Of a stretch of DNA of 64,000 nucleotides, positions 1-64,000 are shown piece by piece. Origin of the DNA: an uncultured bacterium. GTDB taxonomy: Bacteria > Lernaellota > Lernaellaia > JACKCT01. The stretch is from contig CAZQAE010000016.1 in NCBI GenBank assembly GCA_964591275.1, forward strand, positions 287 to 64,286. Reading direction: 5' to 3'. The notes under the pieces were generated by a model. The model made no database searches. It had not been told where the DNA came from and saw only the letters and a program-made list of their open reading frames with translations. Position 1 is the first letter of the stretch. Every line of letters begins with the position of its first letter. The translations under genes were made by a program, and so were the position numbers.

Positions 1-98
1 AAATGCGCGGGGAGAGTTATCGCCTGAAGGACGCAAAGAAGCGTCGCAGAAAATGGATGAAAGCAAAAAACCAGACCGATTTCGTCGCATCCCCTTAG
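1..98 (+). CDS. istB: 3' end of an IS21-family IstB-like helper ATPase gene (cut by window edge)
   Basis: Frame 3 reads RGESYRLKDAKKRRRKWMKAKNQTDFVASP then TAG at 96-98. A GESYRLK motif followed by a basic tail is the typical IstB C-terminus. Confidence 0.5.
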   Translation, partial: MRGESYRLKDAKKRRRKWMKAKNQTDFVASP

Positions 99-228
99 GG
101 GGGCCTCAGGAATAGCAACCGCTTCCAAGGATACTAGACACAGGCCGGAAGGATCGATAATCTCGCGTCAGGTGCTTCACTTTTCAACCGGCGAACGCTT
201 CACTTTTCGACCGGCGTTCACAACTTGT
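1..228 (+). mobile_element. Right end of an IS21-family insertion sequence (partial)
   Basis: The IstB-like C-terminus is followed by two 20-nt direct repeats, GCTTCACTTTTC(A/G)ACCGGCG, at 174-193 and 197-216 (23-nt period). These resemble the multiple subterminal repeats of IS21 ends. The exact terminus is not determinable. Confidence 0.45.
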
Positions 229-252
229 AAGATAGGAATAGGGGGATATGTG

Positions 253-1173
253 ATGAAGCAAGCAAATCAGTTTGAGGGTGGAGCGAAAAACGATTTCTCG
301 ATGTCCTCAGGGCGGGCATTGAAGATATTTTGGATGGTGTGCATGGCGCTGGCAGTATCAGGATTAATCGTGATGACATTTGTCAAAGAGTTTTCCTTTG
401 CCCAGGATTTCTCCAAAAGCTACTTGCTGGTCGCGGTGCTGGGCGTCATGGCCTTTATCGCGGAATACGTTGATTCGTCGATCGGAATGGGTTACGGCAC
501 CACGCTGACGCCGGTGCTTTTAATCATGGGATTTACACCATTGCAGATTGTGCCGGCCATCCTTCTTTCAGAATTTATTTCAGGCACACTGGCTGGCGGA
601 CTGCACCATAAGGTGGGAAACGTGAACCTGAAACGAGGCACAAGGGCCAACAAAATCATGATTGTTTTAGCCCTCTGCTCGATTATTGGAACAGTCATTG
701 CCGTGTTGTTGGCGCTTTCGCTGCCCAAACATATCGTCAAGCTGTATATCGGCTTGATGATTCTGGCGATTGGGCTCTTTATTCTGGTCGGCCAACGCCT
801 GATGAGCAAATTCTCCTGGGGCAAGGTCATCGGGCTGGGCACGGTGGCGGCATTCAACAAGGGGATCTCGGGCGGCGGCTACGGGCCGTTGGTCACCGGA
901 GGGCAGGTTATGGTTGGCATACCCGGAAAGAACGCCGTGGGGATAACCTCCCTCGCCGAAGGCCTCGTATGTCTGGTTGGGCTGATTCTTTATATTTCTC
1001 TTAAGGGAGGGCTTTATTGGCGACTGAGCATTACGCTGACGGTAGGCGCTCTACTTTCAGTCCCGGCCGCAGTTTGGACAGTCAAGGTCTTGCCGGAAAG
1101 CATGCTGAAAAAATCCATTGGCTTTGCCACTCTGTTTCTGGGAATTCTGACCTTGATCAAAGTGATGATATAG
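253..1173 (+). CDS. TauE/SafE (TSUP, DUF81) family anion exporter permease
   Basis: Polytopic membrane protein with GMGYGTTLTPVLL and a second G-rich half typical of TSUP. ATG 253 is preferred because 172-252 overlaps the IS-end repeats. Confidence 0.7.
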   Translation: MKQANQFEGGAKNDFSMSSGRALKIFWMVCMALAVSGLIVMTFVKEFSFAQDFSKSYLLVAVLGVMAFIAEYVDSSIGMGYGTTLTPVLLIMGFTPLQIVPAILLSEFISGTLAGGLHHKVGNVNLKRGTRANKIMIVLALCSIIGTVIAVLLALSLPKHIVKLYIGLMILAIGLFILVGQRLMSKFSWGKVIGLGTVAAFNKGISGGGYGPLVTGGQVMVGIPGKNAVGITSLAEGLVCLVGLILYISLKGGLYWRLSITLTVGALLSVPAAVWTVKVLPESMLKKSIGFATLFLGILTLIKVMI

Positions 1174-1281
1174 GTCCATTTCTATAACGGACTCGGCATG
1201 GTCGAGCAGTGGATCAAGGAAGGAAAATATGCTCTGAACCGTACACGACTTTACCGCAAACGGTTCATCTCGAACCAAAAT

Positions 1282-1330
1282 TAAGAAAATTGGGGACTAA
1301 AAATTGGTGACAGTCACCAATTATTTGTGA
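1282..1330. repeat. AAAATTGG plus GGTGACAGTCACC palindrome module (dispersed family)
   Basis: AAAATTGGGGACTAAAAATTGGTGACAGTCACCAATT. Related copies lie at 22063-22110 and 23434-23455, with AAAATTGGGG again at 23644-23664. Confidence 0.6.
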
Positions 1331-1417
1331 TATATAAGGGTTATGTACGAATCAGAAATCCCCTTGCGCTGCAGTACGCAAACGGATTGGCGATAGCAAT
1401 ATTCGGGATGGCCAAAG

Positions 1418-1452
1418 GAATGCGGAATTTCGAATGCGGATTGCGGAATGAT
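1418..1452. repeat. Degenerate GGAATGC/CGGAATG-type short tandem repeat
   Basis: GGAATGCGGAATTTCGAATGCGGATTGCGGAATGA. It is the reverse complement of the CATTCCG-type block at 51369-51402. Confidence 0.6.
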
Positions 1453-1507
1453 CCTGAGCAACCAAGACATAGGCGAGAGCTTGTCGTTTCCACCTTCCTC
1501 CTTCAAA

Positions 1508-1598
1508 TTCTAGCTTCTAGCTTCTAGCTTCTAGCTTCTAGCTTCTAGCTTCTAGCTTCATACTTCCTACCTCATACTTCATACTTCTTACTTCATAC
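1508..1598. repeat. Heptanucleotide tandem array: 7x TTCTAGC then 6x degenerate TTCATAC
   Basis: Perfect 7-nt periodicity over 91 bp. The last units overlap the stop codon (1588-1590) and final codons of the minus-strand gene 1588-3075. Confidence 0.9.
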
Positions 1599-3075
1599 CT
1601 GCTGCCCGCTTTTCCCCTTGGCAGTATCGCTCGCTTTTTGGATATGCCCGGCATAGCTGGTTGAATAGGTCACGGGACTGCCGATAGCGCTTGGCGTCAA
1701 ATAGCATCTGCGCGTAATTGGCGGCGGCGTTTGCGTCGCCGGGGCGCTCGGTTAAAGCGAATTGATATAGAGGTTCGGCCTCGTCAAAGCGCCCATGCTC
1801 GGCGTAATACGTGGCGAGATTGACGCGATAGCTCGAAAGATCCGGCTCCTTGGCCATGATGTCTTTCCAGAAGCGTTCCTCGTCATTCCACACGCCGATC
1901 CTGGCGATGCTCAGCATGACGAAAAGCCAGATCATCGCGATCCACGCGCCTTGGAAAAACCTCGCCCGTTTCGAGTGCGCGCCCAGGAAAACACTCAGGG
2001 CCAGCGTTGCGCCTGCCAGAGGCAGATAAAGAAAATGCTCGGCCATAATGGAAGCTGAAGGCACAATGTTGCTTACCGGAATCAGGAAGATGAAAAACCA
2101 CACTACGCCGAGTGTATGGGCGACGCACCGTCGCCGGGCCATGAACGCGCACGCCGCAAGAAGCATCATCAACGCGAAGCCCAGGCCGCCAAAAAGCCAG
2201 GAGCCTTGCTCGAAACCGCTCCAATAGTTGATGCGCAAAGAAACCGGAAAGAAAACAATTTGCAGGTAACGCGCGAAGGCTCGCAACATGATAAGGGTTG
2301 TTTCGATGGGAGTTTCGCCCCAGGTCGTATCGATTTGCCTGACGCCCACCAGCGCTACGCGGATGGCGAAAAAGCCAAGAGCCAAAATAAAATAAGGCGC
2401 CGTCGTTTTCACGCAAGCCAAAAAACGGCGCTTATCGAAAAGCGGCTTTTGCTCCGGCTCGGCTCCGGATTCCGTGAGATCGAATCTCCAATAATCCATC
2501 GCCAGCAAAAGCAGCGGCGCGACCAGCGCGGTTTCCTTAGTGAGCAGGGCCAGCGTGAACAGACCATAGCTTAGGATTTTTTTCCCGTAGCCGTGAGCCA
2601 GCAAGGCGCTCAGAATAAATGTTGCGACCAAAACATCATCAAGGCCGCTGATCCACTGCACCGATTCCACGTTCGCCGGGTGAAGCGCCCACCATGCCGA
2701 GGCGATAAGGGCCGGAATCTGCTTTCGCGTGATGAGGAAAATGAGGGCGAAAAGCAGCACGGCGTTTGCGGCGTGAAGGCAGACGTTCAACAGATGATAC
2801 GCCTCGGGACGCAAGCCCGCCACGGCGTGAATCAGACTATAAACGACGGGAATAATGGGGCGATAAATTTCGCGGCGAAAGTGCCCCGAATCCGCCGCCG
2901 CCGGATCGCCGAAACTCGTCAGCGCCGCGCCGACGCTTTTTATGGATGGATTCTCGACGACGAAGACCTTGTCGTCGTAAAGGAAAGGTCCGCCAATTCC
3001 CCGCGCATAAACCAGCACGACCGCCGCGACAAGAAAAACGGCGCCGGCAATGGTTTTGCGGGAATGCAATGACAT
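1588..3075 (-). CDS. GT-C-like membrane protein with C-terminal TPR repeats (TMTC/DUF1736-like protein O-mannosyltransferase family)
   Basis: N-terminal YDDKVFVVENPSIK motif, about 10 TM segments, and a C-terminal TPR region (YRVNLATYYAEHGRFDEAEPLYQFAL). Confidence 0.5.
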   Translation of the reverse strand: MSLHSRKTIAGAVFLVAAVVLVYARGIGGPFLYDDKVFVVENPSIKSVGAALTSFGDPAAADSGHFRREIYRPIIPVVYSLIHAVAGLRPEAYHLLNVCLHAANAVLLFALIFLITRKQIPALIASAWWALHPANVESVQWISGLDDVLVATFILSALLAHGYGKKILSYGLFTLALLTKETALVAPLLLLAMDYWRFDLTESGAEPEQKPLFDKRRFLACVKTTAPYFILALGFFAIRVALVGVRQIDTTWGETPIETTLIMLRAFARYLQIVFFPVSLRINYWSGFEQGSWLFGGLGFALMMLLAACAFMARRRCVAHTLGVVWFFIFLIPVSNIVPSASIMAEHFLYLPLAGATLALSVFLGAHSKRARFFQGAWIAMIWLFVMLSIARIGVWNDEERFWKDIMAKEPDLSSYRVNLATYYAEHGRFDEAEPLYQFALTERPGDANAAANYAQMLFDAKRYRQSRDLFNQLCRAYPKSERYCQGEKRAAGMK

Positions 3076-3188
3076 TAACGCATTTTATGAACGCAATTTC
3101 CGGCGTGGTCAAATGAATCATGCACATGTCGGAAAGCGGCATAGTAATTCTATGAAGTGCCCGACCTTTTTGCTATAGTCCGCCGGTT

Positions 3189-5057
3189 ATGGAACCTCAT
3201 TATGACATTATCGTGGTCGGGGGAGGGCACGCCGGAGTCGAGGCGGCGCTGGCGGGCGCGCGCATGGGGCGCCGGACCCTTCTTCTCACCATGCACATCG
3301 ACCACATCGCGCAGATGAGTTGCAACCCTGCCATCGGCGGTTTGGCGAAAGGGCATCTGGTTCGAGAGATCGACGCCCTGGGCGGAGAGATGGGTCTGGC
3401 CGCCGACGCCACGGGCATTCAGTTCCGTCGCCTCAACACGAAAAAAGGCCCCGCCGTTCGCAGCCGCCGCTGTCAGTCGGATATGGCGGCCTATTCCCGG
3501 TACATGCGCCGCGCCGTGCTCACGCAAGAAAACCTTTTTGTTAAACAGGACACGGCGCAGAAATTGATTATTGAAAAGAACCGCGCCGCCGGCGTGGTTG
3601 GCCTCAAGGGTCTGACCTATCGCGCGCCGTACGTGATTCTGGCGACCGGCACATTTTTAGCGGGCAAGGTTTTCATCGGGGACGTGGTTTACGGCGCAGG
3701 CCGTTTCGGCGATCCGCCTTCCACGAGCCTGGCGGAACATCTGCGCTCTATCGGACTGCGCGTCGGGCGACTGAAAACGGGAACCCCGGCGCGCCTCAAT
3801 GGTCGCTCCATCAATTTTGACAGGCTGGAAGCGCAACACGGCGACGACCCGCCGCTGCCTTTTTCGTTTTTGAATGATCGCATCGATGTAAAACAGCAAC
3901 CTTGTTTCATCACGCACACCAATGAGAAAACGCACGAGATCATTCGGGCCAACCTGGACGATGCGCCCATTAACACCGGGGCGATAACCGGTGCGGGACC
4001 GCGCTACTGCCCGTCCATTGAGGTCAAGGTAGTGCGCTTCGCCGACAAAGACCGGCACCAGATATTTCTCGAACCCACCACGCAAAGCGCCGAGGAGTGG
4101 TATCCCAACGGAGTGTCCACGGGATTGTCTTACGAAGTGCAAAACGAGTTTTACAGCACGATTCCGGGATTGGAGAACGCCGAGCTGATTCGCCCCGGAT
4201 ATGCCATTGAATATGACTACGTGGACCCCTTAAGTCTTGGGCACACGCTGGAACTGCGTGACATTCCGGGCTTGATGCTCGCCGGGCAGATCAACGGCAC
4301 CAGCGGATACGAAGAAGCCGCGGCGCAGGGTCTCGTGGCGGGCCTCAACGCGGCGCTGATGCTGCGCGGTCGCGAGCCGATCAACATCGGCAGGGAAATG
4401 GGCTACACCGGCGTAATGATCGACGACCTGATCTCACGCGGCGTGAGCGAGCCTTATCGCATGTTCACCAGCCGCGCCGAGTTTCGCCTTTTGCTGCGGG
4501 AGGACAACGCGGACCTTCGGCTGACGCCGCTGGGCCGGGAGGTCGGTCTGGTTGATGACATGCGCTGGGAGAAATTTGAGAAACGACGCGACCAAATCGA
4601 CGCAGAGTATTCGCGCCTTAATGAAAAGATTTTCAAAACGGGGCGAATCGACGACAAATTGGCCGAGTTGAAAAGCGCCGCTTTGAAAAAGCCGTCGTCG
4701 CTCGCACTGCTCATCTCCCGGCCTGAGTTGGACTACGAAAACACGGCTTCGCTGGACCCAGAGCGCGAGGAATTGCCGGACAGCGTGATTTCGGAAGTCG
4801 AAACAAGAATTATATATAGCGGCTACCTGGATCGGCAGGAGGAAGAGGCGAAGCGGCTGCTGTCCGCGGACAAGGTGAAGATTCCACCGGATTTCGACTT
4901 TAGCAAGGTGAACGGCCTCAAAGCCGAAATTCGGGAATTGCTCGACCGTGCGAAGCCCGAAAACCTGGGACGGATTTCGCGCATCTCCGGCATGACGCCC
5001 GCCGCTCTCAACATCATCTGGCTGCATCTGGAAAAGGACCGAAGGGCAAAAGCGTAA
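3189..5057 (+). CDS. mnmG: tRNA uridine 5-carboxymethylaminomethyl modification enzyme MnmG (GidA)
   Basis: FAD motif [15 protein letters not shown], the [24 protein letters not shown] block and full-length GidA architecture (622 aa). Confidence 0.95.
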
Positions 5058-5159
5058 ATTTTTTGGCCTTGGCGTCAAAGGCCGAAATCCTAGAAAATGT
5101 CCGCGCCGAGGCAGATTGCGGCGGGATTCTTCTCCTACGCTTGGCAATGGGCTGCCTTT

Positions 5160-6893
5160 TTATTCCCCGTCTTTGCCTTTGCCTTGCATGTCGCCCGGAT
5201 GGTAGCCATGCGTGAGAGGTGTGCCGGAAGGTTTGCCCAGGGCGCCGCTGGGGCCGAATCCCTGAACTGTTTTGATAAGTTCCTCTTTTGAAAGCGGCCT
5301 GGCCGCCTCGTCGGGCATGGATTCCACGTGCAGGGACTGCGTGGGGAAGGCATAGGATACGCCGATAGTGGAAGCCAGTCGCAGAAACTCCATGAGAATG
5401 TTGTGCTTTTCGGTCAGCTCCTCGGTCCAGCTTTTCACATCCAAAAAGGCATAAACCATTACATCCAGCGATGAAGTGCCGAAGTTATTGAAATGCACCT
5501 CGTAATAATCTTTCCATATTTTGGCATTGGCTTGCAGGATCGCGCGCACGCCTTCGACAAATGCCTGCATCTGCTCGGGAGTGGTGTTGTAAGTCAGGCC
5601 GAGGTCCATCTTTAGTCTCCGGTAGGTGCGCTCGCCCAGGTTGTCCACCACGGCGTCGGCCACCTTGGCATTCGGCAGGGTCACCAGAGATTTGTAAAAT
5701 GTGCGGATGCGCGTGGAGCGAAAACCCACTTCCTCGATGGTGCCTTCCACGTCCTGGATAACGACCCAGTCGCCGATCTGGAAGGGCCGGTCGGCGAAGA
5801 TCATGATCGATCCGAAGAAGTTGGCCAGCGTATCCTTTGCCGCCAGTGCGAAGGCCAAACCACCAAGACCGAGGCCGGCCATAAGAGAGCCGATGTCCAC
5901 GTTCAGGTTTTGCAAAACGAAAAGAAACCCGATGAGAATCAAAATCAGGCGCGCCGCTTTGCGCAGCAGAGGAACGAGCTGGTCGTCCAGGCGCGTTTCG
6001 GTTTTGTTTGCGCGGCGGGTCAGATAATCGAAAAACGCATCGTTGAGCCGGTAAGCGACGACGACCGTGAAGCCGACGGCAATCACTTTTAAGGCGAGAA
6101 AGAGGATCACGTTCAGGCGCGCGGGCAAAAGGAGTTCCGGCAGAATCGGCGCCATCAGGGCCGACATGACAATAAAAGCCAAAGGCCATTTCGTAATTTG
6201 GGCCGCCTGCTCAGTCCACTTGACATCGCGTTTTTTGAAAGCTTTGGTGATGAGGTTGCCGACAAAGAAACCGATGATGCGCCCGGCGACCAGCGTTGTG
6301 ATGATTAATAAAGCCAGGGCGATATATCGCCAGGCCGCGATGCCGAAAACCCCGACCCGAAGAAAGCTCGGAACCTTTGTCGAATACTTTTCGATGTCCA
6401 GAGAAAATGTTTGCTCATACAGATCCGGGATCGCGCCGACGGAAGCCGCGGAAAAAAGCCAGCGGTCGCCTGTTTTGTCCAGATACACTTCCGGCAACTG
6501 GCTCGGGAACAGCGTGAAGCGGGGCAGGCCCGTTTTTTCGTCAATGGCGTCGGCTTTGTCTGGAACATGATCCAGGCGGATGATCAGGCCGCGGCTGTCG
6601 AGAATCTTTTTGAGCCTAATCGCGATTTCCCGCCGCTTTTGGATGTTTTCGGAAAACTCGCTGAAATCGAAACATCCGCCCGCAGCATCAGGGTCGTGCT
6701 GATCGTCTGAAAGATTGCCCGTGAATTCCAAACATGCGCGAAGAGGCGTTTCACACTGGGGACTTTGCGCCAGGGACTGCCCTGTCCCCATCAACAAAAA
6801 GACCGTGACTGCAACGCAAATGAAAAACATCGTGGCAACAACATTTTTTAGCAACGCAAGCGTGCCTTTTCCCGAAACACCGCGATGTCTCAT
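5160..6893 (-). CDS. Mechanosensitive ion channel family protein (MscS-like, large N-terminal extracytoplasmic domain)
   Basis: Signal/TM N-terminus, TM bundle, and the MscS beta-domain motif ADRPFQIGDWVVIQDVEGTIEEVGFRSTRIRT. Confidence 0.8.
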   Translation of the reverse strand: MRHRGVSGKGTLALLKNVVATMFFICVAVTVFLLMGTGQSLAQSPQCETPLRACLEFTGNLSDDQHDPDAAGGCFDFSEFSENIQKRREIAIRLKKILDSRGLIIRLDHVPDKADAIDEKTGLPRFTLFPSQLPEVYLDKTGDRWLFSAASVGAIPDLYEQTFSLDIEKYSTKVPSFLRVGVFGIAAWRYIALALLIITTLVAGRIIGFFVGNLITKAFKKRDVKWTEQAAQITKWPLAFIVMSALMAPILPELLLPARLNVILFLALKVIAVGFTVVVAYRLNDAFFDYLTRRANKTETRLDDQLVPLLRKAARLILILIGFLFVLQNLNVDIGSLMAGLGLGGLAFALAAKDTLANFFGSIMIFADRPFQIGDWVVIQDVEGTIEEVGFRSTRIRTFYKSLVTLPNAKVADAVVDNLGERTYRRLKMDLGLTYNTTPEQMQAFVEGVRAILQANAKIWKDYYEVHFNNFGTSSLDVMVYAFLDVKSWTEELTEKHNILMEFLRLASTIGVSYAFPTQSLHVESMPDEAARPLSKEELIKTVQGFGPSGALGKPSGTPLTHGYHPGDMQGKGKDGE

Positions 6894-7098
6894 TGTTTTT
6901 CTCCTAATAATGCCCGATTATCCTGTCCGACACCTTCACTTGCGCGGATAAAAATATCAAGAGTGTACAGCGGGCACTAAAAAATGTTTGCGTAGGGCCA
7001 AAGTCGCATCGACATGAGCGATTCGATTTTGCATTATTACCGGCGCTTGATGGTCTGGCGACCTGGCGTTATTTCAAACTCCGAGCTGGATAGTCTTA

Positions 7099-7986
7099 AT
7101 GGATGGCAAAACCCTCATCGTAAAATCCCCCGCGAAGGTCAATTTGCGCCTGGAGATCGTGGGGCGCCGGGCTGACGGATACCATTTACTTCGGATGATC
7201 AATTGCGACCTTGAGCTTTGCGATGAATTGGAGCTTGGCGAGCGCTCATCAGGGATCACGATGGAATGCGATCACCCGGATTTGCCCACGGATTCATCCA
7301 ACCTGGTTTGGCGAGCCGCCGAGGTTCTGGCGAAGGCGACGGGCTGCGGGAAGGGCGTTGCGATCAGCTTAAAAAAGTTGATCCCGATTGCCGCCGGACT
7401 GGGCGGCGGGTCGAGCAACGCAGCCGCAGTTTTGCGTAGTCTGAATGCACTTTGGAAACTGGATTTGTCTGAAAACAAGCTCATGAAAATCGGCCTGAGC
7501 ATAGGCGCCGATGTCCCATATTTTCTTCACGGCGGGCCCGCATTGGTCGAGGGGATCGGGGAGATATTAAGCCCATTTTCATTGGAAACCGAAGCGGAAA
7601 TTGTCTTGATCAATCCCGGATTTCCGGTGTCGACCAAAGCGGTCTACGAGGCCCATGATTGGACCTTGACACGAAAGTCAATGCACACTATGTTTCCCCG
7701 GTTGATCTGTACCCTAGATGATTTTTCAAGGGTATTATTGAACGATCTGGAGCCGATCGTTTCCGAAAAGCATTCTGAAATCAGTGGGATGAAATCCATG
7801 CTGCATGAGCATGGGGCGCTCGGGTCTTTGATGAGCGGCAGTGGACCGACGGTCTTTGGCATCTTTCAAGACGCCGACGCCATTGATGGCGTTATGAGTG
7901 ACTGCGCTTTGCGCGGTTGGCGAGCCATTCGGACTCGGCTTGTCACGGATACAAAGAAAAAAATTCAGGTCGCCCATGAAGATTGA
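7099..7986 (+). CDS. ispE: 4-diphosphocytidyl-2-C-methyl-D-erythritol kinase
   Basis: KSPAKVNLRLEIVGRRADGYH N-terminus and the GHMP kinase motif PIAAGLGGGSSNAAA. Confidence 0.9.
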   Translation: MDGKTLIVKSPAKVNLRLEIVGRRADGYHLLRMINCDLELCDELELGERSSGITMECDHPDLPTDSSNLVWRAAEVLAKATGCGKGVAISLKKLIPIAAGLGGGSSNAAAVLRSLNALWKLDLSENKLMKIGLSIGADVPYFLHGGPALVEGIGEILSPFSLETEAEIVLINPGFPVSTKAVYEAHDWTLTRKSMHTMFPRLICTLDDFSRVLLNDLEPIVSEKHSEISGMKSMLHEHGALGSLMSGSGPTVFGIFQDADAIDGVMSDCALRGWRAIRTRLVTDTKKKIQVAHED

Positions 7987-8003
7987 TGGATGGTTGGAAT
8001 TGA

Positions 8004-8074
8004 TGGGGCGTCGTCAAGTGGCAAGACACAGGACTTTGGTTCCTGTACCGTAGGTTCGAATCCTACCGCCCCAG
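8004..8074 (+). tRNA. tRNA-Gln (anticodon TTG)
   Basis: Acceptor TGGGGCG pairs with CGCCCCA. Anticodon stem CAGGA/TCCTG carries loop CTTTGGT. T-arm is GTAGG-TTCGAAT-CCTAC. It sits in the common ispE, tRNA-Gln, prs position. Confidence 0.85.
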
Positions 8075-8185
8075 TTGTTAGTGGTGGATAGTGCGATAAT
8101 AGCAAAGAGAGATAGCCAAAAAACTCGTTTTCATGCCCTTCCCGACTTCAATCGGGACAATTACGGCAGGTGATGGTGACACAGT

Positions 8186-9187
8186 ATGGACGATGCCATA
8201 CGAGCTGTTGACGGCAATAAAATGCTGGTTTTCTCTGGAAACGCCCACCCGGGGCTTGCCGAGGCGATCTGCGAGAATCTCCTCATCAAACTCGGCAATG
8301 CCAACGTCTCGCGTTTCAGAGACGGGGAAATCAACGTCGAGATCAGCGAATCGGTTCGCGGCAAGGACGTGTACGTCGTGCAGCCAACGTGCCGCCCGGA
8401 CGTCAACGGCTCCATCATGGAACTTCTGATCATGTTGGATGCCCTGTCCCGCTCCAGTTCCGAGCGGATTACCGCTGTCATTCCCTATTACGGATATGCC
8501 CGGCAGGATCGCAAGGTCAGCCCGAGAGCGCCTATATCCGCACGGTTACTGGCCGATTTGATTGAGGGGGCCGGAGCGCACCGCGTTCTGACAGTCGATC
8601 TTCACGCCGGGCAGATTCAGGGTTTCTTCAAGATTCCCGTGGACAATCTTTATGCGACATCCGACCTGTGCAACGTGCTGGAATCCATAGACGAAATATC
8701 ATACGGCGAAAAGGTTGTTGTCAGCCCCGACGCCGGCGGCGTGCGTAGAGCCCGATATCTTGCCCACATCATGAAGGGCGATGTGGGGCTGGCCATCATC
8801 GATAAGCGCAGAAGTCGGCCCGGATACGTGGGAAGCGTCAACATAATCGGAGATGTCGAGGGCAAAACAGCCATTCTTGTTGATGACATGATCGACAGCG
8901 CCGGGACAATCTGCGCGGCAGCCGAAGCCTTAAAGAATGCGGGGGTCACAAAAGTTCTGGCTGCCGGAACGCACGCGGTATTCTCGCCCCCGGCCATTGA
9001 ACGTATTCAGAACTCGGAAATCGATCGGATGCTTATCACCGATACGATACCTTTGGGGGATGATGCGCGGAAACTCAATAACTTGCAGGTGGTTTCCGTG
9101 GCGCCTCTTTTGGCAAGAGCCATAGCAAATATTCACATCGGTGGATCAGTGAGTTCGCTTTTCACCGACGTGCAGGTAATAAACTGA
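8186..9187 (+). CDS. prs: Ribose-phosphate pyrophosphokinase
   Basis: VIPYYGYARQDRK and the PRPP-binding loop ILVDDMIDSAGT. The start could instead be ATG 8222. Confidence 0.9.
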   Translation: MDDAIRAVDGNKMLVFSGNAHPGLAEAICENLLIKLGNANVSRFRDGEINVEISESVRGKDVYVVQPTCRPDVNGSIMELLIMLDALSRSSSERITAVIPYYGYARQDRKVSPRAPISARLLADLIEGAGAHRVLTVDLHAGQIQGFFKIPVDNLYATSDLCNVLESIDEISYGEKVVVSPDAGGVRRARYLAHIMKGDVGLAIIDKRRSRPGYVGSVNIIGDVEGKTAILVDDMIDSAGTICAAAEALKNAGVTKVLAAGTHAVFSPPAIERIQNSEIDRMLITDTIPLGDDARKLNNLQVVSVAPLLARAIANIHIGGSVSSLFTDVQVIN

Positions 9188-9351
9188 AAGCAAAACAGCA
9201 CTATTTGGACCTTTTTTGGGGCGATTGAGTACATGAGTCAGTGTAAAGAGCGGCAAAGTCAGGCTGCTGAAAAAACACAATTTAACGTGGATATTGAGAG
9301 ATACTCTCTTTTCAATGCGCCCAATCGCTTAGTTTCGACTGGAGAAAAACA

Positions 9352-10050
9352 ATGAGTATTATCGAATTATCGGCCTTGACGAGGACAGAGCACGGCAAGG
9401 GTCCGGCAAGGCAAATGCGGCGTGATGGAAGAGTTCCGGCCGTGATCTACGGAACTGATCTTGAGCCGGTGAGCATCTCCCTTGACGCCGTGGAATTCAA
9501 AGGTTTTCTGGCGGCGCACAACTATCTGACCTCCTTGATCAAACTCAAGTTCGAAGGAAATGATACCCTTGACGCAAAGGTATTCATGATCAAGGAACTT
9601 CAGCTTCATCATATCGAACGTAATCCGATGGCCGTTGATTTCAAAACAATTGATCTTGACAAGCCTGTTATCGCGTCGGTTGCCTTAAAGTTTGAAGGCA
9701 CGGCTGAAGGCCTCAAAACAGGTGCTCTCCTGCAGCCGCTGGCCCGCACGATACACCTAAGTTGCCTTCCTACTGAAATTCCATCGTCGATTAGTTGCGA
9801 TGTGACGGAATTGGGTGAATCACAAACATGGTACGCCGATTGTCTGATATTACCCGAAGGCGCAACATTAAAATCACCGACGGACACTCCGATTGTGACT
9901 TGCGCGTTGCTGCGTAAGGAAGAAGAGGAAGTCGTAGATGAAGCGGCTGAAGAGGGCGAAACGCCTGAAGGCAAAGAAGCCGCAGGTGATGACGCTGATA
10001 AAAAAGAATCTGAAGGCGATAAGAAAAAACCTGAAAGCGATAAGAAATGA
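9352..10050 (+). CDS. rplY: 50S ribosomal protein L25 / general stress protein Ctc
   Basis: N-terminus RTEHGKGPARQMRRDGRVPAVIYG, two-domain Ctc form with an acidic/lysine-rich tail. GGAG RBS upstream. Confidence 0.9.
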   Translation: MSIIELSALTRTEHGKGPARQMRRDGRVPAVIYGTDLEPVSISLDAVEFKGFLAAHNYLTSLIKLKFEGNDTLDAKVFMIKELQLHHIERNPMAVDFKTIDLDKPVIASVALKFEGTAEGLKTGALLQPLARTIHLSCLPTEIPSSISCDVTELGESQTWYADCLILPEGATLKSPTDTPIVTCALLRKEEEEVVDEAAEEGETPEGKEAAGDDADKKESEGDKKKPESDKK

Positions 10051-10065
10051 TCGCTGGGAGCGGTT

Positions 10066-10650
10066 TTGAAGTTGATTGTCGGCCTGGGAAATCCTGGGGC
10101 TGCTTATCAGGCGACCCGTCATAACGCGGGTTGGTGGATCTGTGACATTTTAGCAAAGCGTGCGGGTGTCGATTTTTCCTCGAAAAGCAAGTTTGGGGGA
10201 CTATTTGCCCAGGCCAGAATGGCTGGAGACAGGATTGCGCTGCTGAAGCCGACGACTTTCATGAATCGGTCGGGGCAATCGGTCGGGGCAGTACTGAGAT
10301 TTTTTGACGGCGCTCCGGAGGATTTGCTGGTGATTCACGACGATGTGGATCTCGAAGCAGGTCGCATCAAAATGAAGCTAGGTGGAGGCTCGGGGGGGCA
10401 CAAGGGCTTGAAATCCATTGTCGAGACACTGGGAAATGATGAGTTTTATCGGCTGCGTTTCGGCGTGGGCCGCTCGGAAAATCCCATGGTGGAAACATCG
10501 AATTTTGTGCTGGCCAGAATTTCCGGTGAGTTGATGACGCATTTTGCCAAAGCTGCTGATGAGGCGGCGGACGCAGCCGTCTTCTTCATTGAAAATGGAT
10601 TAACGGAAACACAAAATCGTTTCCACGACAGCCGCGGATTTGAAAATTAG
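10066..10650 (+). CDS. pth: Peptidyl-tRNA hydrolase
   Basis: KLIVGLGNPG, TRHNAGW and HDDVDL motifs. TTG start. Confidence 0.9.
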   Translation: MKLIVGLGNPGAAYQATRHNAGWWICDILAKRAGVDFSSKSKFGGLFAQARMAGDRIALLKPTTFMNRSGQSVGAVLRFFDGAPEDLLVIHDDVDLEAGRIKMKLGGGSGGHKGLKSIVETLGNDEFYRLRFGVGRSENPMVETSNFVLARISGELMTHFAKAADEAADAAVFFIENGLTETQNRFHDSRGFEN

Positions 10651-10651
10651 T

Positions 10652-10675
10652 GTGCCGGATTCGCGAATCCGACAC
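10652..10675 (+). terminator. Hairpin immediately after pth (possible terminator)
   Basis: GTGCCGGATTCG/CGAATCCGACAC is a near-perfect 12-bp palindrome. There is no clear T-tract, so this is weak. Confidence 0.3.
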
Positions 10676-10804
10676 TTGAGCACGCATTGGGTTATTATCG
10701 GTTTCCCAGTAATCCGGAGCCCGAGACTTTTGAAAATGTGGAGAAAGGACGGCTGATGACTTCAGCCGCTTGTTTTACAAAATAAATCTTAGTGGAGGTG
10801 CTAA

Positions 10805-10906
10805 ATGGGTGACTTTTTATCGTTTTTCGCCCGGATCGTTGGCCTTGTCGGCTTAATGGGTGACTTTTTATCGTTTTTCGCCTGGATCGTTGGCCTTGTC
10901 GGCTTG
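10805..10906 (+). repeat. 51-bp tandem duplication including the hppA start codon
   Basis: 10805-10855 and 10856-10906 differ at 2 of 51 positions. Both begin ATGGGTGACTTTTTATCG. Confidence 0.95.
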
Positions 10907-12868
10907 TGGGCCGCATGGCAGGTTTACCAAAAAATTCTGACGGCTGATCCCGGCAACGAACTTATGGAAAGTATTGGCGATCAAATCGCGACAGGATCGG
11001 CTATTTTTCTGAAGCGTGAATATCGCGTTCTGGCTGTCTTCGGCATCGTGGTTTTCGCACTTCTGCTCATCTTTCGCGACTTCTGGACGGCCTTCGCCTT
11101 CTTGGTCGGCGGTTCTTGTTCCGTGAGCGCGGGATTCTTCGGCATGAAGGCGGCCACAAAAGCCAATGTCCGCACAGCCCAGGCTGCCGCGACCAAGGGC
11201 GCCGGGGAAGCGTTGGCGCAGGCTTTTGCCGGCGGAAATGTCATGGGTTTTCTGGTGGCGAGCCTCGGTCTTCTGGGCCTGGGACTCTTCTTCCTTTACC
11301 CGGTTTTCGCTGCCAACACGCAGTCCAACCTGACTAATTTCGCCAGCATCATCAGCGGCTTCTCCATGGGCGCCAGTTCCATCGCGCTGTTTGCACGCGT
11401 CGGCGGCGGAATCTACACGAAAGCCGCGGATGTCGGAGCGGACCTTGTGGGTAAAGTGGAAGCCGGCATTCCTGAAGACGATCCCCGCAATCCCGCCGTT
11501 ATCGCCGACAACGTAGGCGACAACGTAGGCGACGTGGCTGGCCTGGGCGCTGACCTCTTTGAATCCTACGTGGGCGCGGTCATTGCCACTATCGTCATTT
11601 CGGCCGGTATGGCCACAAAAGTTATGGAACACATGTCTCTGCCGATCGTTTTGATCACTGTCGGCCTGATCGGTTCCATTATCGGATGCAGAAAGATGGA
11701 CCAACTCAAAGACGGCGACCCTGCGGACGCACTGCGCAAGGTCACCTATTACGGCGGCGGCGTTTACGTTGTAGGCGCGTTTGCAGCTTGCGTGGCCCTT
11801 CTTTGGGGAACCGGTGAAGTTTGGGGTACATTCGGCGCAGTCGTCGTTGGTCTGTTCGCCGGTGTCGCTATCGGCCTTTTGACCGAGTACTACACAAGCT
11901 CCAAGCCGATTCACAAGATCGCTAAGGCCTCCGAGACAGGACCGGGCACCAACATCATCACCGGATTGGCCGTTGGTCTTGAATCGACAGCCCTGCCGGT
12001 TTTGGTTCTGTCCCTGGCCATCTACCTGGCTTTTAACTGGGCCGAACTTTACGGCATCGGCATCGCCGGCGTCTCCATGCTGGCCACCGTTGGCGTGACC
12101 ATGAGCGTTGACGCATACGGCCCCGTGGCCGACAACGCCGGTGGAATTGCCGAAATGGCTGCTCTCGGAGATGATGTTCGTAAGATCACCGACCGTCTCG
12201 ACGCCCAGGGCAACACCACTGCCGCTATCGGCAAAGGTTTCGCCATCGGCTCCGCCGCTCTGACGGCTCTGGCTCTTTTCTCGGCCTACTTAACGACGAC
12301 GAAAATGCAGGTGGCTGACCTGTCTCTGATGAACAACGATGTCATCGTTGGAATGTTCCTAGGCGGCATCCTGCCCTTCCTGGTTGGCGCCATGACCATG
12401 AACGCCGTCGGTCGCGCCGCAGGTTCCATGGTCGAAGAAGTCCGCCGTCAGTTCCGCGAAATACCGGGCATCATGGAAGGAACGGGAAAACCTGATTCCG
12501 ACCGTTGCGTCGCTATCGCTACTGATGCTGCTATCAAAGAGATGATCGCGCCGGGTCTGGCTGCGGTTATCGCTCCTGTCGCCGTCGGCTTCATCCTCGG
12601 CAAAGAGTCCCTGGGTGGTTTCCTGGCTGGCGCTACGCTCGTCGGCGTGTTCATGGCTCTGTTTATGGCTAATGCCGGCGGCGCCTGGGACAACGCGAAA
12701 AAGATCATCGAAGAAGGCCAGTACGGCGGCAAAGGCTCCGACGTGCACAAAGCCGCAGTCGTGGGCGACACCGTCGGCGATCCTTTCAAGGATACCAGCG
12801 GTCCGGCCATGAACATCCTCATTAAGCTGATGAGTGTTGTGGCTCTGGTCATCGCACCGATTTTGTGA
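10805..12868 (+). CDS. hppA: Membrane-bound proton/sodium-translocating pyrophosphatase
   Basis: [21 protein letters not shown] and [12 protein letters not shown] signature motifs, about 16 TM segments. GGAGG RBS before ATG 10805. Confidence 0.95.
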
Positions 12869-12904
12869 TAAACGCAAATCGGCTGACAATTGAATAATCG
12901 ATTG

Positions 12905-12930
12905 GGAGGGGCGGGTTTTTCGCCCCTTCC
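12905..12930 (+). terminator. GC-rich hairpin after hppA
   Basis: GGAGGGGCG-GGTTTTT-CGCCCCTTCC lies 37 nt after the hppA stop. Confidence 0.4.
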
Positions 12931-12999
12931 TCTCCTTGCTCCGCATAAAGCGCAATTGGGTGCTTATTAGGGGCTGATGAAGACCGTAAGGAGGTTAAA

Positions 13000-13752
13000 T
13001 TGCTGCGCAAGTACGAAGTGATGTATATTCTGCGACATGACGCCCCAACCGACGTCACGCAGGCCGCCATTGACAAGATCAAAGACACGATCACAGGACA
13101 GGGCGGAACCATTCTCCTCGCCGAGAGTTGGGGAAAGCGAAAGCTGGCTTACGAAATCGAAAAGGCCAGCAAAGGCATCTACCAACTCACCACATTTGCA
13201 GGCCAGGCATCTTCAATCAAAGAAATGGAACGCGTTTTCAGGATGCATCCGCAGGTTCTGCGCTGGCTCACTGTTTTACTCGACGACAAGGTAAAAGATT
13301 TGGATGCGGAAATCGCGCATTACGCCACGGTTACGCCGCGCCTCGATCCGATTGACTCGGACGAAGGCCGACCTCGCCCCCCGGTTGCCAAACCTTCCGA
13401 TTCGGTTGTACCCGAAAAAACCACCGGAGAAAAAAGCGAAACCACAGGCGAGGCATCGAAGCTGGAAACCGAGAAAGCTTCCGAAAAAAGCCAGGAAGTA
13501 CAGCCGGAGAAGTCGGTCGATGCGCCGGTCGATGCGCCGGTCGAAGTTGAGCCGGTCGCGGAAAAGACCGAAAGCGCTTCAACCGACAGCGTCGAAACCA
13601 AGGGCGACACTGAAGCCAAGGACGACACTGAAGTTAAAGACGACGCTGAAGCTAAGGACGACGCTGAAGTTAAAGACGACGCTGAAGCTAAAGACGACGC
13701 TGAAGCCAAGGACGACGGTGAAGCTAAGGACGACGCCGAAACCAAAGAGTAA
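13000..13752 (+). CDS. rpsF: 30S ribosomal protein S6 with long acidic C-terminal extension
   Basis: RKYEVMYILRHD and ESWGKRKLAYEIEK S6 core (~100 aa), followed by ~150 aa of E/D/K-rich tail with KDD(A/T)E(A/V) repeats. TTG start. Confidence 0.85.
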   Translation: MLRKYEVMYILRHDAPTDVTQAAIDKIKDTITGQGGTILLAESWGKRKLAYEIEKASKGIYQLTTFAGQASSIKEMERVFRMHPQVLRWLTVLLDDKVKDLDAEIAHYATVTPRLDPIDSDEGRPRPPVAKPSDSVVPEKTTGEKSETTGEASKLETEKASEKSQEVQPEKSVDAPVDAPVEVEPVAEKTESASTDSVETKGDTEAKDDTEVKDDAEAKDDAEVKDDAEAKDDAEAKDDGEAKDDAETKE

Positions 13753-13825
13753 TTCGCAGGATGAATTCTGCGCCTTAACGTGCTAAAATCCTTTTCAAAC
13801 CGACCGGGTACAAGGGGATGGAGAC

Positions 13826-14236
13826 ATGCCGAGCTACAACAAAGTCATTCTCATGGGCAACCTGACCAGGGATCCCGAAAAGCGCTACACGCAGGGCGGA
13901 ACATGCGTCGTGAATATTGGCCTCGCCGTTAATCGACGGATTAAGCGAAACGAAGAATGGATTGAAGAGGTTAGCTTCTTCGACATCGTCGTTTTCGGCG
14001 TACAGGCTGAGAACTGCGCAAAATTCCTCTCCAAGGGGCGTCCCATCCTCGTGGATGGAGAACTCCAGCAGCGCCGGTGGGAAACGCCGGAAGGACAGAA
14101 GCGAAACAAGGTCGAGATTGTTGCCAGCAGAGTTGCTTTTCTGGGCTCCAGGCCGGATGGCGGGGGCCAGGATCTAAGCAACCAGGGCGCAAACACCGGA
14201 CCACCGCCTATCGAAGATGACGACATCCCCTTTTAA
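13826..14236 (+). CDS. ssb: Single-stranded DNA-binding protein
   Basis: NKVILMGNLTRDPE OB-fold N-terminus and the C-terminal acidic tip DDDIPF. Confidence 0.9.
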   Translation: MPSYNKVILMGNLTRDPEKRYTQGGTCVVNIGLAVNRRIKRNEEWIEEVSFFDIVVFGVQAENCAKFLSKGRPILVDGELQQRRWETPEGQKRNKVEIVASRVAFLGSRPDGGGQDLSNQGANTGPPPIEDDDIPF

Positions 14237-14270
14237 AAAAGGGCCTAGTGGATAACGTGGAGAAAAAATT

Positions 14271-14522
14271 ATGAGTATCGATAAACTTAGTGGAAAGAAA
14301 CGCAAGCTATTACAGAGAAAACGATGCCGGTTCTGCCAGGATGCGGACTTGGTCATCAATTATAAAGAAACAAAAATCCTCTCCCATTTTATTACGGAAC
14401 GGGGGAAGATTATTCCGCGACGCATTTCAGGCACCTGCGCCAGACATCAGCGGCAAGTGATGATGCAAATTAAGCGGGCAAGGCATGTCGCTTTGCTGCC
14501 TTTCGTTGACGTCAGCGTCTAG
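14271..14522 (+). CDS. rpsR: 30S ribosomal protein S18
   Basis: CRFC..., [33 protein letters not shown]. Confidence 0.9.
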
Positions 14523-14537
14523 CGAGGTCCAAAGGCT

Positions 14538-15494
14538 TTGCTGTCGGCTTTTGCCGTTGCAATCTTTTTGGCGATGCTGGCAGCCTCGGCGGCTATGCCG
14601 TCTATGCTGGTTGTCGTCGGTGAACGACGGGGCAAGGCGCACGCGTGGATATTATTAGTCGGTCTTATTGGACTGGCCGCGATGACAGGGGGGCCGGCCA
14701 CTGCGGCATGGATGACGGCTTTCATCGGCGCCCCGGCCATGGGTCTGGCTTATGGTCGGAGGACCGGAAAATCCGTCGAGTCGATCTTTCTCATTGCATT
14801 TGGCGCCAGCGTTGCGGGCTTTATTCTTGTCGCTATGGCAACGTCCATGGGAACGGGATTCGGCGCAGAGCAGCTTGATATCCTCGTAACGGCAACACGC
14901 GTTGAGCGCCCAGGCGTTTTTTTACGTAGCGGGTTGATCGATCCTGTATTGCTTGAACAACTCGCGAGTCTACCGGCGGAAGTCCGTATCGACCCGGGTC
15001 TGTTTCTGGGATTTCTGATCTACATTCCCGGTGTGTATCTTGTGCTGGCATCGCTTATCGTTTGGCTGAACATGATCACCGTGTCCAGATTCAATCCTTC
15101 CGTGGGAATAAGCGGTGGCGCTACGGAGTTTGAAAATTGGTCGGCGCCTGAGTCCTGGGTTTTTTTGGTGGTCGCGCCCGGACTGATTCTGGCTCTTTCG
15201 GGAAATCCGTGGGCTGAAGCGATTGCGGGGAATATTCTGATCGTTTCGATCATGCCCTTTTTTTTCCAGGGCATGGCCATTACGCGATTTGCAATGGATA
15301 GATTTCAATTGAGTCCGGGCATGCGGATCATCGGATACGCCCTGCTTCTCGGGCTTTTGGATGTTATGATGTTCATTCCGGCCGTCGCAATGGTTGGAAT
15401 CATGGATATCTGGTTGGATTTCAGACGGTTGAAAAAACCGACATCGGCCACAAAGGACGAGTCGGCCAAAGAAGATAAAGGAGATCAGACATGA
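14538..15494 (+). CDS. DUF2232 (YybS-like) membrane protein
   Basis: Polytopic membrane protein in the conserved slot between rpsR and rplI. Confidence 0.5.
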   Translation: MLSAFAVAIFLAMLAASAAMPSMLVVVGERRGKAHAWILLVGLIGLAAMTGGPATAAWMTAFIGAPAMGLAYGRRTGKSVESIFLIAFGASVAGFILVAMATSMGTGFGAEQLDILVTATRVERPGVFLRSGLIDPVLLEQLASLPAEVRIDPGLFLGFLIYIPGVYLVLASLIVWLNMITVSRFNPSVGISGGATEFENWSAPESWVFLVVAPGLILALSGNPWAEAIAGNILIVSIMPFFFQGMAITRFAMDRFQLSPGMRIIGYALLLGLLDVMMFIPAVAMVGIMDIWLDFRRLKKPTSATKDESAKEDKGDQT

Positions 15495-15934
15495 AGGTCA
15501 TCTTGCTAAAGGATGTAGACAATGTTGGGAAAATAGGGGATTCGCTTTCCGTGGCCGACGGGTATGCCAGAAATTACCTTATCCCTCGGGATATGGCGAT
15601 TACGGCGACCGAGCGCTCATTGAAAAAATTGAATCATCAAAAGCGCCTGGCCGAAGACAGAAAACGCAAGGAAGTCGCCGGCGCCGAGATTATCAAGCGC
15701 AAGATTGAATCCCTGCAGATTACTATTCCGGCAAAGGTTGGCGAGGAAGAAAAACTGTATGGATCGGTGACAAGCCGAAACATTCAGGAGGCTCTTGAAA
15801 AGTTTGACGTGCGGATGCCAAAGCGCGACATCCTTCTCGAAGAACCAATCAGGAGCATTGGCGTTTTCGAAGTTCCCATCAAGTTGGGTTATGAAGTCCA
15901 GGCAACAGCCAAGGTCTGGATCGTCAAGGAATAG
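15491..15934 (+). CDS. rplI: 50S ribosomal protein L9
   Basis: MKVILLKDVDNVGKIGD...VADGYARNYLIP. Confidence 0.92.
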   Translation: MKVILLKDVDNVGKIGDSLSVADGYARNYLIPRDMAITATERSLKKLNHQKRLAEDRKRKEVAGAEIIKRKIESLQITIPAKVGEEEKLYGSVTSRNIQEALEKFDVRMPKRDILLEEPIRSIGVFEVPIKLGYEVQATAKVWIVKE

Positions 15935-16019
15935 CCGCCGAAAAGAGCCTTTGACAAAGGGATGAAAAACTTCTTTTAAGAAGGGTTTTCTCCCTTTGAG
16001 TTTTGGCGAAGGTTAAACT

Positions 16020-17441
16020 GTGGGGGACGTCGTGGGCGACAACAATGCCATCCTCAGAGAGCCCCCTTATTCCGACGAGGCCGAACTCGCCGTTATCACC
16101 GGCATCTGTTGGCGCAATGACGCCATCGACCAGATCGCCGACCAGCTCAGCGAAGAGCATTTTTACAGGACCGCGCACAAACTGGTTTACCGCACGATGG
16201 TCGCGCTGCATCAAAAGGGCGACACTATTGATCTGGTGACGTTGGGTGAAGCCCTGAAAACCAGCGGCAGCCTGGATGCGATCGGCGGCCTGGCCTTTCT
16301 GGCTAATCTTCTCAATACCGCCACAACCTCCGCCAGCATTGTTTCACACGCCAATGTGGTTTTTGAAAAAGCCATGCTGCGTCGTCTCATCAACGCTGCG
16401 CACAATATCCTGGCCGACGCCTACACCCCGACTCGCGACGCCGACGAGATCATTGAGGACGCCGAACGAGCGGTCCTTGAAGTGGCTGAAGAAAAGATCA
16501 AGGAAGGAATCATTCCGATTTCCTCCATCGTCCGCGATTCCATAAAACACCTGGAGGACATCGCCAAAACGGGGAACCCGGTTTCGGGCGTACCCAGCGG
16601 CTTTGCCGACTTGGACCGTATGACCAACGGATTCCAAAAAGGCGATCTGATCATTCTGGCCGCCAGGCCCGCAATGGGGAAAACGGCGCTGGCCTTAAAC
16701 ATCGCCGCCCATGCCTCCTCCAAGTACGAGGCTCATAAAAACGTATTGTTCTTTTCGCTGGAAATGCCGCGCACGCAACTTGGCCTGCGCCTGATATGTT
16801 CCACTGCCGAGATCAATCTGTCGGCCATGCGCAACGCGCAATTGATCGAGGCCAACTTCGACCGGCTCACGAAATCGGCCGGCGAACTCTACGAAAGCCG
16901 GTTGTTCATCGACGACACGGGCGCTTTGAGCCTCATGGATATACGCTCGAAAGCCAGACGGATGAAAGCGGAGCATGGATTGGACATGGTCTTCATTGAT
17001 TATATCCAGCTTATGGAGCCGCCGAAGGCATCCCAAAACCGCGAGCAGGAAATCAGTAAAATCAGCCGGAACTTGAAGCTTCTGGCCAAGGAAATGGAAA
17101 TTCCCGTCATCGCCCTGGCGCAGCTCAACCGCTCGCCGGAGGCCCGCACCGACAAGCGTCCCCTCATGAGCGATCTTCGTGAATCCGGCGCTTTGGAGCA
17201 GGACGCGGATATGATCATCTTCATCTATCGCGACGAAGTTTATAATCAGGAAAGGGACGACAACAGGGGCAAGGCGGAGATAATTTTATCCAAGCACCGC
17301 AACGGCAGGACCGGCTCCATCGAACTGGAATTTCAGGGACAGTACGCCCGATTCAGGAGCGTCGCCCGGCGTGACAACGTTCCCGAGGAATATTTGCCCG
17401 AAGAGCCTGGTGAAGATTTTGAGGACGTATCGTTCCCATAG
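16020..17441 (+). CDS. dnaB: Replicative DNA helicase DnaB
   Basis: Walker A ARPAMGKTALAL, FSLEM, IDYIQLM, and the SRNLKLLAKEMEIPVIALAQLNR and ESGALEQDAD motifs. GTG start. Confidence 0.95.
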   Translation: MGDVVGDNNAILREPPYSDEAELAVITGICWRNDAIDQIADQLSEEHFYRTAHKLVYRTMVALHQKGDTIDLVTLGEALKTSGSLDAIGGLAFLANLLNTATTSASIVSHANVVFEKAMLRRLINAAHNILADAYTPTRDADEIIEDAERAVLEVAEEKIKEGIIPISSIVRDSIKHLEDIAKTGNPVSGVPSGFADLDRMTNGFQKGDLIILAARPAMGKTALALNIAAHASSKYEAHKNVLFFSLEMPRTQLGLRLICSTAEINLSAMRNAQLIEANFDRLTKSAGELYESRLFIDDTGALSLMDIRSKARRMKAEHGLDMVFIDYIQLMEPPKASQNREQEISKISRNLKLLAKEMEIPVIALAQLNRSPEARTDKRPLMSDLRESGALEQDADMIIFIYRDEVYNQERDDNRGKAEIILSKHRNGRTGSIELEFQGQYARFRSVARRDNVPEEYLPEEPGEDFEDVSFP

Positions 17442-17486
17442 ATCGTGCCGGCATCTCGATTTCCTCAAGAGAAAAGGAAGCAGCTT

Positions 17487-18332
17487 ATGTTCAAAAAAAT
17501 ATCCATCGCTGTTATCGGCGCGGGCAATATGGGAGAAATTCTGATTCAGGGACTGCTGGCGGCGAAGGTCATTGACGCCAGTCGCCTGAGCGCCGTGGAA
17601 ATTCTGCCCGACCGGCGCGAGGACATCAAAAAAACGCACGGCATCAGCGTATCCGAGGACATGGCGGCAGTGCGCGGCAAGGATATCGTCATCATCGCCG
17701 TTAAACCGCAAGTATTAGATGCAACCCTGGCGCAACTTAAGGAAATACTCGTCCAAAAACAGATCCTGATCAGCATCGCCGCAGGTATCTCCACGCAGCG
17801 TATTACAAAGGATCTTGGGTGCGAGAAAAAAATCCCCGTGGTGCGCGTCATGCCCAACGCCTGCGCCCAGGTGCTGCAGGGCGCTAGCGCTTTATTCGCC
17901 GGCGAGCACGCGGGGCGTCGGGAACTGGATTTGGCGAAAGGAATTTTTGACTGCGTCGGTCGCGTCACCGTTGTTAAAAAGGAATGGCTGATGGACGTGG
18001 TGACCGGCTTGTCCGGCTCTGGCCCCGCCTACGTGTTTTTGATGATCGAGGCCTTGTCCGATGCCGGAGTTCAGATTGGCCTTCCGCGCAAAGTCGCCAA
18101 CATGCTCGCGGCGCAGACCGTGTACGGCGCCGGAAAGATGTTTCTGGAAACCGGCAAGCCCGTCAGCGAATTGAAGGACCTCGTGGCTACGCCAGGCGGC
18201 ACGACCTTCGCCGGCCTCAAGGCTCTGGAAAAGGGCAACTTCCGCTCCACCGTCGGAGACGCCGTCGAGGCTGCGGCGAAACGCAGCCGGGAACTGGGAC
18301 TCCTCGATCCGTCCGAACTGCTGGGACGTTAA
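17487..18332 (+). CDS. proC: Pyrroline-5-carboxylate reductase
   Basis: IAVIGAGNMG Rossmann motif and the C-terminal VATPGGTTFAGL motif. Internal ATG 17487 is preferred over the ORF-track start. Confidence 0.88.
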   Translation: MFKKISIAVIGAGNMGEILIQGLLAAKVIDASRLSAVEILPDRREDIKKTHGISVSEDMAAVRGKDIVIIAVKPQVLDATLAQLKEILVQKQILISIAAGISTQRITKDLGCEKKIPVVRVMPNACAQVLQGASALFAGEHAGRRELDLAKGIFDCVGRVTVVKKEWLMDVVTGLSGSGPAYVFLMIEALSDAGVQIGLPRKVANMLAAQTVYGAGKMFLETGKPVSELKDLVATPGGTTFAGLKALEKGNFRSTVGDAVEAAAKRSRELGLLDPSELLGR

Positions 18333-18458
18333 AGCTCCTGATTTTCTTCTTCTGCCCTTTTTACCTGATCGCTTCAATTGACGGCGGCGCGTCGAAACGC
18401 TAATCCTAAAAGAGCAAGTTTTTTCATCAAACATCCTTGTCATTATGCGGGGAAAAAA

Positions 18459-19757
18459 ATGACGCAAAAGTGCACATTGGGATTGCCTGTCGCCACAATT
18501 TTTCTCGCTTTCGCTCTTCTTGCCGGGCAACCGGTATTGGCGCAAAGCGATGATGCGCTCATCACCCGGGAAAACTGGGGCGCGCAGACAGGATTTGTCT
18601 CGGACCTAAACATTCCGGGATTTCAATCAGGCATGACCATTGACGCCGGCAATGTCGAGCAATTTAAGGATTATTTGCCCGAGCCTGTGCTTTTGATGCT
18701 CAGAAAATACAAGCTGAAGATACGCACAAGGGATTACGCGCCCTATGCCCCGAGCGACGGTTACATCGCGGCGACAAACAAGCACAGGGGCACAGCGCGC
18801 CTAGTCGAGATCGGCGACAGCACAAAAATTACGGGCCTGGAAAATTATCACGCGGGTCTGCCTTTTCCCGATCCGAAAACCGGTCGCGAGGTGGCGTGGA
18901 ATTTTTTTAACAGTTACCACGGCGACGACGGCAAGCATGAGTTTGGCGTGTTCTGGATTTCAGCAAAAAAGGGCGTGGAAAGCAGTGAACGCTGGCGCTG
19001 GACGCTGATCAACAACTCGATGCATCGCACCGACATCGAGCCGATCCCGCGCCTGGAGAAGATCGCGAAAAAGAATATTGCTGCCACATCGATCACGGAA
19101 ATCCTTTCGCCCATGGATCGCAAGGGGCAAATGGCGCTGTACAATATTTACGATAATCCCGTGGAGCGGGAAGGCTGGATTTATATCCCGGCGCAGAGAC
19201 GAACCATGCGCTTCACCAGTGAAAACCACGGCGAGTCCTGGAACAACACCGATCTTTTCTATGAGGATATTCGGGGATACTCGGGCAGGCCGGAATGGAT
19301 GGATTGGAAGATATTAGCGAAAACGACGATGCTCGCGCCCATGTGCGCCGGCGTGAAATACGGTCCCGAGGCCGCGAAAGAAACCTATGATTTTGAAAAT
19401 CCTCCCCATTGGAATCCACGCCTGAACTGGCAGCCACGCCCGGTTTATGTCCTGGAATTGACGCCGAAATTTAAGAAGTATCCCTATAGCAAACAAATCC
19501 TATTCGTGGATGCGCAAGGCTACTACGCGCACGCGAAGATAGCTTATGACCGCAAGGGCCAGCCCTGGAAACTGGTTCTTAACGCAACGAACGAATCTCT
19601 CGATCCTACGTCCAAGCCGCTTACTATCGCCACGTCGCTGGTGATCGACCTGCAGGCCGGGCACGCCACGGCCTTTCCCTGGTACGCTTATGAAGCGAAT
19701 ACCGGAGTGGATCCGAATATGTTTTCACTGACGACTTTGAGGAAACGCGCAAGATAA
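18459..19757 (+). CDS. DUF1329-like secreted protein (LolA-like fold family)
   Basis: Signal peptide ...LAGQPVLAQ, and the GLPFPDPKTGREVAWNF motif remembered from DUF1329 proteins. The assignment is from memory only. Confidence 0.45.
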   Translation: MTQKCTLGLPVATIFLAFALLAGQPVLAQSDDALITRENWGAQTGFVSDLNIPGFQSGMTIDAGNVEQFKDYLPEPVLLMLRKYKLKIRTRDYAPYAPSDGYIAATNKHRGTARLVEIGDSTKITGLENYHAGLPFPDPKTGREVAWNFFNSYHGDDGKHEFGVFWISAKKGVESSERWRWTLINNSMHRTDIEPIPRLEKIAKKNIAATSITEILSPMDRKGQMALYNIYDNPVEREGWIYIPAQRRTMRFTSENHGESWNNTDLFYEDIRGYSGRPEWMDWKILAKTTMLAPMCAGVKYGPEAAKETYDFENPPHWNPRLNWQPRPVYVLELTPKFKKYPYSKQILFVDAQGYYAHAKIAYDRKGQPWKLVLNATNESLDPTSKPLTIATSLVIDLQAGHATAFPWYAYEANTGVDPNMFSLTTLRKRAR

Positions 19758-19853
19758 TGGCCCGCGCAATTTTGTTGATTTCTAGGGAATTGCAATTTGA
19801 CGGAGCCGCTTTTTTGTAGCAATCTCATGGACTCTATCCGGAGGTAAATACTC

Positions 19854-20894
19854 ATGTCGTTTCGCGTGATCGCCCTGACCGCCGCTTTTGTTTTTGTCCT
19901 TGCCGGCCTGGCCTTGGCGGGACCTTTCGTTGTCGTATCCGATTCCAAGGTGCTGCAGGCGCCCCAGGCGGATTCCAAAAGCATCGATGAGGTGCCCGAG
20001 GGAAATATCGTGGAAGTCACGCACCAGGCCGGAGATTATATGCGCGTTGAGTATGGTGTGAGCGGCAAGACCGGGTATCTTCCCGCCGGATCCTTGCAGC
20101 AGGCAAAAACAAGAGGCGGGCCCCTCGTGCCGATTCTGATCGCCGCCGCAACGCCGCTGGGGAAAATGGTGGCGAAGAAGACGACGGACTGGTTTAAGAA
20201 CAAATTCGATATCGGCGAAAAAGGCGAGTTGGAAGAATCTTCAGGAAGCGTTGAACCCGGTCGGGAAATGACCGCCGTGGGCCGGGAGGGCGATTGGCTG
20301 AAAGTCATTTTGCCGGATGGAGCCATCGGCTATGTCAGGGATGCGGTGAACCTTTTGCCGATGCAAAATATTTCCTACGCGCCATCATCCACCATGGGGA
20401 TATGGAAAAATTCCGATGCGATACCCGGCGAGGCCTCGGCGCTGGCCGTGCAGGTTGAAGTTCGGAAAACAGACGGTGCGCCGGTTCCGCCCAATTCCAC
20501 CTTAAAGCTGGGCGATGAATATAGAATCTACATCACGGCTTCAACGGATTGTTACGTGCGCGTCACTGCGGAAACGCCGGACCAAAACCACGTTTGTCAG
20601 TATTACCCGAACCACTTTCCCGGAACGCAAACCTCCATCGTGTTCAAAGCGGGCAAAACCTATTCGGGCGAGATGCTTCCGCAAGGGATGAATTTCAAGG
20701 TGGCTAAGCCTATCGGCGCAAAAGACATTTTGCGCATTGAAGCGACAAGCGCTGCGCCCTATCACTACGTCAAGCAGGGCGACGGCTGCGCGCCGACGCA
20801 AAAGTTTCGGGGCGGCGGTTTCTCCCGCGCGGGCGAGGTGAATAATCCAACGGCGCAGGTGCTCATCGAGTATCCTATCATCACCACCGAATGA
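19854..20894 (+). CDS. Secreted protein with two SH3-like domains and a C-terminal DUF4384-like domain
   Basis: Signal peptide. GDYMRVEYGVSGKTGYLPAGSL and GDWLKVILPDGAIGYV are SH3_3-like. LKLGDEYRIYITASTDCYVRV is DUF4384-like. Confidence 0.5.
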   Translation: MSFRVIALTAAFVFVLAGLALAGPFVVVSDSKVLQAPQADSKSIDEVPEGNIVEVTHQAGDYMRVEYGVSGKTGYLPAGSLQQAKTRGGPLVPILIAAATPLGKMVAKKTTDWFKNKFDIGEKGELEESSGSVEPGREMTAVGREGDWLKVILPDGAIGYVRDAVNLLPMQNISYAPSSTMGIWKNSDAIPGEASALAVQVEVRKTDGAPVPPNSTLKLGDEYRIYITASTDCYVRVTAETPDQNHVCQYYPNHFPGTQTSIVFKAGKTYSGEMLPQGMNFKVAKPIGAKDILRIEATSAAPYHYVKQGDGCAPTQKFRGGGFSRAGEVNNPTAQVLIEYPIITTE

Positions 20895-21071
20895 CGTGAG
20901 CCGCTGGTGATAACGGTGAGGCCGGGTTGTTCAACACCTTAGGAAAAGAGACAATGATCCAGTCTCAATCAGGTTGAGGCCAAATCATAAGTGCGAATTT
21001 TTTTTGACAGTACCAGTTTTTCAAGCGGAAAACTCCAGCGCTCCATGAAAGCCGTTACGGGTCGCTTGGAT

Positions 21072-21108
21072 GAAAAAGAGTAGTAATTTTCGAAGAACCG
21101 AAATTACT
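21072..21108 (-). terminator. Intrinsic terminator after the DUF3800-like gene
   Basis: On the minus strand, AGTAATTTCGGTTCTTCGAAAATTACT hairpin followed by CTCTTTTT. Confidence 0.5.
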
Positions 21109-21119
21109 AACATTATTAT

Positions 21120-22037
21120 TTATTCTCTAATTATTTGATTTCCTGAATATGCTTTGTCCAGAAAATTTTCATCTTCAACAAATGGAATTTTTAAGTAGAG
21201 AGGGAAATCTTCTATGGCGCGGCGACAGTTTAATCCAATATCAGATTCTATTGCTACCTTTGAGTGGAGATGTCTATACAGGTCATTACACAATATATCA
21301 GCCATGAAGGTCAAAGGCGAATTTTCTGTGTCGATTTCAATATCCATGATTGTCCTAATAGCATTGTCAAAGTTCGTTGCGGTGATGGTGATTTTTGCAA
21401 GATGCTTTTTTCCTTTGCTAACGTCATATCCTTTCACCGTTCGTTCATGTTCAGCTTGCGAGAGTTTCTCCAAGCATCTGCGGAGCTTCTTTTCAATACC
21501 AGGATCGATATGGTCAGAAACAATGAGCATATTTCCTCGTTCTTCTATTTTATTGAATTCATCTAACTGAATGAGGATATTTTCAAAAAGAATTTCATAC
21601 AATGACTCTGAAGTGTTATGACTAGTAATTTGTATTGGTGAGCGTCTCAGGAGCATCGATTGTTTCTTTATCTCCTCTCTCCTTTTCCTTACGAAGAAAA
21701 AACCAAGGGAATAAATTGCTGTGTAGAAGATGAGAACCTGTTCATTTAATAGGAAGTTTTGAACTTTGTTGCGGGCTTGATGAAACTCGTCTTGTATTTC
21801 TTTTACGCCACACGATGCGATTGCCGAACAATGAGCTTTAAAACCATGTTGAGTGCAAAGAGTAATGAGGGAACGAAGCATATTTTCAGCTTCAGTCTGA
21901 AAAGGTGCTAAGTTTGGTCCATCAAGGGCAAATCCAGCAATGATGCCGAAATCTACTTTTGACGGCTTGGATTTGACATATCCCTTTTCTCCGGCTTCAT
22001 CGAAATAAAAGTATGTATCAGTGACTTTTATTGTCAT
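21120..22037 (-). CDS. DUF3800-like protein (uncharacterised)
   Basis: N-terminal YFYFDEAGEKGY matches the conserved DE-containing start of DUF3800. The gene is visibly AT-rich relative to its flanks. Confidence 0.5.
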   Translation of the reverse strand: MTIKVTDTYFYFDEAGEKGYVKSKPSKVDFGIIAGFALDGPNLAPFQTEAENMLRSLITLCTQHGFKAHCSAIASCGVKEIQDEFHQARNKVQNFLLNEQVLIFYTAIYSLGFFFVRKRREEIKKQSMLLRRSPIQITSHNTSESLYEILFENILIQLDEFNKIEERGNMLIVSDHIDPGIEKKLRRCLEKLSQAEHERTVKGYDVSKGKKHLAKITITATNFDNAIRTIMDIEIDTENSPLTFMADILCNDLYRHLHSKVAIESDIGLNCRRAIEDFPLYLKIPFVEDENFLDKAYSGNQIIRE

Positions 22038-22048
22038 TATTGGTTACC

Positions 22049-22342
22049 TCAGAGTGCTTCGAAAAAATTGGTAAAAAACTCAAAATTGGTGACAGAACAT
22101 AATAATCCTTTGATTAGTGAGTATTGTGGTAATTGGTCTCCAGTCAATTTCTGTCTCCCAATTCCGTCTTGTTTTCTAATCATCCTTGGCTGCCTTCTTG
22201 CGTCGAGCTTTTGCATCCATGTCCCTTTTCTTGATTTTATGAAGATAACACAAATTTCGGCGATCAACAAATTATTATCGCGTGTCCAGGTATAATTTCT
22301 TTGGGCAAGCCGAGCATTTCGCATGGCGAAATTTTTAGTCAT
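22049..22342 (-). CDS. Small hypothetical ORF upstream of the DUF3800 gene (coding status uncertain)
   Basis: 97 codons, 11 nt upstream of the DUF3800 gene on the same strand. Its C-terminal half lies in dispersed repeat copy A. Confidence 0.25.
   Translation of the reverse strand: MTKNFAMRNARLAQRNYTWTRDNNLLIAEICVIFIKSRKGTWMQKLDARRQPRMIRKQDGIGRQKLTGDQLPQYSLIKGLLCSVTNFEFFTNFFEAL
22088..22220 (-). repeat. Dispersed repeat copy A
   Basis: Aligns with 23434-23560 (about three quarters identical by eye). Shared core GTGAGTATTGT...ATTTCTGTCTCCCA(A/T)TTCCG(T/C)CTTGT. Confidence 0.7.
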
Positions 22343-22486
22343 TGAGAAAACACCCCTTTTCGAACTTGGCGCTGACGAAGGGCATGCTTATAAATTCCTT
22401 GTTCGCGGCGCTGATATCGACCTGGTTTTATACAATGCGTTGATCTTACGGCAAACGAACTGCGCTACATTGTTATAATGTGTCTG

Positions 22487-23359
22487 TCACGTTTCGAATT
22501 GTACACCCGTGTGAAGGGCATGAAGCCTCGGACCCAATTCAGATTTCATGACTTGGAATGCCTCGTTTCCGGTGCAGTGACCGGTATAAATCGCGCCGGT
22601 GACTTCTTGTCCAAGCCTAAGCGCCAACTGACGGATTTCGCTTTCGGGAGCCGACATACGCTCAGAGCGAGGCAGGTTCAAGTGGAAACCGCCGACTATT
22701 GAACGAATGGGCCTTTCCGCCTTTTGCCCGCGCACGGCCTCTAGCATATTCAATATTCCGGAGTGCGCGCAGCCGGAGAAAACCACCGCCTCGGCATCTT
22801 GCTCCACGACCAATAGCAATTCGTGGCTGAAGTCATCCAGCACAAAATGGTTTTTGCGTTTAACCAGAAGATTCCGGTTGCCTTTGGCCAAGGGATGGGT
22901 GCGTGGAATCGTGGTCAGCACATGCACGCTGTCAGAAAGGTCGATGGGGGCGTCGATCCACTGGATCCGGTCAGAAAAACGCCCCAGCACCTCTGCGTCC
23001 AGACCGATGTAACGCGTGAGTAGTCCTGTGCGATGCACCAGGTCAGGCAATCCGGGCGTCAAGCTGCCGTAGAAAGGGCTGTCGGCGCCACGCTTGATGA
23101 TTGCCTTTGCCCGGTGGTTACGTTGGAAAAAGGCCTCCAGGCCGCCGCCATGATCATAGTGGCCGTGAGAAAGCACCAGCCACTCGACAGCCTCCAGGTC
23201 AATCCCCATGGCCTCCGCATTCAGCGCAAAACGACCGCTGGCTCCCGTGTCCATCAGGATCGTTGTCTGTTTCGTTTCGATCAACAACGAAAGGCCAAAC
23301 TCCGGTTCAAGGTTTGCGTGGGGACCCGGTGAATTTTCCACAAGGACGGTAATTTTCAA
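22487..23359 (-). CDS. MBL-fold metallo-hydrolase
   Basis: LVLSHGHYDHGGGL metal-binding motif, later FSGCAHSG and GHCTG. Confidence 0.8.
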   Translation of the reverse strand: MKITVLVENSPGPHANLEPEFGLSLLIETKQTTILMDTGASGRFALNAEAMGIDLEAVEWLVLSHGHYDHGGGLEAFFQRNHRAKAIIKRGADSPFYGSLTPGLPDLVHRTGLLTRYIGLDAEVLGRFSDRIQWIDAPIDLSDSVHVLTTIPRTHPLAKGNRNLLVKRKNHFVLDDFSHELLLVVEQDAEAVVFSGCAHSGILNMLEAVRGQKAERPIRSIVGGFHLNLPRSERMSAPESEIRQLALRLGQEVTGAIYTGHCTGNEAFQVMKSELGPRLHALHTGVQFET

Positions 23360-23433
23360 TGGATGCTCTCTTTCGTTGCTGTACGCTTAAGATGATTCCC
23401 ATCCCGAGCATGGGAAGTCGTTTGAAAACAACA

Positions 23434-23560
23434 GGTGACAATCACCTAATATATCTTTGGAATGTGAGTATTGTTGCAAAATAGTTCCGGTCGATTTCTG
23501 TCTCCCATTTCCGCCTTGTCTAGCGCCTTTATTTTGCTGAATTTTTGCTTCGAATTTTTG
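23434..23560 (-). repeat. Dispersed repeat copy B
   Basis: Same orientation as copy A, on the other side of the MBL gene. Confidence 0.7.
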
Positions 23561-23864
23561 CACCTGCGCCTCATTTCTCGATTCTTTTCTATACCATGAA
23601 ATCCGGAGGTCATCAAAGGAAATTCTCCAAGATCGGCCAAAAGGAAAATTGGGGCCACCAATTAGACTGGTTTTTTCGGATCGATAATTTTTTGGTTTTG
23701 CCAAAAGCACCGTTTTCTGAGCCGCGAATGTCCAGTCGCATCTGATGCTTTAGCGAAGGTGCGACAATGAGCGGGTATGCACCTACCCGGCAACAACGCA
23801 TTCTCCGGCAAAATCCGTGCGTACACGAACTTGGCGGCGTGAAACAAGCGGTTATCGAACAATC

Positions 23865-23956
23865 ACCCGCTCACTCATCGCCTGTTGGCGATTTTGTCGT
23901 TCGCGGCTCTGTTTCGCTGCCTGACGGCGATTTTGTCGTTCGCGGCTCGGTTTCGT
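23865..23956. repeat. 52-bp dispersed repeat (1.6 tandem copies)
   Basis: CCCGCTCACTCATCGCCT...GGCGATTTTGTCGTTCGCGGCTCTGTTTCG at 23865-23916. The 30-nt core repeats at 23927-23956. A near-identical copy lies at 63874-63925. Confidence 0.85.
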
Positions 23957-24120
23957 TCTCGCGGAGGGCTGCACGGGTTAGGTGTCTACAAATTCCACCC
24001 GGATGATTCGCAGTCTAGCGCAAGAAAACTCTAATCTTGACCTTGCTCAATAATATGCGGTATGTAACGTTGTTAGTCAGGCCTTAGAGTAGAACTTGAG
24101 CGATAGAGGTTTTAGGCGAT

Positions 24121-25161
24121 ATGGATGAAAAAAAAGTTGAAAACACCGCCGTCATTTTAAACGCCAATGCGCGAAAAGTGACGCGGAAAATCAAAAGGCA
24201 GACCGAGCAGTTCATTCCCAAAGCCCAGCTCTACGTGTCTCACAGTTATGATGAGGCCAGGACCGCCATTAGCGACATCGTGGAAAAAGGCTATCAGACC
24301 GTTTTTTGCGGCGGCGGCGACGGCACGCTCGTCAATACCATCACGCAGTTCAAGGAATACATCGATCAAAAAAATAAAGAGGTGCAAAGCGCCGTGGCGC
24401 AATACAAGTTTCCGACCCTGGGCGTTCTTAAACTGGGGACGGGCAACGGCATCTCGGGAATGATTGGCAATCCGAAGGGACTGAGTCCATTGCGTTCTTT
24501 CAACTCCGGCGAAAAGTCGAGCCTGATGAAGTTGAATCTGATCGAGTCGGAAAAGAAGCAATTTCACTTTGCGGGGCTGGGGTGGGATGCGGCCATCATC
24601 AACGATTACCATGCGATGAGAGAGCGTTTCTCAAAAGTTCTGGTCGCCGGAAGGCTCATGGAAGGCTTCCGGGGCTACATCGCGTCCATGGCTGTGAAGA
24701 CCGTGCCGAGGGAACTATTCCGCCGTCGGCCCCCGAACGTCCGCGTCATCAACGAGGGCGACCAAGTTTATAATATGCGCCTGAACAAACCCGCGGAGTT
24801 GATGCAGTACAAGCGCGGCGACACGATCTATGAAGGTCCGGTCAGCGTTCTAGGCGCCGGAACTTCCCCTTTCTACGGCTATAATCTGGTGGCCTTTCCC
24901 TTCGCGCGCCTCAAGGAAGGTTATATGAATTTCCGCATCATTAATGCGGGCGTAGTGGAATGCGTGATGCGGAGTCCGTGGATATTCCGCGGTCGTTATC
25001 AGTCGAAAAACTTCCTGGACTTTCTGGCCACAAAAGTTCGCATGGAATTTGACCAACCCATGCCCCTGCACATCGGCGGCGACGCCAGCGGCTACCGCGA
25101 ATCCATCACCTTTTCCATGAGCGACCTGTCGGTGAACATCCTGGATTATTCGCGAGCTTGA
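24121..25161 (+). CDS. Diacylglycerol/lipid kinase catalytic-domain protein (DAGK_cat, YegS-like)
   Basis: VILNANARKV ... VFCGGGDGTLVN motif. Confidence 0.7.
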   Translation: MDEKKVENTAVILNANARKVTRKIKRQTEQFIPKAQLYVSHSYDEARTAISDIVEKGYQTVFCGGGDGTLVNTITQFKEYIDQKNKEVQSAVAQYKFPTLGVLKLGTGNGISGMIGNPKGLSPLRSFNSGEKSSLMKLNLIESEKKQFHFAGLGWDAAIINDYHAMRERFSKVLVAGRLMEGFRGYIASMAVKTVPRELFRRRPPNVRVINEGDQVYNMRLNKPAELMQYKRGDTIYEGPVSVLGAGTSPFYGYNLVAFPFARLKEGYMNFRIINAGVVECVMRSPWIFRGRYQSKNFLDFLATKVRMEFDQPMPLHIGGDASGYRESITFSMSDLSVNILDYSRA

Positions 25162-25334
25162 TTGTTTTCATCATTCGGGTGTGCGCTTATTCTTTCATCG
25201 CCAGTGATCATTGCCGCGTAATTTCATGTCTTAATAATCCGATTTATTGACAGGCGAGCGGATCATTGGGCAAAGTGATCCGCCATTGCCATGGATTTTG
25301 AAAATTCATTGAAGTCACAAGAGTAAAATCCAAA

Positions 25335-26885
25335 ATGCAACGCATCACGCCCATTTTACGCGCTTTCTCGCTCGCCTGCCTGGCACTCTTTATGACTGTC
25401 GCAGTCGCCGGCGCGCAGCCGGGCAAAGCTGAATCTTCAAAGGAATCCTTATCCCTGGCCATGTCCGGGGCCTTTCAACCCTTCTCAACCACTGATGAAA
25501 AGGGTCGGCTGGTCGGCTTCGACGCCGACATCGCCCGGGAGATCGCGATTCGTCTCGACCTAAAACCACAGCTCGTGCAAACCGATTGGGCCGGGATACA
25601 GGCGGGGCTGCAAAGCGGCAAATATGATCTGATCTGCGGTTCGATGGCCATAACCGACGAGCGCCTGAAGACCATGCATTTCACGCTACCCTATTACGTC
25701 AGCGGGGCGCAGGTCTTCGCCAAAAAGGGCGTTATAGATTTCGCGGGAATCCGTATCGGGATATTAGAGGATTCCACGTATTCGAAATACATCAATGAGC
25801 ATCCCGAAAAATTTCCCGATGCAATTGTCGTAAACTATGGTAGCGAGGCGGAGATCGTGGCCGCCATGAACACCGACAAGATTGACGCCTTTATCTCGGA
25901 TCGCATCGTCGGCGGATTTTACATCGCCAAGGGAAGCGCCGGAGATATCTTTCCCTTCGGTCCCCTGCTTTATGAGGAGGCTTGCGGGATCGCCGCCAGG
26001 CAGGACTCGGCAAAGCTGGTTCACCGCATCAACGACGTCCTTTTCCAGATGATCCGAGACGGCGCGTACGCGAAAATTTACGCCAAATGGGTCGGCGCCG
26101 ATCCGGATTTGGAAGTGCTCCTGACCTCCTGGGGTCGCTACGCGAAAAAAATTCCGCCCATAAAAAGCGAAAGCGCGGCAACCGGCGCGAAGCCTCAGTT
26201 TGCCGAACAGGCCTCCGCCATGCTGCCGCTACTTGCCAAAGGCGCCATCCTTACGGTGGAACTAACCCTCATTACCGCCATCCTCGCACTCCTGACCGGT
26301 TCGCTTATCGGCGTGGGGACCACCTCGCGCCGGTGGTGGATTAAGGGTGCGGCCAAGACCTATATTTGGGTGGTTCGAGGTACGCCTCTTCTTGTGCAGC
26401 TTTTCATGTCCTACTTCGTCTTGGCGACTGTGATCAATCGTGCGGCGGGAGTCGAAATAATCGGTGCTTTCGGCGCGGCGCTGATCGCCCTGATCGTGAA
26501 CACTACGGCCTACAACGCGGAAACTTTGCGGGGTGGGATCAACGCGGTGGACACAGGCCAGTGGGATGCGGCGGCATCGTTGGGAATGACCCGGCTCCGG
26601 ATCATGCGCCGGGTGATTTTGCCCCAGGCCTTTCGCGATTCGCTGCCGTCTTTGGGAAACAATCTGGTAGTGCTGACCAAAGACACCTCCCTGGTCGGGG
26701 CCATAACCCTCATCGAACTGACCTATTCGGCCCGCAACATCGTCTTTCAAACTGGGCAGGCCTTTTTGCCTTTCCTGCTGGCTGCGGGTTTTTATCTGCT
26801 AATAATCTCGGTCATCACGGTTTCCATGAAGGCGTGGGAGCGATACCTGCAGCGATCCCGGCAGGCGGTTGGGAGGTCGATCTGA
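25335..26885 (+). CDS. Polar amino-acid ABC transporter, fused substrate-binding protein and permease
   Basis: Signal peptide plus an SBP_bac_3-like domain (GFDADIAREIA, DLICGSMAITDER), followed by a HisM/GlnP-type permease with the EAA loop (AASLGMTRLRIMRRVILPQA). Confidence 0.85.
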   Translation: MQRITPILRAFSLACLALFMTVAVAGAQPGKAESSKESLSLAMSGAFQPFSTTDEKGRLVGFDADIAREIAIRLDLKPQLVQTDWAGIQAGLQSGKYDLICGSMAITDERLKTMHFTLPYYVSGAQVFAKKGVIDFAGIRIGILEDSTYSKYINEHPEKFPDAIVVNYGSEAEIVAAMNTDKIDAFISDRIVGGFYIAKGSAGDIFPFGPLLYEEACGIAARQDSAKLVHRINDVLFQMIRDGAYAKIYAKWVGADPDLEVLLTSWGRYAKKIPPIKSESAATGAKPQFAEQASAMLPLLAKGAILTVELTLITAILALLTGSLIGVGTTSRRWWIKGAAKTYIWVVRGTPLLVQLFMSYFVLATVINRAAGVEIIGAFGAALIALIVNTTAYNAETLRGGINAVDTGQWDAAASLGMTRLRIMRRVILPQAFRDSLPSLGNNLVVLTKDTSLVGAITLIELTYSARNIVFQTGQAFLPFLLAAGFYLLIISVITVSMKAWERYLQRSRQAVGRSI

Positions 26886-27652
26886 TGAGCGGGCAAAAGA
26901 AGATCGAAATCCGTGTGCAGGGTTTGAAAAAACAATTCGGCGATCTCGCAGTACTGAAAGGCGTGGATTTTTCGGTCAACGAGCATGAGGTCGTGGCGCT
27001 GATCGGCCCGTCGGGATCGGGGAAAAGCACCTTGCTGCGCTGTCTTAATCTGCTGGAATTTCCCGATGCCGGGAAAATATTCGTCAAAGACGCGCCTGTG
27101 GAATATCAAACCATGACGCCGACTCAGCTTACGCAGCACCGCACGCGCATGGGCATGGTATTTCAGCATTTCCATCTCTTCCCTCATCGCAACGCGCTGC
27201 AAAACGTCATTGAAGGTCCCGTGCATGTACGCGGCCTGAAGGAATCAGAAGCCACCGAAAAGGGAAAAGCGCTGCTCAATCAGGTCGGCTTGCAGGACAA
27301 GTACGAGGCCTGGCCGTCGCAACTGTCCGGCGGGCAGAAACAGCGTGTGGCCATCGCGCGCGCCCTGGCTATGAATCCGGAGGTTCTTCTCCTCGACGAG
27401 ATCACCAGCGCTCTGGATGTGGAGATGATTTCCGGCATCAATGATCTGCTCACCGACCTTGCCATGAAGGGGATGACCATGGTCATCGTCACGCACGACC
27501 TGGGTTTTGCACGGCGCGCGGCAGGCAAAATCTGCTTTCTCGACGACGGGGAAATCATCGAATCCGGCGCCCCGGAAGATTTGCTGGACCATCCAAAAGA
27601 AAAGCGCGTCAAGGAGTTTCTGCGCGCCGTGCAAAGCACACCTCTAGCGTAG
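26885..27652 (+). CDS. Amino-acid ABC transporter ATP-binding protein
   Basis: Walker A GPSGSGKST, signature LSGGQKQR, Walker B LLLDE. Its ATG overlaps the permease stop (ATGA). Confidence 0.9.
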   Translation: MSGQKKIEIRVQGLKKQFGDLAVLKGVDFSVNEHEVVALIGPSGSGKSTLLRCLNLLEFPDAGKIFVKDAPVEYQTMTPTQLTQHRTRMGMVFQHFHLFPHRNALQNVIEGPVHVRGLKESEATEKGKALLNQVGLQDKYEAWPSQLSGGQKQRVAIARALAMNPEVLLLDEITSALDVEMISGINDLLTDLAMKGMTMVIVTHDLGFARRAAGKICFLDDGEIIESGAPEDLLDHPKEKRVKEFLRAVQSTPLA

Positions 27653-27718
27653 CTTTGGTATTTGATTACACTCATTTCATTGACAAAGCGCGAACTTCTC
27701 TGACACCCTATCACTCCC

Positions 27719-28282
27719 ATGATGCAATTATTTCAAAGCAGCTACTACTGGCTTGATCTTCTCGTCGGCTACGGATTCCCCGCGATCCTATTCGTCTTTT
27801 ACTTGCGGGGAAGAGTCGGCCAGCGCGACTGGAGGCTTTTTTGGATCGGGGCTTTGATCGGTCTTTTTTGGGAAGTTCCGATATTTGCTTTAAGCGCAAT
27901 GTCGAAGGCGCCCATTGTGGCGTGGGTGCGCGAATTTCCCATGCACTGGACGGTTTTCATGGTGTCGCACACGCTATGGGACGGCGCGATATTTCTCGTG
28001 GGCGTTTGGTTCGTGGCCCTAATTTGCCGACCGCCCGTACTTGCGCGATTCCGCCTGAGTGAATTGGCGGTGATGATTGCCTGGGGGCAGGCCTCAGCGC
28101 TTTTGGTGGAGCTTTCCAGCATTACAAACGATGCCTGGGTCTACGTTGAAGGCTACTGGTGGAACCCGACGCTCTTTTACGTGGGGGCGCACCCGATCAC
28201 GTTGATGATGCAGCCCATATGGTTTGTCGCGCCGATACTGTTTTATTTCATCTCGTTGAGGATGAAAGATTCGAATCGATAA
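27719..28282 (+). CDS. Hypothetical integral membrane protein
   Basis: 187 aa, about 5 hydrophobic segments, Trp-rich. No family recognised. Confidence 0.4.
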   Translation: MMQLFQSSYYWLDLLVGYGFPAILFVFYLRGRVGQRDWRLFWIGALIGLFWEVPIFALSAMSKAPIVAWVREFPMHWTVFMVSHTLWDGAIFLVGVWFVALICRPPVLARFRLSELAVMIAWGQASALLVELSSITNDAWVYVEGYWWNPTLFYVGAHPITLMMQPIWFVAPILFYFISLRMKDSNR

Positions 28283-28503
28283 CCCGGAATTGGCTGCCAA
28301 CATATTTTGGTCGATGATATCCGGCGCTTTGTTCTGGCCGCAACTGTTTCAAAAAGTATCGGATATCGAGAATCTCCAAGTGCTGAAAAATGAATTGATT
28401 CAGATGTTTTTGAGCCACTATCGCGTGTGAACATTTTCGATTGCGGGTGATCGAAAGCGGGTGTCAACAATCTTTTCATTGTGATATAAAAGTACATCCC
28501 GAC

Positions 28504-29211
28504 ATGAAAGGAGAATCTGTGACGAAAAAAGCGCTTTTGATTGGAAACTCGGATGGCATTGGGCTTGCGGCGACGAAGGAATTGTTAAAACTGGGTTGGC
28601 AAGTCACGGGAATTTCGCGGAGTGAATCTTCGATTAAAGACGAAGCCTACGAACACGCCGTGGCGCAGGTGTCGAATGACGATTATCTGGAAAAACTGGA
28701 ATCAGTTGTGCGTGAAAACGAAGTGATTGATTTGTGCGTGTATTTTGTTGGGATCGGCGAATTATTGAATTTTGAGGACATGAGCGCGGAGGTGGATGTC
28801 GTCGATGTAAACCTATTGGGGATGATAAAAACCGCGTCCCGCGTAATCCCCATGATGCTAAGGCGAGGGCAGGGGCATTTTATCGGACTTTCCAGCCTGG
28901 CTGACGATATGCTATCTCCCGAAGCTCCAAGCTACCACGCCTCGAAGGCTGGTTTTTCCAATTACCTGGAGGGATTGGCCCTGGCGCTCAAAAGCAAGGG
29001 CGTGCACGTTACGAATCTGCGCTTCGGATTTGTCGATACGAAAATGGCTAAAGGCGATTTTAAGCCTTTCATGATGAGTGCGGGAAAGGCCGCGTGGCAT
29101 CTTTTGAAATGCGTGGAGAAAAAACCGATGCGATACACCGCGCCCTGGGTTGTGATTCCGCTCATAAAATTCCGCAAGTGGGTGCTGAATATGAGCGTCC
29201 TGTTTGGCTGA
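28504..29211 (+). CDS. Short-chain dehydrogenase/reductase (SDR)
   Basis: KKALLIGNSDGIGLA cofactor motif and YHASK active-site motif. GGAG-type RBS before ATG 28504. Confidence 0.75.
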   Translation: MKGESVTKKALLIGNSDGIGLAATKELLKLGWQVTGISRSESSIKDEAYEHAVAQVSNDDYLEKLESVVRENEVIDLCVYFVGIGELLNFEDMSAEVDVVDVNLLGMIKTASRVIPMMLRRGQGHFIGLSSLADDMLSPEAPSYHASKAGFSNYLEGLALALKSKGVHVTNLRFGFVDTKMAKGDFKPFMMSAGKAAWHLLKCVEKKPMRYTAPWVVIPLIKFRKWVLNMSVLFG

Positions 29212-29407
29212 TCCGATTCCTTTCCGCTTCCACTTGCCGGCGCATTTTCGTGCGCTGCTGGATAATGACCTCCTCCGCGGTGAGCAGTTTCCAAAAGAGG
29301 TTTGCGCTGAAACTGTCGATGGTTATCGCGGGGCTGCGCTGCTCAGTAGTTTATACGCAGATATTCTTTGCCACAAAAGTGAAAAATGCCATCGAAATGT
29401 GAGTGAT

Positions 29408-30043
29408 TCAGGACGCCGGGTTCAATCTGTTGAACAGGTACACGGCTCGTTTGACGGCGCCCTGCGCGGAAGCGATGCCGATCTCGTCGGATTCTATCGC
29501 CCGTTTGTCGTCTTGTTCGACGGGAAGAATATTGAGGTTCGTCAGGCCGGCGCCGCCGAAAAATGACCCGGAGTTATGGCTGCTGACTGGGATCATTTCC
29601 AGAACCAGAAAACTGTAGATAATAGAAAGCAGGGTCGTCTCGACGCCTCCGTTTCGATACCAGGAAAGAGCCAGCGCTACGCCGGGTTTGTCCGTCATGC
29701 ACCCATGATGCGTTTTGCTGACGACCAGGGGCCTCATGCGGTCCATGAGCGAGGCCAGACGACCGGTCATCCTTCCAAAATACGTTGGAGAGGCGAGGAC
29801 CAGAATGTCCGCCTCTTTAATTTTCTTCAGAATCGCCTGACCGTCGTCCTTCAACCGGCAGATTCGATCCGGGTCCTTATTCGCCAAACACCAATCGCAA
29901 TGCACGCAGTCCGAAACGTCTTTGTCGGCGAGTTCTATTATTTCGATGTCCGCCTCGGCCTTGATCGGCTCGATAGCTTTTTGGATGAACAAAAAAGTGT
30001 TGCCGCCTTCGATAGGCGATCCGCTGATGCAAAGGATTTTCAA
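29408..30043 (-). CDS. Flavodoxin-like / iron-sulfur flavoprotein family (NADPH-dependent FMN reductase fold)
   Basis: MKILCISGSPIEGGNT N-terminus and a CVHCDWC cysteine cluster. Confidence 0.65.
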   Translation of the reverse strand: MKILCISGSPIEGGNTFLFIQKAIEPIKAEADIEIIELADKDVSDCVHCDWCLANKDPDRICRLKDDGQAILKKIKEADILVLASPTYFGRMTGRLASLMDRMRPLVVSKTHHGCMTDKPGVALALSWYRNGGVETTLLSIIYSFLVLEMIPVSSHNSGSFFGGAGLTNLNILPVEQDDKRAIESDEIGIASAQGAVKRAVYLFNRLNPAS

Positions 30044-30204
30044 AAGTTTTCTCCAAAAGTGATTTCACGTTGATTCAACGCGCCTCGAAAAAAAACTCTA
30101 GGAGATTTATTTTCATTCGACAATTCCATTTTCACTTGATCGCCTGTATCATGGCGTAGAGTGCTGTTCGCTTTTTGCATTTTAGAATTGAAGGAGACGC
30201 GCTA

Positions 30205-31815
30205 ATGAAAATGAGACTGCCGAAATCGACTTGGATTCACGCGATGGCGTGCTTGCTTGCGGTGTTTGTGTTGTTTTCCGTGACGAGCGGATGCGGCGAC
30301 GACGATGACGACAATGATGACAGCGCCGATGCGCCGGTTGACGATGATACGCTCAACGACGACATTGACGATGATGCGGATGACGACGTTGACGATGATG
30401 TGGATGACGATGTCGATGACGACGTAGACGATGACGTGGACGACGATGTTGACGATTTGTACGTGGCGCCCTGGCCGCAGTCCAACATTGAAGCCCAGGA
30501 TTACGATGAAACGCCGGACGCGGGATCAAGTCGTCTCAAGGCGGCGGATTACGACCAGTTCCACCTCGACTGGCATCAACCCTACTACGGCAGCACCGTC
30601 GGGCAAGTAATATTTACCGATGAAAATCGTACGGAAGTTGACCATTACGGCGACACCGGCGATAGCTGCATCTGGACCGGCACCTATCTGGTTAGCCAGT
30701 CGATGCGCTATTACGTAACAGGCGACCCCGTAGCCAAAGCCAATGCCATCCGCGCGGCGACCACTTTGGATCGCCACCTGCATGTTACAGGACGGACAGG
30801 ATTCATCGCCCGATACACTGCGCCCAAAGACGACCTCCTCTACTACGCGCGCGGCGGCGACGCGTGGTGCGATGGAGATGATTCCTGCCACCGTTATGAA
30901 GATGGCCCCTGGGCCGGAGACTGGTGGGACGGCAACACGAGCCGCGATCAGTACACAGGCTGGTTTTTCGGCATGGCGACGGCTTTTGACCTCGTGGACG
31001 ATGAGGACATGCGAAACATGATCGCCGCGAACGTTGCCGAGGTTCTCGACGAGCTTCTCGCCACGAGCTGGTGGATCATTGATGCCGACGGCGAAGCCAC
31101 GACCGCCGGGCCCAACGTATTGCCGACGCAGCAGTTGACCTGGTCGCTGATTGGATATCACCTGACCGGTGAGGAGCGATATAAGGAAATTGTGCAAAAC
31201 TGGATTGCCGATTCCAACCGCACATACCTGCGGCTCATGAACATCACGCTCACGAATAAATATGCGCAGTATTACGGCAACAACCTGGGACACCAGAATA
31301 TGTACACGCTTTTGCGCCTGGGCAAGGTTTACTTGAGCCCGGAGGATTACGATTATATGTCGGTCCTCTTCGACGAGCAGACGCACACTTTCACAAGGCT
31401 TTCGCACAATGCATTTTTCAACGCCATTTTCATGAGCCAGGGAATATATGAGCCGACCGTGGACGATCCTTTTCAGGAGCAGCTCGAGCAGGACATCGGA
31501 GAGTTTCGCGATGCGCCGAACTGGGTTTACTTTGTCGATCCTACAGACGGAGTCATCGATCCGATATCGATTTTTCTCGACGACATCATGACTCAGTATC
31601 CATTTTTGGAGGACCTTTTAGGCGACGTGGACCCGCAGTCCCAGGACGCGCACCCGGTGCTAGAGCAATGCACCACGGATTTTCTGTGGCAGCGAAATCC
31701 TTTTCGGCTTGAGCCTTGCGGTTCGGATTTGCCCCACATCACGCGACCGGGCGTGGACTACCTGACGGCCTATTGGATGTCGTCTTATCACAAATTCATC
31801 GACAAGAGCTTTTAG
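30205..31815 (+). CDS. Lipoprotein with poly-Asp linker, unknown ~450-aa domain (paralogue 1)
   Basis: AAGGAG RBS, signal peptide with lipobox TSGC, ~53-aa D-rich linker (nt ~30298-30456), then a domain highly similar to 31844-33448. Confidence 0.8.
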   Translation: MKMRLPKSTWIHAMACLLAVFVLFSVTSGCGDDDDDNDDSADAPVDDDTLNDDIDDDADDDVDDDVDDDVDDDVDDDVDDDVDDLYVAPWPQSNIEAQDYDETPDAGSSRLKAADYDQFHLDWHQPYYGSTVGQVIFTDENRTEVDHYGDTGDSCIWTGTYLVSQSMRYYVTGDPVAKANAIRAATTLDRHLHVTGRTGFIARYTAPKDDLLYYARGGDAWCDGDDSCHRYEDGPWAGDWWDGNTSRDQYTGWFFGMATAFDLVDDEDMRNMIAANVAEVLDELLATSWWIIDADGEATTAGPNVLPTQQLTWSLIGYHLTGEERYKEIVQNWIADSNRTYLRLMNITLTNKYAQYYGNNLGHQNMYTLLRLGKVYLSPEDYDYMSVLFDEQTHTFTRLSHNAFFNAIFMSQGIYEPTVDDPFQEQLEQDIGEFRDAPNWVYFVDPTDGVIDPISIFLDDIMTQYPFLEDLLGDVDPQSQDAHPVLEQCTTDFLWQRNPFRLEPCGSDLPHITRPGVDYLTAYWMSSYHKFIDKSF

Positions 31816-31843
31816 GAAAACGACTTTAGCACAGGAGCGCCTC

Positions 31844-33448
31844 ATGAAATCGAATCGATTGATGCTCTTCATCATTTCATCTCTGGTTCTCATGGTATTT
31901 GCCTTCACAGGCGGATGCGGCGACGACGATGACGACAATGATGACAGCGCCGATGCGCCGGTTAATGATGACACGCTCAACGACGATATTGACGACGATT
32001 TCGACGACGATGACGCTGATGATGACGCGGATGACGACGTCAATGATGACGTGGACGACGATATTGATGACGATTTTGACGATCTTTACGTTGCGCCCTG
32101 GCCGCAGTCCAACGTTGAACTTCAGGATTACGATGAAACGCCGGGTGCGGGACCAAGTCGTCTCAAGGCGGCGGATTACGACCAGTTCCACCTCGACTGG
32201 CATCAGCCTTATTACGGCAGCACCGTCGGGGAGGTGGTATTCGCCGACCCGTCCCGAACGGAAGTGCTCAATTACGCCGACTACGGCGACAGTTCCCTTT
32301 GGACCGGCACCTACCTGGCCAGCCAGGCGTTGCGCTATTACGTGACAGGCGATTCGGTGGCGAAAGCCAATGCGATCCGCGCCGCGACCTCTTTGGATCG
32401 ACACCTGCATGTGACGGGACGAACCGGATTCATCGCCCGTTACACCGCGCCCAAAGACGATGGCGGCCATATGTATAATGCTTATGGCGGCGACACGTGG
32501 TGCGACGGGCAAGATTCTTGCCACCACTACGAGGATGGTCCTTACGCCGGCGACTGGTGGGCCGGCGACACAAGCCGCGATCAGTACACGGGATGGTTTT
32601 TCGGCATGGCCACGGCCTTTGACCTTGTGGATGACGAGGACATGCGAAACATGATCGCCAGCAATGTCGCCGAAGTGCTCGACGAGCTTCTTGCCACAAA
32701 CTGGTGGATCATTGAGGTGGATGGCGAGCCAACGGCCGCCGCGCCCAACGTATTGCCGACGCAGCAGTTGACCTGGTCGCTGATTGGATATCACCTGACC
32801 GGAGATGAGCGATATAAGGAAATTGTGCAAAATTGGATTGCTGATTCCAACCGCACCTACCTGCGGCTTATGAACATTACGCTCACGAATAAATATACAC
32901 AGTACTACGGCAATAACCTGGGCCATGAAAATATGTACACGCTTTTGCGCCTGGGCAAGGTTTACTTGAGCCAGGACGATTATGCATACATATCCGAACT
33001 CTTCGACGAGCAGACGCACTCTTTCACGAGGCTCTCGCACAACGCTTTTTTCAACGCCGTCTTCATGAGCCAGGGCTTTTATGAGCCAACCGAGGACGAT
33101 CAGTATCAGCAGCAGCTCGAACAGGACATCGGAGAATTTCGCGATGCGCCGAACTGGGTTTACTTTGTCGATCCTCCGGACGGCGTCATTGATCCGATAT
33201 CGATTTTTCTCGACGATATAATGACTCAATATCCCTTTCTGGCTGAACTTTTCGGCAACGTGGACCCGCAGTCCCAGGACGCGCACCCGGTGTTGGAGCA
33301 GTGCTCCACGGATTTTATGTGGCAGCGAAACCCCTTCCGCTATGAGCCCTGCGGATCGGATTCGCCCCACATCACGCGACCGGGCGTGGACTATCTGACG
33401 GCCTATTGGATGTCGTCTTATCACAAATTCATCGACAAGAGCTTTTAG
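31844..33448 (+). CDS. Lipoprotein with poly-Asp linker, unknown domain (paralogue 2)
   Basis: MKSNRLMLFIIS signal peptide, lipobox TGGC, D-rich linker (nt ~31922-32083). Most mature-domain residues are identical to paralogue 1. Confidence 0.8.
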   Translation: MKSNRLMLFIISSLVLMVFAFTGGCGDDDDDNDDSADAPVNDDTLNDDIDDDFDDDDADDDADDDVNDDVDDDIDDDFDDLYVAPWPQSNVELQDYDETPGAGPSRLKAADYDQFHLDWHQPYYGSTVGEVVFADPSRTEVLNYADYGDSSLWTGTYLASQALRYYVTGDSVAKANAIRAATSLDRHLHVTGRTGFIARYTAPKDDGGHMYNAYGGDTWCDGQDSCHHYEDGPYAGDWWAGDTSRDQYTGWFFGMATAFDLVDDEDMRNMIASNVAEVLDELLATNWWIIEVDGEPTAAAPNVLPTQQLTWSLIGYHLTGDERYKEIVQNWIADSNRTYLRLMNITLTNKYTQYYGNNLGHENMYTLLRLGKVYLSQDDYAYISELFDEQTHSFTRLSHNAFFNAVFMSQGFYEPTEDDQYQQQLEQDIGEFRDAPNWVYFVDPPDGVIDPISIFLDDIMTQYPFLAELFGNVDPQSQDAHPVLEQCSTDFMWQRNPFRYEPCGSDSPHITRPGVDYLTAYWMSSYHKFIDKSF

Positions 33449-33476
33449 GAAAACGACTTTAGCGCAGGAGCGACCC

Positions 33477-34412
33477 ATGAAATCGAATCGATTGATGCTC
33501 TTCATCATTTCCCTGCTGATGGTCATTTCCTTCGCCCTTGCGTGCGGGGGCGGCTCTGCAACGGATTCGGACGACGAAACGGATGACGGCGATGATGACA
33601 ATGACGACGCGAGCGGCGATGACGATGCGGATGACGACTCCGACGACGATATTGATGATGATATCGACGATGACGATGCTGACGACGATTTCGACGACGA
33701 CGCGGATGACGATTCACTGGCCGTGATCGCCGACCACCACGCTGCGGACGATTTCGATCAGATTCCGGAAAATATGTTTCAGGCGGTGCGCGACGAGCTG
33801 TTCATATACTACGGGCATACTTCGCACGGGGGACAGATCATCAGCGGCATCGACATGCTGGAAGAAGAGGACGGAACTTTATACGCTGGGCCGGAAATAT
33901 TTGAGCATAGCTGGGACCTGGGCGAGTACGGCGACACCGAATGGGCCGACCGCACGCGCGATTTCCTCGACGGCCCCGATGGCGTCGGCTGCAACGTGGT
34001 GATGTGGTCCTGGTGTGAAGGAACAAGCCATAACGATTTCGATGACACGCAGGTTTATCTGGACACGATGATGGACCTGGAAAGCGACTACCCGGACGTG
34101 ACCTTTGTGTACATGACCGGCCACAGTGATATGTGGGCGCAGGAAGAGGAACAGGGCAACAACAATCTGATCCGCAATCACTGCCGTGATCATGACAGCT
34201 TTCTCTACGACTTCGGCGACATTGAGTATTGGGATCCGGATGGAAATTTCTATCCCGATGCGCATCAGGATTGCCAGTGGTGCCTCGACTGGTGCGATGA
34301 TCATAATTGCCCGGATTGCGACCTGTGCGGCCACTCCGAGTGTTTCTTGTGCTACCGCAAAGGCCAGGCCATCTGGTGGCAAATGGCGCGCATGGCGGGA
34401 TGGAGCGGTTAG
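33477..34412 (+). CDS. Lipoprotein with poly-Asp linker and Cys-rich C-terminus (different mature domain)
   Basis: Same upstream spacer and signal peptide as 31844. Lipobox LAC, D-rich linker (nt ~33546-33713), GHTSHG / MWSWCEG / MTGH motifs and a CQWCLDWCDDHNCPDCDLCGHSECFLC tail. Confidence 0.7.
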   Translation: MKSNRLMLFIISLLMVISFALACGGGSATDSDDETDDGDDDNDDASGDDDADDDSDDDIDDDIDDDDADDDFDDDADDDSLAVIADHHAADDFDQIPENMFQAVRDELFIYYGHTSHGGQIISGIDMLEEEDGTLYAGPEIFEHSWDLGEYGDTEWADRTRDFLDGPDGVGCNVVMWSWCEGTSHNDFDDTQVYLDTMMDLESDYPDVTFVYMTGHSDMWAQEEEQGNNNLIRNHCRDHDSFLYDFGDIEYWDPDGNFYPDAHQDCQWCLDWCDDHNCPDCDLCGHSECFLCYRKGQAIWWQMARMAGWSG

Positions 34413-34520
34413 GGCCAGGTTATGCATCACAAATTGCATTCGGTTGGCGTGTGGAGTTCCTCATTAAAAATTGAAATAAAGGAGAATCTCTTGCGTGATT
34501 CAATTATCGCGGGGCCGAAA

Positions 34521-35312
34521 ATGAAAACGATATTGGATGAAGCTGCCGAGGCTTCATCCTATCTCTGGGAAAATGGATGGGCCGAACGCAACGCCGGAAA
34601 TCTCTCCGTTGACATCAGCGATGCTCTATCATCTCACATCGTTCTTTCGGGCGATGAGCGATTTCGCCCGCTGGCCGGGTCCTATCCATCGCTTGCCGGT
34701 CGATCTTATCTGGTCACCGGAACTGGTCGGCGATTTCGCGACCTGGCAAAGAACACGGGGCATAATAGCTGCATCCTTCGCATGACAGACAGCGGCGACG
34801 GCTTCAATATTGTCTGGGGCGGTCTCGACAATCCGGATTTCAACCCCACTTCGGAGTGGCCGGCGCACCTGCGTGTTCATGAGTTCCTTCAGGCAAACGG
34901 CGCGCCGGAAAACGTCGTTTTGCATACGCATCCCACGGAGATGATCGCCCTGACCCACATGCCGGAATACAAAAACGAACAAGCCCTTTGCACGGCTCTG
35001 TGGAGTATGCACCCCGAGGTGAAAGTTACGCTGCCGGTCGGCATCGGTTTTGCCCGCTACATGGTTCCCGGCACCGAGGAACTGGCCTTGGAAACCGTCG
35101 AGGCTTTTCGCCGAGGCTTCAAAATTGTCCTCTGGGAGATGCACGGATGCGTGGCGATTGCCGACAGCGTCATGAGCGCCTTCGACCTGATCGATACGGC
35201 CAACAAGTCGGCAAAAATCCTGCTCATGTGCCGCGCCGCCGGTTTTAGTCCGCAGGGTCTGGAAAAACATCAACAGGACGAACTGGTCGCGGCATTCGGA
35301 TTGAAGGAGTAG
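34521..35312 (+). CDS. rhaD: Rhamnulose-1-phosphate aldolase
   Basis: Collinear with E. coli RhaD: GWAERNAGNLS, VTGTGRRFR, PTSEWPAHL, HTHPTEMIALT, MVPGTEEL, DTANKSAKIL. Confidence 0.85.
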   Translation: MKTILDEAAEASSYLWENGWAERNAGNLSVDISDALSSHIVLSGDERFRPLAGSYPSLAGRSYLVTGTGRRFRDLAKNTGHNSCILRMTDSGDGFNIVWGGLDNPDFNPTSEWPAHLRVHEFLQANGAPENVVLHTHPTEMIALTHMPEYKNEQALCTALWSMHPEVKVTLPVGIGFARYMVPGTEELALETVEAFRRGFKIVLWEMHGCVAIADSVMSAFDLIDTANKSAKILLMCRAAGFSPQGLEKHQQDELVAAFGLKE

Positions 35313-35314
35313 GC

Positions 35315-36811
35315 ATGTCCCGATCCTGTTATCTCGCCTTCGATCTCGGCGCGAGCAGCGGTCGTGCGATTTTGGGATACCTGGAAAATGACCGGCTTGA
35401 AATCAAGGAAATCCACCGCTTTGAAAACCGGATGCTCAAACTCCACGGCCATTTGCACTGGGATCTATACGGTCTTTTGGCCAACATTAAAGAGGGGATG
35501 AAGAAATGTGCGGTCGGCGAAATCAAGCCGGTGAGCGTGGGCATCGACACCTGGGGAGTGGATTTCGGCCTGCTGGCGGAGGACGGCTCGCTCATCGGCC
35601 TTCCTTTCGCATATCGCGACAGCCGCACCGAAGGCATGATGGAATCCTTTTTTGCGTCGCATTCGAGCGAAACTATTTACTCGTTAACGGGCACGCAAAG
35701 CCTCCCCATCAACACGCTCTTCCAACTCTGGTCGATGATACGGAAGCGCAGTCCGCTTTTGTTCAAACGTACGGCAAAAGACCTTTTGTTCATGCCGGAC
35801 CTTTTTCACTATTTTTTGGCCGGTGTCAAAAAAACTGAGTTTTCCATCGCCACGACCTCACAGCTTTTCGATTTGAAGGAAATGCGCTGGCAGGAGGGAT
35901 TATGTCTTGAGGCGGGGTGCGACGAAATGATGCAGGAAGTCGTGATGCCGGGATCCATCCTGGGCTCAATCAGCCAGGAACTTTGCGAGCAAACAGGTTT
36001 TGAACCTGTTCCACTCGTCGCCGTCGGCACGCACGACACGGCCTCCGCCGTCGCCGCCGTTCCCGCGCAGGGCACGGACTGGGCATTTATCAGTTCCGGC
36101 ACTTGGTCGCTGATGGGCGTGGAACTCAAAAGTCCGATCCTCACGGAAAAGGCGCGCCTTGCGAACTTCACAAATGAAGGAGGAGTGAACGGCACGATTC
36201 GCTTTTTGAAAAACATCGCGGGATTGTATCTATTGCAAAAGTGCCGGGAGATATGGTCGGTCGACAAAGAGGTCAGCTACGACGAGTTGATCGATGAAGC
36301 TGAATCGGCCCATAGCGAGCATGCGTACATTGATCCCGACCATCCGGATTTTTTGAAACCATCAAATATGGTTGAGGCCATTCAGAAGCGTTGCCAGGCT
36401 ATCGGCATCCAGGTTCCGCACGGTCGCCCCAGGATTGTTCATTGCATCATGCGCAGTCTGGCTCTGAAATACCGATACACTCTTGAACAGCTACGTATCA
36501 CGCAGTCCAAGCCGATCAACCGTATCCACATCATCGGCGGCGGAGCGAAAAATAGAATGCTCTGTCAATTCACCGCCAATGCGACGCGCCTGCCGGTTTA
36601 CGCCGGACCTGTTGAGGCGACGGCCATCGGCAATCTTCTCGTGCAGGCCATGGCCGACGGCAAGGTTTCCTCGCTGGATCATCTTCGCGGCATCGTGCGC
36701 GATTCCTTTGAGATAAAAATTTATGAGCCGAATCCATCGCCGGAATGGGAAGATGCCTGGGAAATATTTCAAGCCCTCGTCATGAAACAGCGGCCCGATA
36801 AGGAACACTAG
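35315..36811 (+). CDS. rhaB: Rhamnulokinase (FGGY family)
   Basis: LAFDLGASSGRAILG, GIDTWGVDFGLL, GTHDTASAV, and position between rhaD and rhaA. Confidence 0.85.
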   Translation: MSRSCYLAFDLGASSGRAILGYLENDRLEIKEIHRFENRMLKLHGHLHWDLYGLLANIKEGMKKCAVGEIKPVSVGIDTWGVDFGLLAEDGSLIGLPFAYRDSRTEGMMESFFASHSSETIYSLTGTQSLPINTLFQLWSMIRKRSPLLFKRTAKDLLFMPDLFHYFLAGVKKTEFSIATTSQLFDLKEMRWQEGLCLEAGCDEMMQEVVMPGSILGSISQELCEQTGFEPVPLVAVGTHDTASAVAAVPAQGTDWAFISSGTWSLMGVELKSPILTEKARLANFTNEGGVNGTIRFLKNIAGLYLLQKCREIWSVDKEVSYDELIDEAESAHSEHAYIDPDHPDFLKPSNMVEAIQKRCQAIGIQVPHGRPRIVHCIMRSLALKYRYTLEQLRITQSKPINRIHIIGGGAKNRMLCQFTANATRLPVYAGPVEATAIGNLLVQAMADGKVSSLDHLRGIVRDSFEIKIYEPNPSPEWEDAWEIFQALVMKQRPDKEH

Positions 36812-36815
36812 TGGG

Positions 36816-38111
36816 TTGAGTGAAACTAAAAGGGAGAGGCTATTGAGCGATCAATCGATTGAACAAAGCTATCAGCAAGCCCTGGAGCGCTACGCCGATT
36901 TCGGCGTGGATACGGACGCGGCCCTGAAATCCCTATCATCAACTTCTATTTCCCTGCAGTGTTGGCAGGGTGATGATGTGAGCGGTTTCGAGACCCCGGA
37001 CGCGGAGCTTGGCGGCGGGGGAATTGCCGTCACCGGAAACTATCCGGGCAAGGCGCGCACCATCGACGAATTGCGCCGGGACCTGGCCGAAGCCTATTCG
37101 CTTATTCCCGGCAAACATCGCTTGAATCTGCATTCCAGTTACGGCGACTTTGGCGACCGGCGCATCGACCGCGACCAATTCGCCCCCGAGCATTTTCAAA
37201 CATGGGTGGACTGGGCACGGGAAAACGATCTGGCGCTTGATTTCAACGCCACGCTGTTTTCCCACGCAAAGGCCGACTCGGGGTTCACGTTGGCCAGCAT
37301 GGATAAGGGTATCCGTTCTTTTTGGATCGAGCATGTCAAACGCTGCCGGGAAATCGCCGCCTGGATGGGCGAAAAACTTGGAAACCCGTGCATCCACAAT
37401 TTATGGATTCCCGACGGCGCCAAAGACGAAACGGTCAGCCGCATGAAGCATCGGGAACATCTGCACAGCAGCCTGGAAGAAATCTACGGCGTCCGACACG
37501 CATCCGAACATCTGAAAGACAGCGTGGAATGCAAGCTTTTCGGCATCGGCTCCGAGTCCTTCGTGGTAGGCTCCCACGAATTTTATCTCCTGTGGGCGCT
37601 CCAAAAAGGCGTAATGGTCTGCCTGGACATGGGCCATTTTCACCCCACTGAATCCGTCGCCGACAAGCTCTCGGCGCTTCTTGTTTTCTTTGATGAAATA
37701 TTGCTGCACGTCAGCCGGGGCGTGCGCTGGGATTCGGATCACGTCGTCACATTGAACGATGAATTGCGTGCGCTCATGCTCGAAATAACGCGGGCCAGGG
37801 CGCTCAATCGCGTCCACATCGCCCTGGATTTTTTCGACGCCTCCATCAACCGCGTCGGCGCATGGGTCATAGGAACACGCGCCACGCAAAAAGCGCTTCT
37901 CTATGCGTTGCTGGAACCGACGGAGAAACTGCGTGACATGGAGGCAAAAGGCGATCTCTTTGGTCGCCTGGCGCTCATGGAAGAGATGAAGATCATGCCC
38001 CTGGGCGCCGTTTGGGATTACCATTGCCTCACGCATGGAGTCCCCGGCGCTTCCGATTGGATGCGGAAGATTTATGATTACGAAGACCGCGTGCTCAAAG
38101 CAAGAGTGTGA
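36816..38111 (+). CDS. rhaA: L-rhamnose isomerase
   Basis: LQCWQGDDVSGFE...VTGNYPGKARTIDELRRDL...IPGKHRLNLH matches the E. coli RhaA N-terminal block. TTG start. Confidence 0.9.
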   Translation: MSETKRERLLSDQSIEQSYQQALERYADFGVDTDAALKSLSSTSISLQCWQGDDVSGFETPDAELGGGGIAVTGNYPGKARTIDELRRDLAEAYSLIPGKHRLNLHSSYGDFGDRRIDRDQFAPEHFQTWVDWARENDLALDFNATLFSHAKADSGFTLASMDKGIRSFWIEHVKRCREIAAWMGEKLGNPCIHNLWIPDGAKDETVSRMKHREHLHSSLEEIYGVRHASEHLKDSVECKLFGIGSESFVVGSHEFYLLWALQKGVMVCLDMGHFHPTESVADKLSALLVFFDEILLHVSRGVRWDSDHVVTLNDELRALMLEITRARALNRVHIALDFFDASINRVGAWVIGTRATQKALLYALLEPTEKLRDMEAKGDLFGRLALMEEMKIMPLGAVWDYHCLTHGVPGASDWMRKIYDYEDRVLKARV

Positions 38112-38159
38112 TGAGCGCCTGTTGGAAAATGTGGGAAAATCAGTTCTTAAGAAGGATAA

Positions 38160-39006
38160 TTAAAGATACCAGAGATCCGACTGCTTTTTACATGGCGGCC
38201 AGTGAACAAATAAATCGATCCCGTTTATTGGGCTAAAGGTCTCAGGCTGAATGTTCGAATGATGATAAACTGCGTTTCCCACCATCTCATATTTATTATC
38301 CTGGCGGTCATAAAAGATCAGAGGAGGACTCTGTGAACAGGAGATGTTGCATTTTCTGACCGGTGCATAGCCTGTTCCTGTTTTTTTTTGAAGCGGAGAT
38401 AGATACAGGGCAGTAATAAGTTTGAGCAATGAAAACGGTTGGCCCGATGATGCCCACTTCAATTTCAGGATCTTCCAGAAGCAGATCCGGAATCGGCAGG
38501 ACCGGTTGGCAATAGATACGTTTGCACCCCACGGATTTGTACCAATCGATTGTCCCCCGATTGAATCCGTGTTTTCCATATTCAACAGGCAGTTCAATTT
38601 TCCGGTCGGTTCGCAGCCTTGGGTCGACATCGATTTCCAGCGTCACGCGGCCCATGGAAAAATTTAGGCCCAGGGAATGTAAAACCGCCGCGCCATTAAT
38701 GTCGTTTGTTATTATTTCTCGCCCTCCGCAACGTGTATAAGAATCAACGAGTGAAGTGATTTTGTCTTTTTCCGATTCCGAAAATCCTGGAATTATGAGC
38801 GAACAGGGAATGGATTTTTCCTGCAAACGGGCCATCAGATCGATAAGCCGATTGTTTTCTGGAAGGTTGCATGCGCACGTCTCGCTGCCAATCCAAACAA
38901 AGGAGACTTCTTCGACTTCCTCAACCCAGGGCGGCAAACCAGTCCTCCAGTCGATGCCCGCTCCGTATTTTATAGTAGTCACATCTCCCCCTTTGGGTAA
39001 TAACAA
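38160..39006 (-). pseudogene. U32-family (peptidase U32 / UbiV-like) gene interrupted by a frameshift at a T9 run
   Basis: ORF 38308-39006 ends just after the homopolymer 38381-38389. ORF 38160-38630 in another frame continues with protein-like sequence (KCNISCSQSPPLIFYDRQDNKYEMVGNAVY) resembling the U32 Cys motif region. Confidence 0.45.
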
Positions 39007-40094
39007 TATTTCTCACAGTTCGCCACAAGATGGGTCCGTTGATAAAGCTTCCGACTTTCTTTGAAAAACTCACCTTCGTCCGGAGTATTTTCAAAGAGTT
39101 CCACAATCCTCCGGACGAACTTCACTGATTCCACCTGCATCTTCGGTTCCAGAGTCCGGTTGACGACCTTGAGATAGCGGCAGCCGGCCCGAACCAGTCC
39201 AGGGAGCGCACAGGCGCCGCAGGTCCAGACGTGATGGTGCTCACGGAGAACCTGAAGGGTTTGCTTCACGGCGTTTTTGTTGTTTGAAAGCTTATCCGGG
39301 TGGTACCGCTGCCTGCAGGCGAGAGGAGAGGGGAAGAAACGAAACATGATTCTTTGCAGGAGAATATGGATGGGCGGAGGGATAGCTGATTTGAGCGCCT
39401 GAAACCGTTCACCTCGAATCAATTTCAGATGGCCGACCGGGGATTCTCCAGTGTGATGATGGAAATTGCAATGGCCATCATCGAAGAAACATCTCTCGCG
39501 ATAAAAAAGGATCTCCGTAGAGACACCCTCGGCCTCAATTTTACTGATCTGATCGTGCGCAAAGTGCCGGGGGAGAATGATGCGTGTAAAGCCGAGACTT
39601 TTTAACAAGCGGACTGTCTCAACCGTGCCGCAGTTCATGGTGGAGCTGGCATGAAGTTGGATGCCCGGAAACCGTTTGTTTAGCTCCATGGCCAAGCCCA
39701 TATCCTTGACGACAATCCGGTCAATCCCGATTGCCACAGCTTTTTCTGCGATGTCCAGGGCCATCAGCATCTGTTGGTCAGTACAGGAAACGTTTAACAA
39801 AAGGCAAACCGGTACGTTATACTCTTTCGTGATTTCAACCAATTTCCGTAATTCGGCAAGATCCTTCAGGTTTTCCGAATGACGACCTCTCCTTGTCAGC
39901 CCTCGCGTACCCACGGAATTGCAACCGGCCTCCACGTTGATTCCGCAATAAAATTCCCTTGCGCCGGCCTGTATCAAAGGGACAGCGTTGCTTGCCTGAC
40001 TTATCCCGGAGCAGATGGCAGTGCCCATGAATGGGCTCCTTTTTGAAGCTGTAATCCCCCCACTTAAGAGACTGTCGATAAGCTCACTTAGCAA
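38979..40094 (-). CDS. U32-family protein (peptidase U32 / UbiU-RlhA-TrhP-like)
   Basis: AGAREFYCG, ...KEYNVPVCLLLN, IDRIVVKDMG, QLHASSTMN, ILPRH typical of the U32 TIM-barrel, with Cys-rich segments. The start may be ATG 40028 rather than TTG 40094. Confidence 0.6.
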   Translation of the reverse strand: MLSELIDSLLSGGITASKRSPFMGTAICSGISQASNAVPLIQAGAREFYCGINVEAGCNSVGTRGLTRRGRHSENLKDLAELRKLVEITKEYNVPVCLLLNVSCTDQQMLMALDIAEKAVAIGIDRIVVKDMGLAMELNKRFPGIQLHASSTMNCGTVETVRLLKSLGFTRIILPRHFAHDQISKIEAEGVSTEILFYRERCFFDDGHCNFHHHTGESPVGHLKLIRGERFQALKSAIPPPIHILLQRIMFRFFPSPLACRQRYHPDKLSNNKNAVKQTLQVLREHHHVWTCGACALPGLVRAGCRYLKVVNRTLEPKMQVESVKFVRRIVELFENTPDEGEFFKESRKLYQRTHLVANCEKYCYYPKGEM

Positions 40095-40208
40095 CGAGGG
40101 GCCAATTTTTGCAACCTGACGCGCCGTTCGTTTACGTCATTTTTCCTCAAGCCGCAGCCTGAACCTTTCTTTCGCCTTCCGTGGCCGTTTGGAAGGCCAT
40201 AATCCGTC

Positions 40209-40231
40209 ACAAAAGTGGGCGCAACGCGCCC
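40209..40231 (-). terminator. Possible intrinsic terminator downstream of rhaM
   Basis: On the minus strand, GGGCGC-GTT-GCGCCC followed by ACTTTTGT. Confidence 0.35.
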
Positions 40232-40481
40232 AGAAGGGACCAGGCGCGATTCAGGTTGTAAGCTGAGCAGTACAGAGCAAATTCCAAGCGCACTCCCGCC
40301 AAACCCCGGCGACGAAAGCGTTTCAATCCAAGGCGCTCACGCAGTTCCGCGAATACCGGTATCCAAAGACCAGACCTGCCTGATAAATTTTTACTACGGA
40401 ATTGTCAGTCACCGCCTTGTCAACTTTTGGCGCAGGCGGGAGTTTCGCTGCCGGGCGATTTACACTCATAAGCTCTTTGCC

Positions 40482-40811
40482 CTAATCCAGGTGAAACACT
40501 TCTTCCAGCTCGATCATGTTCAGTTCGGGGCTGTCTTCGTCAATCGCCTCAAAGAAGGGCATCATCAAATCCTGCCATTTCGTGTTAATGACTTCCGTTG
40601 ACATGCCCTCCCAGGCAGCCTGAAAGCTGTCGGGCGTTTCAAAATATCCGAAAACCTGACCGTCGCTTTGCATAAACAGCGAATAGTTATGCCAACCGTG
40701 GCGAGTTAGCGCTTCGAGCATGGCCGGCCAGACAACTTCGTGACATCGTTTGTATAGCTCGATTTTATCGGCGCGAACTTTGAAAGTGAATCCTACGCGT
40801 GTCATGGACAA
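40482..40811 (-). CDS. rhaM: L-rhamnose mutarotase
   Basis: ~105-aa ferredoxin-like protein: FKVRADKIELYKRCHEVVWPAMLEAL...GWHNYSLF...YFE, as in YiiL/RhaM. Confidence 0.8.
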   Translation of the reverse strand: MSMTRVGFTFKVRADKIELYKRCHEVVWPAMLEALTRHGWHNYSLFMQSDGQVFGYFETPDSFQAAWEGMSTEVINTKWQDLMMPFFEAIDEDSPELNMIELEEVFHLD

Positions 40812-40817
40812 TTTCCT

Positions 40818-41363
40818 TTATTCCTTTATGAGTAACGCCGCGTGACTCAGTCCTATATGCGGCTTGTCCGCCAGGCGCAAACCGATCTGCTTGCAAATTT
40901 CGATGGATTTTTTCATATCATTTCCTGTCACATGAAAACGCGGCTCGGCGATAAGAAACTTTCCGCCTGTCGCCAGCGCTGCCGCAACCTGCTCGAAAAA
41001 TCGTTTCTGATCCGGCATCTCGTGCACGGACCACATCGCCACGGCAAAATCCACGTCTTTATGTGCGCCGATGTGATCCTCGGAGCAGTGGAAGGCTTCG
41101 ATGCGCTCGGCGACGCCTTTTTTTTGCGCGCGCTTTATGAGGACATCCAGTATCTCCTGCTGTAGATCCACCGAGATGACTTTGCCGGCGTCGCCCACAA
41201 TCTCGGCAGCTGCGATGGAGAAAAAGCCCATTCCGCATCCGAGATCCATGACTGTCGCGCCCGCGCCGACGTGCGCGCCAATAATCTTTTCCGGATTCTG
41301 GAAAAGCCGCCGCCCCACGTGGTCGAAAAGGTAGGCGTGTCGCCAGTGGCATAGATCAGCCAT
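40818..41363 (-). CDS. Class I SAM-dependent methyltransferase
   Basis: VMDLGCGMGFF motif I and DFAVAMWSVHE. ATG 41363 is preferred over the longer ORF-track start. Confidence 0.7.
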   Translation of the reverse strand: MADLCHWRHAYLFDHVGRRLFQNPEKIIGAHVGAGATVMDLGCGMGFFSIAAAEIVGDAGKVISVDLQQEILDVLIKRAQKKGVAERIEAFHCSEDHIGAHKDVDFAVAMWSVHEMPDQKRFFEQVAAALATGGKFLIAEPRFHVTGNDMKKSIEICKQIGLRLADKPHIGLSHAALLIKE

Positions 41364-41483
41364 ATGGATTCCCCAATTTGATGAGCGTCTCAAATCCTGC
41401 GCTAAAACTAGTGGAAAGCTCAAATGAGGGCAAGGCGTTGTGACGGCCCCTAATCTATGAGGATGCAAGCGCGGGTTGGGAGG

Positions 41484-42077
41484 CTATTTTAATTGTTCGC
41501 GCTCGAATTTCCTCATGACATCGGCCAATTCCCGGTACGCCATTGCCGCCTCGCGTACACGGTCACTTGGCCAAAAGGAATTGTCGTTTAGCAAATCTTC
41601 AACCGTACCCGGGCCGATTTTCCAAACGTCATTTTTAGACAAGATGTCGCCTGGAATATCGAAAAAATTTGCGACAAAATAATTGGCGACGAAACGCAAG
41701 GATTCCACCGTTTGAATGTGTTTGAAACAATGATGATTTTTCGCAATAAGATTTCCCTTGAGGAGGATGCGTTTGCTCTTGACGAAATCGAAAACACAGC
41801 CGGCTCTTTCATCGTCGCAATTAAAGGCGATGAAGTTGTCTTGAAAAGTCAGATCCTCAGCAAAAGACAGGTCGATGGCCTGGTGGGTGCATTTTGTCAG
41901 CGCGCACCCCTCGACCAGAAGGCGTTTGCTTTTCCAGCCCGCCACTGCGGACCAGCCTGATCCATACAACACGCAATTTTTTATCGTGATATCATTGGCC
42001 TCACAAAGCCAGGTCACGCCGCCCGAGCACGTCTGCGCTGGATGCCCCGCGTGTCCGAAGTGGATATTCTCGATCAA
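41484..42077 (-). CDS. Right-handed parallel beta-helix repeat protein (possibly truncated)
   Basis: Repeating ITIKNCVLYGSG / LLVEGCALTKC / LTFQDNFIAFNC units. A TTG start is the only option. Confidence 0.4.
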   Translation of the reverse strand: MIENIHFGHAGHPAQTCSGGVTWLCEANDITIKNCVLYGSGWSAVAGWKSKRLLVEGCALTKCTHQAIDLSFAEDLTFQDNFIAFNCDDERAGCVFDFVKSKRILLKGNLIAKNHHCFKHIQTVESLRFVANYFVANFFDIPGDILSKNDVWKIGPGTVEDLLNDNSFWPSDRVREAAMAYRELADVMRKFEREQLK

Positions 42078-42293
42078 AATGCGACGGTTATCATCGCCGA
42101 TGGAATGTGGCGTTTTCTTAAGGTGTTTTTCGACAAATAATTTCCTTCATCAATGATTGCGTGCGTAGCGACATTTTAGCATGTTGACTTTATAAGGGCG
42201 CAATTGGACTGTGCAAGGTGTTTTCAGTGCATAGCTTAATGCAAGTAAGCTCGGTTTCAGGTCAATTATGAAAACAAAGGAGTAAGGTGAATT

Positions 42294-43118
42294 ATGGATT
42301 TTAAGGGGCGATGCGTGTACGTGAGCGGCGGATCAAGCGGGATCGGCCTCGCGGCGGCCAGGCTTTTTTCTTCGAAGGGCGCGGATGTATTCATTTTCTC
42401 CATCGACGATGAAGATGCCATGCGCGCAGCCTTGGGGAAGATTAGCGGCGCGAAACGAACAGAGGCACAGCGTTTTGATTATCTAAAACTTGACGTGTCG
42501 GACGAAAAGGTGGTCGCAGAAAAACTCGCAAGCGCCGCCGATTCTTTCGGGTCGCCATACGTGATCATCAACAGCGCCGGGATCGGCGGCGCGGTGTATT
42601 TTGAAAAACTTAGCTTTGAACGCTTCGACGCCACGATGAAAATTAATCTTTACGGCACGCGCAATGTTATCGCGGCGCTATTGCCACGCATGAAAGCAGG
42701 CGGCGGCTACATTGTGAACGTCTCTTCCTTTAGCGGGTTGGTGGGTATTGTCGGCTATACGGCCTACGCCTCGTCGAAATTCGCCGTGGTGGGATTTTCC
42801 CAGTCGCTAAGAGCGGAGTTGAAGCCAGACGGCATTTTTGTGTCGGTCATGTGCCCGCCGCAGGTGGATACGCCGCTACTGGTCAAGACCGATCCCGACA
42901 AACCGCCCGAAACCAAAGCGATCAATGACCGGGCGGGCATACTTAGTGCGCAGGAAGTTACCGAGTATATGTTTCGCGCCATGATGAAAAAGGAGTTTCT
43001 CATCATCCCCGGCGCCAAAGCGAAAATTTTTCACCTCTTCAATCGGCTGCTGCCGACCGTGCGGGAGCGAATAACGAATCGCCTTGTGGACAAGGTGAGA
43101 AAACAAACACGGGCTTAA
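42294..43118 (+). CDS. Short-chain dehydrogenase/reductase (SDR)
   Basis: VSGGSSGIGLAAA cofactor motif and YASSK active site. Confidence 0.75.
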   Translation: MDFKGRCVYVSGGSSGIGLAAARLFSSKGADVFIFSIDDEDAMRAALGKISGAKRTEAQRFDYLKLDVSDEKVVAEKLASAADSFGSPYVIINSAGIGGAVYFEKLSFERFDATMKINLYGTRNVIAALLPRMKAGGGYIVNVSSFSGLVGIVGYTAYASSKFAVVGFSQSLRAELKPDGIFVSVMCPPQVDTPLLVKTDPDKPPETKAINDRAGILSAQEVTEYMFRAMMKKEFLIIPGAKAKIFHLFNRLLPTVRERITNRLVDKVRKQTRA

Positions 43119-43192
43119 GACCGCCGTAGCGATTTGCATTCAAAAAACATAGTCGGCAATGGGTCAGCATCATGGGATGCTCATTTGCGTAG

Positions 43193-43921
43193 CTATGGCA
43201 GTTTTCCACAAACAGCTTTGTAGTGCGAGATTTTGGCGTTTTCGAAGGCATTTTGGATTGCTTCGACAAGGACGGCGGCGTGCGTGCCGCAAGGGGAAAC
43301 GGACACGTAAACGATCCGATATTCAATGAAATTGCGCCACGGCTTTTTGTCAGCCTGCAAGACCTTCCGGGGGCCGCCCTTTCGGCGCATGGCGATGGAA
43401 AACTTGGATTTTGTAGCCCAGGGATTATCTTTGTTTGGGAAAACTTCATCCGATAATTTTATCTCGTAACTTATGCCGCCCGAGGTGAATGACACGCGCT
43501 TTGAGCCGAACTGCCTGAGCTTCGTGTCGCTTTCGGTCCATTGCGCCGTACGTTTTTTGTAAACCTCTCGCCCCATTGTCTTTTCAATGCCGCGCGCCTT
43601 CAATTTACGACGGACATCGCGCTGGAAAGCCCGTATGCCGCTTTCGATCTTGTCTTCATCTTGCACGCCGGTCTTTTCCGAGACTTCCTTCTTCCAGGTC
43701 TTGTGAAAGTCGTTTTTCGCGGCATTGATAACGTAGATCTTTGCCGTTTTTCCCACCATCGCCCCGCCGGAATAATCCCCCTCCTCGCCGAACGCCCAGT
43801 ACTTGCTGCTTTCCGACCAGCCATAGATGGAAAGGGAAGTGTAAGAAGATTCCGCCGCGGAGATAGCGGGGCATAATAAAAACATCGCAACAATGCCGAA
43901 AATCAAAAGGCGCTTCATCAT
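43193..43921 (-). CDS. Secreted hypothetical protein (possibly DUF2259-like)
   Basis: Signal peptide MMKRLLIFGIVAMFLLCPAISA. The DUF2259 resemblance (GWSESSKYWAFGEEGDYSGG...IYVIN) is from memory only. Confidence 0.35.
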   Translation of the reverse strand: MMKRLLIFGIVAMFLLCPAISAAESSYTSLSIYGWSESSKYWAFGEEGDYSGGAMVGKTAKIYVINAAKNDFHKTWKKEVSEKTGVQDEDKIESGIRAFQRDVRRKLKARGIEKTMGREVYKKRTAQWTESDTKLRQFGSKRVSFTSGGISYEIKLSDEVFPNKDNPWATKSKFSIAMRRKGGPRKVLQADKKPWRNFIEYRIVYVSVSPCGTHAAVLVEAIQNAFENAKISHYKAVCGKLP

Positions 43922-43959
43922 TGCTACACCCCAAATGAGAAGAAATCATCCGTAGCGTT

Positions 43960-45873
43960 CTACTGAATATATCCCAGGCTTTTCAATTTTTGAATCGTTT
44001 CGGGGTCCAGTTTGTGCCTGACGGCCTGGCCTTCATTTTCGGCAAGATCCGTGTAAGCCTGCTTGATCGAGCCTTCCAAAGCCGGCGCCGCGTCGGGCGC
44101 GTAGATATTCATTGTTTCACCGGGATCGACCGCAAGATTGAATAGCTCGAAATCGTGGTCCACAAGCATGTCGCCCTTATGAATTTTTGTTGGAGAGTGG
44201 AGCTTTTTGTCCGGCAGGCGGGCCATGAAACGCGCCGGGCCGAAGATGCGGCAATCACCCATAATCGGACCGTCGGCGGCAATGTCGTGCAGCACCTGCA
44301 ACACGCCGTCGGACTTGTTGCAAATCGCGGCGCCGCCCGTGTTTTCCGACGATTGCGCCACACGCAAAATCAGCTCGGCGATGGCGCTTTGCGGGATCTG
44401 CCCTGCGCTGTAGCGCGTTCCGGCGCACGGAGAATTTGGCGCCTTGATGATCATTGGCACGCGCGTGAGCTCCTCGTACATCGTGGCCGAGTGACCCATC
44501 TGTCCGTGTTCTAAAAACTCCTCGCCGTGATCAGACACCACGATGATCCATGCCTTGTCGTAAAGCCCGGAATCTTTCAGGGATTTGAATAACCACCCAA
44601 GCTGATGGTCAACGTAGGTGATCTCCTCGTCGTATCGGTCGATGGTCTGTTGCAGGCGCGTCTCCGGTTTTTCCTTCACCCATTTTGCAAACTCGAAAAA
44701 GTTTCGGAGTTGCATGCGCTGCATGCCCTGGTTCACCGGACTGTATTTTCCCAGCAAGGGCGGACAATGATAGGGATAATGTGGGTCGAAGATATGAAGA
44801 AATAGAAAAGACGGATTATCGCTCATCGAAAGCCAGGACAGTCCACGCTTAACGATGGTTTGGGCGTGATAATCCAGGTTCATTTCATATCGGTTGAATC
44901 CGGCGCTGTATCCGAAATTTGGCGCCAGCAAAAGCCCGCTGGTCACGGCGCCGTTTCGATAACCACGCTCTTTGAGGAGTTCGGGGAAAAGCGGCGTGCG
45001 CGGACTGAATCGATGTGCCTGAGTGTGAAGGCCATGTTCCGCCGGGGCCAACCCGGAAAACATTGTGGCATGCGTGGGCAGGGTCCAGGGAGCCTGGGAA
45101 ATGAACTGCTCCACCACAACGCCGTCAGCGGCTAGGGCGTCCAGATTCGGCGTCGTGAGGCGCTCGTAGCCGTAAATCGACATGTGGTCGGCGCGCAGCG
45201 TATCAATACTAATCCATATGACGGGAGGATGATCCGCCGGTGCGTGATGCCTTTCGCCAACGAAAAAGGCCATCATGAAAAGCCCATTGACCGCCAGGGC
45301 GACCACGGCGAATCGCCCGGGCCATTGGCGCTCACGGCATGGTTTCGGCTCGGCGCGGAAAATGCGGCGCTCGATATAGGAAAGAGGGATAATGGCGATT
45401 GTCGCCAAAATGCCCGCGATGACTATTGAGGCCAGTCGCTGCGGCCACGTGGCTTGCACGACCTCGGCCAGAGCCAGCAGGGCGATGCCGTAAACAAGGT
45501 TCACCTGTTGCCCGGTATAGGCGGCCGAAGCGGCCATGCGGCTCCAGCCCGGCAAGTTGTACGCAATAAAACAGGCGACGCCGACAATACCCAGGCCGAT
45601 GACCAGGAAAAAGGCGCGGCGAGCTCTGCGGGGATGATTCGTCAGTGCCTTGGCCAGGACGAGGACGAGGGCCAGCCAGAATCCGAAGGCTACTCCCGCC
45701 GCCAGTCCCGGCGCGAGCCAGTGTCGCATCGTGAAGTCCGCTAGGTTCGGAAGCTCGCGGGCAATGTAGCCATGGCGCAGAATGTTGAGCTTGCCCGCCA
45801 GCCATCCCAAAAGAATCAGTGGCATGGCGGCCAACATCCATATCTTCCAGAATTGCTGCAGGCGCTCTTTCAT
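43960..45873 (-). CDS. Membrane-anchored sulfatase / alkaline-phosphatase-superfamily protein
   Basis: Five or six N-terminal TM segments, then WISIDTLRADHMSIYGY, ...VVSDHGEEF typical of sulfatase/LtaS-like domains. Confidence 0.7.
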   Translation of the reverse strand: MKERLQQFWKIWMLAAMPLILLGWLAGKLNILRHGYIARELPNLADFTMRHWLAPGLAAGVAFGFWLALVLVLAKALTNHPRRARRAFFLVIGLGIVGVACFIAYNLPGWSRMAASAAYTGQQVNLVYGIALLALAEVVQATWPQRLASIVIAGILATIAIIPLSYIERRIFRAEPKPCRERQWPGRFAVVALAVNGLFMMAFFVGERHHAPADHPPVIWISIDTLRADHMSIYGYERLTTPNLDALAADGVVVEQFISQAPWTLPTHATMFSGLAPAEHGLHTQAHRFSPRTPLFPELLKERGYRNGAVTSGLLLAPNFGYSAGFNRYEMNLDYHAQTIVKRGLSWLSMSDNPSFLFLHIFDPHYPYHCPPLLGKYSPVNQGMQRMQLRNFFEFAKWVKEKPETRLQQTIDRYDEEITYVDHQLGWLFKSLKDSGLYDKAWIIVVSDHGEEFLEHGQMGHSATMYEELTRVPMIIKAPNSPCAGTRYSAGQIPQSAIAELILRVAQSSENTGGAAICNKSDGVLQVLHDIAADGPIMGDCRIFGPARFMARLPDKKLHSPTKIHKGDMLVDHDFELFNLAVDPGETMNIYAPDAAPALEGSIKQAYTDLAENEGQAVRHKLDPETIQKLKSLGYIQ

Positions 45874-45904
45874 GAAGTTCCACCCGGCGGCAAAAAGGAT
45901 ATTC

Positions 45905-46657
45905 CTAAAGGAATTTCACAATGCGCGCGAAGGATTCCGCCTTGAGCGCCGCGCCGCCGACGAGGGCGCCGTCGATATCCGGGCAGGCCATCAGATCGTC
46001 CACATTGTCGGGCTTGACCGAACCGCCATACTGAATGCGTATGGCCTGCGCGAGGTCCGCGCTATAAATATCTCCAAGGACTTTGCGGATGAATGCGTGG
46101 ATTTCCTGCGCCTGATCCGGTGTCGCCACCTTGCCGGTTCCGATGGCCCAAACCGGTTCGTAAGCCAGGACGATCTTTTCAAGATCCTCGGCGCTAAGAC
46201 CCAGCAGGCCTTCGCGCAGTTGCGTTTCAATCAAGGCCGTCGCGCCATGCGCTTCGCGGACGTCCAGCTTTTCTCCGACGCAATATATCGGCGTAATATC
46301 GGCCAAAAGCAGCGACTTGATTTTTCCGTTGCACGATTCACTTGTCTCGCTGTGAAATTGTCGTCTTTCCGAATGGCCGACCAGGCAATACTTTGCGCCG
46401 ACGCTTTTGATCATCGACGCCGAGACATCGCCGGTGAAAGCTCCAATATCTTCAGCCCGACATTCCTGCGCACCGACATCGATGGCGCTTCCCTTCACGA
46501 TCCTCGCCACGGATTCGATAAATGGATAGGGGGGAATGAGAACAATATCGCGGTCTTTAATGTCCCCAACAGCTTCAACGAGCAGCCTGGCCAGGGTTCC
46601 CGCGGAATCCAGATCCGTGTACATTTTCCAATTGCCGGCCAGAATATATCGACGCAT
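45905..46657 (-). CDS. tpiA: Triosephosphate isomerase
   Basis: AGNWKM, GHSERR, AYEPVWAIGTG, QYGGSV motifs. Confidence 0.95.
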   Translation of the reverse strand: MRRYILAGNWKMYTDLDSAGTLARLLVEAVGDIKDRDIVLIPPYPFIESVARIVKGSAIDVGAQECRAEDIGAFTGDVSASMIKSVGAKYCLVGHSERRQFHSETSESCNGKIKSLLLADITPIYCVGEKLDVREAHGATALIETQLREGLLGLSAEDLEKIVLAYEPVWAIGTGKVATPDQAQEIHAFIRKVLGDIYSADLAQAIRIQYGGSVKPDNVDDLMACPDIDGALVGGAALKAESFARIVKFL

Positions 46658-46669
46658 GATATTTCCCTT

Positions 46670-47893
46670 CTAAATTGGTTCTTCTTCTTTTTCTTTTTCT
46701 TCTTCCACTACATCAAGGGCGGCGAGTCCCGGCAGGACTTTGCCCTCCAAAAGCTCAAGCGAAGCTCCTCCGCCGGTGGAGATATGCGATATCTTGTCAG
46801 CCACGCCGACGGCTTTGACGGCGGCCACCGAATCGCCGCCTCCCACCACGCTTAAAGCATCGGTCTCGGCAATGGCGCGGGCGATCGCGAAGGTACCGGC
46901 GGCGAACTCCTCGATTTCAAATACTCCCATCGGTCCATTCCAGATGATGGTCTTTGCCTCGTTAATAACTTTTGCGAAGGCCTCCCGCGTTTTCGGGCCA
47001 ATATCGAGACCAATTTCATCGCTTTCGAAGCCGTCCGACGGAACGATGCGGCTTGGCGCTCCGGCTTCCATTTTCGTCGCCGCAATGTGGTCAACCGGAA
47101 GGTGAATTTTGACCCCTTTGTTTTCAGCCGAGCGGAGGATGTCCTTGGCCAAATGAAGCTTGCTCGGCTCCACTTTGCTGAGGCCGACATTCTCTCCCCT
47201 TGCCCTCAGGAAGGTGTATGCCATGGCGCCGCCAACGAGGATTGCATCGACCCGTTCGATCAGGTTTTTGATGACGCCGACCTTGTCGGACACCTTGACC
47301 CCGCCTAGAATCGCCAGGACCGGACGGGCGGGATTATCCATGGCCAGTTTAAAATATTGAATTTCCTTTCTCATCAGAAATCCGGCGCATTTTTCCCTGA
47401 CCAGGCGCGGCAGCGCGTCGATGGAGGCATGGGCTCTGTGCGAAGAACCAAAGGCGTCGTTGACATAAACATCGGTGAAATCAGCGAAAGCCTGCGCCAG
47501 GTCGGGATCATTCTTTTTCTCGCCGGGGTGGAATCGAAGGTTTTCCAGCACCATGATCTCCGCGTCTTTGATCTGATTGGCCCAAATTTTCACACCATCG
47601 GAAATGACTTCCGGCGCCTGCACGACCTCGCGGCGCAACACTTCAGCCAGGCGGCTCGCTACGGGCTCCATGATATAGCGGGGATCACGGGTTCCTTCTT
47701 TCGGACGCCCGAGATGGCTGGCGACAATCAAACGGGCTTCGTTGCGCAGGGCGTAACGAATTGTGGGCACGACGGCCAGAATCCGCGTGTCGTCAGTGAT
47801 CTCGCCCTTTTCGTTCATGGGAACATTCAGGTCGGCGCGCAGAAAAACTCGCTTGCCGCTCAGGTCGACCTCATCAATAAATTTGATGGTCAT
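46670..47893 (-). CDS. pgk: Phosphoglycerate kinase
   Basis: RADLNVP, SHLGRP, NGPMGVFE, STGGGASLE motifs, plus a short acidic C-terminal tail EEEKEKEEEPI. Confidence 0.95.
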   Translation of the reverse strand: MTIKFIDEVDLSGKRVFLRADLNVPMNEKGEITDDTRILAVVPTIRYALRNEARLIVASHLGRPKEGTRDPRYIMEPVASRLAEVLRREVVQAPEVISDGVKIWANQIKDAEIMVLENLRFHPGEKKNDPDLAQAFADFTDVYVNDAFGSSHRAHASIDALPRLVREKCAGFLMRKEIQYFKLAMDNPARPVLAILGGVKVSDKVGVIKNLIERVDAILVGGAMAYTFLRARGENVGLSKVEPSKLHLAKDILRSAENKGVKIHLPVDHIAATKMEAGAPSRIVPSDGFESDEIGLDIGPKTREAFAKVINEAKTIIWNGPMGVFEIEEFAAGTFAIARAIAETDALSVVGGGDSVAAVKAVGVADKISHISTGGGASLELLEGKVLPGLAALDVVEEEKEKEEEPI

Positions 47894-48005
47894 TGCGCAC
47901 CCTTCTTAATGTGTATTGCTTCACACGAATACTTTGGATCAATAAATCCTTCGATGCCCGCGTTTTTAAGGCCTTTAGCGTATAGCTTTCAATTATTGCG
48001 ACAAA

Positions 48006-49055
48006 CTATAGCTTGCCGCCCACCATCGCCGCCAAATCCACGAGACGGCAGGAATAGCCCCACTCATTATCATACCAGGAGAGCACTTTCAGCATTTTTT
48101 TGCCACTCATGCGTGTGAAACCCGGATCGAAGATTGAACTGTGCGAGTTGCCGGTAAAATCAACGCTGACCAAAGGCGCAACTTCATAGCCCAGAATGCC
48201 CTTCATCGGACCATCAGAAGCTGTTTTCATCGCCGCGTTGACCTCTTCCACCGTGGCGGCTTTTCCCAGATCAACCGTCAGGTCCACCAGGCTGACATTG
48301 GGCGTCGGCACGCGCACCGCCATGCCTCCGAGCTTGCCGTTGAGTTTGGGCAAAACAAGACCAATGGCCGTCGCGGCGCCGGTTTTCGTGGGAATCATCG
48401 AAACGGCGGCGGCGCGAGAACGACGCAGGTCCGGGTGGGGAGCGTCCAAAAGGCACTGGTCGGAGGTATAGGAGTGGATGGTCGTCATCAGGCCGTTTTT
48501 TATCTGAAAATTGTCATCAATGACTTTGGCGATTGGGGCCAGGCAATTCGTGGTGCAACTGGCGTTGCTGACAATATGATGGGATTTGGGATTATACACC
48601 TGGTCGTTGACGCCGAGCACGATCGTCGCGTCCACCTTTTCTTTTGCATAGGCGAACAATTTTCTTTCCTCGGCGTTGCTGGTTTTGGCCGGGGCGCTGA
48701 GAATGACCTTTTTGGCGCCGGCGCTCAGATGCATGGAAGCCTTCGCCGGAGACAAAAAGAGGCCCGTGGAATCGATAACGATATCGACTTTGAGCTTTTC
48801 CCACGGTATTTCAGCCGGATTGCGCTCGGCGAAGACCTTGATCTTGCTGGTTCCGGCCACCAGAGTGTTGCCGTCCATCCTTACGTCTTTTGGAAATGTC
48901 CCCATAACCGAATCGTATTTGAACAGGTGAGCCAGCGTGGCCGGGTCCGTAATATCGTTGATCGCGACAACTTTGATCTTTTTCGTTTCCAGCGCCCGAT
49001 GCAAAACACTGCGACCGATTCGCCCGAATCCATTGATGCCAACGCGAATTGCCAT
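48006..49055 (-). CDS. gap: Glyceraldehyde-3-phosphate dehydrogenase (type I)
   Basis: INGFGRIGR and SNASCTTNCLAP active site, WYDNEWGYS. Confidence 0.95.
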   Translation of the reverse strand: MAIRVGINGFGRIGRSVLHRALETKKIKVVAINDITDPATLAHLFKYDSVMGTFPKDVRMDGNTLVAGTSKIKVFAERNPAEIPWEKLKVDIVIDSTGLFLSPAKASMHLSAGAKKVILSAPAKTSNAEERKLFAYAKEKVDATIVLGVNDQVYNPKSHHIVSNASCTTNCLAPIAKVIDDNFQIKNGLMTTIHSYTSDQCLLDAPHPDLRRSRAAAVSMIPTKTGAATAIGLVLPKLNGKLGGMAVRVPTPNVSLVDLTVDLGKAATVEEVNAAMKTASDGPMKGILGYEVAPLVSVDFTGNSHSSIFDPGFTRMSGKKMLKVLSWYDNEWGYSCRLVDLAAMVGGKL

Positions 49056-49406
49056 GATTTAACCCCTTTATAGTGTGCTTTAGACAAAGGCCTGGCGGGA
49101 AATATCGAATGCGCCATTTTCCTTGAAAACAATGCGTATTATGAAAAACCCGCAGGTCAAAAAAAGCTTGCGGCCCACGTATTGATTATCACAAAGCGCA
49201 TGGCCGTTCAAGTAAAAATCAGGAATGATGTAAGCGCTGCTAACAAACAGTACCCATCCATACAACCTGGGGTTGTCATGGCCGATTTCCACCCCTCCCA
49301 AGGTGCGCCTTTTAAAAATTCATCTTTTTCTTGAATCATTTCAGCATTGACACTAGCATTGATGCGCTAAGGCCAATGGATTCCTTGATTTCAAATGAGG
49401 GCTAAT

Positions 49407-50423
49407 ATGAAACTCGAAGAAACCTTCATGCATTTCCTGTTGGAACACCAGGAACGAAATAAAAGATCGCTCAACTTTCTGATCCTCATGGAAAACATCG
49501 TCGCGGCGGCCAAGTACGTGCAGCACTATTATAGGACTGCGGCGCTGCACGGGAACCTGGACCAACTCGACCAGATCAATGTGCAGGGCGAAGTGCAGAT
49601 GCGCCTGGACCTCATGGCTCACGAGATCATGATGCACTATCTGGGCGAGTCCAAGCAGGTGATTGAGGCGGTGAGCGAGGAGGTCACCGAAGAGATTACG
49701 CTCAACGAAAACGGTCGTTACTTCGTATATTTCGATCCGCTGGACGGCTCCAGCAACGTACGCCACAGCCTGCCGGTCGGCATCCTGTTCGGAATCGCCA
49801 AGAGAAATTTCGACGGACCGGAGGATTATCACCTTCGCCGCGGTTGCGAGTTCATCGCTGCGGGCATGTTTCTGATTCCGACGGGTGTTTTTACTTTCGC
49901 CCTCAAGGATGCCGGCGCATGGCGCTTCATTCAGGATCAGTCGAGCATCTATATCAGGCCCACCAAAGTGATGATTCCAAACAATCCTAAAAACTTCGAG
50001 CTTTCCTGGAATTCAGCGAATCGCAAGACCTATTCGAAAAAAGTGCAGAAATGGATTCTCGGCAGCGAGGATGCCTTCAAGTTTCGCTACGCCGGTTCGT
50101 TGGCCATTGACTTTCACAGGCTTCTCGATAACGGGGGCATGTTCATGTATCCGGCCATCGTCAATCATCCCGTCGCCGGCAAGAACCGCCCGCAGGGCAA
50201 ATTGCGCCTCATGTACGAATGCGCCGTAACGGCTCTTATTGCACGGGAAGCCGGCGGAGTCGCCATTGATGAACAGGGGAAAGACATTCTTGGCATCCAA
50301 CCGATCAACAGGCATCAGCGCAGCGCGCTCTACATCGGAAGCAAGGCGATCGTGGAGAATATCCGCGAAACCCTGATAGATAAACCGGCAAAGGAAAAGG
50401 CGAAAAAAAAGGTTGAAGGCTAA
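49407..50423 (+). CDS. fbp: Fructose-1,6-bisphosphatase class 1
   Basis: FDPLDGSSN metal site and GKLRLMYECA motif. Divergent from gap. Confidence 0.85.
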   Translation: MKLEETFMHFLLEHQERNKRSLNFLILMENIVAAAKYVQHYYRTAALHGNLDQLDQINVQGEVQMRLDLMAHEIMMHYLGESKQVIEAVSEEVTEEITLNENGRYFVYFDPLDGSSNVRHSLPVGILFGIAKRNFDGPEDYHLRRGCEFIAAGMFLIPTGVFTFALKDAGAWRFIQDQSSIYIRPTKVMIPNNPKNFELSWNSANRKTYSKKVQKWILGSEDAFKFRYAGSLAIDFHRLLDNGGMFMYPAIVNHPVAGKNRPQGKLRLMYECAVTALIAREAGGVAIDEQGKDILGIQPINRHQRSALYIGSKAIVENIRETLIDKPAKEKAKKKVEG

Positions 50424-50498
50424 AAATCTTCAAGGGCGAAGGCACAAAGCCATAAAGCGCCGCAAGTGCAAGGATGGATGACGCCGCGCTTTTCTGCC

Positions 50499-50528
50499 GC
50501 CCTCAAAAGAGGGCTTCGTATATTGTTA
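50499..50528. repeat. Hairpin plus ACAATAT module (inverted orientation)
   Basis: GCCCTC-AAAA-GAGGGC followed by TTCGTATATTGTTA. Same family as the modules at 51079-51101 and 51143-51165. Confidence 0.5.
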
Positions 50529-50666
50529 TGAATTACTCGTTTCCACGGCGCTTACGCACCGTGCTACAATCTTTCGCCTCTGGCGAGGCTTTCCCTTATT
50601 TTCCGGCCCCACATTGAGGCGTCGGTTTATTGCCCGAGGCGAAAGCGCGATGCCGATAACGTATCC

Positions 50667-50701
50667 CTCATACTTCATACTTCATACTTCATAACTCACC
50701 C
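50667..50701. repeat. Heptamer array (C/T)TCATAC x4-5
   Basis: CTCATAC TTCATAC TTCATAC TTCATAA CTCACCC ends 3 nt before the stop codon of the minus-strand gene 50705-51013. Confidence 0.85.
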
Positions 50702-50704
50702 GAC

Positions 50705-51013
50705 TCATCCCCACCAGGTCGGGGCGAGTTCTTCATCTTCGCAGTAGGCGTTTTCAGCCACGTATTCCGAAGCCACGCTATCAGGATCGTTCACGGCCTC
50801 TTCGGCCATATCACTGCAATCGGAGGAACTTTCGGCGCTGTCAGAGTCAAAAACCGCGCCATCGTCGCCGGCCCAGTAGCAGCATCCCGGATCGCCGCTT
50901 TGCGCGTCATCGCTGTCGTCGTCGTCATCATCGTCATCGCCGCCGCACGACACGGCAACCATACCGCACGCAATAATTATCAGAATGGAAAATATCATAT
51001 ACGTGGTTTTCAT
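50705..51013 (-). CDS. Small acidic Cys-containing lipoprotein with poly-Asp linker
   Basis: Signal peptide with lipobox VSC, GGDDDDDDDDSDD linker, six further Cys. GGAGG RBS upstream. Confidence 0.6.
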   Translation of the reverse strand: MKTTYMIFSILIIIACGMVAVSCGGDDDDDDDDSDDAQSGDPGCCYWAGDDGAVFDSDSAESSSDCSDMAEEAVNDPDSVASEYVAENAYCEDEELAPTWWG

Positions 51014-51070
51014 AATCGGCCTCCTTGATTGGTCGTCAAACGATGATTATGGAATTTTGATCCGATGGCA

Positions 51071-51345
51071 AGATGCGGGCCCGTGAGGGCGCAACAATAT
51101 TTGCCCCTAAGTTACGGGGTTTTCCCCGTAGTTAAGATGCAAGCCCGAAGGGCGAAACAATATTAGCCGGTCGGCGTAAGCCGCCGGTATAGGTGTGATT
51201 TGTTATTCCCATTTGAGCCCGAAGGGCGGCACATGGAATCGAGATTGTGTCGCCCTAAAGGGCTCGAATAAATTAGGGAAAAACGATGTGTACCGGCAGC
51301 TTACGCTGGCCGGCTAATATTGTAACGCCCTTACGGGCTATGAGG
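51071..51345. repeat. Nested palindromic element built of small GC hairpins (REP/MITE-like)
   Basis: Arms 51135-51189 and 51291-51345 are inverted copies. Inner inverted pair at 51215-51233 / 51246-51265. Extra direct module at 51071-51101. Hairpins are GCCC-GTGA-GGGC, CGGC-GTAA-GCCG and TACGGGG-TTTT-CCCCGTA. Confidence 0.8.
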
Positions 51346-51368
51346 CGCCCTGCGTGAATTACTGTCCT

Positions 51369-51402
51369 CATTCCGCATTCCGCATTCGCAATTCCGAATT
51401 CA
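51369..51402. repeat. CATTCCG-type short tandem repeat
   Basis: CATTCCG CATTCCG CATTCG CAATTCCG AATTC ends 8 nt before the stop codon (51411-51413) of the CHAT gene. Confidence 0.8.
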
Positions 51403-51410
51403 CCCTAACC

Positions 51411-54400
51411 CTATTCCCCGGTTTGCACATCACCGGATTCATCGGCTTCTGCTTTCGCTTTCGCGTATTGCTCCATCATCTCACTTAAATTTTCCGCCTG
51501 CTCTTTGCCGACTTCCTTTTCGACAACTTCGCCAAATCTGCTTTCGCCCAGGGCTTCCTTTTGCCTTAAAAGCCAATGAAGATCGATCCTGGCTTGCGGA
51601 ACGCCGATTTCAATGCGAATGGCCAGGCTTTTCAGATTATAGGGTATCGCCTTTTCGACATTCCCATGCTCAGTAAAATGAATACCGATTTGGCTGAAAG
51701 TGGAAGCTGTCCCGCCACGGTTGCCAATTTCCTCTTTGATTTTCAGGGACTTCTTATACCACTCCAGCGCCTCGTCGTAGCTGCCGCGATCCTCCGCGAC
51801 CATCCCCAGTTGGTGGTAGGAGGAGGCCATCCCGCCACGGTTTCCTAATTCCTCTTCAATCGCCAGGGACTTCTTGTACCACTCCAGCGCCTCGTCGTAG
51901 CTGCCGCGATCCTCTGCGACCGTTCCCAGGTTGTGGTAGGTCTTAGCCATGCCACTGCGGTTCCCCAATTCCTCGTCCAGCGCCAAGGACTTCTTGTACC
52001 ACACCAGCGCTTCATCATAGCTGCCGCGATCAAAAGATAAATGTCCCAACTGCCCATAAGAGTTGGCCATTCCACTGCGGTTCCCTAATTCCTCTGCAAT
52101 CGCCAGGGATTTCTTGTACCACTCCAGCGCCTCGTCGTAGCTGCCGCGCATCTGCGCGACAATTCCCAAGTGGTGGTATGATTTGGCCATTCCACTACGG
52201 TCCCCTAATTCCTCGAAAATCGCCAGGGATTTTTTGTACCAGTCCAGCGCCTCGTCGTAGATACCACGTAGATAGGATAAATTCCCTAGTTGCCCATAGG
52301 AATTGGCCATCCCACTGCGGTTCCCCAATTCCTCTTTGATTGCCAGGGACTTCTTGTACCAATCCAGCGCCTCGTCGTAGCTGCCGCGCTCCTGCGCGAC
52401 CGTCCCCAGTTGGTGGTAGGATCTAGCCATTCCGGCGCGGTTTCCTAATTCTTCTTTGATTTCCAGGGACTTTTTGTACCAATCCAGCGCCTCGTCATAT
52501 TTGTCGCTCTGAAAGGATAAATTTCCAAGCTCTCCATACGAGTTGGCCACCCCAGCAAAGTTCCCCAATTCCTCTTTGATTTTCAAGGACTTCTTGTACC
52601 AATCCAGCGCTTCGTCATAGCTGCCGCGATTCTGCGCGATGATCCCTAACTGATGCAGATATTCTGCCTTTTCTTTAGGAAGCTGCTCAAGCCACGACAA
52701 GGTTTCCAAGCAAAGTGATTCTTCTCTTTGCCATGCGCCGCTAGTATCCAAGTGTTTGCAGACGGCGCCAGTAATGGCGAGCGCCGTGTCGGTATCTCCC
52801 CCGGAATGGAGGTGATATCGGGCTTCCATGTATTCTTCCAAATCGTGGCTAAGAACTCTTGCACGCCAGTGCCAATAGCGGCCGGCGCGAAGGTGTGCGG
52901 CTTTGAGATTATCTACAGAAATTTTTGTTTGCAGAGCCTCCGCCGTCCAGCGATGGACGATGTAACTTGGTTCATCGGAAGCGGTGTATTGAACCGGCGA
53001 CAGGAGAGTTAAATTAAGCAGGTGTTCTACGCTGGCATCAAATCCATCCGGCGTTGTTAGGGGCGGTTTCATCAGATCATGGATTTCGGGATGCAATTTT
53101 ATTATTTCTTCAACGCTTAGGCCCAGGTCTGCTTCTTCTTTGTTTTTCGCCGCCTCAATCTGCTTCATAATTTTAGTGAGCTTCTTTTCCCGTTTTTCCT
53201 TTTCGGGTCCTTCTATTTCTCGCCCGACCTGCCAGTCAAGGCCACCTGCATCCACGGGCAGGCGATAGACCGATGCGCCCAGCAAAAGTTCCCGAGCCGG
53301 AGGAACTTCATCGACCCTTTCCAAAAGCTTTTGCAGCAGTACATCGTCGGTCGCCAGCGTAATCGTTTCGGCCAGGGCAGCGTCGAAATTGCCTTTTTTG
53401 TCCGCGCACCATTTGCCGGGATCGTCGATGCCTTTTTTCTCCAACGCTTCGTCCATTTTATCCTGCACATCATTAAAGCGCGCTTTGCCGCCGCGCAGCA
53501 GGGCGTCCAGATATTCCAGCGCTCGCGGATGCCCGCCCACCTTTTCGTAAGCTGTGCGTTTGTCGGCGAAAGGCAGCCCGTCTATGCCCGGTAGGCGCAT
53601 GATGAGCTTGCGCATCTCCGCTATGGATAGGGGGCCCAGATGCAGGTGATCAAGGCGGTTATGCGCCCGCTTGGGCAGATCGAAAGGATAGCGACAAGTG
53701 ATCATCAGTCGGCTTAAGCCTGGGTTGCGCGCCCACATGGAAAGTAGCTCGGCCAGCGATTCATCTTTAACTTTGTGTTTTTTGTCGAGGTTGTCCTCAA
53801 AATTGTCCAGCAGCAGTGCCATGGGAACTTGGGGCAGGACGTTTTCCTGTAAGATTTTGAAACGATCCTGCCACTTGTATTGCTGCGTTTTCAGCAAAAC
53901 AGCTACCTGGCGAAGGGGATGTTTTTCATCAAAGCCATTAACCATGCAGATGGAAAACAAGCGCTCGCCGACAGCTTCAATCACAACCGCCGCGCCCTTG
54001 ATTTCACTGGCCAGGGAAACCACAATCCACTGTTTTTCCACCAGCCGGAAAAGGGCCTTCGTGGCCAGCGTGCTTTTTCCCACGCCGCCTATGCCGTGGA
54101 TCAAAACGCCGGCGTTGTCATTATCCCCCAGCGCCCGCCCGATCCTACGCAGTTCCGTGCGGCGACCCACGAACTCGCCCACGCCCCGCGTGACGACGCC
54201 GTCCACGTACTGCGCTTTAGCAGGCGGATCGATTTTCTCAATTTCGCCATTTGGATTGAATAAAGGCCTGGAAAGTCCCCGGAGGTACAGCGAAGGAGTC
54301 GCCCATTCCGCGAGCGCGCCTATGGCCTTTTTAGCCGACTTTTTCGCGTATTCCTGGTCGATTTCTTGTCTCGTTTTCGAAAAAGCCGCCAGAGGATCGC

Positions 54401-55418
54401 TTTGCTCCATCACCGTGAGCTTACGAAAGAAAACGCCTGCAAATTCTGTGGCGTAGGGGTCCGACACAGAGGCCTGCATGGCGGCTACTGCCGGCGCGCC
54501 GTGCTTAAGAAGTTCGCGGGCCACGGCGGGCAGGACCGTTTCTTCCACTTTACCCTCAAGGGCGGTGGAGCATCCGGCCAGCACAATAAGGGGTACGCCC
54601 CGGTCGGTCGGGATCGCCTCTTTGCAAAAGCGCTCGGCGTCCACCAGATCCGCCCTGCCTTCATCATCTTCCAGGAGCAGGTATCCGGGCGCGCCGTGGC
54701 TGGTGATGTAGAGGACATGGTAGCGTCGGGCTTCAAGAGCTTCGCGGATGTCCTTGACCGTACCGTTTTCCAGGATGTGCACGTAGGCGTCGCCCTTTTG
54801 GCGCGCTTCATCCACGGCATTGAGGATTGTCGATAACTCTCTTTCATAATCCAGCAGCTCGCCCCGCTCGTTGTTTTCCTCCGGGCTGCCCACGGCGACC
54901 AGTATGCGCAGCGGGCGGGGAATTTCCTGGGCGGAAACGGGATCGAGGCCGCCGACAATGCGGTGCAGATATATATTGGGATGCAGGACCAAAGGAGTTC
55001 CGACCATGTCCTTTGCTTCCGGCAGGCGCAGCGTTTCCCACGGCAGATCGTTCAAGTCGTCGTCGACGATTTCCAGCGCAAGGCGGCAGGATACGCCCTG
55101 GCTATCCGCCAGTTTGACCGTTTCATTTAATGCCTCGCCCGCCTCGCCGATGAGAAAACATTGCGTCAATTCCTGGCCGAGGCGGTATAGGATGGAAGAT
55201 TCTGTGGCGGGCGGGGAATTTTTCGCATCGCGAGAAGTCTCTCGCTCTTGTGAGGCTAACTGCGCTCTTTGACCTCGCGCCCTTTCCAGGTCGTAAAGGC
55301 GCATCTCCAGTTCATGGCTCATTCCTTTTGGCTTGTGGCTCGCGCTTTTGTTATCCGCTGTAAATTCGACCTTTTTTAAGCCGATACGAAGGGTGCATTG
55401 GATCGATCCTTCGGCCAT
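51411..55418 (-). CDS. CHAT (caspase-like) protease, STAND/NB-ARC-like P-loop NTPase and TPR repeat protein
   Basis: CHAT dyad candidates are H241 in YITSHGAPG and C283 in VLAGCSTA. Walker A is GIGGVGKST (nt 54069-54095) and Walker B-like is LLLDNFED. Eight near-identical 40-aa TPR units (YDEAL.WYKKSL.I.EELGN) plus one degenerate unit. Confidence 0.8.
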   Translation of the reverse strand: MAEGSIQCTLRIGLKKVEFTADNKSASHKPKGMSHELEMRLYDLERARGQRAQLASQERETSRDAKNSPPATESSILYRLGQELTQCFLIGEAGEALNETVKLADSQGVSCRLALEIVDDDLNDLPWETLRLPEAKDMVGTPLVLHPNIYLHRIVGGLDPVSAQEIPRPLRILVAVGSPEENNERGELLDYERELSTILNAVDEARQKGDAYVHILENGTVKDIREALEARRYHVLYITSHGAPGYLLLEDDEGRADLVDAERFCKEAIPTDRGVPLIVLAGCSTALEGKVEETVLPAVARELLKHGAPAVAAMQASVSDPYATEFAGVFFRKLTVMEQSDPLAAFSKTRQEIDQEYAKKSAKKAIGALAEWATPSLYLRGLSRPLFNPNGEIEKIDPPAKAQYVDGVVTRGVGEFVGRRTELRRIGRALGDNDNAGVLIHGIGGVGKSTLATKALFRLVEKQWIVVSLASEIKGAAVVIEAVGERLFSICMVNGFDEKHPLRQVAVLLKTQQYKWQDRFKILQENVLPQVPMALLLDNFEDNLDKKHKVKDESLAELLSMWARNPGLSRLMITCRYPFDLPKRAHNRLDHLHLGPLSIAEMRKLIMRLPGIDGLPFADKRTAYEKVGGHPRALEYLDALLRGGKARFNDVQDKMDEALEKKGIDDPGKWCADKKGNFDAALAETITLATDDVLLQKLLERVDEVPPARELLLGASVYRLPVDAGGLDWQVGREIEGPEKEKREKKLTKIMKQIEAAKNKEEADLGLSVEEIIKLHPEIHDLMKPPLTTPDGFDASVEHLLNLTLLSPVQYTASDEPSYIVHRWTAEALQTKISVDNLKAAHLRAGRYWHWRARVLSHDLEEYMEARYHLHSGGDTDTALAITGAVCKHLDTSGAWQREESLCLETLSWLEQLPKEKAEYLHQLGIIAQNRGSYDEALDWYKKSLKIKEELGNFAGVANSYGELGNLSFQSDKYDEALDWYKKSLEIKEELGNRAGMARSYHQLGTVAQERGSYDEALDWYKKSLAIKEELGNRSGMANSYGQLGNLSYLRGIYDEALDWYKKSLAIFEELGDRSGMAKSYHHLGIVAQMRGSYDEALEWYKKSLAIAEELGNRSGMANSYGQLGHLSFDRGSYDEALVWYKKSLALDEELGNRSGMAKTYHNLGTVAEDRGSYDEALEWYKKSLAIEEELGNRGGMASSYHQLGMVAEDRGSYDEALEWYKKSLKIKEEIGNRGGTASTFSQIGIHFTEHGNVEKAIPYNLKSLAIRIEIGVPQARIDLHWLLRQKEALGESRFGEVVEKEVGKEQAENLSEMMEQYAKAKAEADESGDVQTGE

Positions 55419-55513
55419 AATATTTTCCTGCCTTGCAATTTATTTTTTCTACATCCCCTACACTACTGGCCCATCGCCGTGGCCGTCAACCGATTGCCCC
55501 GCGCAAGGTGTGC

Positions 55514-55860
55514 GTCACAAAAGTGGGTTTGATAAAAATCCCTTGAAAAACACCGAGGAATTTATAGTACATCATTGCAAAGTCTTTTGCCCGGCAGGGC
55601 AAAGCAGCAATAGCCCACAGCGTAAGCTGTGGGAAAACGGAATATCTTAAGACAAATATAGCCCATGAAATGGGCGAAGGAATTGTTTTAAGACTCGTTA
55701 TTGTGTGTCACCCATTTCATGGGCTAAAATTATTTTGCGGCCCCTAATTCCCACAGCTTGCGCTGTGGGCTATTTCTGCATCGCCTGTTTCACAAGCTGA
55801 TAATTGAGGTTAGTATTTGGTTTGAGAATTTGACGAAAATGAAAAACCCACTTCTGTGAC
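55514..55860. repeat. 347-bp three-layer nested palindrome (MITE/REP-like)
   Basis: Outer arms are GTCACAAAAGTGGGTTT (55514-55530) / AAACCCACTTCTGTGAC (55844-55860). Middle arms are AATAGCCCACAGCGTAAGCTGTGGG (55609-55633) / CCCACAGCTTGCGCTGTGGGCTATT (55750-55774). Inner arms are GCCCATGAAATGGGC (55661-55675) / CACCCATTTCATGGGC (55709-55724). Confidence 0.8.
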
Positions 55861-56013
55861 ATATACCCCCCGCGCGCGCAGCCCGGCCTTGTCTGTTTGC
55901 CTTTGGTGGTATATGCATTTTCAGTTATTGCGCTATGGTAAAAAACTATAGCGAATAAGCCCTGGCGTTATTTGTTATTTTTAAAAGTTGTTTTTTGTTA
56001 GAAAAAGGATTTC

Positions 56014-57309
56014 ATGGGAAACGAAGACAGCATAGCGGTCGGCAGCGTCGCCGCCTCGGACGAGCCGTGGAGGCGACGTCCGGAGCTCGACTACCTGCGC
56101 GGCCTTTTCATGATCGCCATGGTGATCTACCACAATTTTCGCATCATCTGGTCGCCGGATGATTATCCGCAACTCATCTCCATCGGCATTTTGGAATTGG
56201 CCACGGGCATCTATCTGGCCGTCTCCGGCGCCAACGTCATCAATTTTCTCGCCAAAGCCCGCGCCAAGCCCAACTTCGACGCCATGCGCTTTTACGTCAA
56301 AGCCTCCTTCTGGCTTTTTGTCATGGGTTTTTCCTACAATCTGATCGTCGGAACGCCGGGAGTGATGGACCTCATTCAGTGCGTGGCCATCGGGACTTTC
56401 GTGAGTTTTCTGCTGCTTTACGCGCGCGTGAGAAACAGCTTGGTCGGCCTTATAACGCTCGCCTTTTTTGCGACCGGCGCCTTGGTCCACAGCTCGACGA
56501 TTGAGATTTTCCCCGCGGTTCAAAGTTCATTTTTCTACAACCAACTCATCGGCAACGGCGTCGTGCTCAGTCAATGGATCAAGGGGGTGCATCCATTCCC
56601 GTACATGTTCAATCACTACGGCCCGATCCCCTGGATCGGCTATTTCACGCTGGGCGTATTCCTGGACCGCCTTCGCGGCAAATGGATGTGGGCGGCGCTG
56701 GCGGGGTCATTTCTCATCGCGGCGCTGGGTGCATATCTCCCTTATCTGGAAGCTGATGGAAACATTATGCAGGCCTACAGGGTCAATCCGCGTTTCATGC
56801 TCCAATCCGTGGGAATGATCTCCGCGCTTTATCTTTTGGCCAAGCTTTTTTACCGGGGAAAAACGACCTGCAATCAAAAGGTCGCTTTCTGGTCGCATAC
56901 CTCGCTCATCGTTTTCGTTTTTCACTGGTTTTTCATCATCGCCGCCGGATTCATCGTCCAAATGATCGCCCAGGTCACGGATTGGCCTCTTTTTCACGAC
57001 TGGTTCCGCTATCCCAGGGCGCTTATCGCGTTTACAGGCATTGCGCTGGCTCTTAGGCCGCTGGAAAATCTGCGCCTTCGCTGGTCGAAGTCGCCTCACT
57101 TTGAATCCCGTGGCCGCAAGATTATGATCGCCGGTTTTGTTCTGGCCATTTTATCTCTTCCCTTTTCTCTGTCGGCAAAGGGCGCGCCGTGCGTGGCGAT
57201 TTTTGTCGGGGTGATCGGCTATATCGGGTGCATGATGTCGGCTTACTCCTTTGCTTTTCTATACGGATTTCTGCGCGCCAAGTGGAGTAAGGAGGCGACC
57301 CGCTCATGA
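56014..57309 (+). CDS. DUF1624 / acyltransferase-like polytopic membrane protein
   Basis: RRRPELDYLRGLFMIAMVIYH N-terminal motif and more than 10 TM segments. Confidence 0.45.
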   Translation: MGNEDSIAVGSVAASDEPWRRRPELDYLRGLFMIAMVIYHNFRIIWSPDDYPQLISIGILELATGIYLAVSGANVINFLAKARAKPNFDAMRFYVKASFWLFVMGFSYNLIVGTPGVMDLIQCVAIGTFVSFLLLYARVRNSLVGLITLAFFATGALVHSSTIEIFPAVQSSFFYNQLIGNGVVLSQWIKGVHPFPYMFNHYGPIPWIGYFTLGVFLDRLRGKWMWAALAGSFLIAALGAYLPYLEADGNIMQAYRVNPRFMLQSVGMISALYLLAKLFYRGKTTCNQKVAFWSHTSLIVFVFHWFFIIAAGFIVQMIAQVTDWPLFHDWFRYPRALIAFTGIALALRPLENLRLRWSKSPHFESRGRKIMIAGFVLAILSLPFSLSAKGAPCVAIFVGVIGYIGCMMSAYSFAFLYGFLRAKWSKEATRS

Positions 57310-58940
57310 AAAGGGCGCTCAAATGGTTCGCCGCCTCAACGCTGGCGGGTATGATCTATTCGGTTTTTTTATGGGGCTTCGGAGTCTACGACGACGCCTA
57401 CATCACCTTCCGCTACGCCCGCAACGTGGCCGCCGGCCTGGGTCCCGTTTACAACGCCGGGGAGCGGGTGGAGGGCTGTACGACCTTTTTGCAAATGATG
57501 ATTCTGGCGCCCTTCATTCGCCTTGGCGCTGATCCGCGATTCGTGTCCGTGGCCCTGTCGATTCTGGCCCTGGCCCTGATTGTCGCGATGGGCGTCTGGC
57601 TGCTGGGCCGGATTTACGACGGCGAAAAGTTGCGCCTCGCCTCCTTTGCTTATGGCTTTTTCATCATGACGAATCCCGGAATGATCCTCTGGACAATCTC
57701 GGGAATGGAAACGATTTTGTACAGCGTCGCGCTGGCCGCCGTTGCGCTTTCTTTGTGGCGCGATCTCGAAAAAGACAAAGCGCCCGTTGCGGCGGCGCTG
57801 GCGTGCGTGGTCGCGGCGCTGATCCGGCCCGACGGCGTGGTGATCGCAGGATTTTTAACACTGGCGATTTTCTGGAAAACTAAAAACCAGCGATGGAAAA
57901 ACGCGCTCATCTTCTCGCTGATTTTCGGGATCCTGTATGGTGTTTATTTTGCCTGGCGTTTTCATTATTACGGCTGGTTTTATCCCAATACCTATTACGC
58001 CAAAGTGGGCGGATTCAAGCCGATTATTGTGATCCGCGGGATGGAGTACTGGATCAAATCCATATTCAGCGGCGCTATGCCTTTGATTCCTCTTCTCATG
58101 CTTGTTTTTCGCAAAAAACTTGGACTGAAGCTGGGCCTCCTGGAAATAATTTTGGTCGCCGTCATCGCCGCGCAGTCTTTCCAATCGATCATGTCCGGCG
58201 GAGACTTCATGCCCTTCTATCGCTTCATGATTCCGGTGTGGCCGCTTCTGGCGCTGCTGGCGCTGAGCCTGACGCAGCGGATCGCGTGGGGCGATTCCAA
58301 AGGTTTTTTTGGCAGACTCGCCGGAAGAATGCACAGGCGGCGCGGCATCGCCATCGCCGTGCTCATTATCAACGCATCGACGATCTTCATGGGATTGAGC
58401 AGCGTGAAAGCTTTCACCGGCGCCGTGGCTTGCCGGGCCTGGGAAAAGAATGCGCGAATATTAAGTGCGATCGTTCCGCCGGATTCTCTGATCGCCGCCA
58501 CGGCCATCGGCGCCTTCGGTTGGTACATTGATGGACCGCTTATTGATTTGCTCGGACTCACCGACGAAACCATCGCGCATACGAAAACGCGCACCAGATT
58601 AAAATCGCCTAGGGGTCATGAAAGATACAATACGAAATACGTTTTGAAACGCAGGCCGGATTTCATATTGTTTTGCGTTCAGACCGCGAAAACACCTTTT
58701 AAGGAGTGCGGGGAAATCGGCAAGGTCCTGCCGGTTCCGGCCTATCGGGACATGGTGAAAAACGCCCAGTTTCTTTCCCTTTATCGCTACGCAAACCACA
58801 AAATCGACGGGGGCTACATCGCGACTTTCATCCGCCGCTCCAGACTCGGGAAGCCGGGTTTCGAGGGGTGGTTCGTCACTGCCGATGCGCCGAAGACGCC
58901 AACCGACGCGCAGTGGTTGGATAAGAAAAAGAAGAAGTGA
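57306..58940 (+). CDS. GT-C-fold membrane glycosyltransferase-like protein
   Basis: YDDAYITFRYARNVAAGLGPVYNAGERVEGCTTFL N-terminal motif, many TM segments, soluble C-terminal domain. Its start overlaps the previous stop by 4 nt. Confidence 0.4.
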   Translation: MKRALKWFAASTLAGMIYSVFLWGFGVYDDAYITFRYARNVAAGLGPVYNAGERVEGCTTFLQMMILAPFIRLGADPRFVSVALSILALALIVAMGVWLLGRIYDGEKLRLASFAYGFFIMTNPGMILWTISGMETILYSVALAAVALSLWRDLEKDKAPVAAALACVVAALIRPDGVVIAGFLTLAIFWKTKNQRWKNALIFSLIFGILYGVYFAWRFHYYGWFYPNTYYAKVGGFKPIIVIRGMEYWIKSIFSGAMPLIPLLMLVFRKKLGLKLGLLEIILVAVIAAQSFQSIMSGGDFMPFYRFMIPVWPLLALLALSLTQRIAWGDSKGFFGRLAGRMHRRRGIAIAVLIINASTIFMGLSSVKAFTGAVACRAWEKNARILSAIVPPDSLIAATAIGAFGWYIDGPLIDLLGLTDETIAHTKTRTRLKSPRGHERYNTKYVLKRRPDFILFCVQTAKTPFKECGEIGKVLPVPAYRDMVKNAQFLSLYRYANHKIDGGYIATFIRRSRLGKPGFEGWFVTADAPKTPTDAQWLDKKKKK

Positions 58941-59099
58941 TAAATAATAGCGCAAGAAAGTGGGAACAGATTCGCATGCGTGGGGCAAAGCCCCGGTAAT
59001 TTAAGAAAAGTATCCTTGGTCACCTCGCCATAAAAGGTTCATCAACTCGCGCAGCATCCTCCGGGTAAATCGCCTTCCAGCCAACCATCGTCATCGCCA

Positions 59100-59585
59100 T
59101 CATCCTCGTTGCTCGTCGGCACATCCGGCTCGGTCTGGATGGAATCGCCGCCGCCGGGTGGAATCGTGGATGTTGTTGTGGAAGTGGGCGCCGTTGTCGT
59201 GGTCGGTTCCATAGTGGTGGTGCTCGACGTGGTCGTTGTGATAGGCGACTGCGTCGAAGTTGTTGGGGCGGTGGTCGTCGTCGGTGGCAGGGTCATCGTT
59301 GTTGAAGTCCTTGTCGAGCACCCATCCGAACTCGCAATCGCCGGGAAAGGACTGGCTGACCGCCGGATCGCCGTAGCCATCGTGATCCACGTCGCGGAAA
59401 CACACCGCGAGGATCAGTCCAGACGAATTCCGTTTTTGCGCAGCCGAATTCTCATCGCCTGCAAAGTCATACGACGATTCCAGGAATTGCGAGGATTGGT
59501 TGTTGCCCGGCTCTTCCTGGACGCAGGTCAAAGCCAGAAAGGTTACGCAAAGCGCAGGGAAAGCCAGAACGATTCGATACCTCAT
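59100..59585 (-). CDS. Putative lipoprotein with DxDxDGYGD metal-binding-like motif (3' half frame-ambiguous)
   Basis: Signal peptide with lipobox LTC and a CFRDVDHDGYGDP motif. The C-terminal His/Asp/Asn-rich part overlaps a Thr-rich ORF (59042-59380) in another frame. Confidence 0.4.
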   Translation of the reverse strand: MRYRIVLAFPALCVTFLALTCVQEEPGNNQSSQFLESSYDFAGDENSAAQKRNSSGLILAVCFRDVDHDGYGDPAVSQSFPGDCEFGWVLDKDFNNDDPATDDDHRPNNFDAVAYHNDHVEHHHYGTDHDNGAHFHNNIHDSTRRRRFHPDRAGCADEQRG

Positions 59586-59802
59586 AAGTCGCCCGTTATG
59601 CCCCGGGAAAATCAGTAAAAATCATTACAAAACTTAAACGCTGCTCGCTTCACAAAATAAGCGTGAAAAATAATTAACACAAAAGTCGGTGAAACAAAAC
59701 AGGCTTTGGTGATCCGTCCAATTCATCATCATGGTATCGGGATGTATTAAAAAAACGGGAGCCTAAAAGCTCCCGTTAATAAATTCGACATGAACTGTGT
59801 GT

Positions 59803-60669
59803 TTATGAAGTCGGCGGCGTCCCGTGATGATGAACGTCCATCTGCGGGAAGGGGATTTCGATGCCGGCTGCGTCCAATCCTTCCTTGATGGCTCGGTTGG
59901 CGGCGAAGAAAACCGTCCAGTAATCTTCTGTCTTGGTCCAGGGTCGCACGACGAAATTGACGGATGAGTCGGCCATCTCCAACAATTCGATCATCGGGGC
60001 GGGCTCTTCGAGAATCTGAGGGATGCCCTTGAGTTTTTCGGCGATGACCGATATGGCTTTGCCGATGTCCGCCGAATAGGAAATGCCGGCTGTCAGATCG
60101 ACCCGCCGTGTATCATTGGCCGTATAATTGACGATGGAGCTGCCCCAAATTCCACTGTTGGGAATGACGATCTTTTTGTTGTCGGGAGTCGTCAGCGTGG
60201 TGGCCATCAGGTTCAGTTCCTTGACGGTGCCGGCGTTTCCCGCGGCTTCAATATAATCGCCGATTTTGAATGGAGCGTTAAGAAGCAGCATCAGGCCCGC
60301 CGCCAAATTCCCCAGCGTTTCCTGAAAAGCGAAGCCGACAATGAATCCCGTGACTCCCAAACCGGCGATGAGCGGAGCGATGTCGATGCCCAAACGCGGC
60401 AGGGCCACCATAAGCAGGACGAGCCAGAGGAGCTTGCTGACAACGCTAAGGACAAAGTGTTGAAGTGTTTCCGTAACGCGGTTTGAACGACTGAGCATTT
60501 TTCGCGTGAGCTTTACCAAGCCTTTGATGATAAAACGCCCGACAATGAGGATCAGCACGAAGACCACGATATTGACGACGAAGTCAGCCCCGCTTTCGAT
60601 CAGCCAATCCTGCCCTTTTTTCAACCAGGGCATTTGTTCCACATTCAGAGATTTCAGGTCCAATTCCAT
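59803..60669 (-). CDS. mscS: Small-conductance mechanosensitive channel
   Basis: Three TM segments and PFKIGDYIEAAGNAGTVKELNLMATTLTTPDNKKIVIPNS. Confidence 0.85.
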   Translation of the reverse strand: MELDLKSLNVEQMPWLKKGQDWLIESGADFVVNIVVFVLILIVGRFIIKGLVKLTRKMLSRSNRVTETLQHFVLSVVSKLLWLVLLMVALPRLGIDIAPLIAGLGVTGFIVGFAFQETLGNLAAGLMLLLNAPFKIGDYIEAAGNAGTVKELNLMATTLTTPDNKKIVIPNSGIWGSSIVNYTANDTRRVDLTAGISYSADIGKAISVIAEKLKGIPQILEEPAPMIELLEMADSSVNFVVRPWTKTEDYWTVFFAANRAIKEGLDAAGIEIPFPQMDVHHHGTPPTS

Positions 60670-60696
60670 TGTGATGCTCCTTTATGATAGCCTGAT

Positions 60697-61620
60697 TTAG
60701 AAGAACGAGATGACCAGGGCGTTGGTCCAGGTATATGCCACGCGGTCCGCCGGGACGAGCCCATCGACTTCAACATCAGGAGTCAGAGGATCTCCGTCAT
60801 CATCGTAAGGGTAGGTCACGACGTTGCCGTAGGGATCAAGCTCTTCAACCGGGCCGGGAACGTTGGCGTAGGTGATGCTGTACAGGGTCTTGAATGAAAG
60901 ATTTCCCGTCAGTTTGAAAGACAGGCTCGTGTCGGATTCGACCGAATAGTCGTCTTCATCGTCAATGTTGTGCCGATAAGTGGCTTCCTCTGCAAAGAGA
61001 ATATAGCTCTTGATGGGAATCGAGGCGATGAGTCGGGCCAGTCCGTTGTGCGTGGGATCCCAGTAATGAAACTCGCCGTCTTCGATCTCCACCTTATTGA
61101 TCCAGTTCGTATCGACGAAAGCATAGCCGACTTCTGTTTTTAGTACGGCGTCGCTGGTTCCGAAGAAACTGTAGCCAAGACCCGCCTCAGCGATGTACCG
61201 TCCCCAGTATCCCAGAAACTCGTCGCTATCAGCGCCGAGCATTGTCCAGAGATAAGGCTTCTTGTTTTGCATGAGGTATCCTTCAAACTTATACTTGCCG
61301 AAATACGAATTGGCGTTAATTATGGGCGAGCCGCCAGGATACATCACGTCGCCGTAAGTGATGCCGGATGAAAGGATGCTGTTGGTCCATTTGCCGAAGC
61401 GGCTTAAGTTAAAATCACCCGTCAGCGTGCTCGTGTTGATCCGTTTTCCCGTTGCGGAATAACCAATCGATCCGGCGCTTGACCATATCGGAAATTTCTC
61501 GCCATCCTTCATGCCGTCGAATTTTTCAAATTCATGGTCTTCGTCAGTCTGCGCATAGATATCGCCGGCTAAAAAACCGACGAGGCCCAAAACCAGTGCC
61601 ATTATTAGTGTTGTTTTCAC
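60697..61620 (-). CDS. Outer-membrane beta-barrel protein (DUF481-like)
   Basis: GTG 61620 is preceded by a GGGAGGA RBS. Signal peptide ...FLAGDIYAQ, alternating beta-strand pattern, C-terminal ...LVISFF. Confidence 0.5.
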   Translation of the reverse strand: MKTTLIMALVLGLVGFLAGDIYAQTDEDHEFEKFDGMKDGEKFPIWSSAGSIGYSATGKRINTSTLTGDFNLSRFGKWTNSILSSGITYGDVMYPGGSPIINANSYFGKYKFEGYLMQNKKPYLWTMLGADSDEFLGYWGRYIAEAGLGYSFFGTSDAVLKTEVGYAFVDTNWINKVEIEDGEFHYWDPTHNGLARLIASIPIKSYILFAEEATYRHNIDDEDDYSVESDTSLSFKLTGNLSFKTLYSITYANVPGPVEELDPYGNVVTYPYDDDGDPLTPDVEVDGLVPADRVAYTWTNALVISFF

Positions 61621-62094
61621 TTCTGATCCTCCCAAAATTGTGTTTGATTTTTGTTGCCTGCCCCACTGATATTGCTAAAGCGTTATTTGTAATATGACTT
61701 ACATCATATTTAAGCTTTTTCACAGCCGCTTCCGAGTTCACGTCAGTGCTGAAAATCACAATATTTCTCCAAAACCCTGTCGATAGTATCAGCTTCAGAT
61801 TAACTTCACAAGAAATTATTGAGAAATTCGTCTGATCTTAGGTATTATTATCAGTGGTTCCCCTTTTCTTTTCGAAGCGACTTTTCCTTTCAGCATTACA
61901 TTGCAAAGGAGAGGGAATTGCTCTCGACCTTCGTTACGCATCCTTTGCTCGCTTTCGCCTTCGGTGGCTGCGTCGAAGCCATAAATGAATGTGTGGAAAG
62001 CTTATGAATTTTCTCATACAATGCGCGGGCGGAGCTGGCGTAATGTCCAATCTGCGGTGGAGAACAAAATTTTCATTTTTTTCATTCGGGGCGC

Positions 62095-63831
62095 TTGTTG
62101 AAAATACGGCTTGAAATTTCTATTGCTCTTTTCCTTGTGATGGCCTTGCTGCTGGCTGGCTGTGCGATCCGCGTGACGGATGAGTTGGTCGAAGTGAATC
62201 CCGCCACGGGAAGCGAACTGCCGGGACCGGCGGGTTTGAAGGCGCCGCCCTGGCCCGAATGGATTTTGCAGCATTGGGTTTGGGAAGACGAAAACACGCA
62301 GGAATCGGCAACGCAACTCGTGGAAGGATATTTGTCCCGAGGCATTCCCGTCGGCGCGGTTATCATCGACAGCCCCTGGGCGACGGGCTACGGCGCCTTC
62401 GATTTCGACCCCAGGCTTTTTCCCGATCCAAAAAAAATGATTGATGACTTTCATGCGCGGCAGGTGCGCGTGTTGCTTTGGACCGTTTCCAATATCAACA
62501 TCGATTCACCCAATTGGAATGAGGCGCTGACAAGAGGCTACCTGGCTTCCGGGGGTCGCACGCTGAATTGGTGGAAAGGCGAGGGCGCCTTCATCGACTA
62601 CAACAATCCCGAGGCTTTGGCTTGGTGGCACGAGCAAATGGACAAGGCCTTAGACCTTGGCATCGATGGTTGGAAATGCGACGGGACTGTTCCCCTCGCC
62701 AAACTGTGGCTCGGCATCGGCACGCAAACCGGACGGATCACAACATCCAGCTATCAGGATTTGTATTATGCGGATTTTTTCCATTACACGCGGGCGCGAC
62801 TCGGGCCGGGTCGCGTTATCACAGCCCGGCCCGTGGACAACGCGGGCTTGCCCTTTGACATGACTTACGCGAAACGGGACATAAACTTCGCCGGGTGGGT
62901 CGGCGATCAAGACCCGACCTGGAGAGGGATGAAAACCGCGCTCAAGAATATGTTTGAGTCTGCGGAAAAGGGCTACGTGTATTTCGGTTCGGACATCGGC
63001 GGCTATCGTGAAAACATAGAGCGCGAAAAAATCCTGTTTGTTCGTTGGGCGCAGCTCGGCGCGCTGTCGCCGATTATGGAAAATGGCGGCATGGGTGAGC
63101 ATCGGCCGTGGAGGTACGGGCAGTATGTACTGGGAATCTACCGTGACTTCGTCAAACTCCACCATGCGCTGATCCCGTACCTGTATTCGGAGGGCGCGGA
63201 GCTTTACCCCCAGGAAATTTCCGTCATGCGCCCGACCAGCCGCCGGCGCTACGAGTACATGCTGGGGTGCGATCTCTTCGTGGCGCCGCTGGTGGAGCCA
63301 TCGCCGAAACGGACGATCCATTTCCCGGACGGCGACACCTGGATCGCCTGGTGGAGCGGTGAAGAATACGAGGGCGGCGAAGGAATCGAACTGGATTTTC
63401 CTCTTTCCCGATATCCGCTCTTCGTGCGCAAAGGCGCCATCATACCCATGGACATTCCGGCGAAGTCGGTATTCGGCCCTTCAAAAGATGATCTGAATCC
63501 GCTGACAATTTTTATTTATCCCAAAACCGGGGAGACGGAGGCGCGAAGCATCTACGAAGAGCAAGGACGCGGCGCCCGCGTTGAGGCCGACTATCGGGAC
63601 GATGGCCTTACGATCCGGCTTTCGGCCACGCAGCGGCGATACGCATTTCGCGTGATGGACATGGACAAACCCCGCGCCGTGATCACGCAGCCCTGCGGCC
63701 CCTTGCAGGCCAAGGCGAGTTTCAATGAACTCTTTATGTCATCATCGGGTTTCTTTTATGACGAAAAATCCTGGGAGCTTTGGATCAAACCCGGCCCCGC
63801 GGACAATGGACTGATTGTCGAAGTGCGCTGA
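62095..63831 (+). CDS. Glycoside hydrolase family 31 lipoprotein
   Basis: Lipobox LLAGC. VIIDSPW, IDGWKCDG (nucleophile region) and FGSDIGGY motifs. Confidence 0.8.
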   Translation: MLKIRLEISIALFLVMALLLAGCAIRVTDELVEVNPATGSELPGPAGLKAPPWPEWILQHWVWEDENTQESATQLVEGYLSRGIPVGAVIIDSPWATGYGAFDFDPRLFPDPKKMIDDFHARQVRVLLWTVSNINIDSPNWNEALTRGYLASGGRTLNWWKGEGAFIDYNNPEALAWWHEQMDKALDLGIDGWKCDGTVPLAKLWLGIGTQTGRITTSSYQDLYYADFFHYTRARLGPGRVITARPVDNAGLPFDMTYAKRDINFAGWVGDQDPTWRGMKTALKNMFESAEKGYVYFGSDIGGYRENIEREKILFVRWAQLGALSPIMENGGMGEHRPWRYGQYVLGIYRDFVKLHHALIPYLYSEGAELYPQEISVMRPTSRRRYEYMLGCDLFVAPLVEPSPKRTIHFPDGDTWIAWWSGEEYEGGEGIELDFPLSRYPLFVRKGAIIPMDIPAKSVFGPSKDDLNPLTIFIYPKTGETEARSIYEEQGRGARVEADYRDDGLTIRLSATQRRYAFRVMDMDKPRAVITQPCGPLQAKASFNELFMSSSGFFYDEKSWELWIKPGPADNGLIVEVR

Positions 63832-63873
63832 CAGGTTTCTTCAACCCGTAATTAGTATAATCGTTCGTGATTT

Positions 63874-63925
63874 TGCCCGCTCACTCATCGCCTAGCGGCG
63901 ATTTTGTCGTTCGCGGCTCTGTTTC
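63874..63925. repeat. 52-bp dispersed repeat (second locus)
   Basis: Near-identical to 23865-23916, located 43 nt after the GH31 stop codon. Confidence 0.85.
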
Positions 63926-64000
63926 GTTGTCACAGATCAAGCTTGTGCCGGGTTGGCGAATTGGATCGCCGAATTCCGAATCGTATAGAATTCGTTGTCG

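Follow-up and report, generated by a model that had tools for sequence, protein, structure and literature searches.

A stand-alone CHAT-STAND-TPR gene from an uncultured bacterium resembles NLR-type receptor-effectors

Bacterial "all-in-one" NLRs with CHAT and TIR domains have already been described (10.1101/2020.01.06.895854). In KrAvs12, an Avs protein with a fused caspase-like protease, a phage protein is the trigger and the catalytic Cys is needed; an effector-less caspase-like protease also defends E. coli (PMC12642450). Promiscuous proteolysis in type IV Thoeris provides a precedent for such an effector-less protease (10.1101/2024.10.24.620036), and activation of SAVED-CHAT accompanies oligomerisation (10.1101/2023.06.23.546230). 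The sensors of characterised Avs proteins are irregular and target-shaped (PMC13581612).

Here, we consider a gene whose product appears to combine a caspase-like protease, an Apaf-1-like switch, and a repeat sensor, arranged as in the cell-death receptors of animals and plants. The gene lies on the minus strand at positions 51411 to 55418 of the 64-kb stretch of DNA that was analysed (the window) and is a complete open reading frame (ORF) of 1335 amino acids plus stop, the same length and coordinates as found before. The ORF encodes, in order, a linker, a CHAT domain, a STAND NTPase, and a TPR array. Its ATG start follows a Shine-Dalgarno-like AGGA, and an in-frame TAA lies eight codons 5′ of the start (55440–55442). 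A frame of 1335 codons cannot be open by chance. The GC content, GC3, and codon usage of the ORF are all host-like, and the protein retains 226 of the 243 family positions (93%) that are at least 90% conserved, which is mid-range among family members. We consider it probable (~65%) that the gene encodes an intact stand-alone NLR-type STAND receptor-effector.

The preliminary description left the first ~100 amino acids unassigned. They form a conserved linker: residues 1 to 104 (55107..55418, minus strand), outside the Pfam CHAT match, align with residues ~155 to 260 of TIR-bearing homologues and comprise a small β sheet (residues 6 to 28) followed by three helices, mostly at AlphaFold2 (AF2) pLDDT above 80. 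Among the 120 best homologues, 104 have an N-terminal TIR domain of ~150 amino acids in front of this module, so that, judged by alignment, the gene belongs to a widespread TIR-CHAT-STAND-TPR family and is a variant without TIR. We searched it for a TIR remnant, and none was detectable. Three homologues (P0053, P0079, and P0101) start at the same junction. In P0097, also classed as "TIR-less", a TIR fragment has split off and adjoins a group II intron and a transposase. The lack of TIR, the usual second effector, counts against a receptor-effector.

The CHAT (caspase-like) protease domain proposed earlier, with its His/Cys dyad, is strongly matched by Pfam PF12770 (E=2.1e-22; 80.4 bits at a cut-off of 24) over residues 105 to 353 (54360..55106, minus strand). 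Its AF2 model (pLDDT 87, pTM 0.90) retrieved SAVED-CHAT (8tl0, E=3e-10), Csx29 TPR-CHAT, separase, and caspases-3/7/8 in Foldseek. Residue conservation was counted across 30 to 45 homologues. The predicted catalytic His241 (ITSHGAPG; codon 54696..54698, minus strand) is at least 90% conserved, and its counterpart in the alignment with SAVED-CHAT is H375; the predicted catalytic Cys283 (LAGCSTA; codon 54570..54572, minus strand) is invariant in the family and pairs with C422. The H375/C422 dyad of SAVED-CHAT has been proven by mutagenesis. The N-terminal protease thus looks catalytically competent. The earlier positions of both codons, as well as that of K448 inside GIGGVGKST, were exact.

The predicted STAND NTPase module spans residues ~405 to 830 (52929..54206, minus strand) and consists of a nucleotide-binding domain, a helical domain, and a winged-helix region with a helical insert. 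The P-loop NTPase recognised earlier from its Walker A Lys and from LLLDNFED is borne out by conservation, all motifs being on the minus strand. In Walker A (IHGIGGVGKST, 54069..54101), G444, G445, G447, and K448 are invariant, as is D538 in Walker B (ALLLDNFEDN, 53790..53819), where N539, E541, and D542 are conserved at ≥90%. A sensor-1 or RNBS-B-like motif (RLMITCRYPF, 53682..53711; T574 and R576 invariant), which we take to correspond to the NB-ARC "TTR" motif, is followed by a GxP ("GLPL"-like) motif (KVGGHPRALEY, 53511..53543; G628, G629, H630, P631, and R632 invariant) and an MHD-like motif (YIVHRWTA, 52941..52964). The invariant H822 of the latter may contact ADP, as in Apaf-1 and plant NLRs. 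The assignment to STAND is weak by Pfam but clear from motifs and AF2 structure matches. AAA_16 matched residues 415 to 469 marginally (33.4 bits, cut-off 32.6) and ATPase_2 matched at full length (residues 416 to 637) under its cut-off. Neither NB-ARC nor NACHT of Pfam matched the protein, which counts against an NLR. The module's AF2 model (pLDDT 88) retrieved Apaf-1 (E=3.6e-9), CED-4, MalT, and the NB-ARC of plant NRC and Sr35 in Foldseek. At the level of sequence profiles, STAND structures are reached weakly (PH0952, 3.5e-5; ZAR1, 0.005; Apaf-1, 0.05), another point that we set against an NLR receptor-effector.

The long TPR array noted before is confirmed by Pfam TPR_12 (E=1.5e-69) and TPR_10 (E=1e-55) over residues ~905 to 1280. 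It consists of eight near-identical 40-residue repeats and one degenerate capping repeat (residues 920 to 1279; 51582..52661, minus strand), and TRF detects a 120-nt period with 74 to 80% matches. The eight regular repeats are 60 to 88% identical as protein and up to 86% as DNA, and differ mainly at repeat positions 3, 4, 7 to 11, 29, and 40. Such regularity differs from Avs sensors and was counted against an NLR receptor-effector. The C-terminal tail (residues 1280 to 1335; 51414..51581, minus strand) carries the family-conserved motif IDLHWLLRQKEALG (consensus IDLxWLxRQRExLG). The nearest curated TPR models, all under their cut-offs, are AP-ATPase-TPR proteins (HaaT and the FxSxx-COOH system), which have been linked to RiPPs or peptides (PMC7159879).

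A first homologue search returned 726 matches, and 559 family representatives were obtained at E≤1e-30. The homologues are collinear over the full length at 38 to 52% identity (the nearest at about 51%) and have in common the linker, the CHAT dyad, the NTPase motifs, the 40-residue TPR repeats, and the C-terminal tail. Examples are P0001, P0003, and P0008 Skermanella aerolata, and many members are "tetratricopeptide repeat proteins" of Streptomyces, Polyangiaceae, and Thermoanaerobaculia. Judged by source names, Streptomyces species have several paralogues each, while plasmids and phages are essentially devoid of members. Where TIR is not at the N terminus, a trypsin-like domain, HTH, or nothing takes its place, and such swapping of effectors is typical of conflict systems. 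By sequence relationship, the protein is a new, fairly ordinary member of a large recognised family. We found no experimental test of this family in the literature and counted this against a receptor-effector.

The genes around the ORF are housekeeping genes (gap-pgk-tpi and fbp), and the PGK of the window is 58 to 66% identical to its best named relatives. We rejected a defence island here and counted the neighbourhood against a defence receptor-effector. PADLOC assigned no defence system; its only hits were to a generic TPR model and, weakly, to SAVED_CHAT (E=1e-3), and this likewise was counted against a receptor-effector. As proposed previously, the gene has no operon partner. Five homologue loci share no neighbour gene, and the system is therefore a single-gene one; some of these loci adjoin a toxin-antitoxin pair, IS21, or another TIR protein. 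A small ORF adjacent to the gene also occurs in the relative L001, where it adjoins fbp and the CHAT gene is missing; in the relative L010, the CHAT gene is likewise missing beside the DUF1624-like gene. Orthologues are thus not fixed in a conserved housekeeping neighbourhood. The window's own "DUF1624" neighbour (56014–57309) is indeed divergent; Pfam does not give this label to the protein itself, but PF07786 was found in three of its homologues.

A role of the protein in defence or cell death is what we infer from its layout, and the mechanism that we propose is modelled on plant NLRs, Apaf-1, and Avs proteins. The resting protein would be a nucleotide-locked monomer. The TPR solenoid would bind a protein or peptide, with a phage component as the most plausible ligand; binding would release autoinhibition so that the NTPase module can exchange nucleotide and oligomerise. 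Oligomerisation may bring CHAT domains together and activate them by proximity, and the active protease could then cleave cellular (or phage) proteins, and the infected cell would stop growing or die.

The preliminary description also saw the gene as accessory and possibly mobile, bracketed by palindromes. The palindromes are real. Element A, 3′ of the gene (51139..51341), has 42-nt arms with an Acido-Lenti-1-like hairpin in each and a fold energy of −113.8 kcal/mol (z = −13.1 versus shuffles). On the 5′ side, a nested palindrome (55500..55874; outer arms 55500–55530 and 55844–55874) encloses element B (55586–55797, inner hairpin 55649–55736; z = −11.9 versus shuffles), within which two independent assemblies break. 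One could imagine these palindromes as MITE-like or composite-unit ends that moved the gene here as cargo of a small mobile element, since the hairpin motif occurs six times in the window, always in intergenic regions around the gene, three of the window's four long inverted repeats flank it, and it sits at a synteny break between two synteny blocks. We consider this very improbable. A and B are each a self-contained palindrome rather than a matching terminal pair; no integrase or transposase was found near the gene, which is also not flanked by a direct repeat or target-site duplication; the composition is host-like; and family members are essentially missing from plasmids and phages. Moreover, L013 has a copy of element A (70% similar) on the 3′ side of an unrelated gene, and L010 has an intergenic copy of the hairpin, as is typical of dispersed REP-like elements, which these palindromes are. 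Accessory status, given the absences in L001 and L010, is supported, but mobility is not.

Loss of TIR might instead have inactivated a former TIR-CHAT-STAND-TPR gene, leaving a non-functional ORF or incipient pseudogene. The prevalence of TIR among the best homologues, the repeats that fill the upstream intergenic region, and the split-off fragment of P0097 can be read this way. Such decay is improbable for an uninterrupted frame with a Shine-Dalgarno-like motif, host-like codons, every catalytic and nucleotide-binding residue, 93% of family-conserved positions, no detectable TIR remnant, and three homologues beginning at the same junction. A less remote, though still unlikely, alternative is a non-immune protease of signalling or cell fate, whose endogenous signal could be stress, a peptide, or a kin/non-kin cue and whose role would lie in development, dormancy, or allorecognition. 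The housekeeping neighbours, the PADLOC result, and the peptide-linked TPR models are in line with it, as are non-defence CHAT proteases such as HetF, whose match is weak (25.7 bits) and far under its 1200-bit cut-off. The TPR_10/12 repeats, near-identical with a few variable positions, also resemble those of allorecognition NLRs from fungi and filamentous bacteria (PMC10907252; 10.1101/2020.01.06.895854). Peptide-processing genes were, however, not found nearby. The family also swaps effectors, has a patchy, paralogue-rich distribution, and includes some members close to IS elements or toxin-antitoxin genes, all of them hallmarks of a conflict system.

As a candidate NLR-type receptor-effector, the protein can be set beside several known systems. 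It has the "all-in-one" effector-NOD-TPR layout known from NLRs of fungi and filamentous bacteria whose TPR_10/12 repeats are highly conserved (10.1101/2020.01.06.895854; PMC4986451). Its tandem repeats, too, are close copies of each other, up to 88% identical and variable in few positions; unlike those NLRs, it has no amyloid signalling motif or Bell-domain partner, and its host is not known as filamentous or multicellular. Type IV Thoeris and the parent family both combine TIR with a caspase-like protease (10.1101/2024.10.24.620036), but Thoeris consists of two genes, signals through N7-cADPR, and lacks STAND and TPR, while our protein lacks any TIR. SAVED-CHAT (8tl0) and Csx29 TPR-CHAT/Craspase (7y84, 8d9f), the top structural matches of the CHAT domain, are controlled by cA3 or an RNA-guided complex and have dedicated substrates (PCaspase and Csx30). 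Here, H241/C283 aligns with the SAVED-CHAT dyad, and control would come from the fused STAND-TPR module, with neither CRISPR nor an adjacent substrate gene.

Avs proteins, especially KrAvs12 (PMC12642450, PMC13581612), have the same order of N-terminal effector, STAND NTPase, and C-terminal α-repeat sensor, and the KrAvs12 effector, too, is caspase-like and requires its catalytic Cys. This likeness is one of architecture, not of sequence comparison: no PADLOC Avs model matches, no EACC1, Pepco, or MBL-type partner gene was found beside the gene, and a regular TPR array replaces the irregular target-shaped solenoid. For Apaf-1 and CED-4, the best structural matches of the NTPase model, the differences are that Pfam NB-ARC is silent and the sequence profile reaches Apaf-1 at E=0.05, that direct fusion of the protease replaces its recruitment through CARD, and that TPR stands in for the WD40 propeller as sensor. 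The P-loop, Walker B, sensor-1, GxP, and MHD-like motifs are nonetheless common to our protein, Apaf-1, CED-4, and plant NLRs, and with Apaf-1-type systems it would share the coupling of a protease to an oligomerising switch.

The CHAT gene occupies positions 51411–55418 of the minus strand and comprises 1335 codons starting with an ATG, which is preceded by an AGGA motif ~9 nt further 5′. Since an in-frame TAA is located at 55440–55442, eight codons 5′ of the start, the frame cannot be extended further in this direction. The residues and coordinates reported for this ORF in the preliminary description were all exact on re-check. Scans for promoters and terminators returned counts no higher than chance. 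An exact-sequence look-up found no record of the full protein, and a search of 1.84 billion cluster representatives recovered a 624-amino acid (aa) fragment, P0198, identical to part of it.

The presence of a CHAT domain, previously proposed from sequence inspection, was borne out both by Pfam, where the CHAT profile (PF12770) matched aa 105–353 above its gathering score (24 bits) with 80.4 bits (E = 2.1e-22), and by Foldseek matches. The same profile was matched by 31 of the 31 family members checked. In alignments with 30 to 45 homologues, C283 is invariant and H241 is kept in ≥90% of sequences. The solved structure closest to the protease by sequence is that of SAVED-CHAT (8tl0). Residue-by-residue alignment places the proposed H241/C283 dyad at chain positions 355/402 of 8tl0, which correspond to H375/C422 in the numbering of the original paper (a 47-residue spacing in both), and double mutation of H375/C422 abolished SAVED-CHAT activity (10.1101/2023.06.23.546230). 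The putative dyad thus coincides with a mutationally validated one. An AlphaFold2 model of aa 1–400 built with 45 homologues (pLDDT 87, pTM 0.90) had its closest PDB counterparts in SAVED-CHAT (E = 3e-10), Csx29 (the TPR-CHAT protein of Craspase, with TMq up to 0.55), separase, the CHAT anti-sigma factor DdvA, and caspases-3, -7, and -8. The protease domain is therefore predicted to adopt the caspase-hemoglobinase fold (clan CD, caspase-like). Taken together, the alignment of the dyad, its conservation, and the matches of the model make the predicted protease domain look catalytically competent. A HetF-type CHAT cell-division protease was considered and rejected, as the NCBIfam model NF045509 scored 25.7 bits against a cut-off of 1200.

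The assignment of the central region to STAND NTPases agrees with its motif set and with its Apaf-1/CED-4–like model, while the Pfam signal is marginal: AAA_16 matched aa 415–469 with 33.4 bits, barely over the cut-off of 32.6, and ATPase_2 gave a full-length match to aa 416–637 below threshold. The P-loop GIGGVGKST (K448), the Walker B motif LLLDNFED (D538), a sensor-1–like ITCR (T574, R576), the GGHPR part (628–632) of the GxP motif GGHPRAL (aa 628–634), and an MHD-like VHRW (H822) are invariant across the family; the sensor-1, GxP, and MHD-like labels were assigned from pattern and order, not from a solved structure. In Foldseek, an AlphaFold2 model of aa 395–905 (pLDDT 88) best matched Apaf-1 (E = 3.6e-9) and CED-4 (1e-7) with a probability of 1.00, as well as MalT and the NB-ARC modules of plant NRC1/2/3 and Sr35 (each with a probability of 1.00). 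TM-scores to Apaf-1, CED-4, plant NLRs, and MalT were just 0.3 to 0.4 because of the domain arrangement, and ORC/Cdc6 proteins also rank among the structural matches. In Pfam, neither NB-ARC (PF00931) nor NACHT matched the window protein, and either domain is present in the precomputed domain lists of few homologues only. When the NTPase sequence profile was compared to the PDB, generic P-loop matches dominated, with weak values for PH0952 (3.5e-5), ZAR1 (0.005), and Apaf-1 (0.05). We file the domain as a STAND NTPase, AP-ATPase–like by predicted structure and motifs, and, because of these last two results, leave its clade within STAND unassigned. A transcription-factor STAND of the MalT/AfsR type was ruled out because the window protein has no DNA-binding domain.

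The long TPR array noted earlier was recovered by the Pfam profiles TPR_12 (E = 1.5e-69) and TPR_10 (E = 1e-55) at aa ~905–1280. It consists of eight regular 40-residue units (aa 920–1239), after which come a single degenerate capping repeat and a conserved tail. Among the eight, identity is 60 to 88% in protein and reaches 86% in DNA, and Tandem Repeats Finder (TRF) detected them as a 120-nt period with 74 to 80% matches. Variability is focused on repeat positions 3, 4, 7 to 11, 29, and 40, most of the others being nearly fixed.

Among the candidates that were scored in a search of 5.8 billion proteins, 726 relatives reached E ≤ 1e-10, and none of them exceeds 51% identity. The best hits cover 95 to 100% of the query at about 43 to 52% identity. 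When aa 1–905 were used as the query in an exhaustive search of the 1.84 billion cluster representatives, 559 representatives were found at E ≤ 1e-30 and 4252 at E ≤ 1e-10. Homology is collinear across the linker, CHAT, NTPase, TPR, and tail with a family of TIR-CHAT-STAND-TPR proteins, whose members of named origin are from Streptomyces (with several paralogues in each species), other actinomycetes, Skermanella, Polyangiaceae, and Thermoanaerobaculia. We found no experimental work on this family in the literature. Of the 243 positions that ≥90% of the family conserve, 226 are retained in the window protein, a mid-range figure for a member, so that no decay is visible.

An N-terminal TIR domain of ~150 residues is present in 104 of the 120 best relatives and was detected by Pfam in 22 of 31 family members. 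The window protein begins downstream of this domain: aa 1–100, which the preliminary description had left unassigned, align with the conserved segment that joins TIR and CHAT in TIR-bearing homologues. Using three TIR domains as tblastn queries, we detected no TIR remnant near the gene or elsewhere in the window. This result and the in-frame stop upstream of the start make the window gene a TIR-less variant of the TIR-CHAT-STAND-TPR family. Three homologues (P0053, P0079, and P0101) begin at the same junction, and others carry a trypsin-like or HTH domain in the place of the TIR. In the homologue P0097, the TIR is a separate 80-aa ORF that overlaps the start of the CHAT gene.

The neighbors of the CHAT gene are housekeeping genes. 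Downstream lies a compact central-carbon cluster (45905–50423) in which tpi, pgk, and gap occupy the minus strand and fbp, divergent from them, the plus strand. The cluster is kept, at 77 to 88% protein identity, in the metagenome-assembled genome (MAG) contig CAXXWT010000005.1, where an additional 533-aa ORF is located between gap and fbp. PGK of the host shares 88% identity with that of a MAG and only 58 to 66% with the best named PGKs (“Deltaproteobacteria” MAG, Candidatus Lernaellota). Upstream and divergent from the CHAT gene, the genes of a 431-aa membrane protein and of a GT22-like protein lie at 56014–58940 (plus strand), followed by mscS and DUF481 genes. PF07786/DUF1624 was found in three homologues of the 431-aa protein. 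The 431-aa DUF1624/HGSNAT-like gene and the 544-aa GT22-like gene form a conserved pair, whose 4-nt overlap is also seen in a relative’s locus (L010) and in an independent assembly identical to the window (L011); this pair is probably a cell-envelope glycan modification operon.

A 102-aa acidic ORF at 50705–51013 (minus strand) has no Pfam match and encodes a hydrophobic signal- or lipoprotein-like N terminus followed by a poly-Asp, Cys-rich acidic region. Since a 122-aa counterpart occupies the same place beside fbp in the locus of a related MAG (L001), where the CHAT gene is lacking, this ORF is part of the fbp block rather than a companion of the CHAT gene. Just 3′ of it, a heptamer is perfectly repeated in tandem (TCATACT, 3.7 copies, 50668–50693). 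No plausible small partner ORF of the EACC1 or Pepco type was found in the flanks of the CHAT gene, and five homologue loci share no neighbor with the window or with one another, which supports a single-gene system, in line with the earlier view that the gene has no operon partners. One of the five homologues (P0001) is encoded directly after an RHH/PemK toxin-antitoxin pair, another (P0002) adjoins IS21 and a second TIR_2/DUF7779 protein, and P0097 adjoins an rve transposase and a group II intron reverse transcriptase; the remaining two loci are unremarkable, and five are too few for a statistic on defense-gene proximity. In the homologue contexts (L004, 5762–9573; L008; and L009), there are hints that the TIR module turns over and that mobile or defense genes are linked to these homologues.

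Two relatives, each having one flank in common with the window, were usable for assessing presence or absence of the gene. In L001 (FBPase 87 to 88% identical), tpi-pgk-gap-fbp and the small acidic ORF are kept, and the CHAT gene is absent within 10 kb. In L010, where the DUF1624-like protein is 74% identical, a TonB-dependent receptor gene occupies the position of the CHAT gene. Synteny breaks exactly at the gene, which thus marks the point where two synteny blocks meet and is, as had been proposed, accessory. The comparison among relatives suggested in the preliminary description therefore gave absence beside either flank, and no clean empty site could be demonstrated from these two loci. 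The gene has a GC content of 0.544, a GC3 of 0.622, and an RSCU distance of 0.074, among the lowest of 22 genes; because these values are host-like, any acquisition was not recent. Plasmid and phage collections contain practically no family members: we found only 28%-identical relatives on cyanobacterial megaplasmids and one weak match to a phage contig.

The palindromes reported on both sides of the gene were confirmed as strongly folding elements. Element A (51139–51341) lies 3′ of the gene and element B (55586–55797) lies 5′ of it, nested inside a larger palindrome (55500–55874); both fold much better than shuffled sequences (z = −13.1 and −11.9, respectively). They are among the window’s four long inverted repeats, three of which are accounted for by A and B; the fourth, at 27491–27650, has 29-nt arms that are 79% complementary and 102 nt apart and is located at the end of an ORF region. 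The palindrome arms hold a hairpin, CCnnnnGCTTACGCnnnnGGCTAAT(ATT). A covariance model built from five copies recovered these and one weaker match, so that only six matches exist in the window, all within 50544–55797 and clustered around the CHAT gene: 50544–50591 (+), 51076–51118 (−), 51139–51187 (−), 51293–51341 (+), 55586–55633 (−), and 55750–55797 (+). One intergenic match was found in L010 (7170–7216, minus strand). A second repeat, unrelated to the hairpin, CCCGCTCACTCATCGCCT..GGCGATTTTGTCGTTCGCGGCTCTGTTTCG, is found at 23866–23955, where it is tandemly duplicated, and at 63876–63924 (94% identical), and contig L011 ends exactly at the latter copy.

Against Rfam, the hairpin scored 26.7, 23.5, and 20.0 bits with Acido-Lenti-1, whose gathering threshold is 37; it resembles this family but falls short of Rfam’s membership score. 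No Rfam family matched the palindromes at threshold, and miRNA-type matches arose merely because the hairpins are long. Within the long palindromic REP-like elements, the hairpins are paired in inverted orientation, and their stems vary between copies while pairing is kept. This suggests that the Acido-Lenti-1–like motif class is a dispersed repeat here rather than a stand-alone small RNA gene. The position of elements A and B on either side of the gene could be taken to mean that they are the ends of a mobile cassette, and the preliminary description had considered the gene possibly mobile. Repeats across the gene are limited to one chance-level 16-mer, with no direct repeats or target-site duplications beyond it, and there is no transposase or integrase among the neighbors. 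A metagenome scan yielded one further element-A–like palindrome (L013, 1258–1460; ~70% identity across 200 nt), which sits immediately 3′ of an unrelated alkaline phosphatase–like gene. These observations and the host-like codon usage speak against mobility, and elements A and B are best read as dispersed REP-like elements accumulating in a variable spot. Two independent assemblies, L011 (100% identical to the window) and L012 (99.85%), start at window positions 55745 and 55642, i.e., both break inside element B, and are thus uninformative on the CHAT gene. The palindromes are therefore sites where short-read assemblies of this organism break, which may explain why the fragment P0198 is recorded and the full protein is not.

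What is directly supported for the CHAT protein is its domain order, its intact catalytic and nucleotide-binding residues, and its predicted folds, along with family membership, single-gene status, and accessory distribution. Activation of Apaf-1, plant NLRs, and bacterial Avs proteins follows an established scheme. By analogy with these proteins (PMC13581612), ligand binding by the TPR array would release autoinhibition, the NTPase module would swap its nucleotide and oligomerize, and the clustered CHAT domains would become active. Precedents come from other proteases: KrAvs12, a caspase-like protease fused to an Avs, is fired by a phage protein and needs its catalytic cysteine, and E. coli gains protection from an effector-less caspase-like protease (PMC12642450); in type IV Thoeris, the caspase degrades proteins after arginine in an indiscriminate manner (10.1101/2024.10.24.620036); and SAVED-CHAT, activated by cA3, forms filament oligomers (10.1101/2023.06.23.546230).

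A bolder reading, which we consider rather unlikely, is that the TIR- and CHAT-bearing family represents a fused TIR-to-caspase cascade, the window copy showing that CHAT works on the STAND platform alone. If so, a single polypeptide would carry an immune cascade from TIR to caspase, mounted on an apoptosome-like switch, with TIR and CHAT as the two effectors of one NLR. The window gene would be a natural TIR-deletion variant in which CHAT is fired by STAND oligomerization alone, needing neither a TIR-made nucleotide signal nor a dedicated substrate gene, and its product a minimal “apoptosome with built-in caspase.” Near-identical TPRs that vary at only a few surface positions would then form a rapidly re-programmable receptor, whose ligands might be short peptides instead of folded phage proteins.

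When the window protein was run against PADLOC-DB 2.0, as the preliminary description had proposed, it was assigned to no system: none of the Avs family models (Avs/AVAST types 1 to 5) matched, and the only matches were to a generic TPR model, SAVED_CHAT (E = 1e-3), and PDC-S73 (E = 4e-3). NCBIfam likewise gave nothing above cut-off. Surveys of STAND proteins distinguish 589 clades, 198 of them defense-associated, and the characterized Avs sensors are irregular and target-shaped (PMC13581612), whereas the window protein has a regular array resembling the TPR_10/12 repeats in the NLRs of fungi and filamentous bacteria. In type IV Thoeris, a TIR gene adjoins the gene of a caspase-like protease and the two act in series; in contrast, the tblastn search with three TIR domains found no TIR in the window. 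In “all-in-one” bacterial NLR-like proteins, CHAT and TIR have been noted at the N terminus (10.1101/2020.01.06.895854; PMC8195603; PMC7159879), and the comparative-genomics discussion of this architecture (2020–2021) cites Koonin and Aravind 2002. The architecture is thus already known from comparative genomics, and no new category is opened. What is new is a divergent, TIR-less representative from an uncultured lineage, with ≤51% identity to any relative found in the 5.8-billion-protein collection, and the recognition that it belongs to the large TIR-CHAT-STAND-TPR family. Proteins that combine a caspase-like protease, a STAND module, and a repeat sensor are bacterial counterparts of apoptosome and NLR machines, few of which have been experimentally tested, and the natural TIR-less and TIR-bearing forms offer a ready comparison for deciding whether the two effectors act independently or in series.
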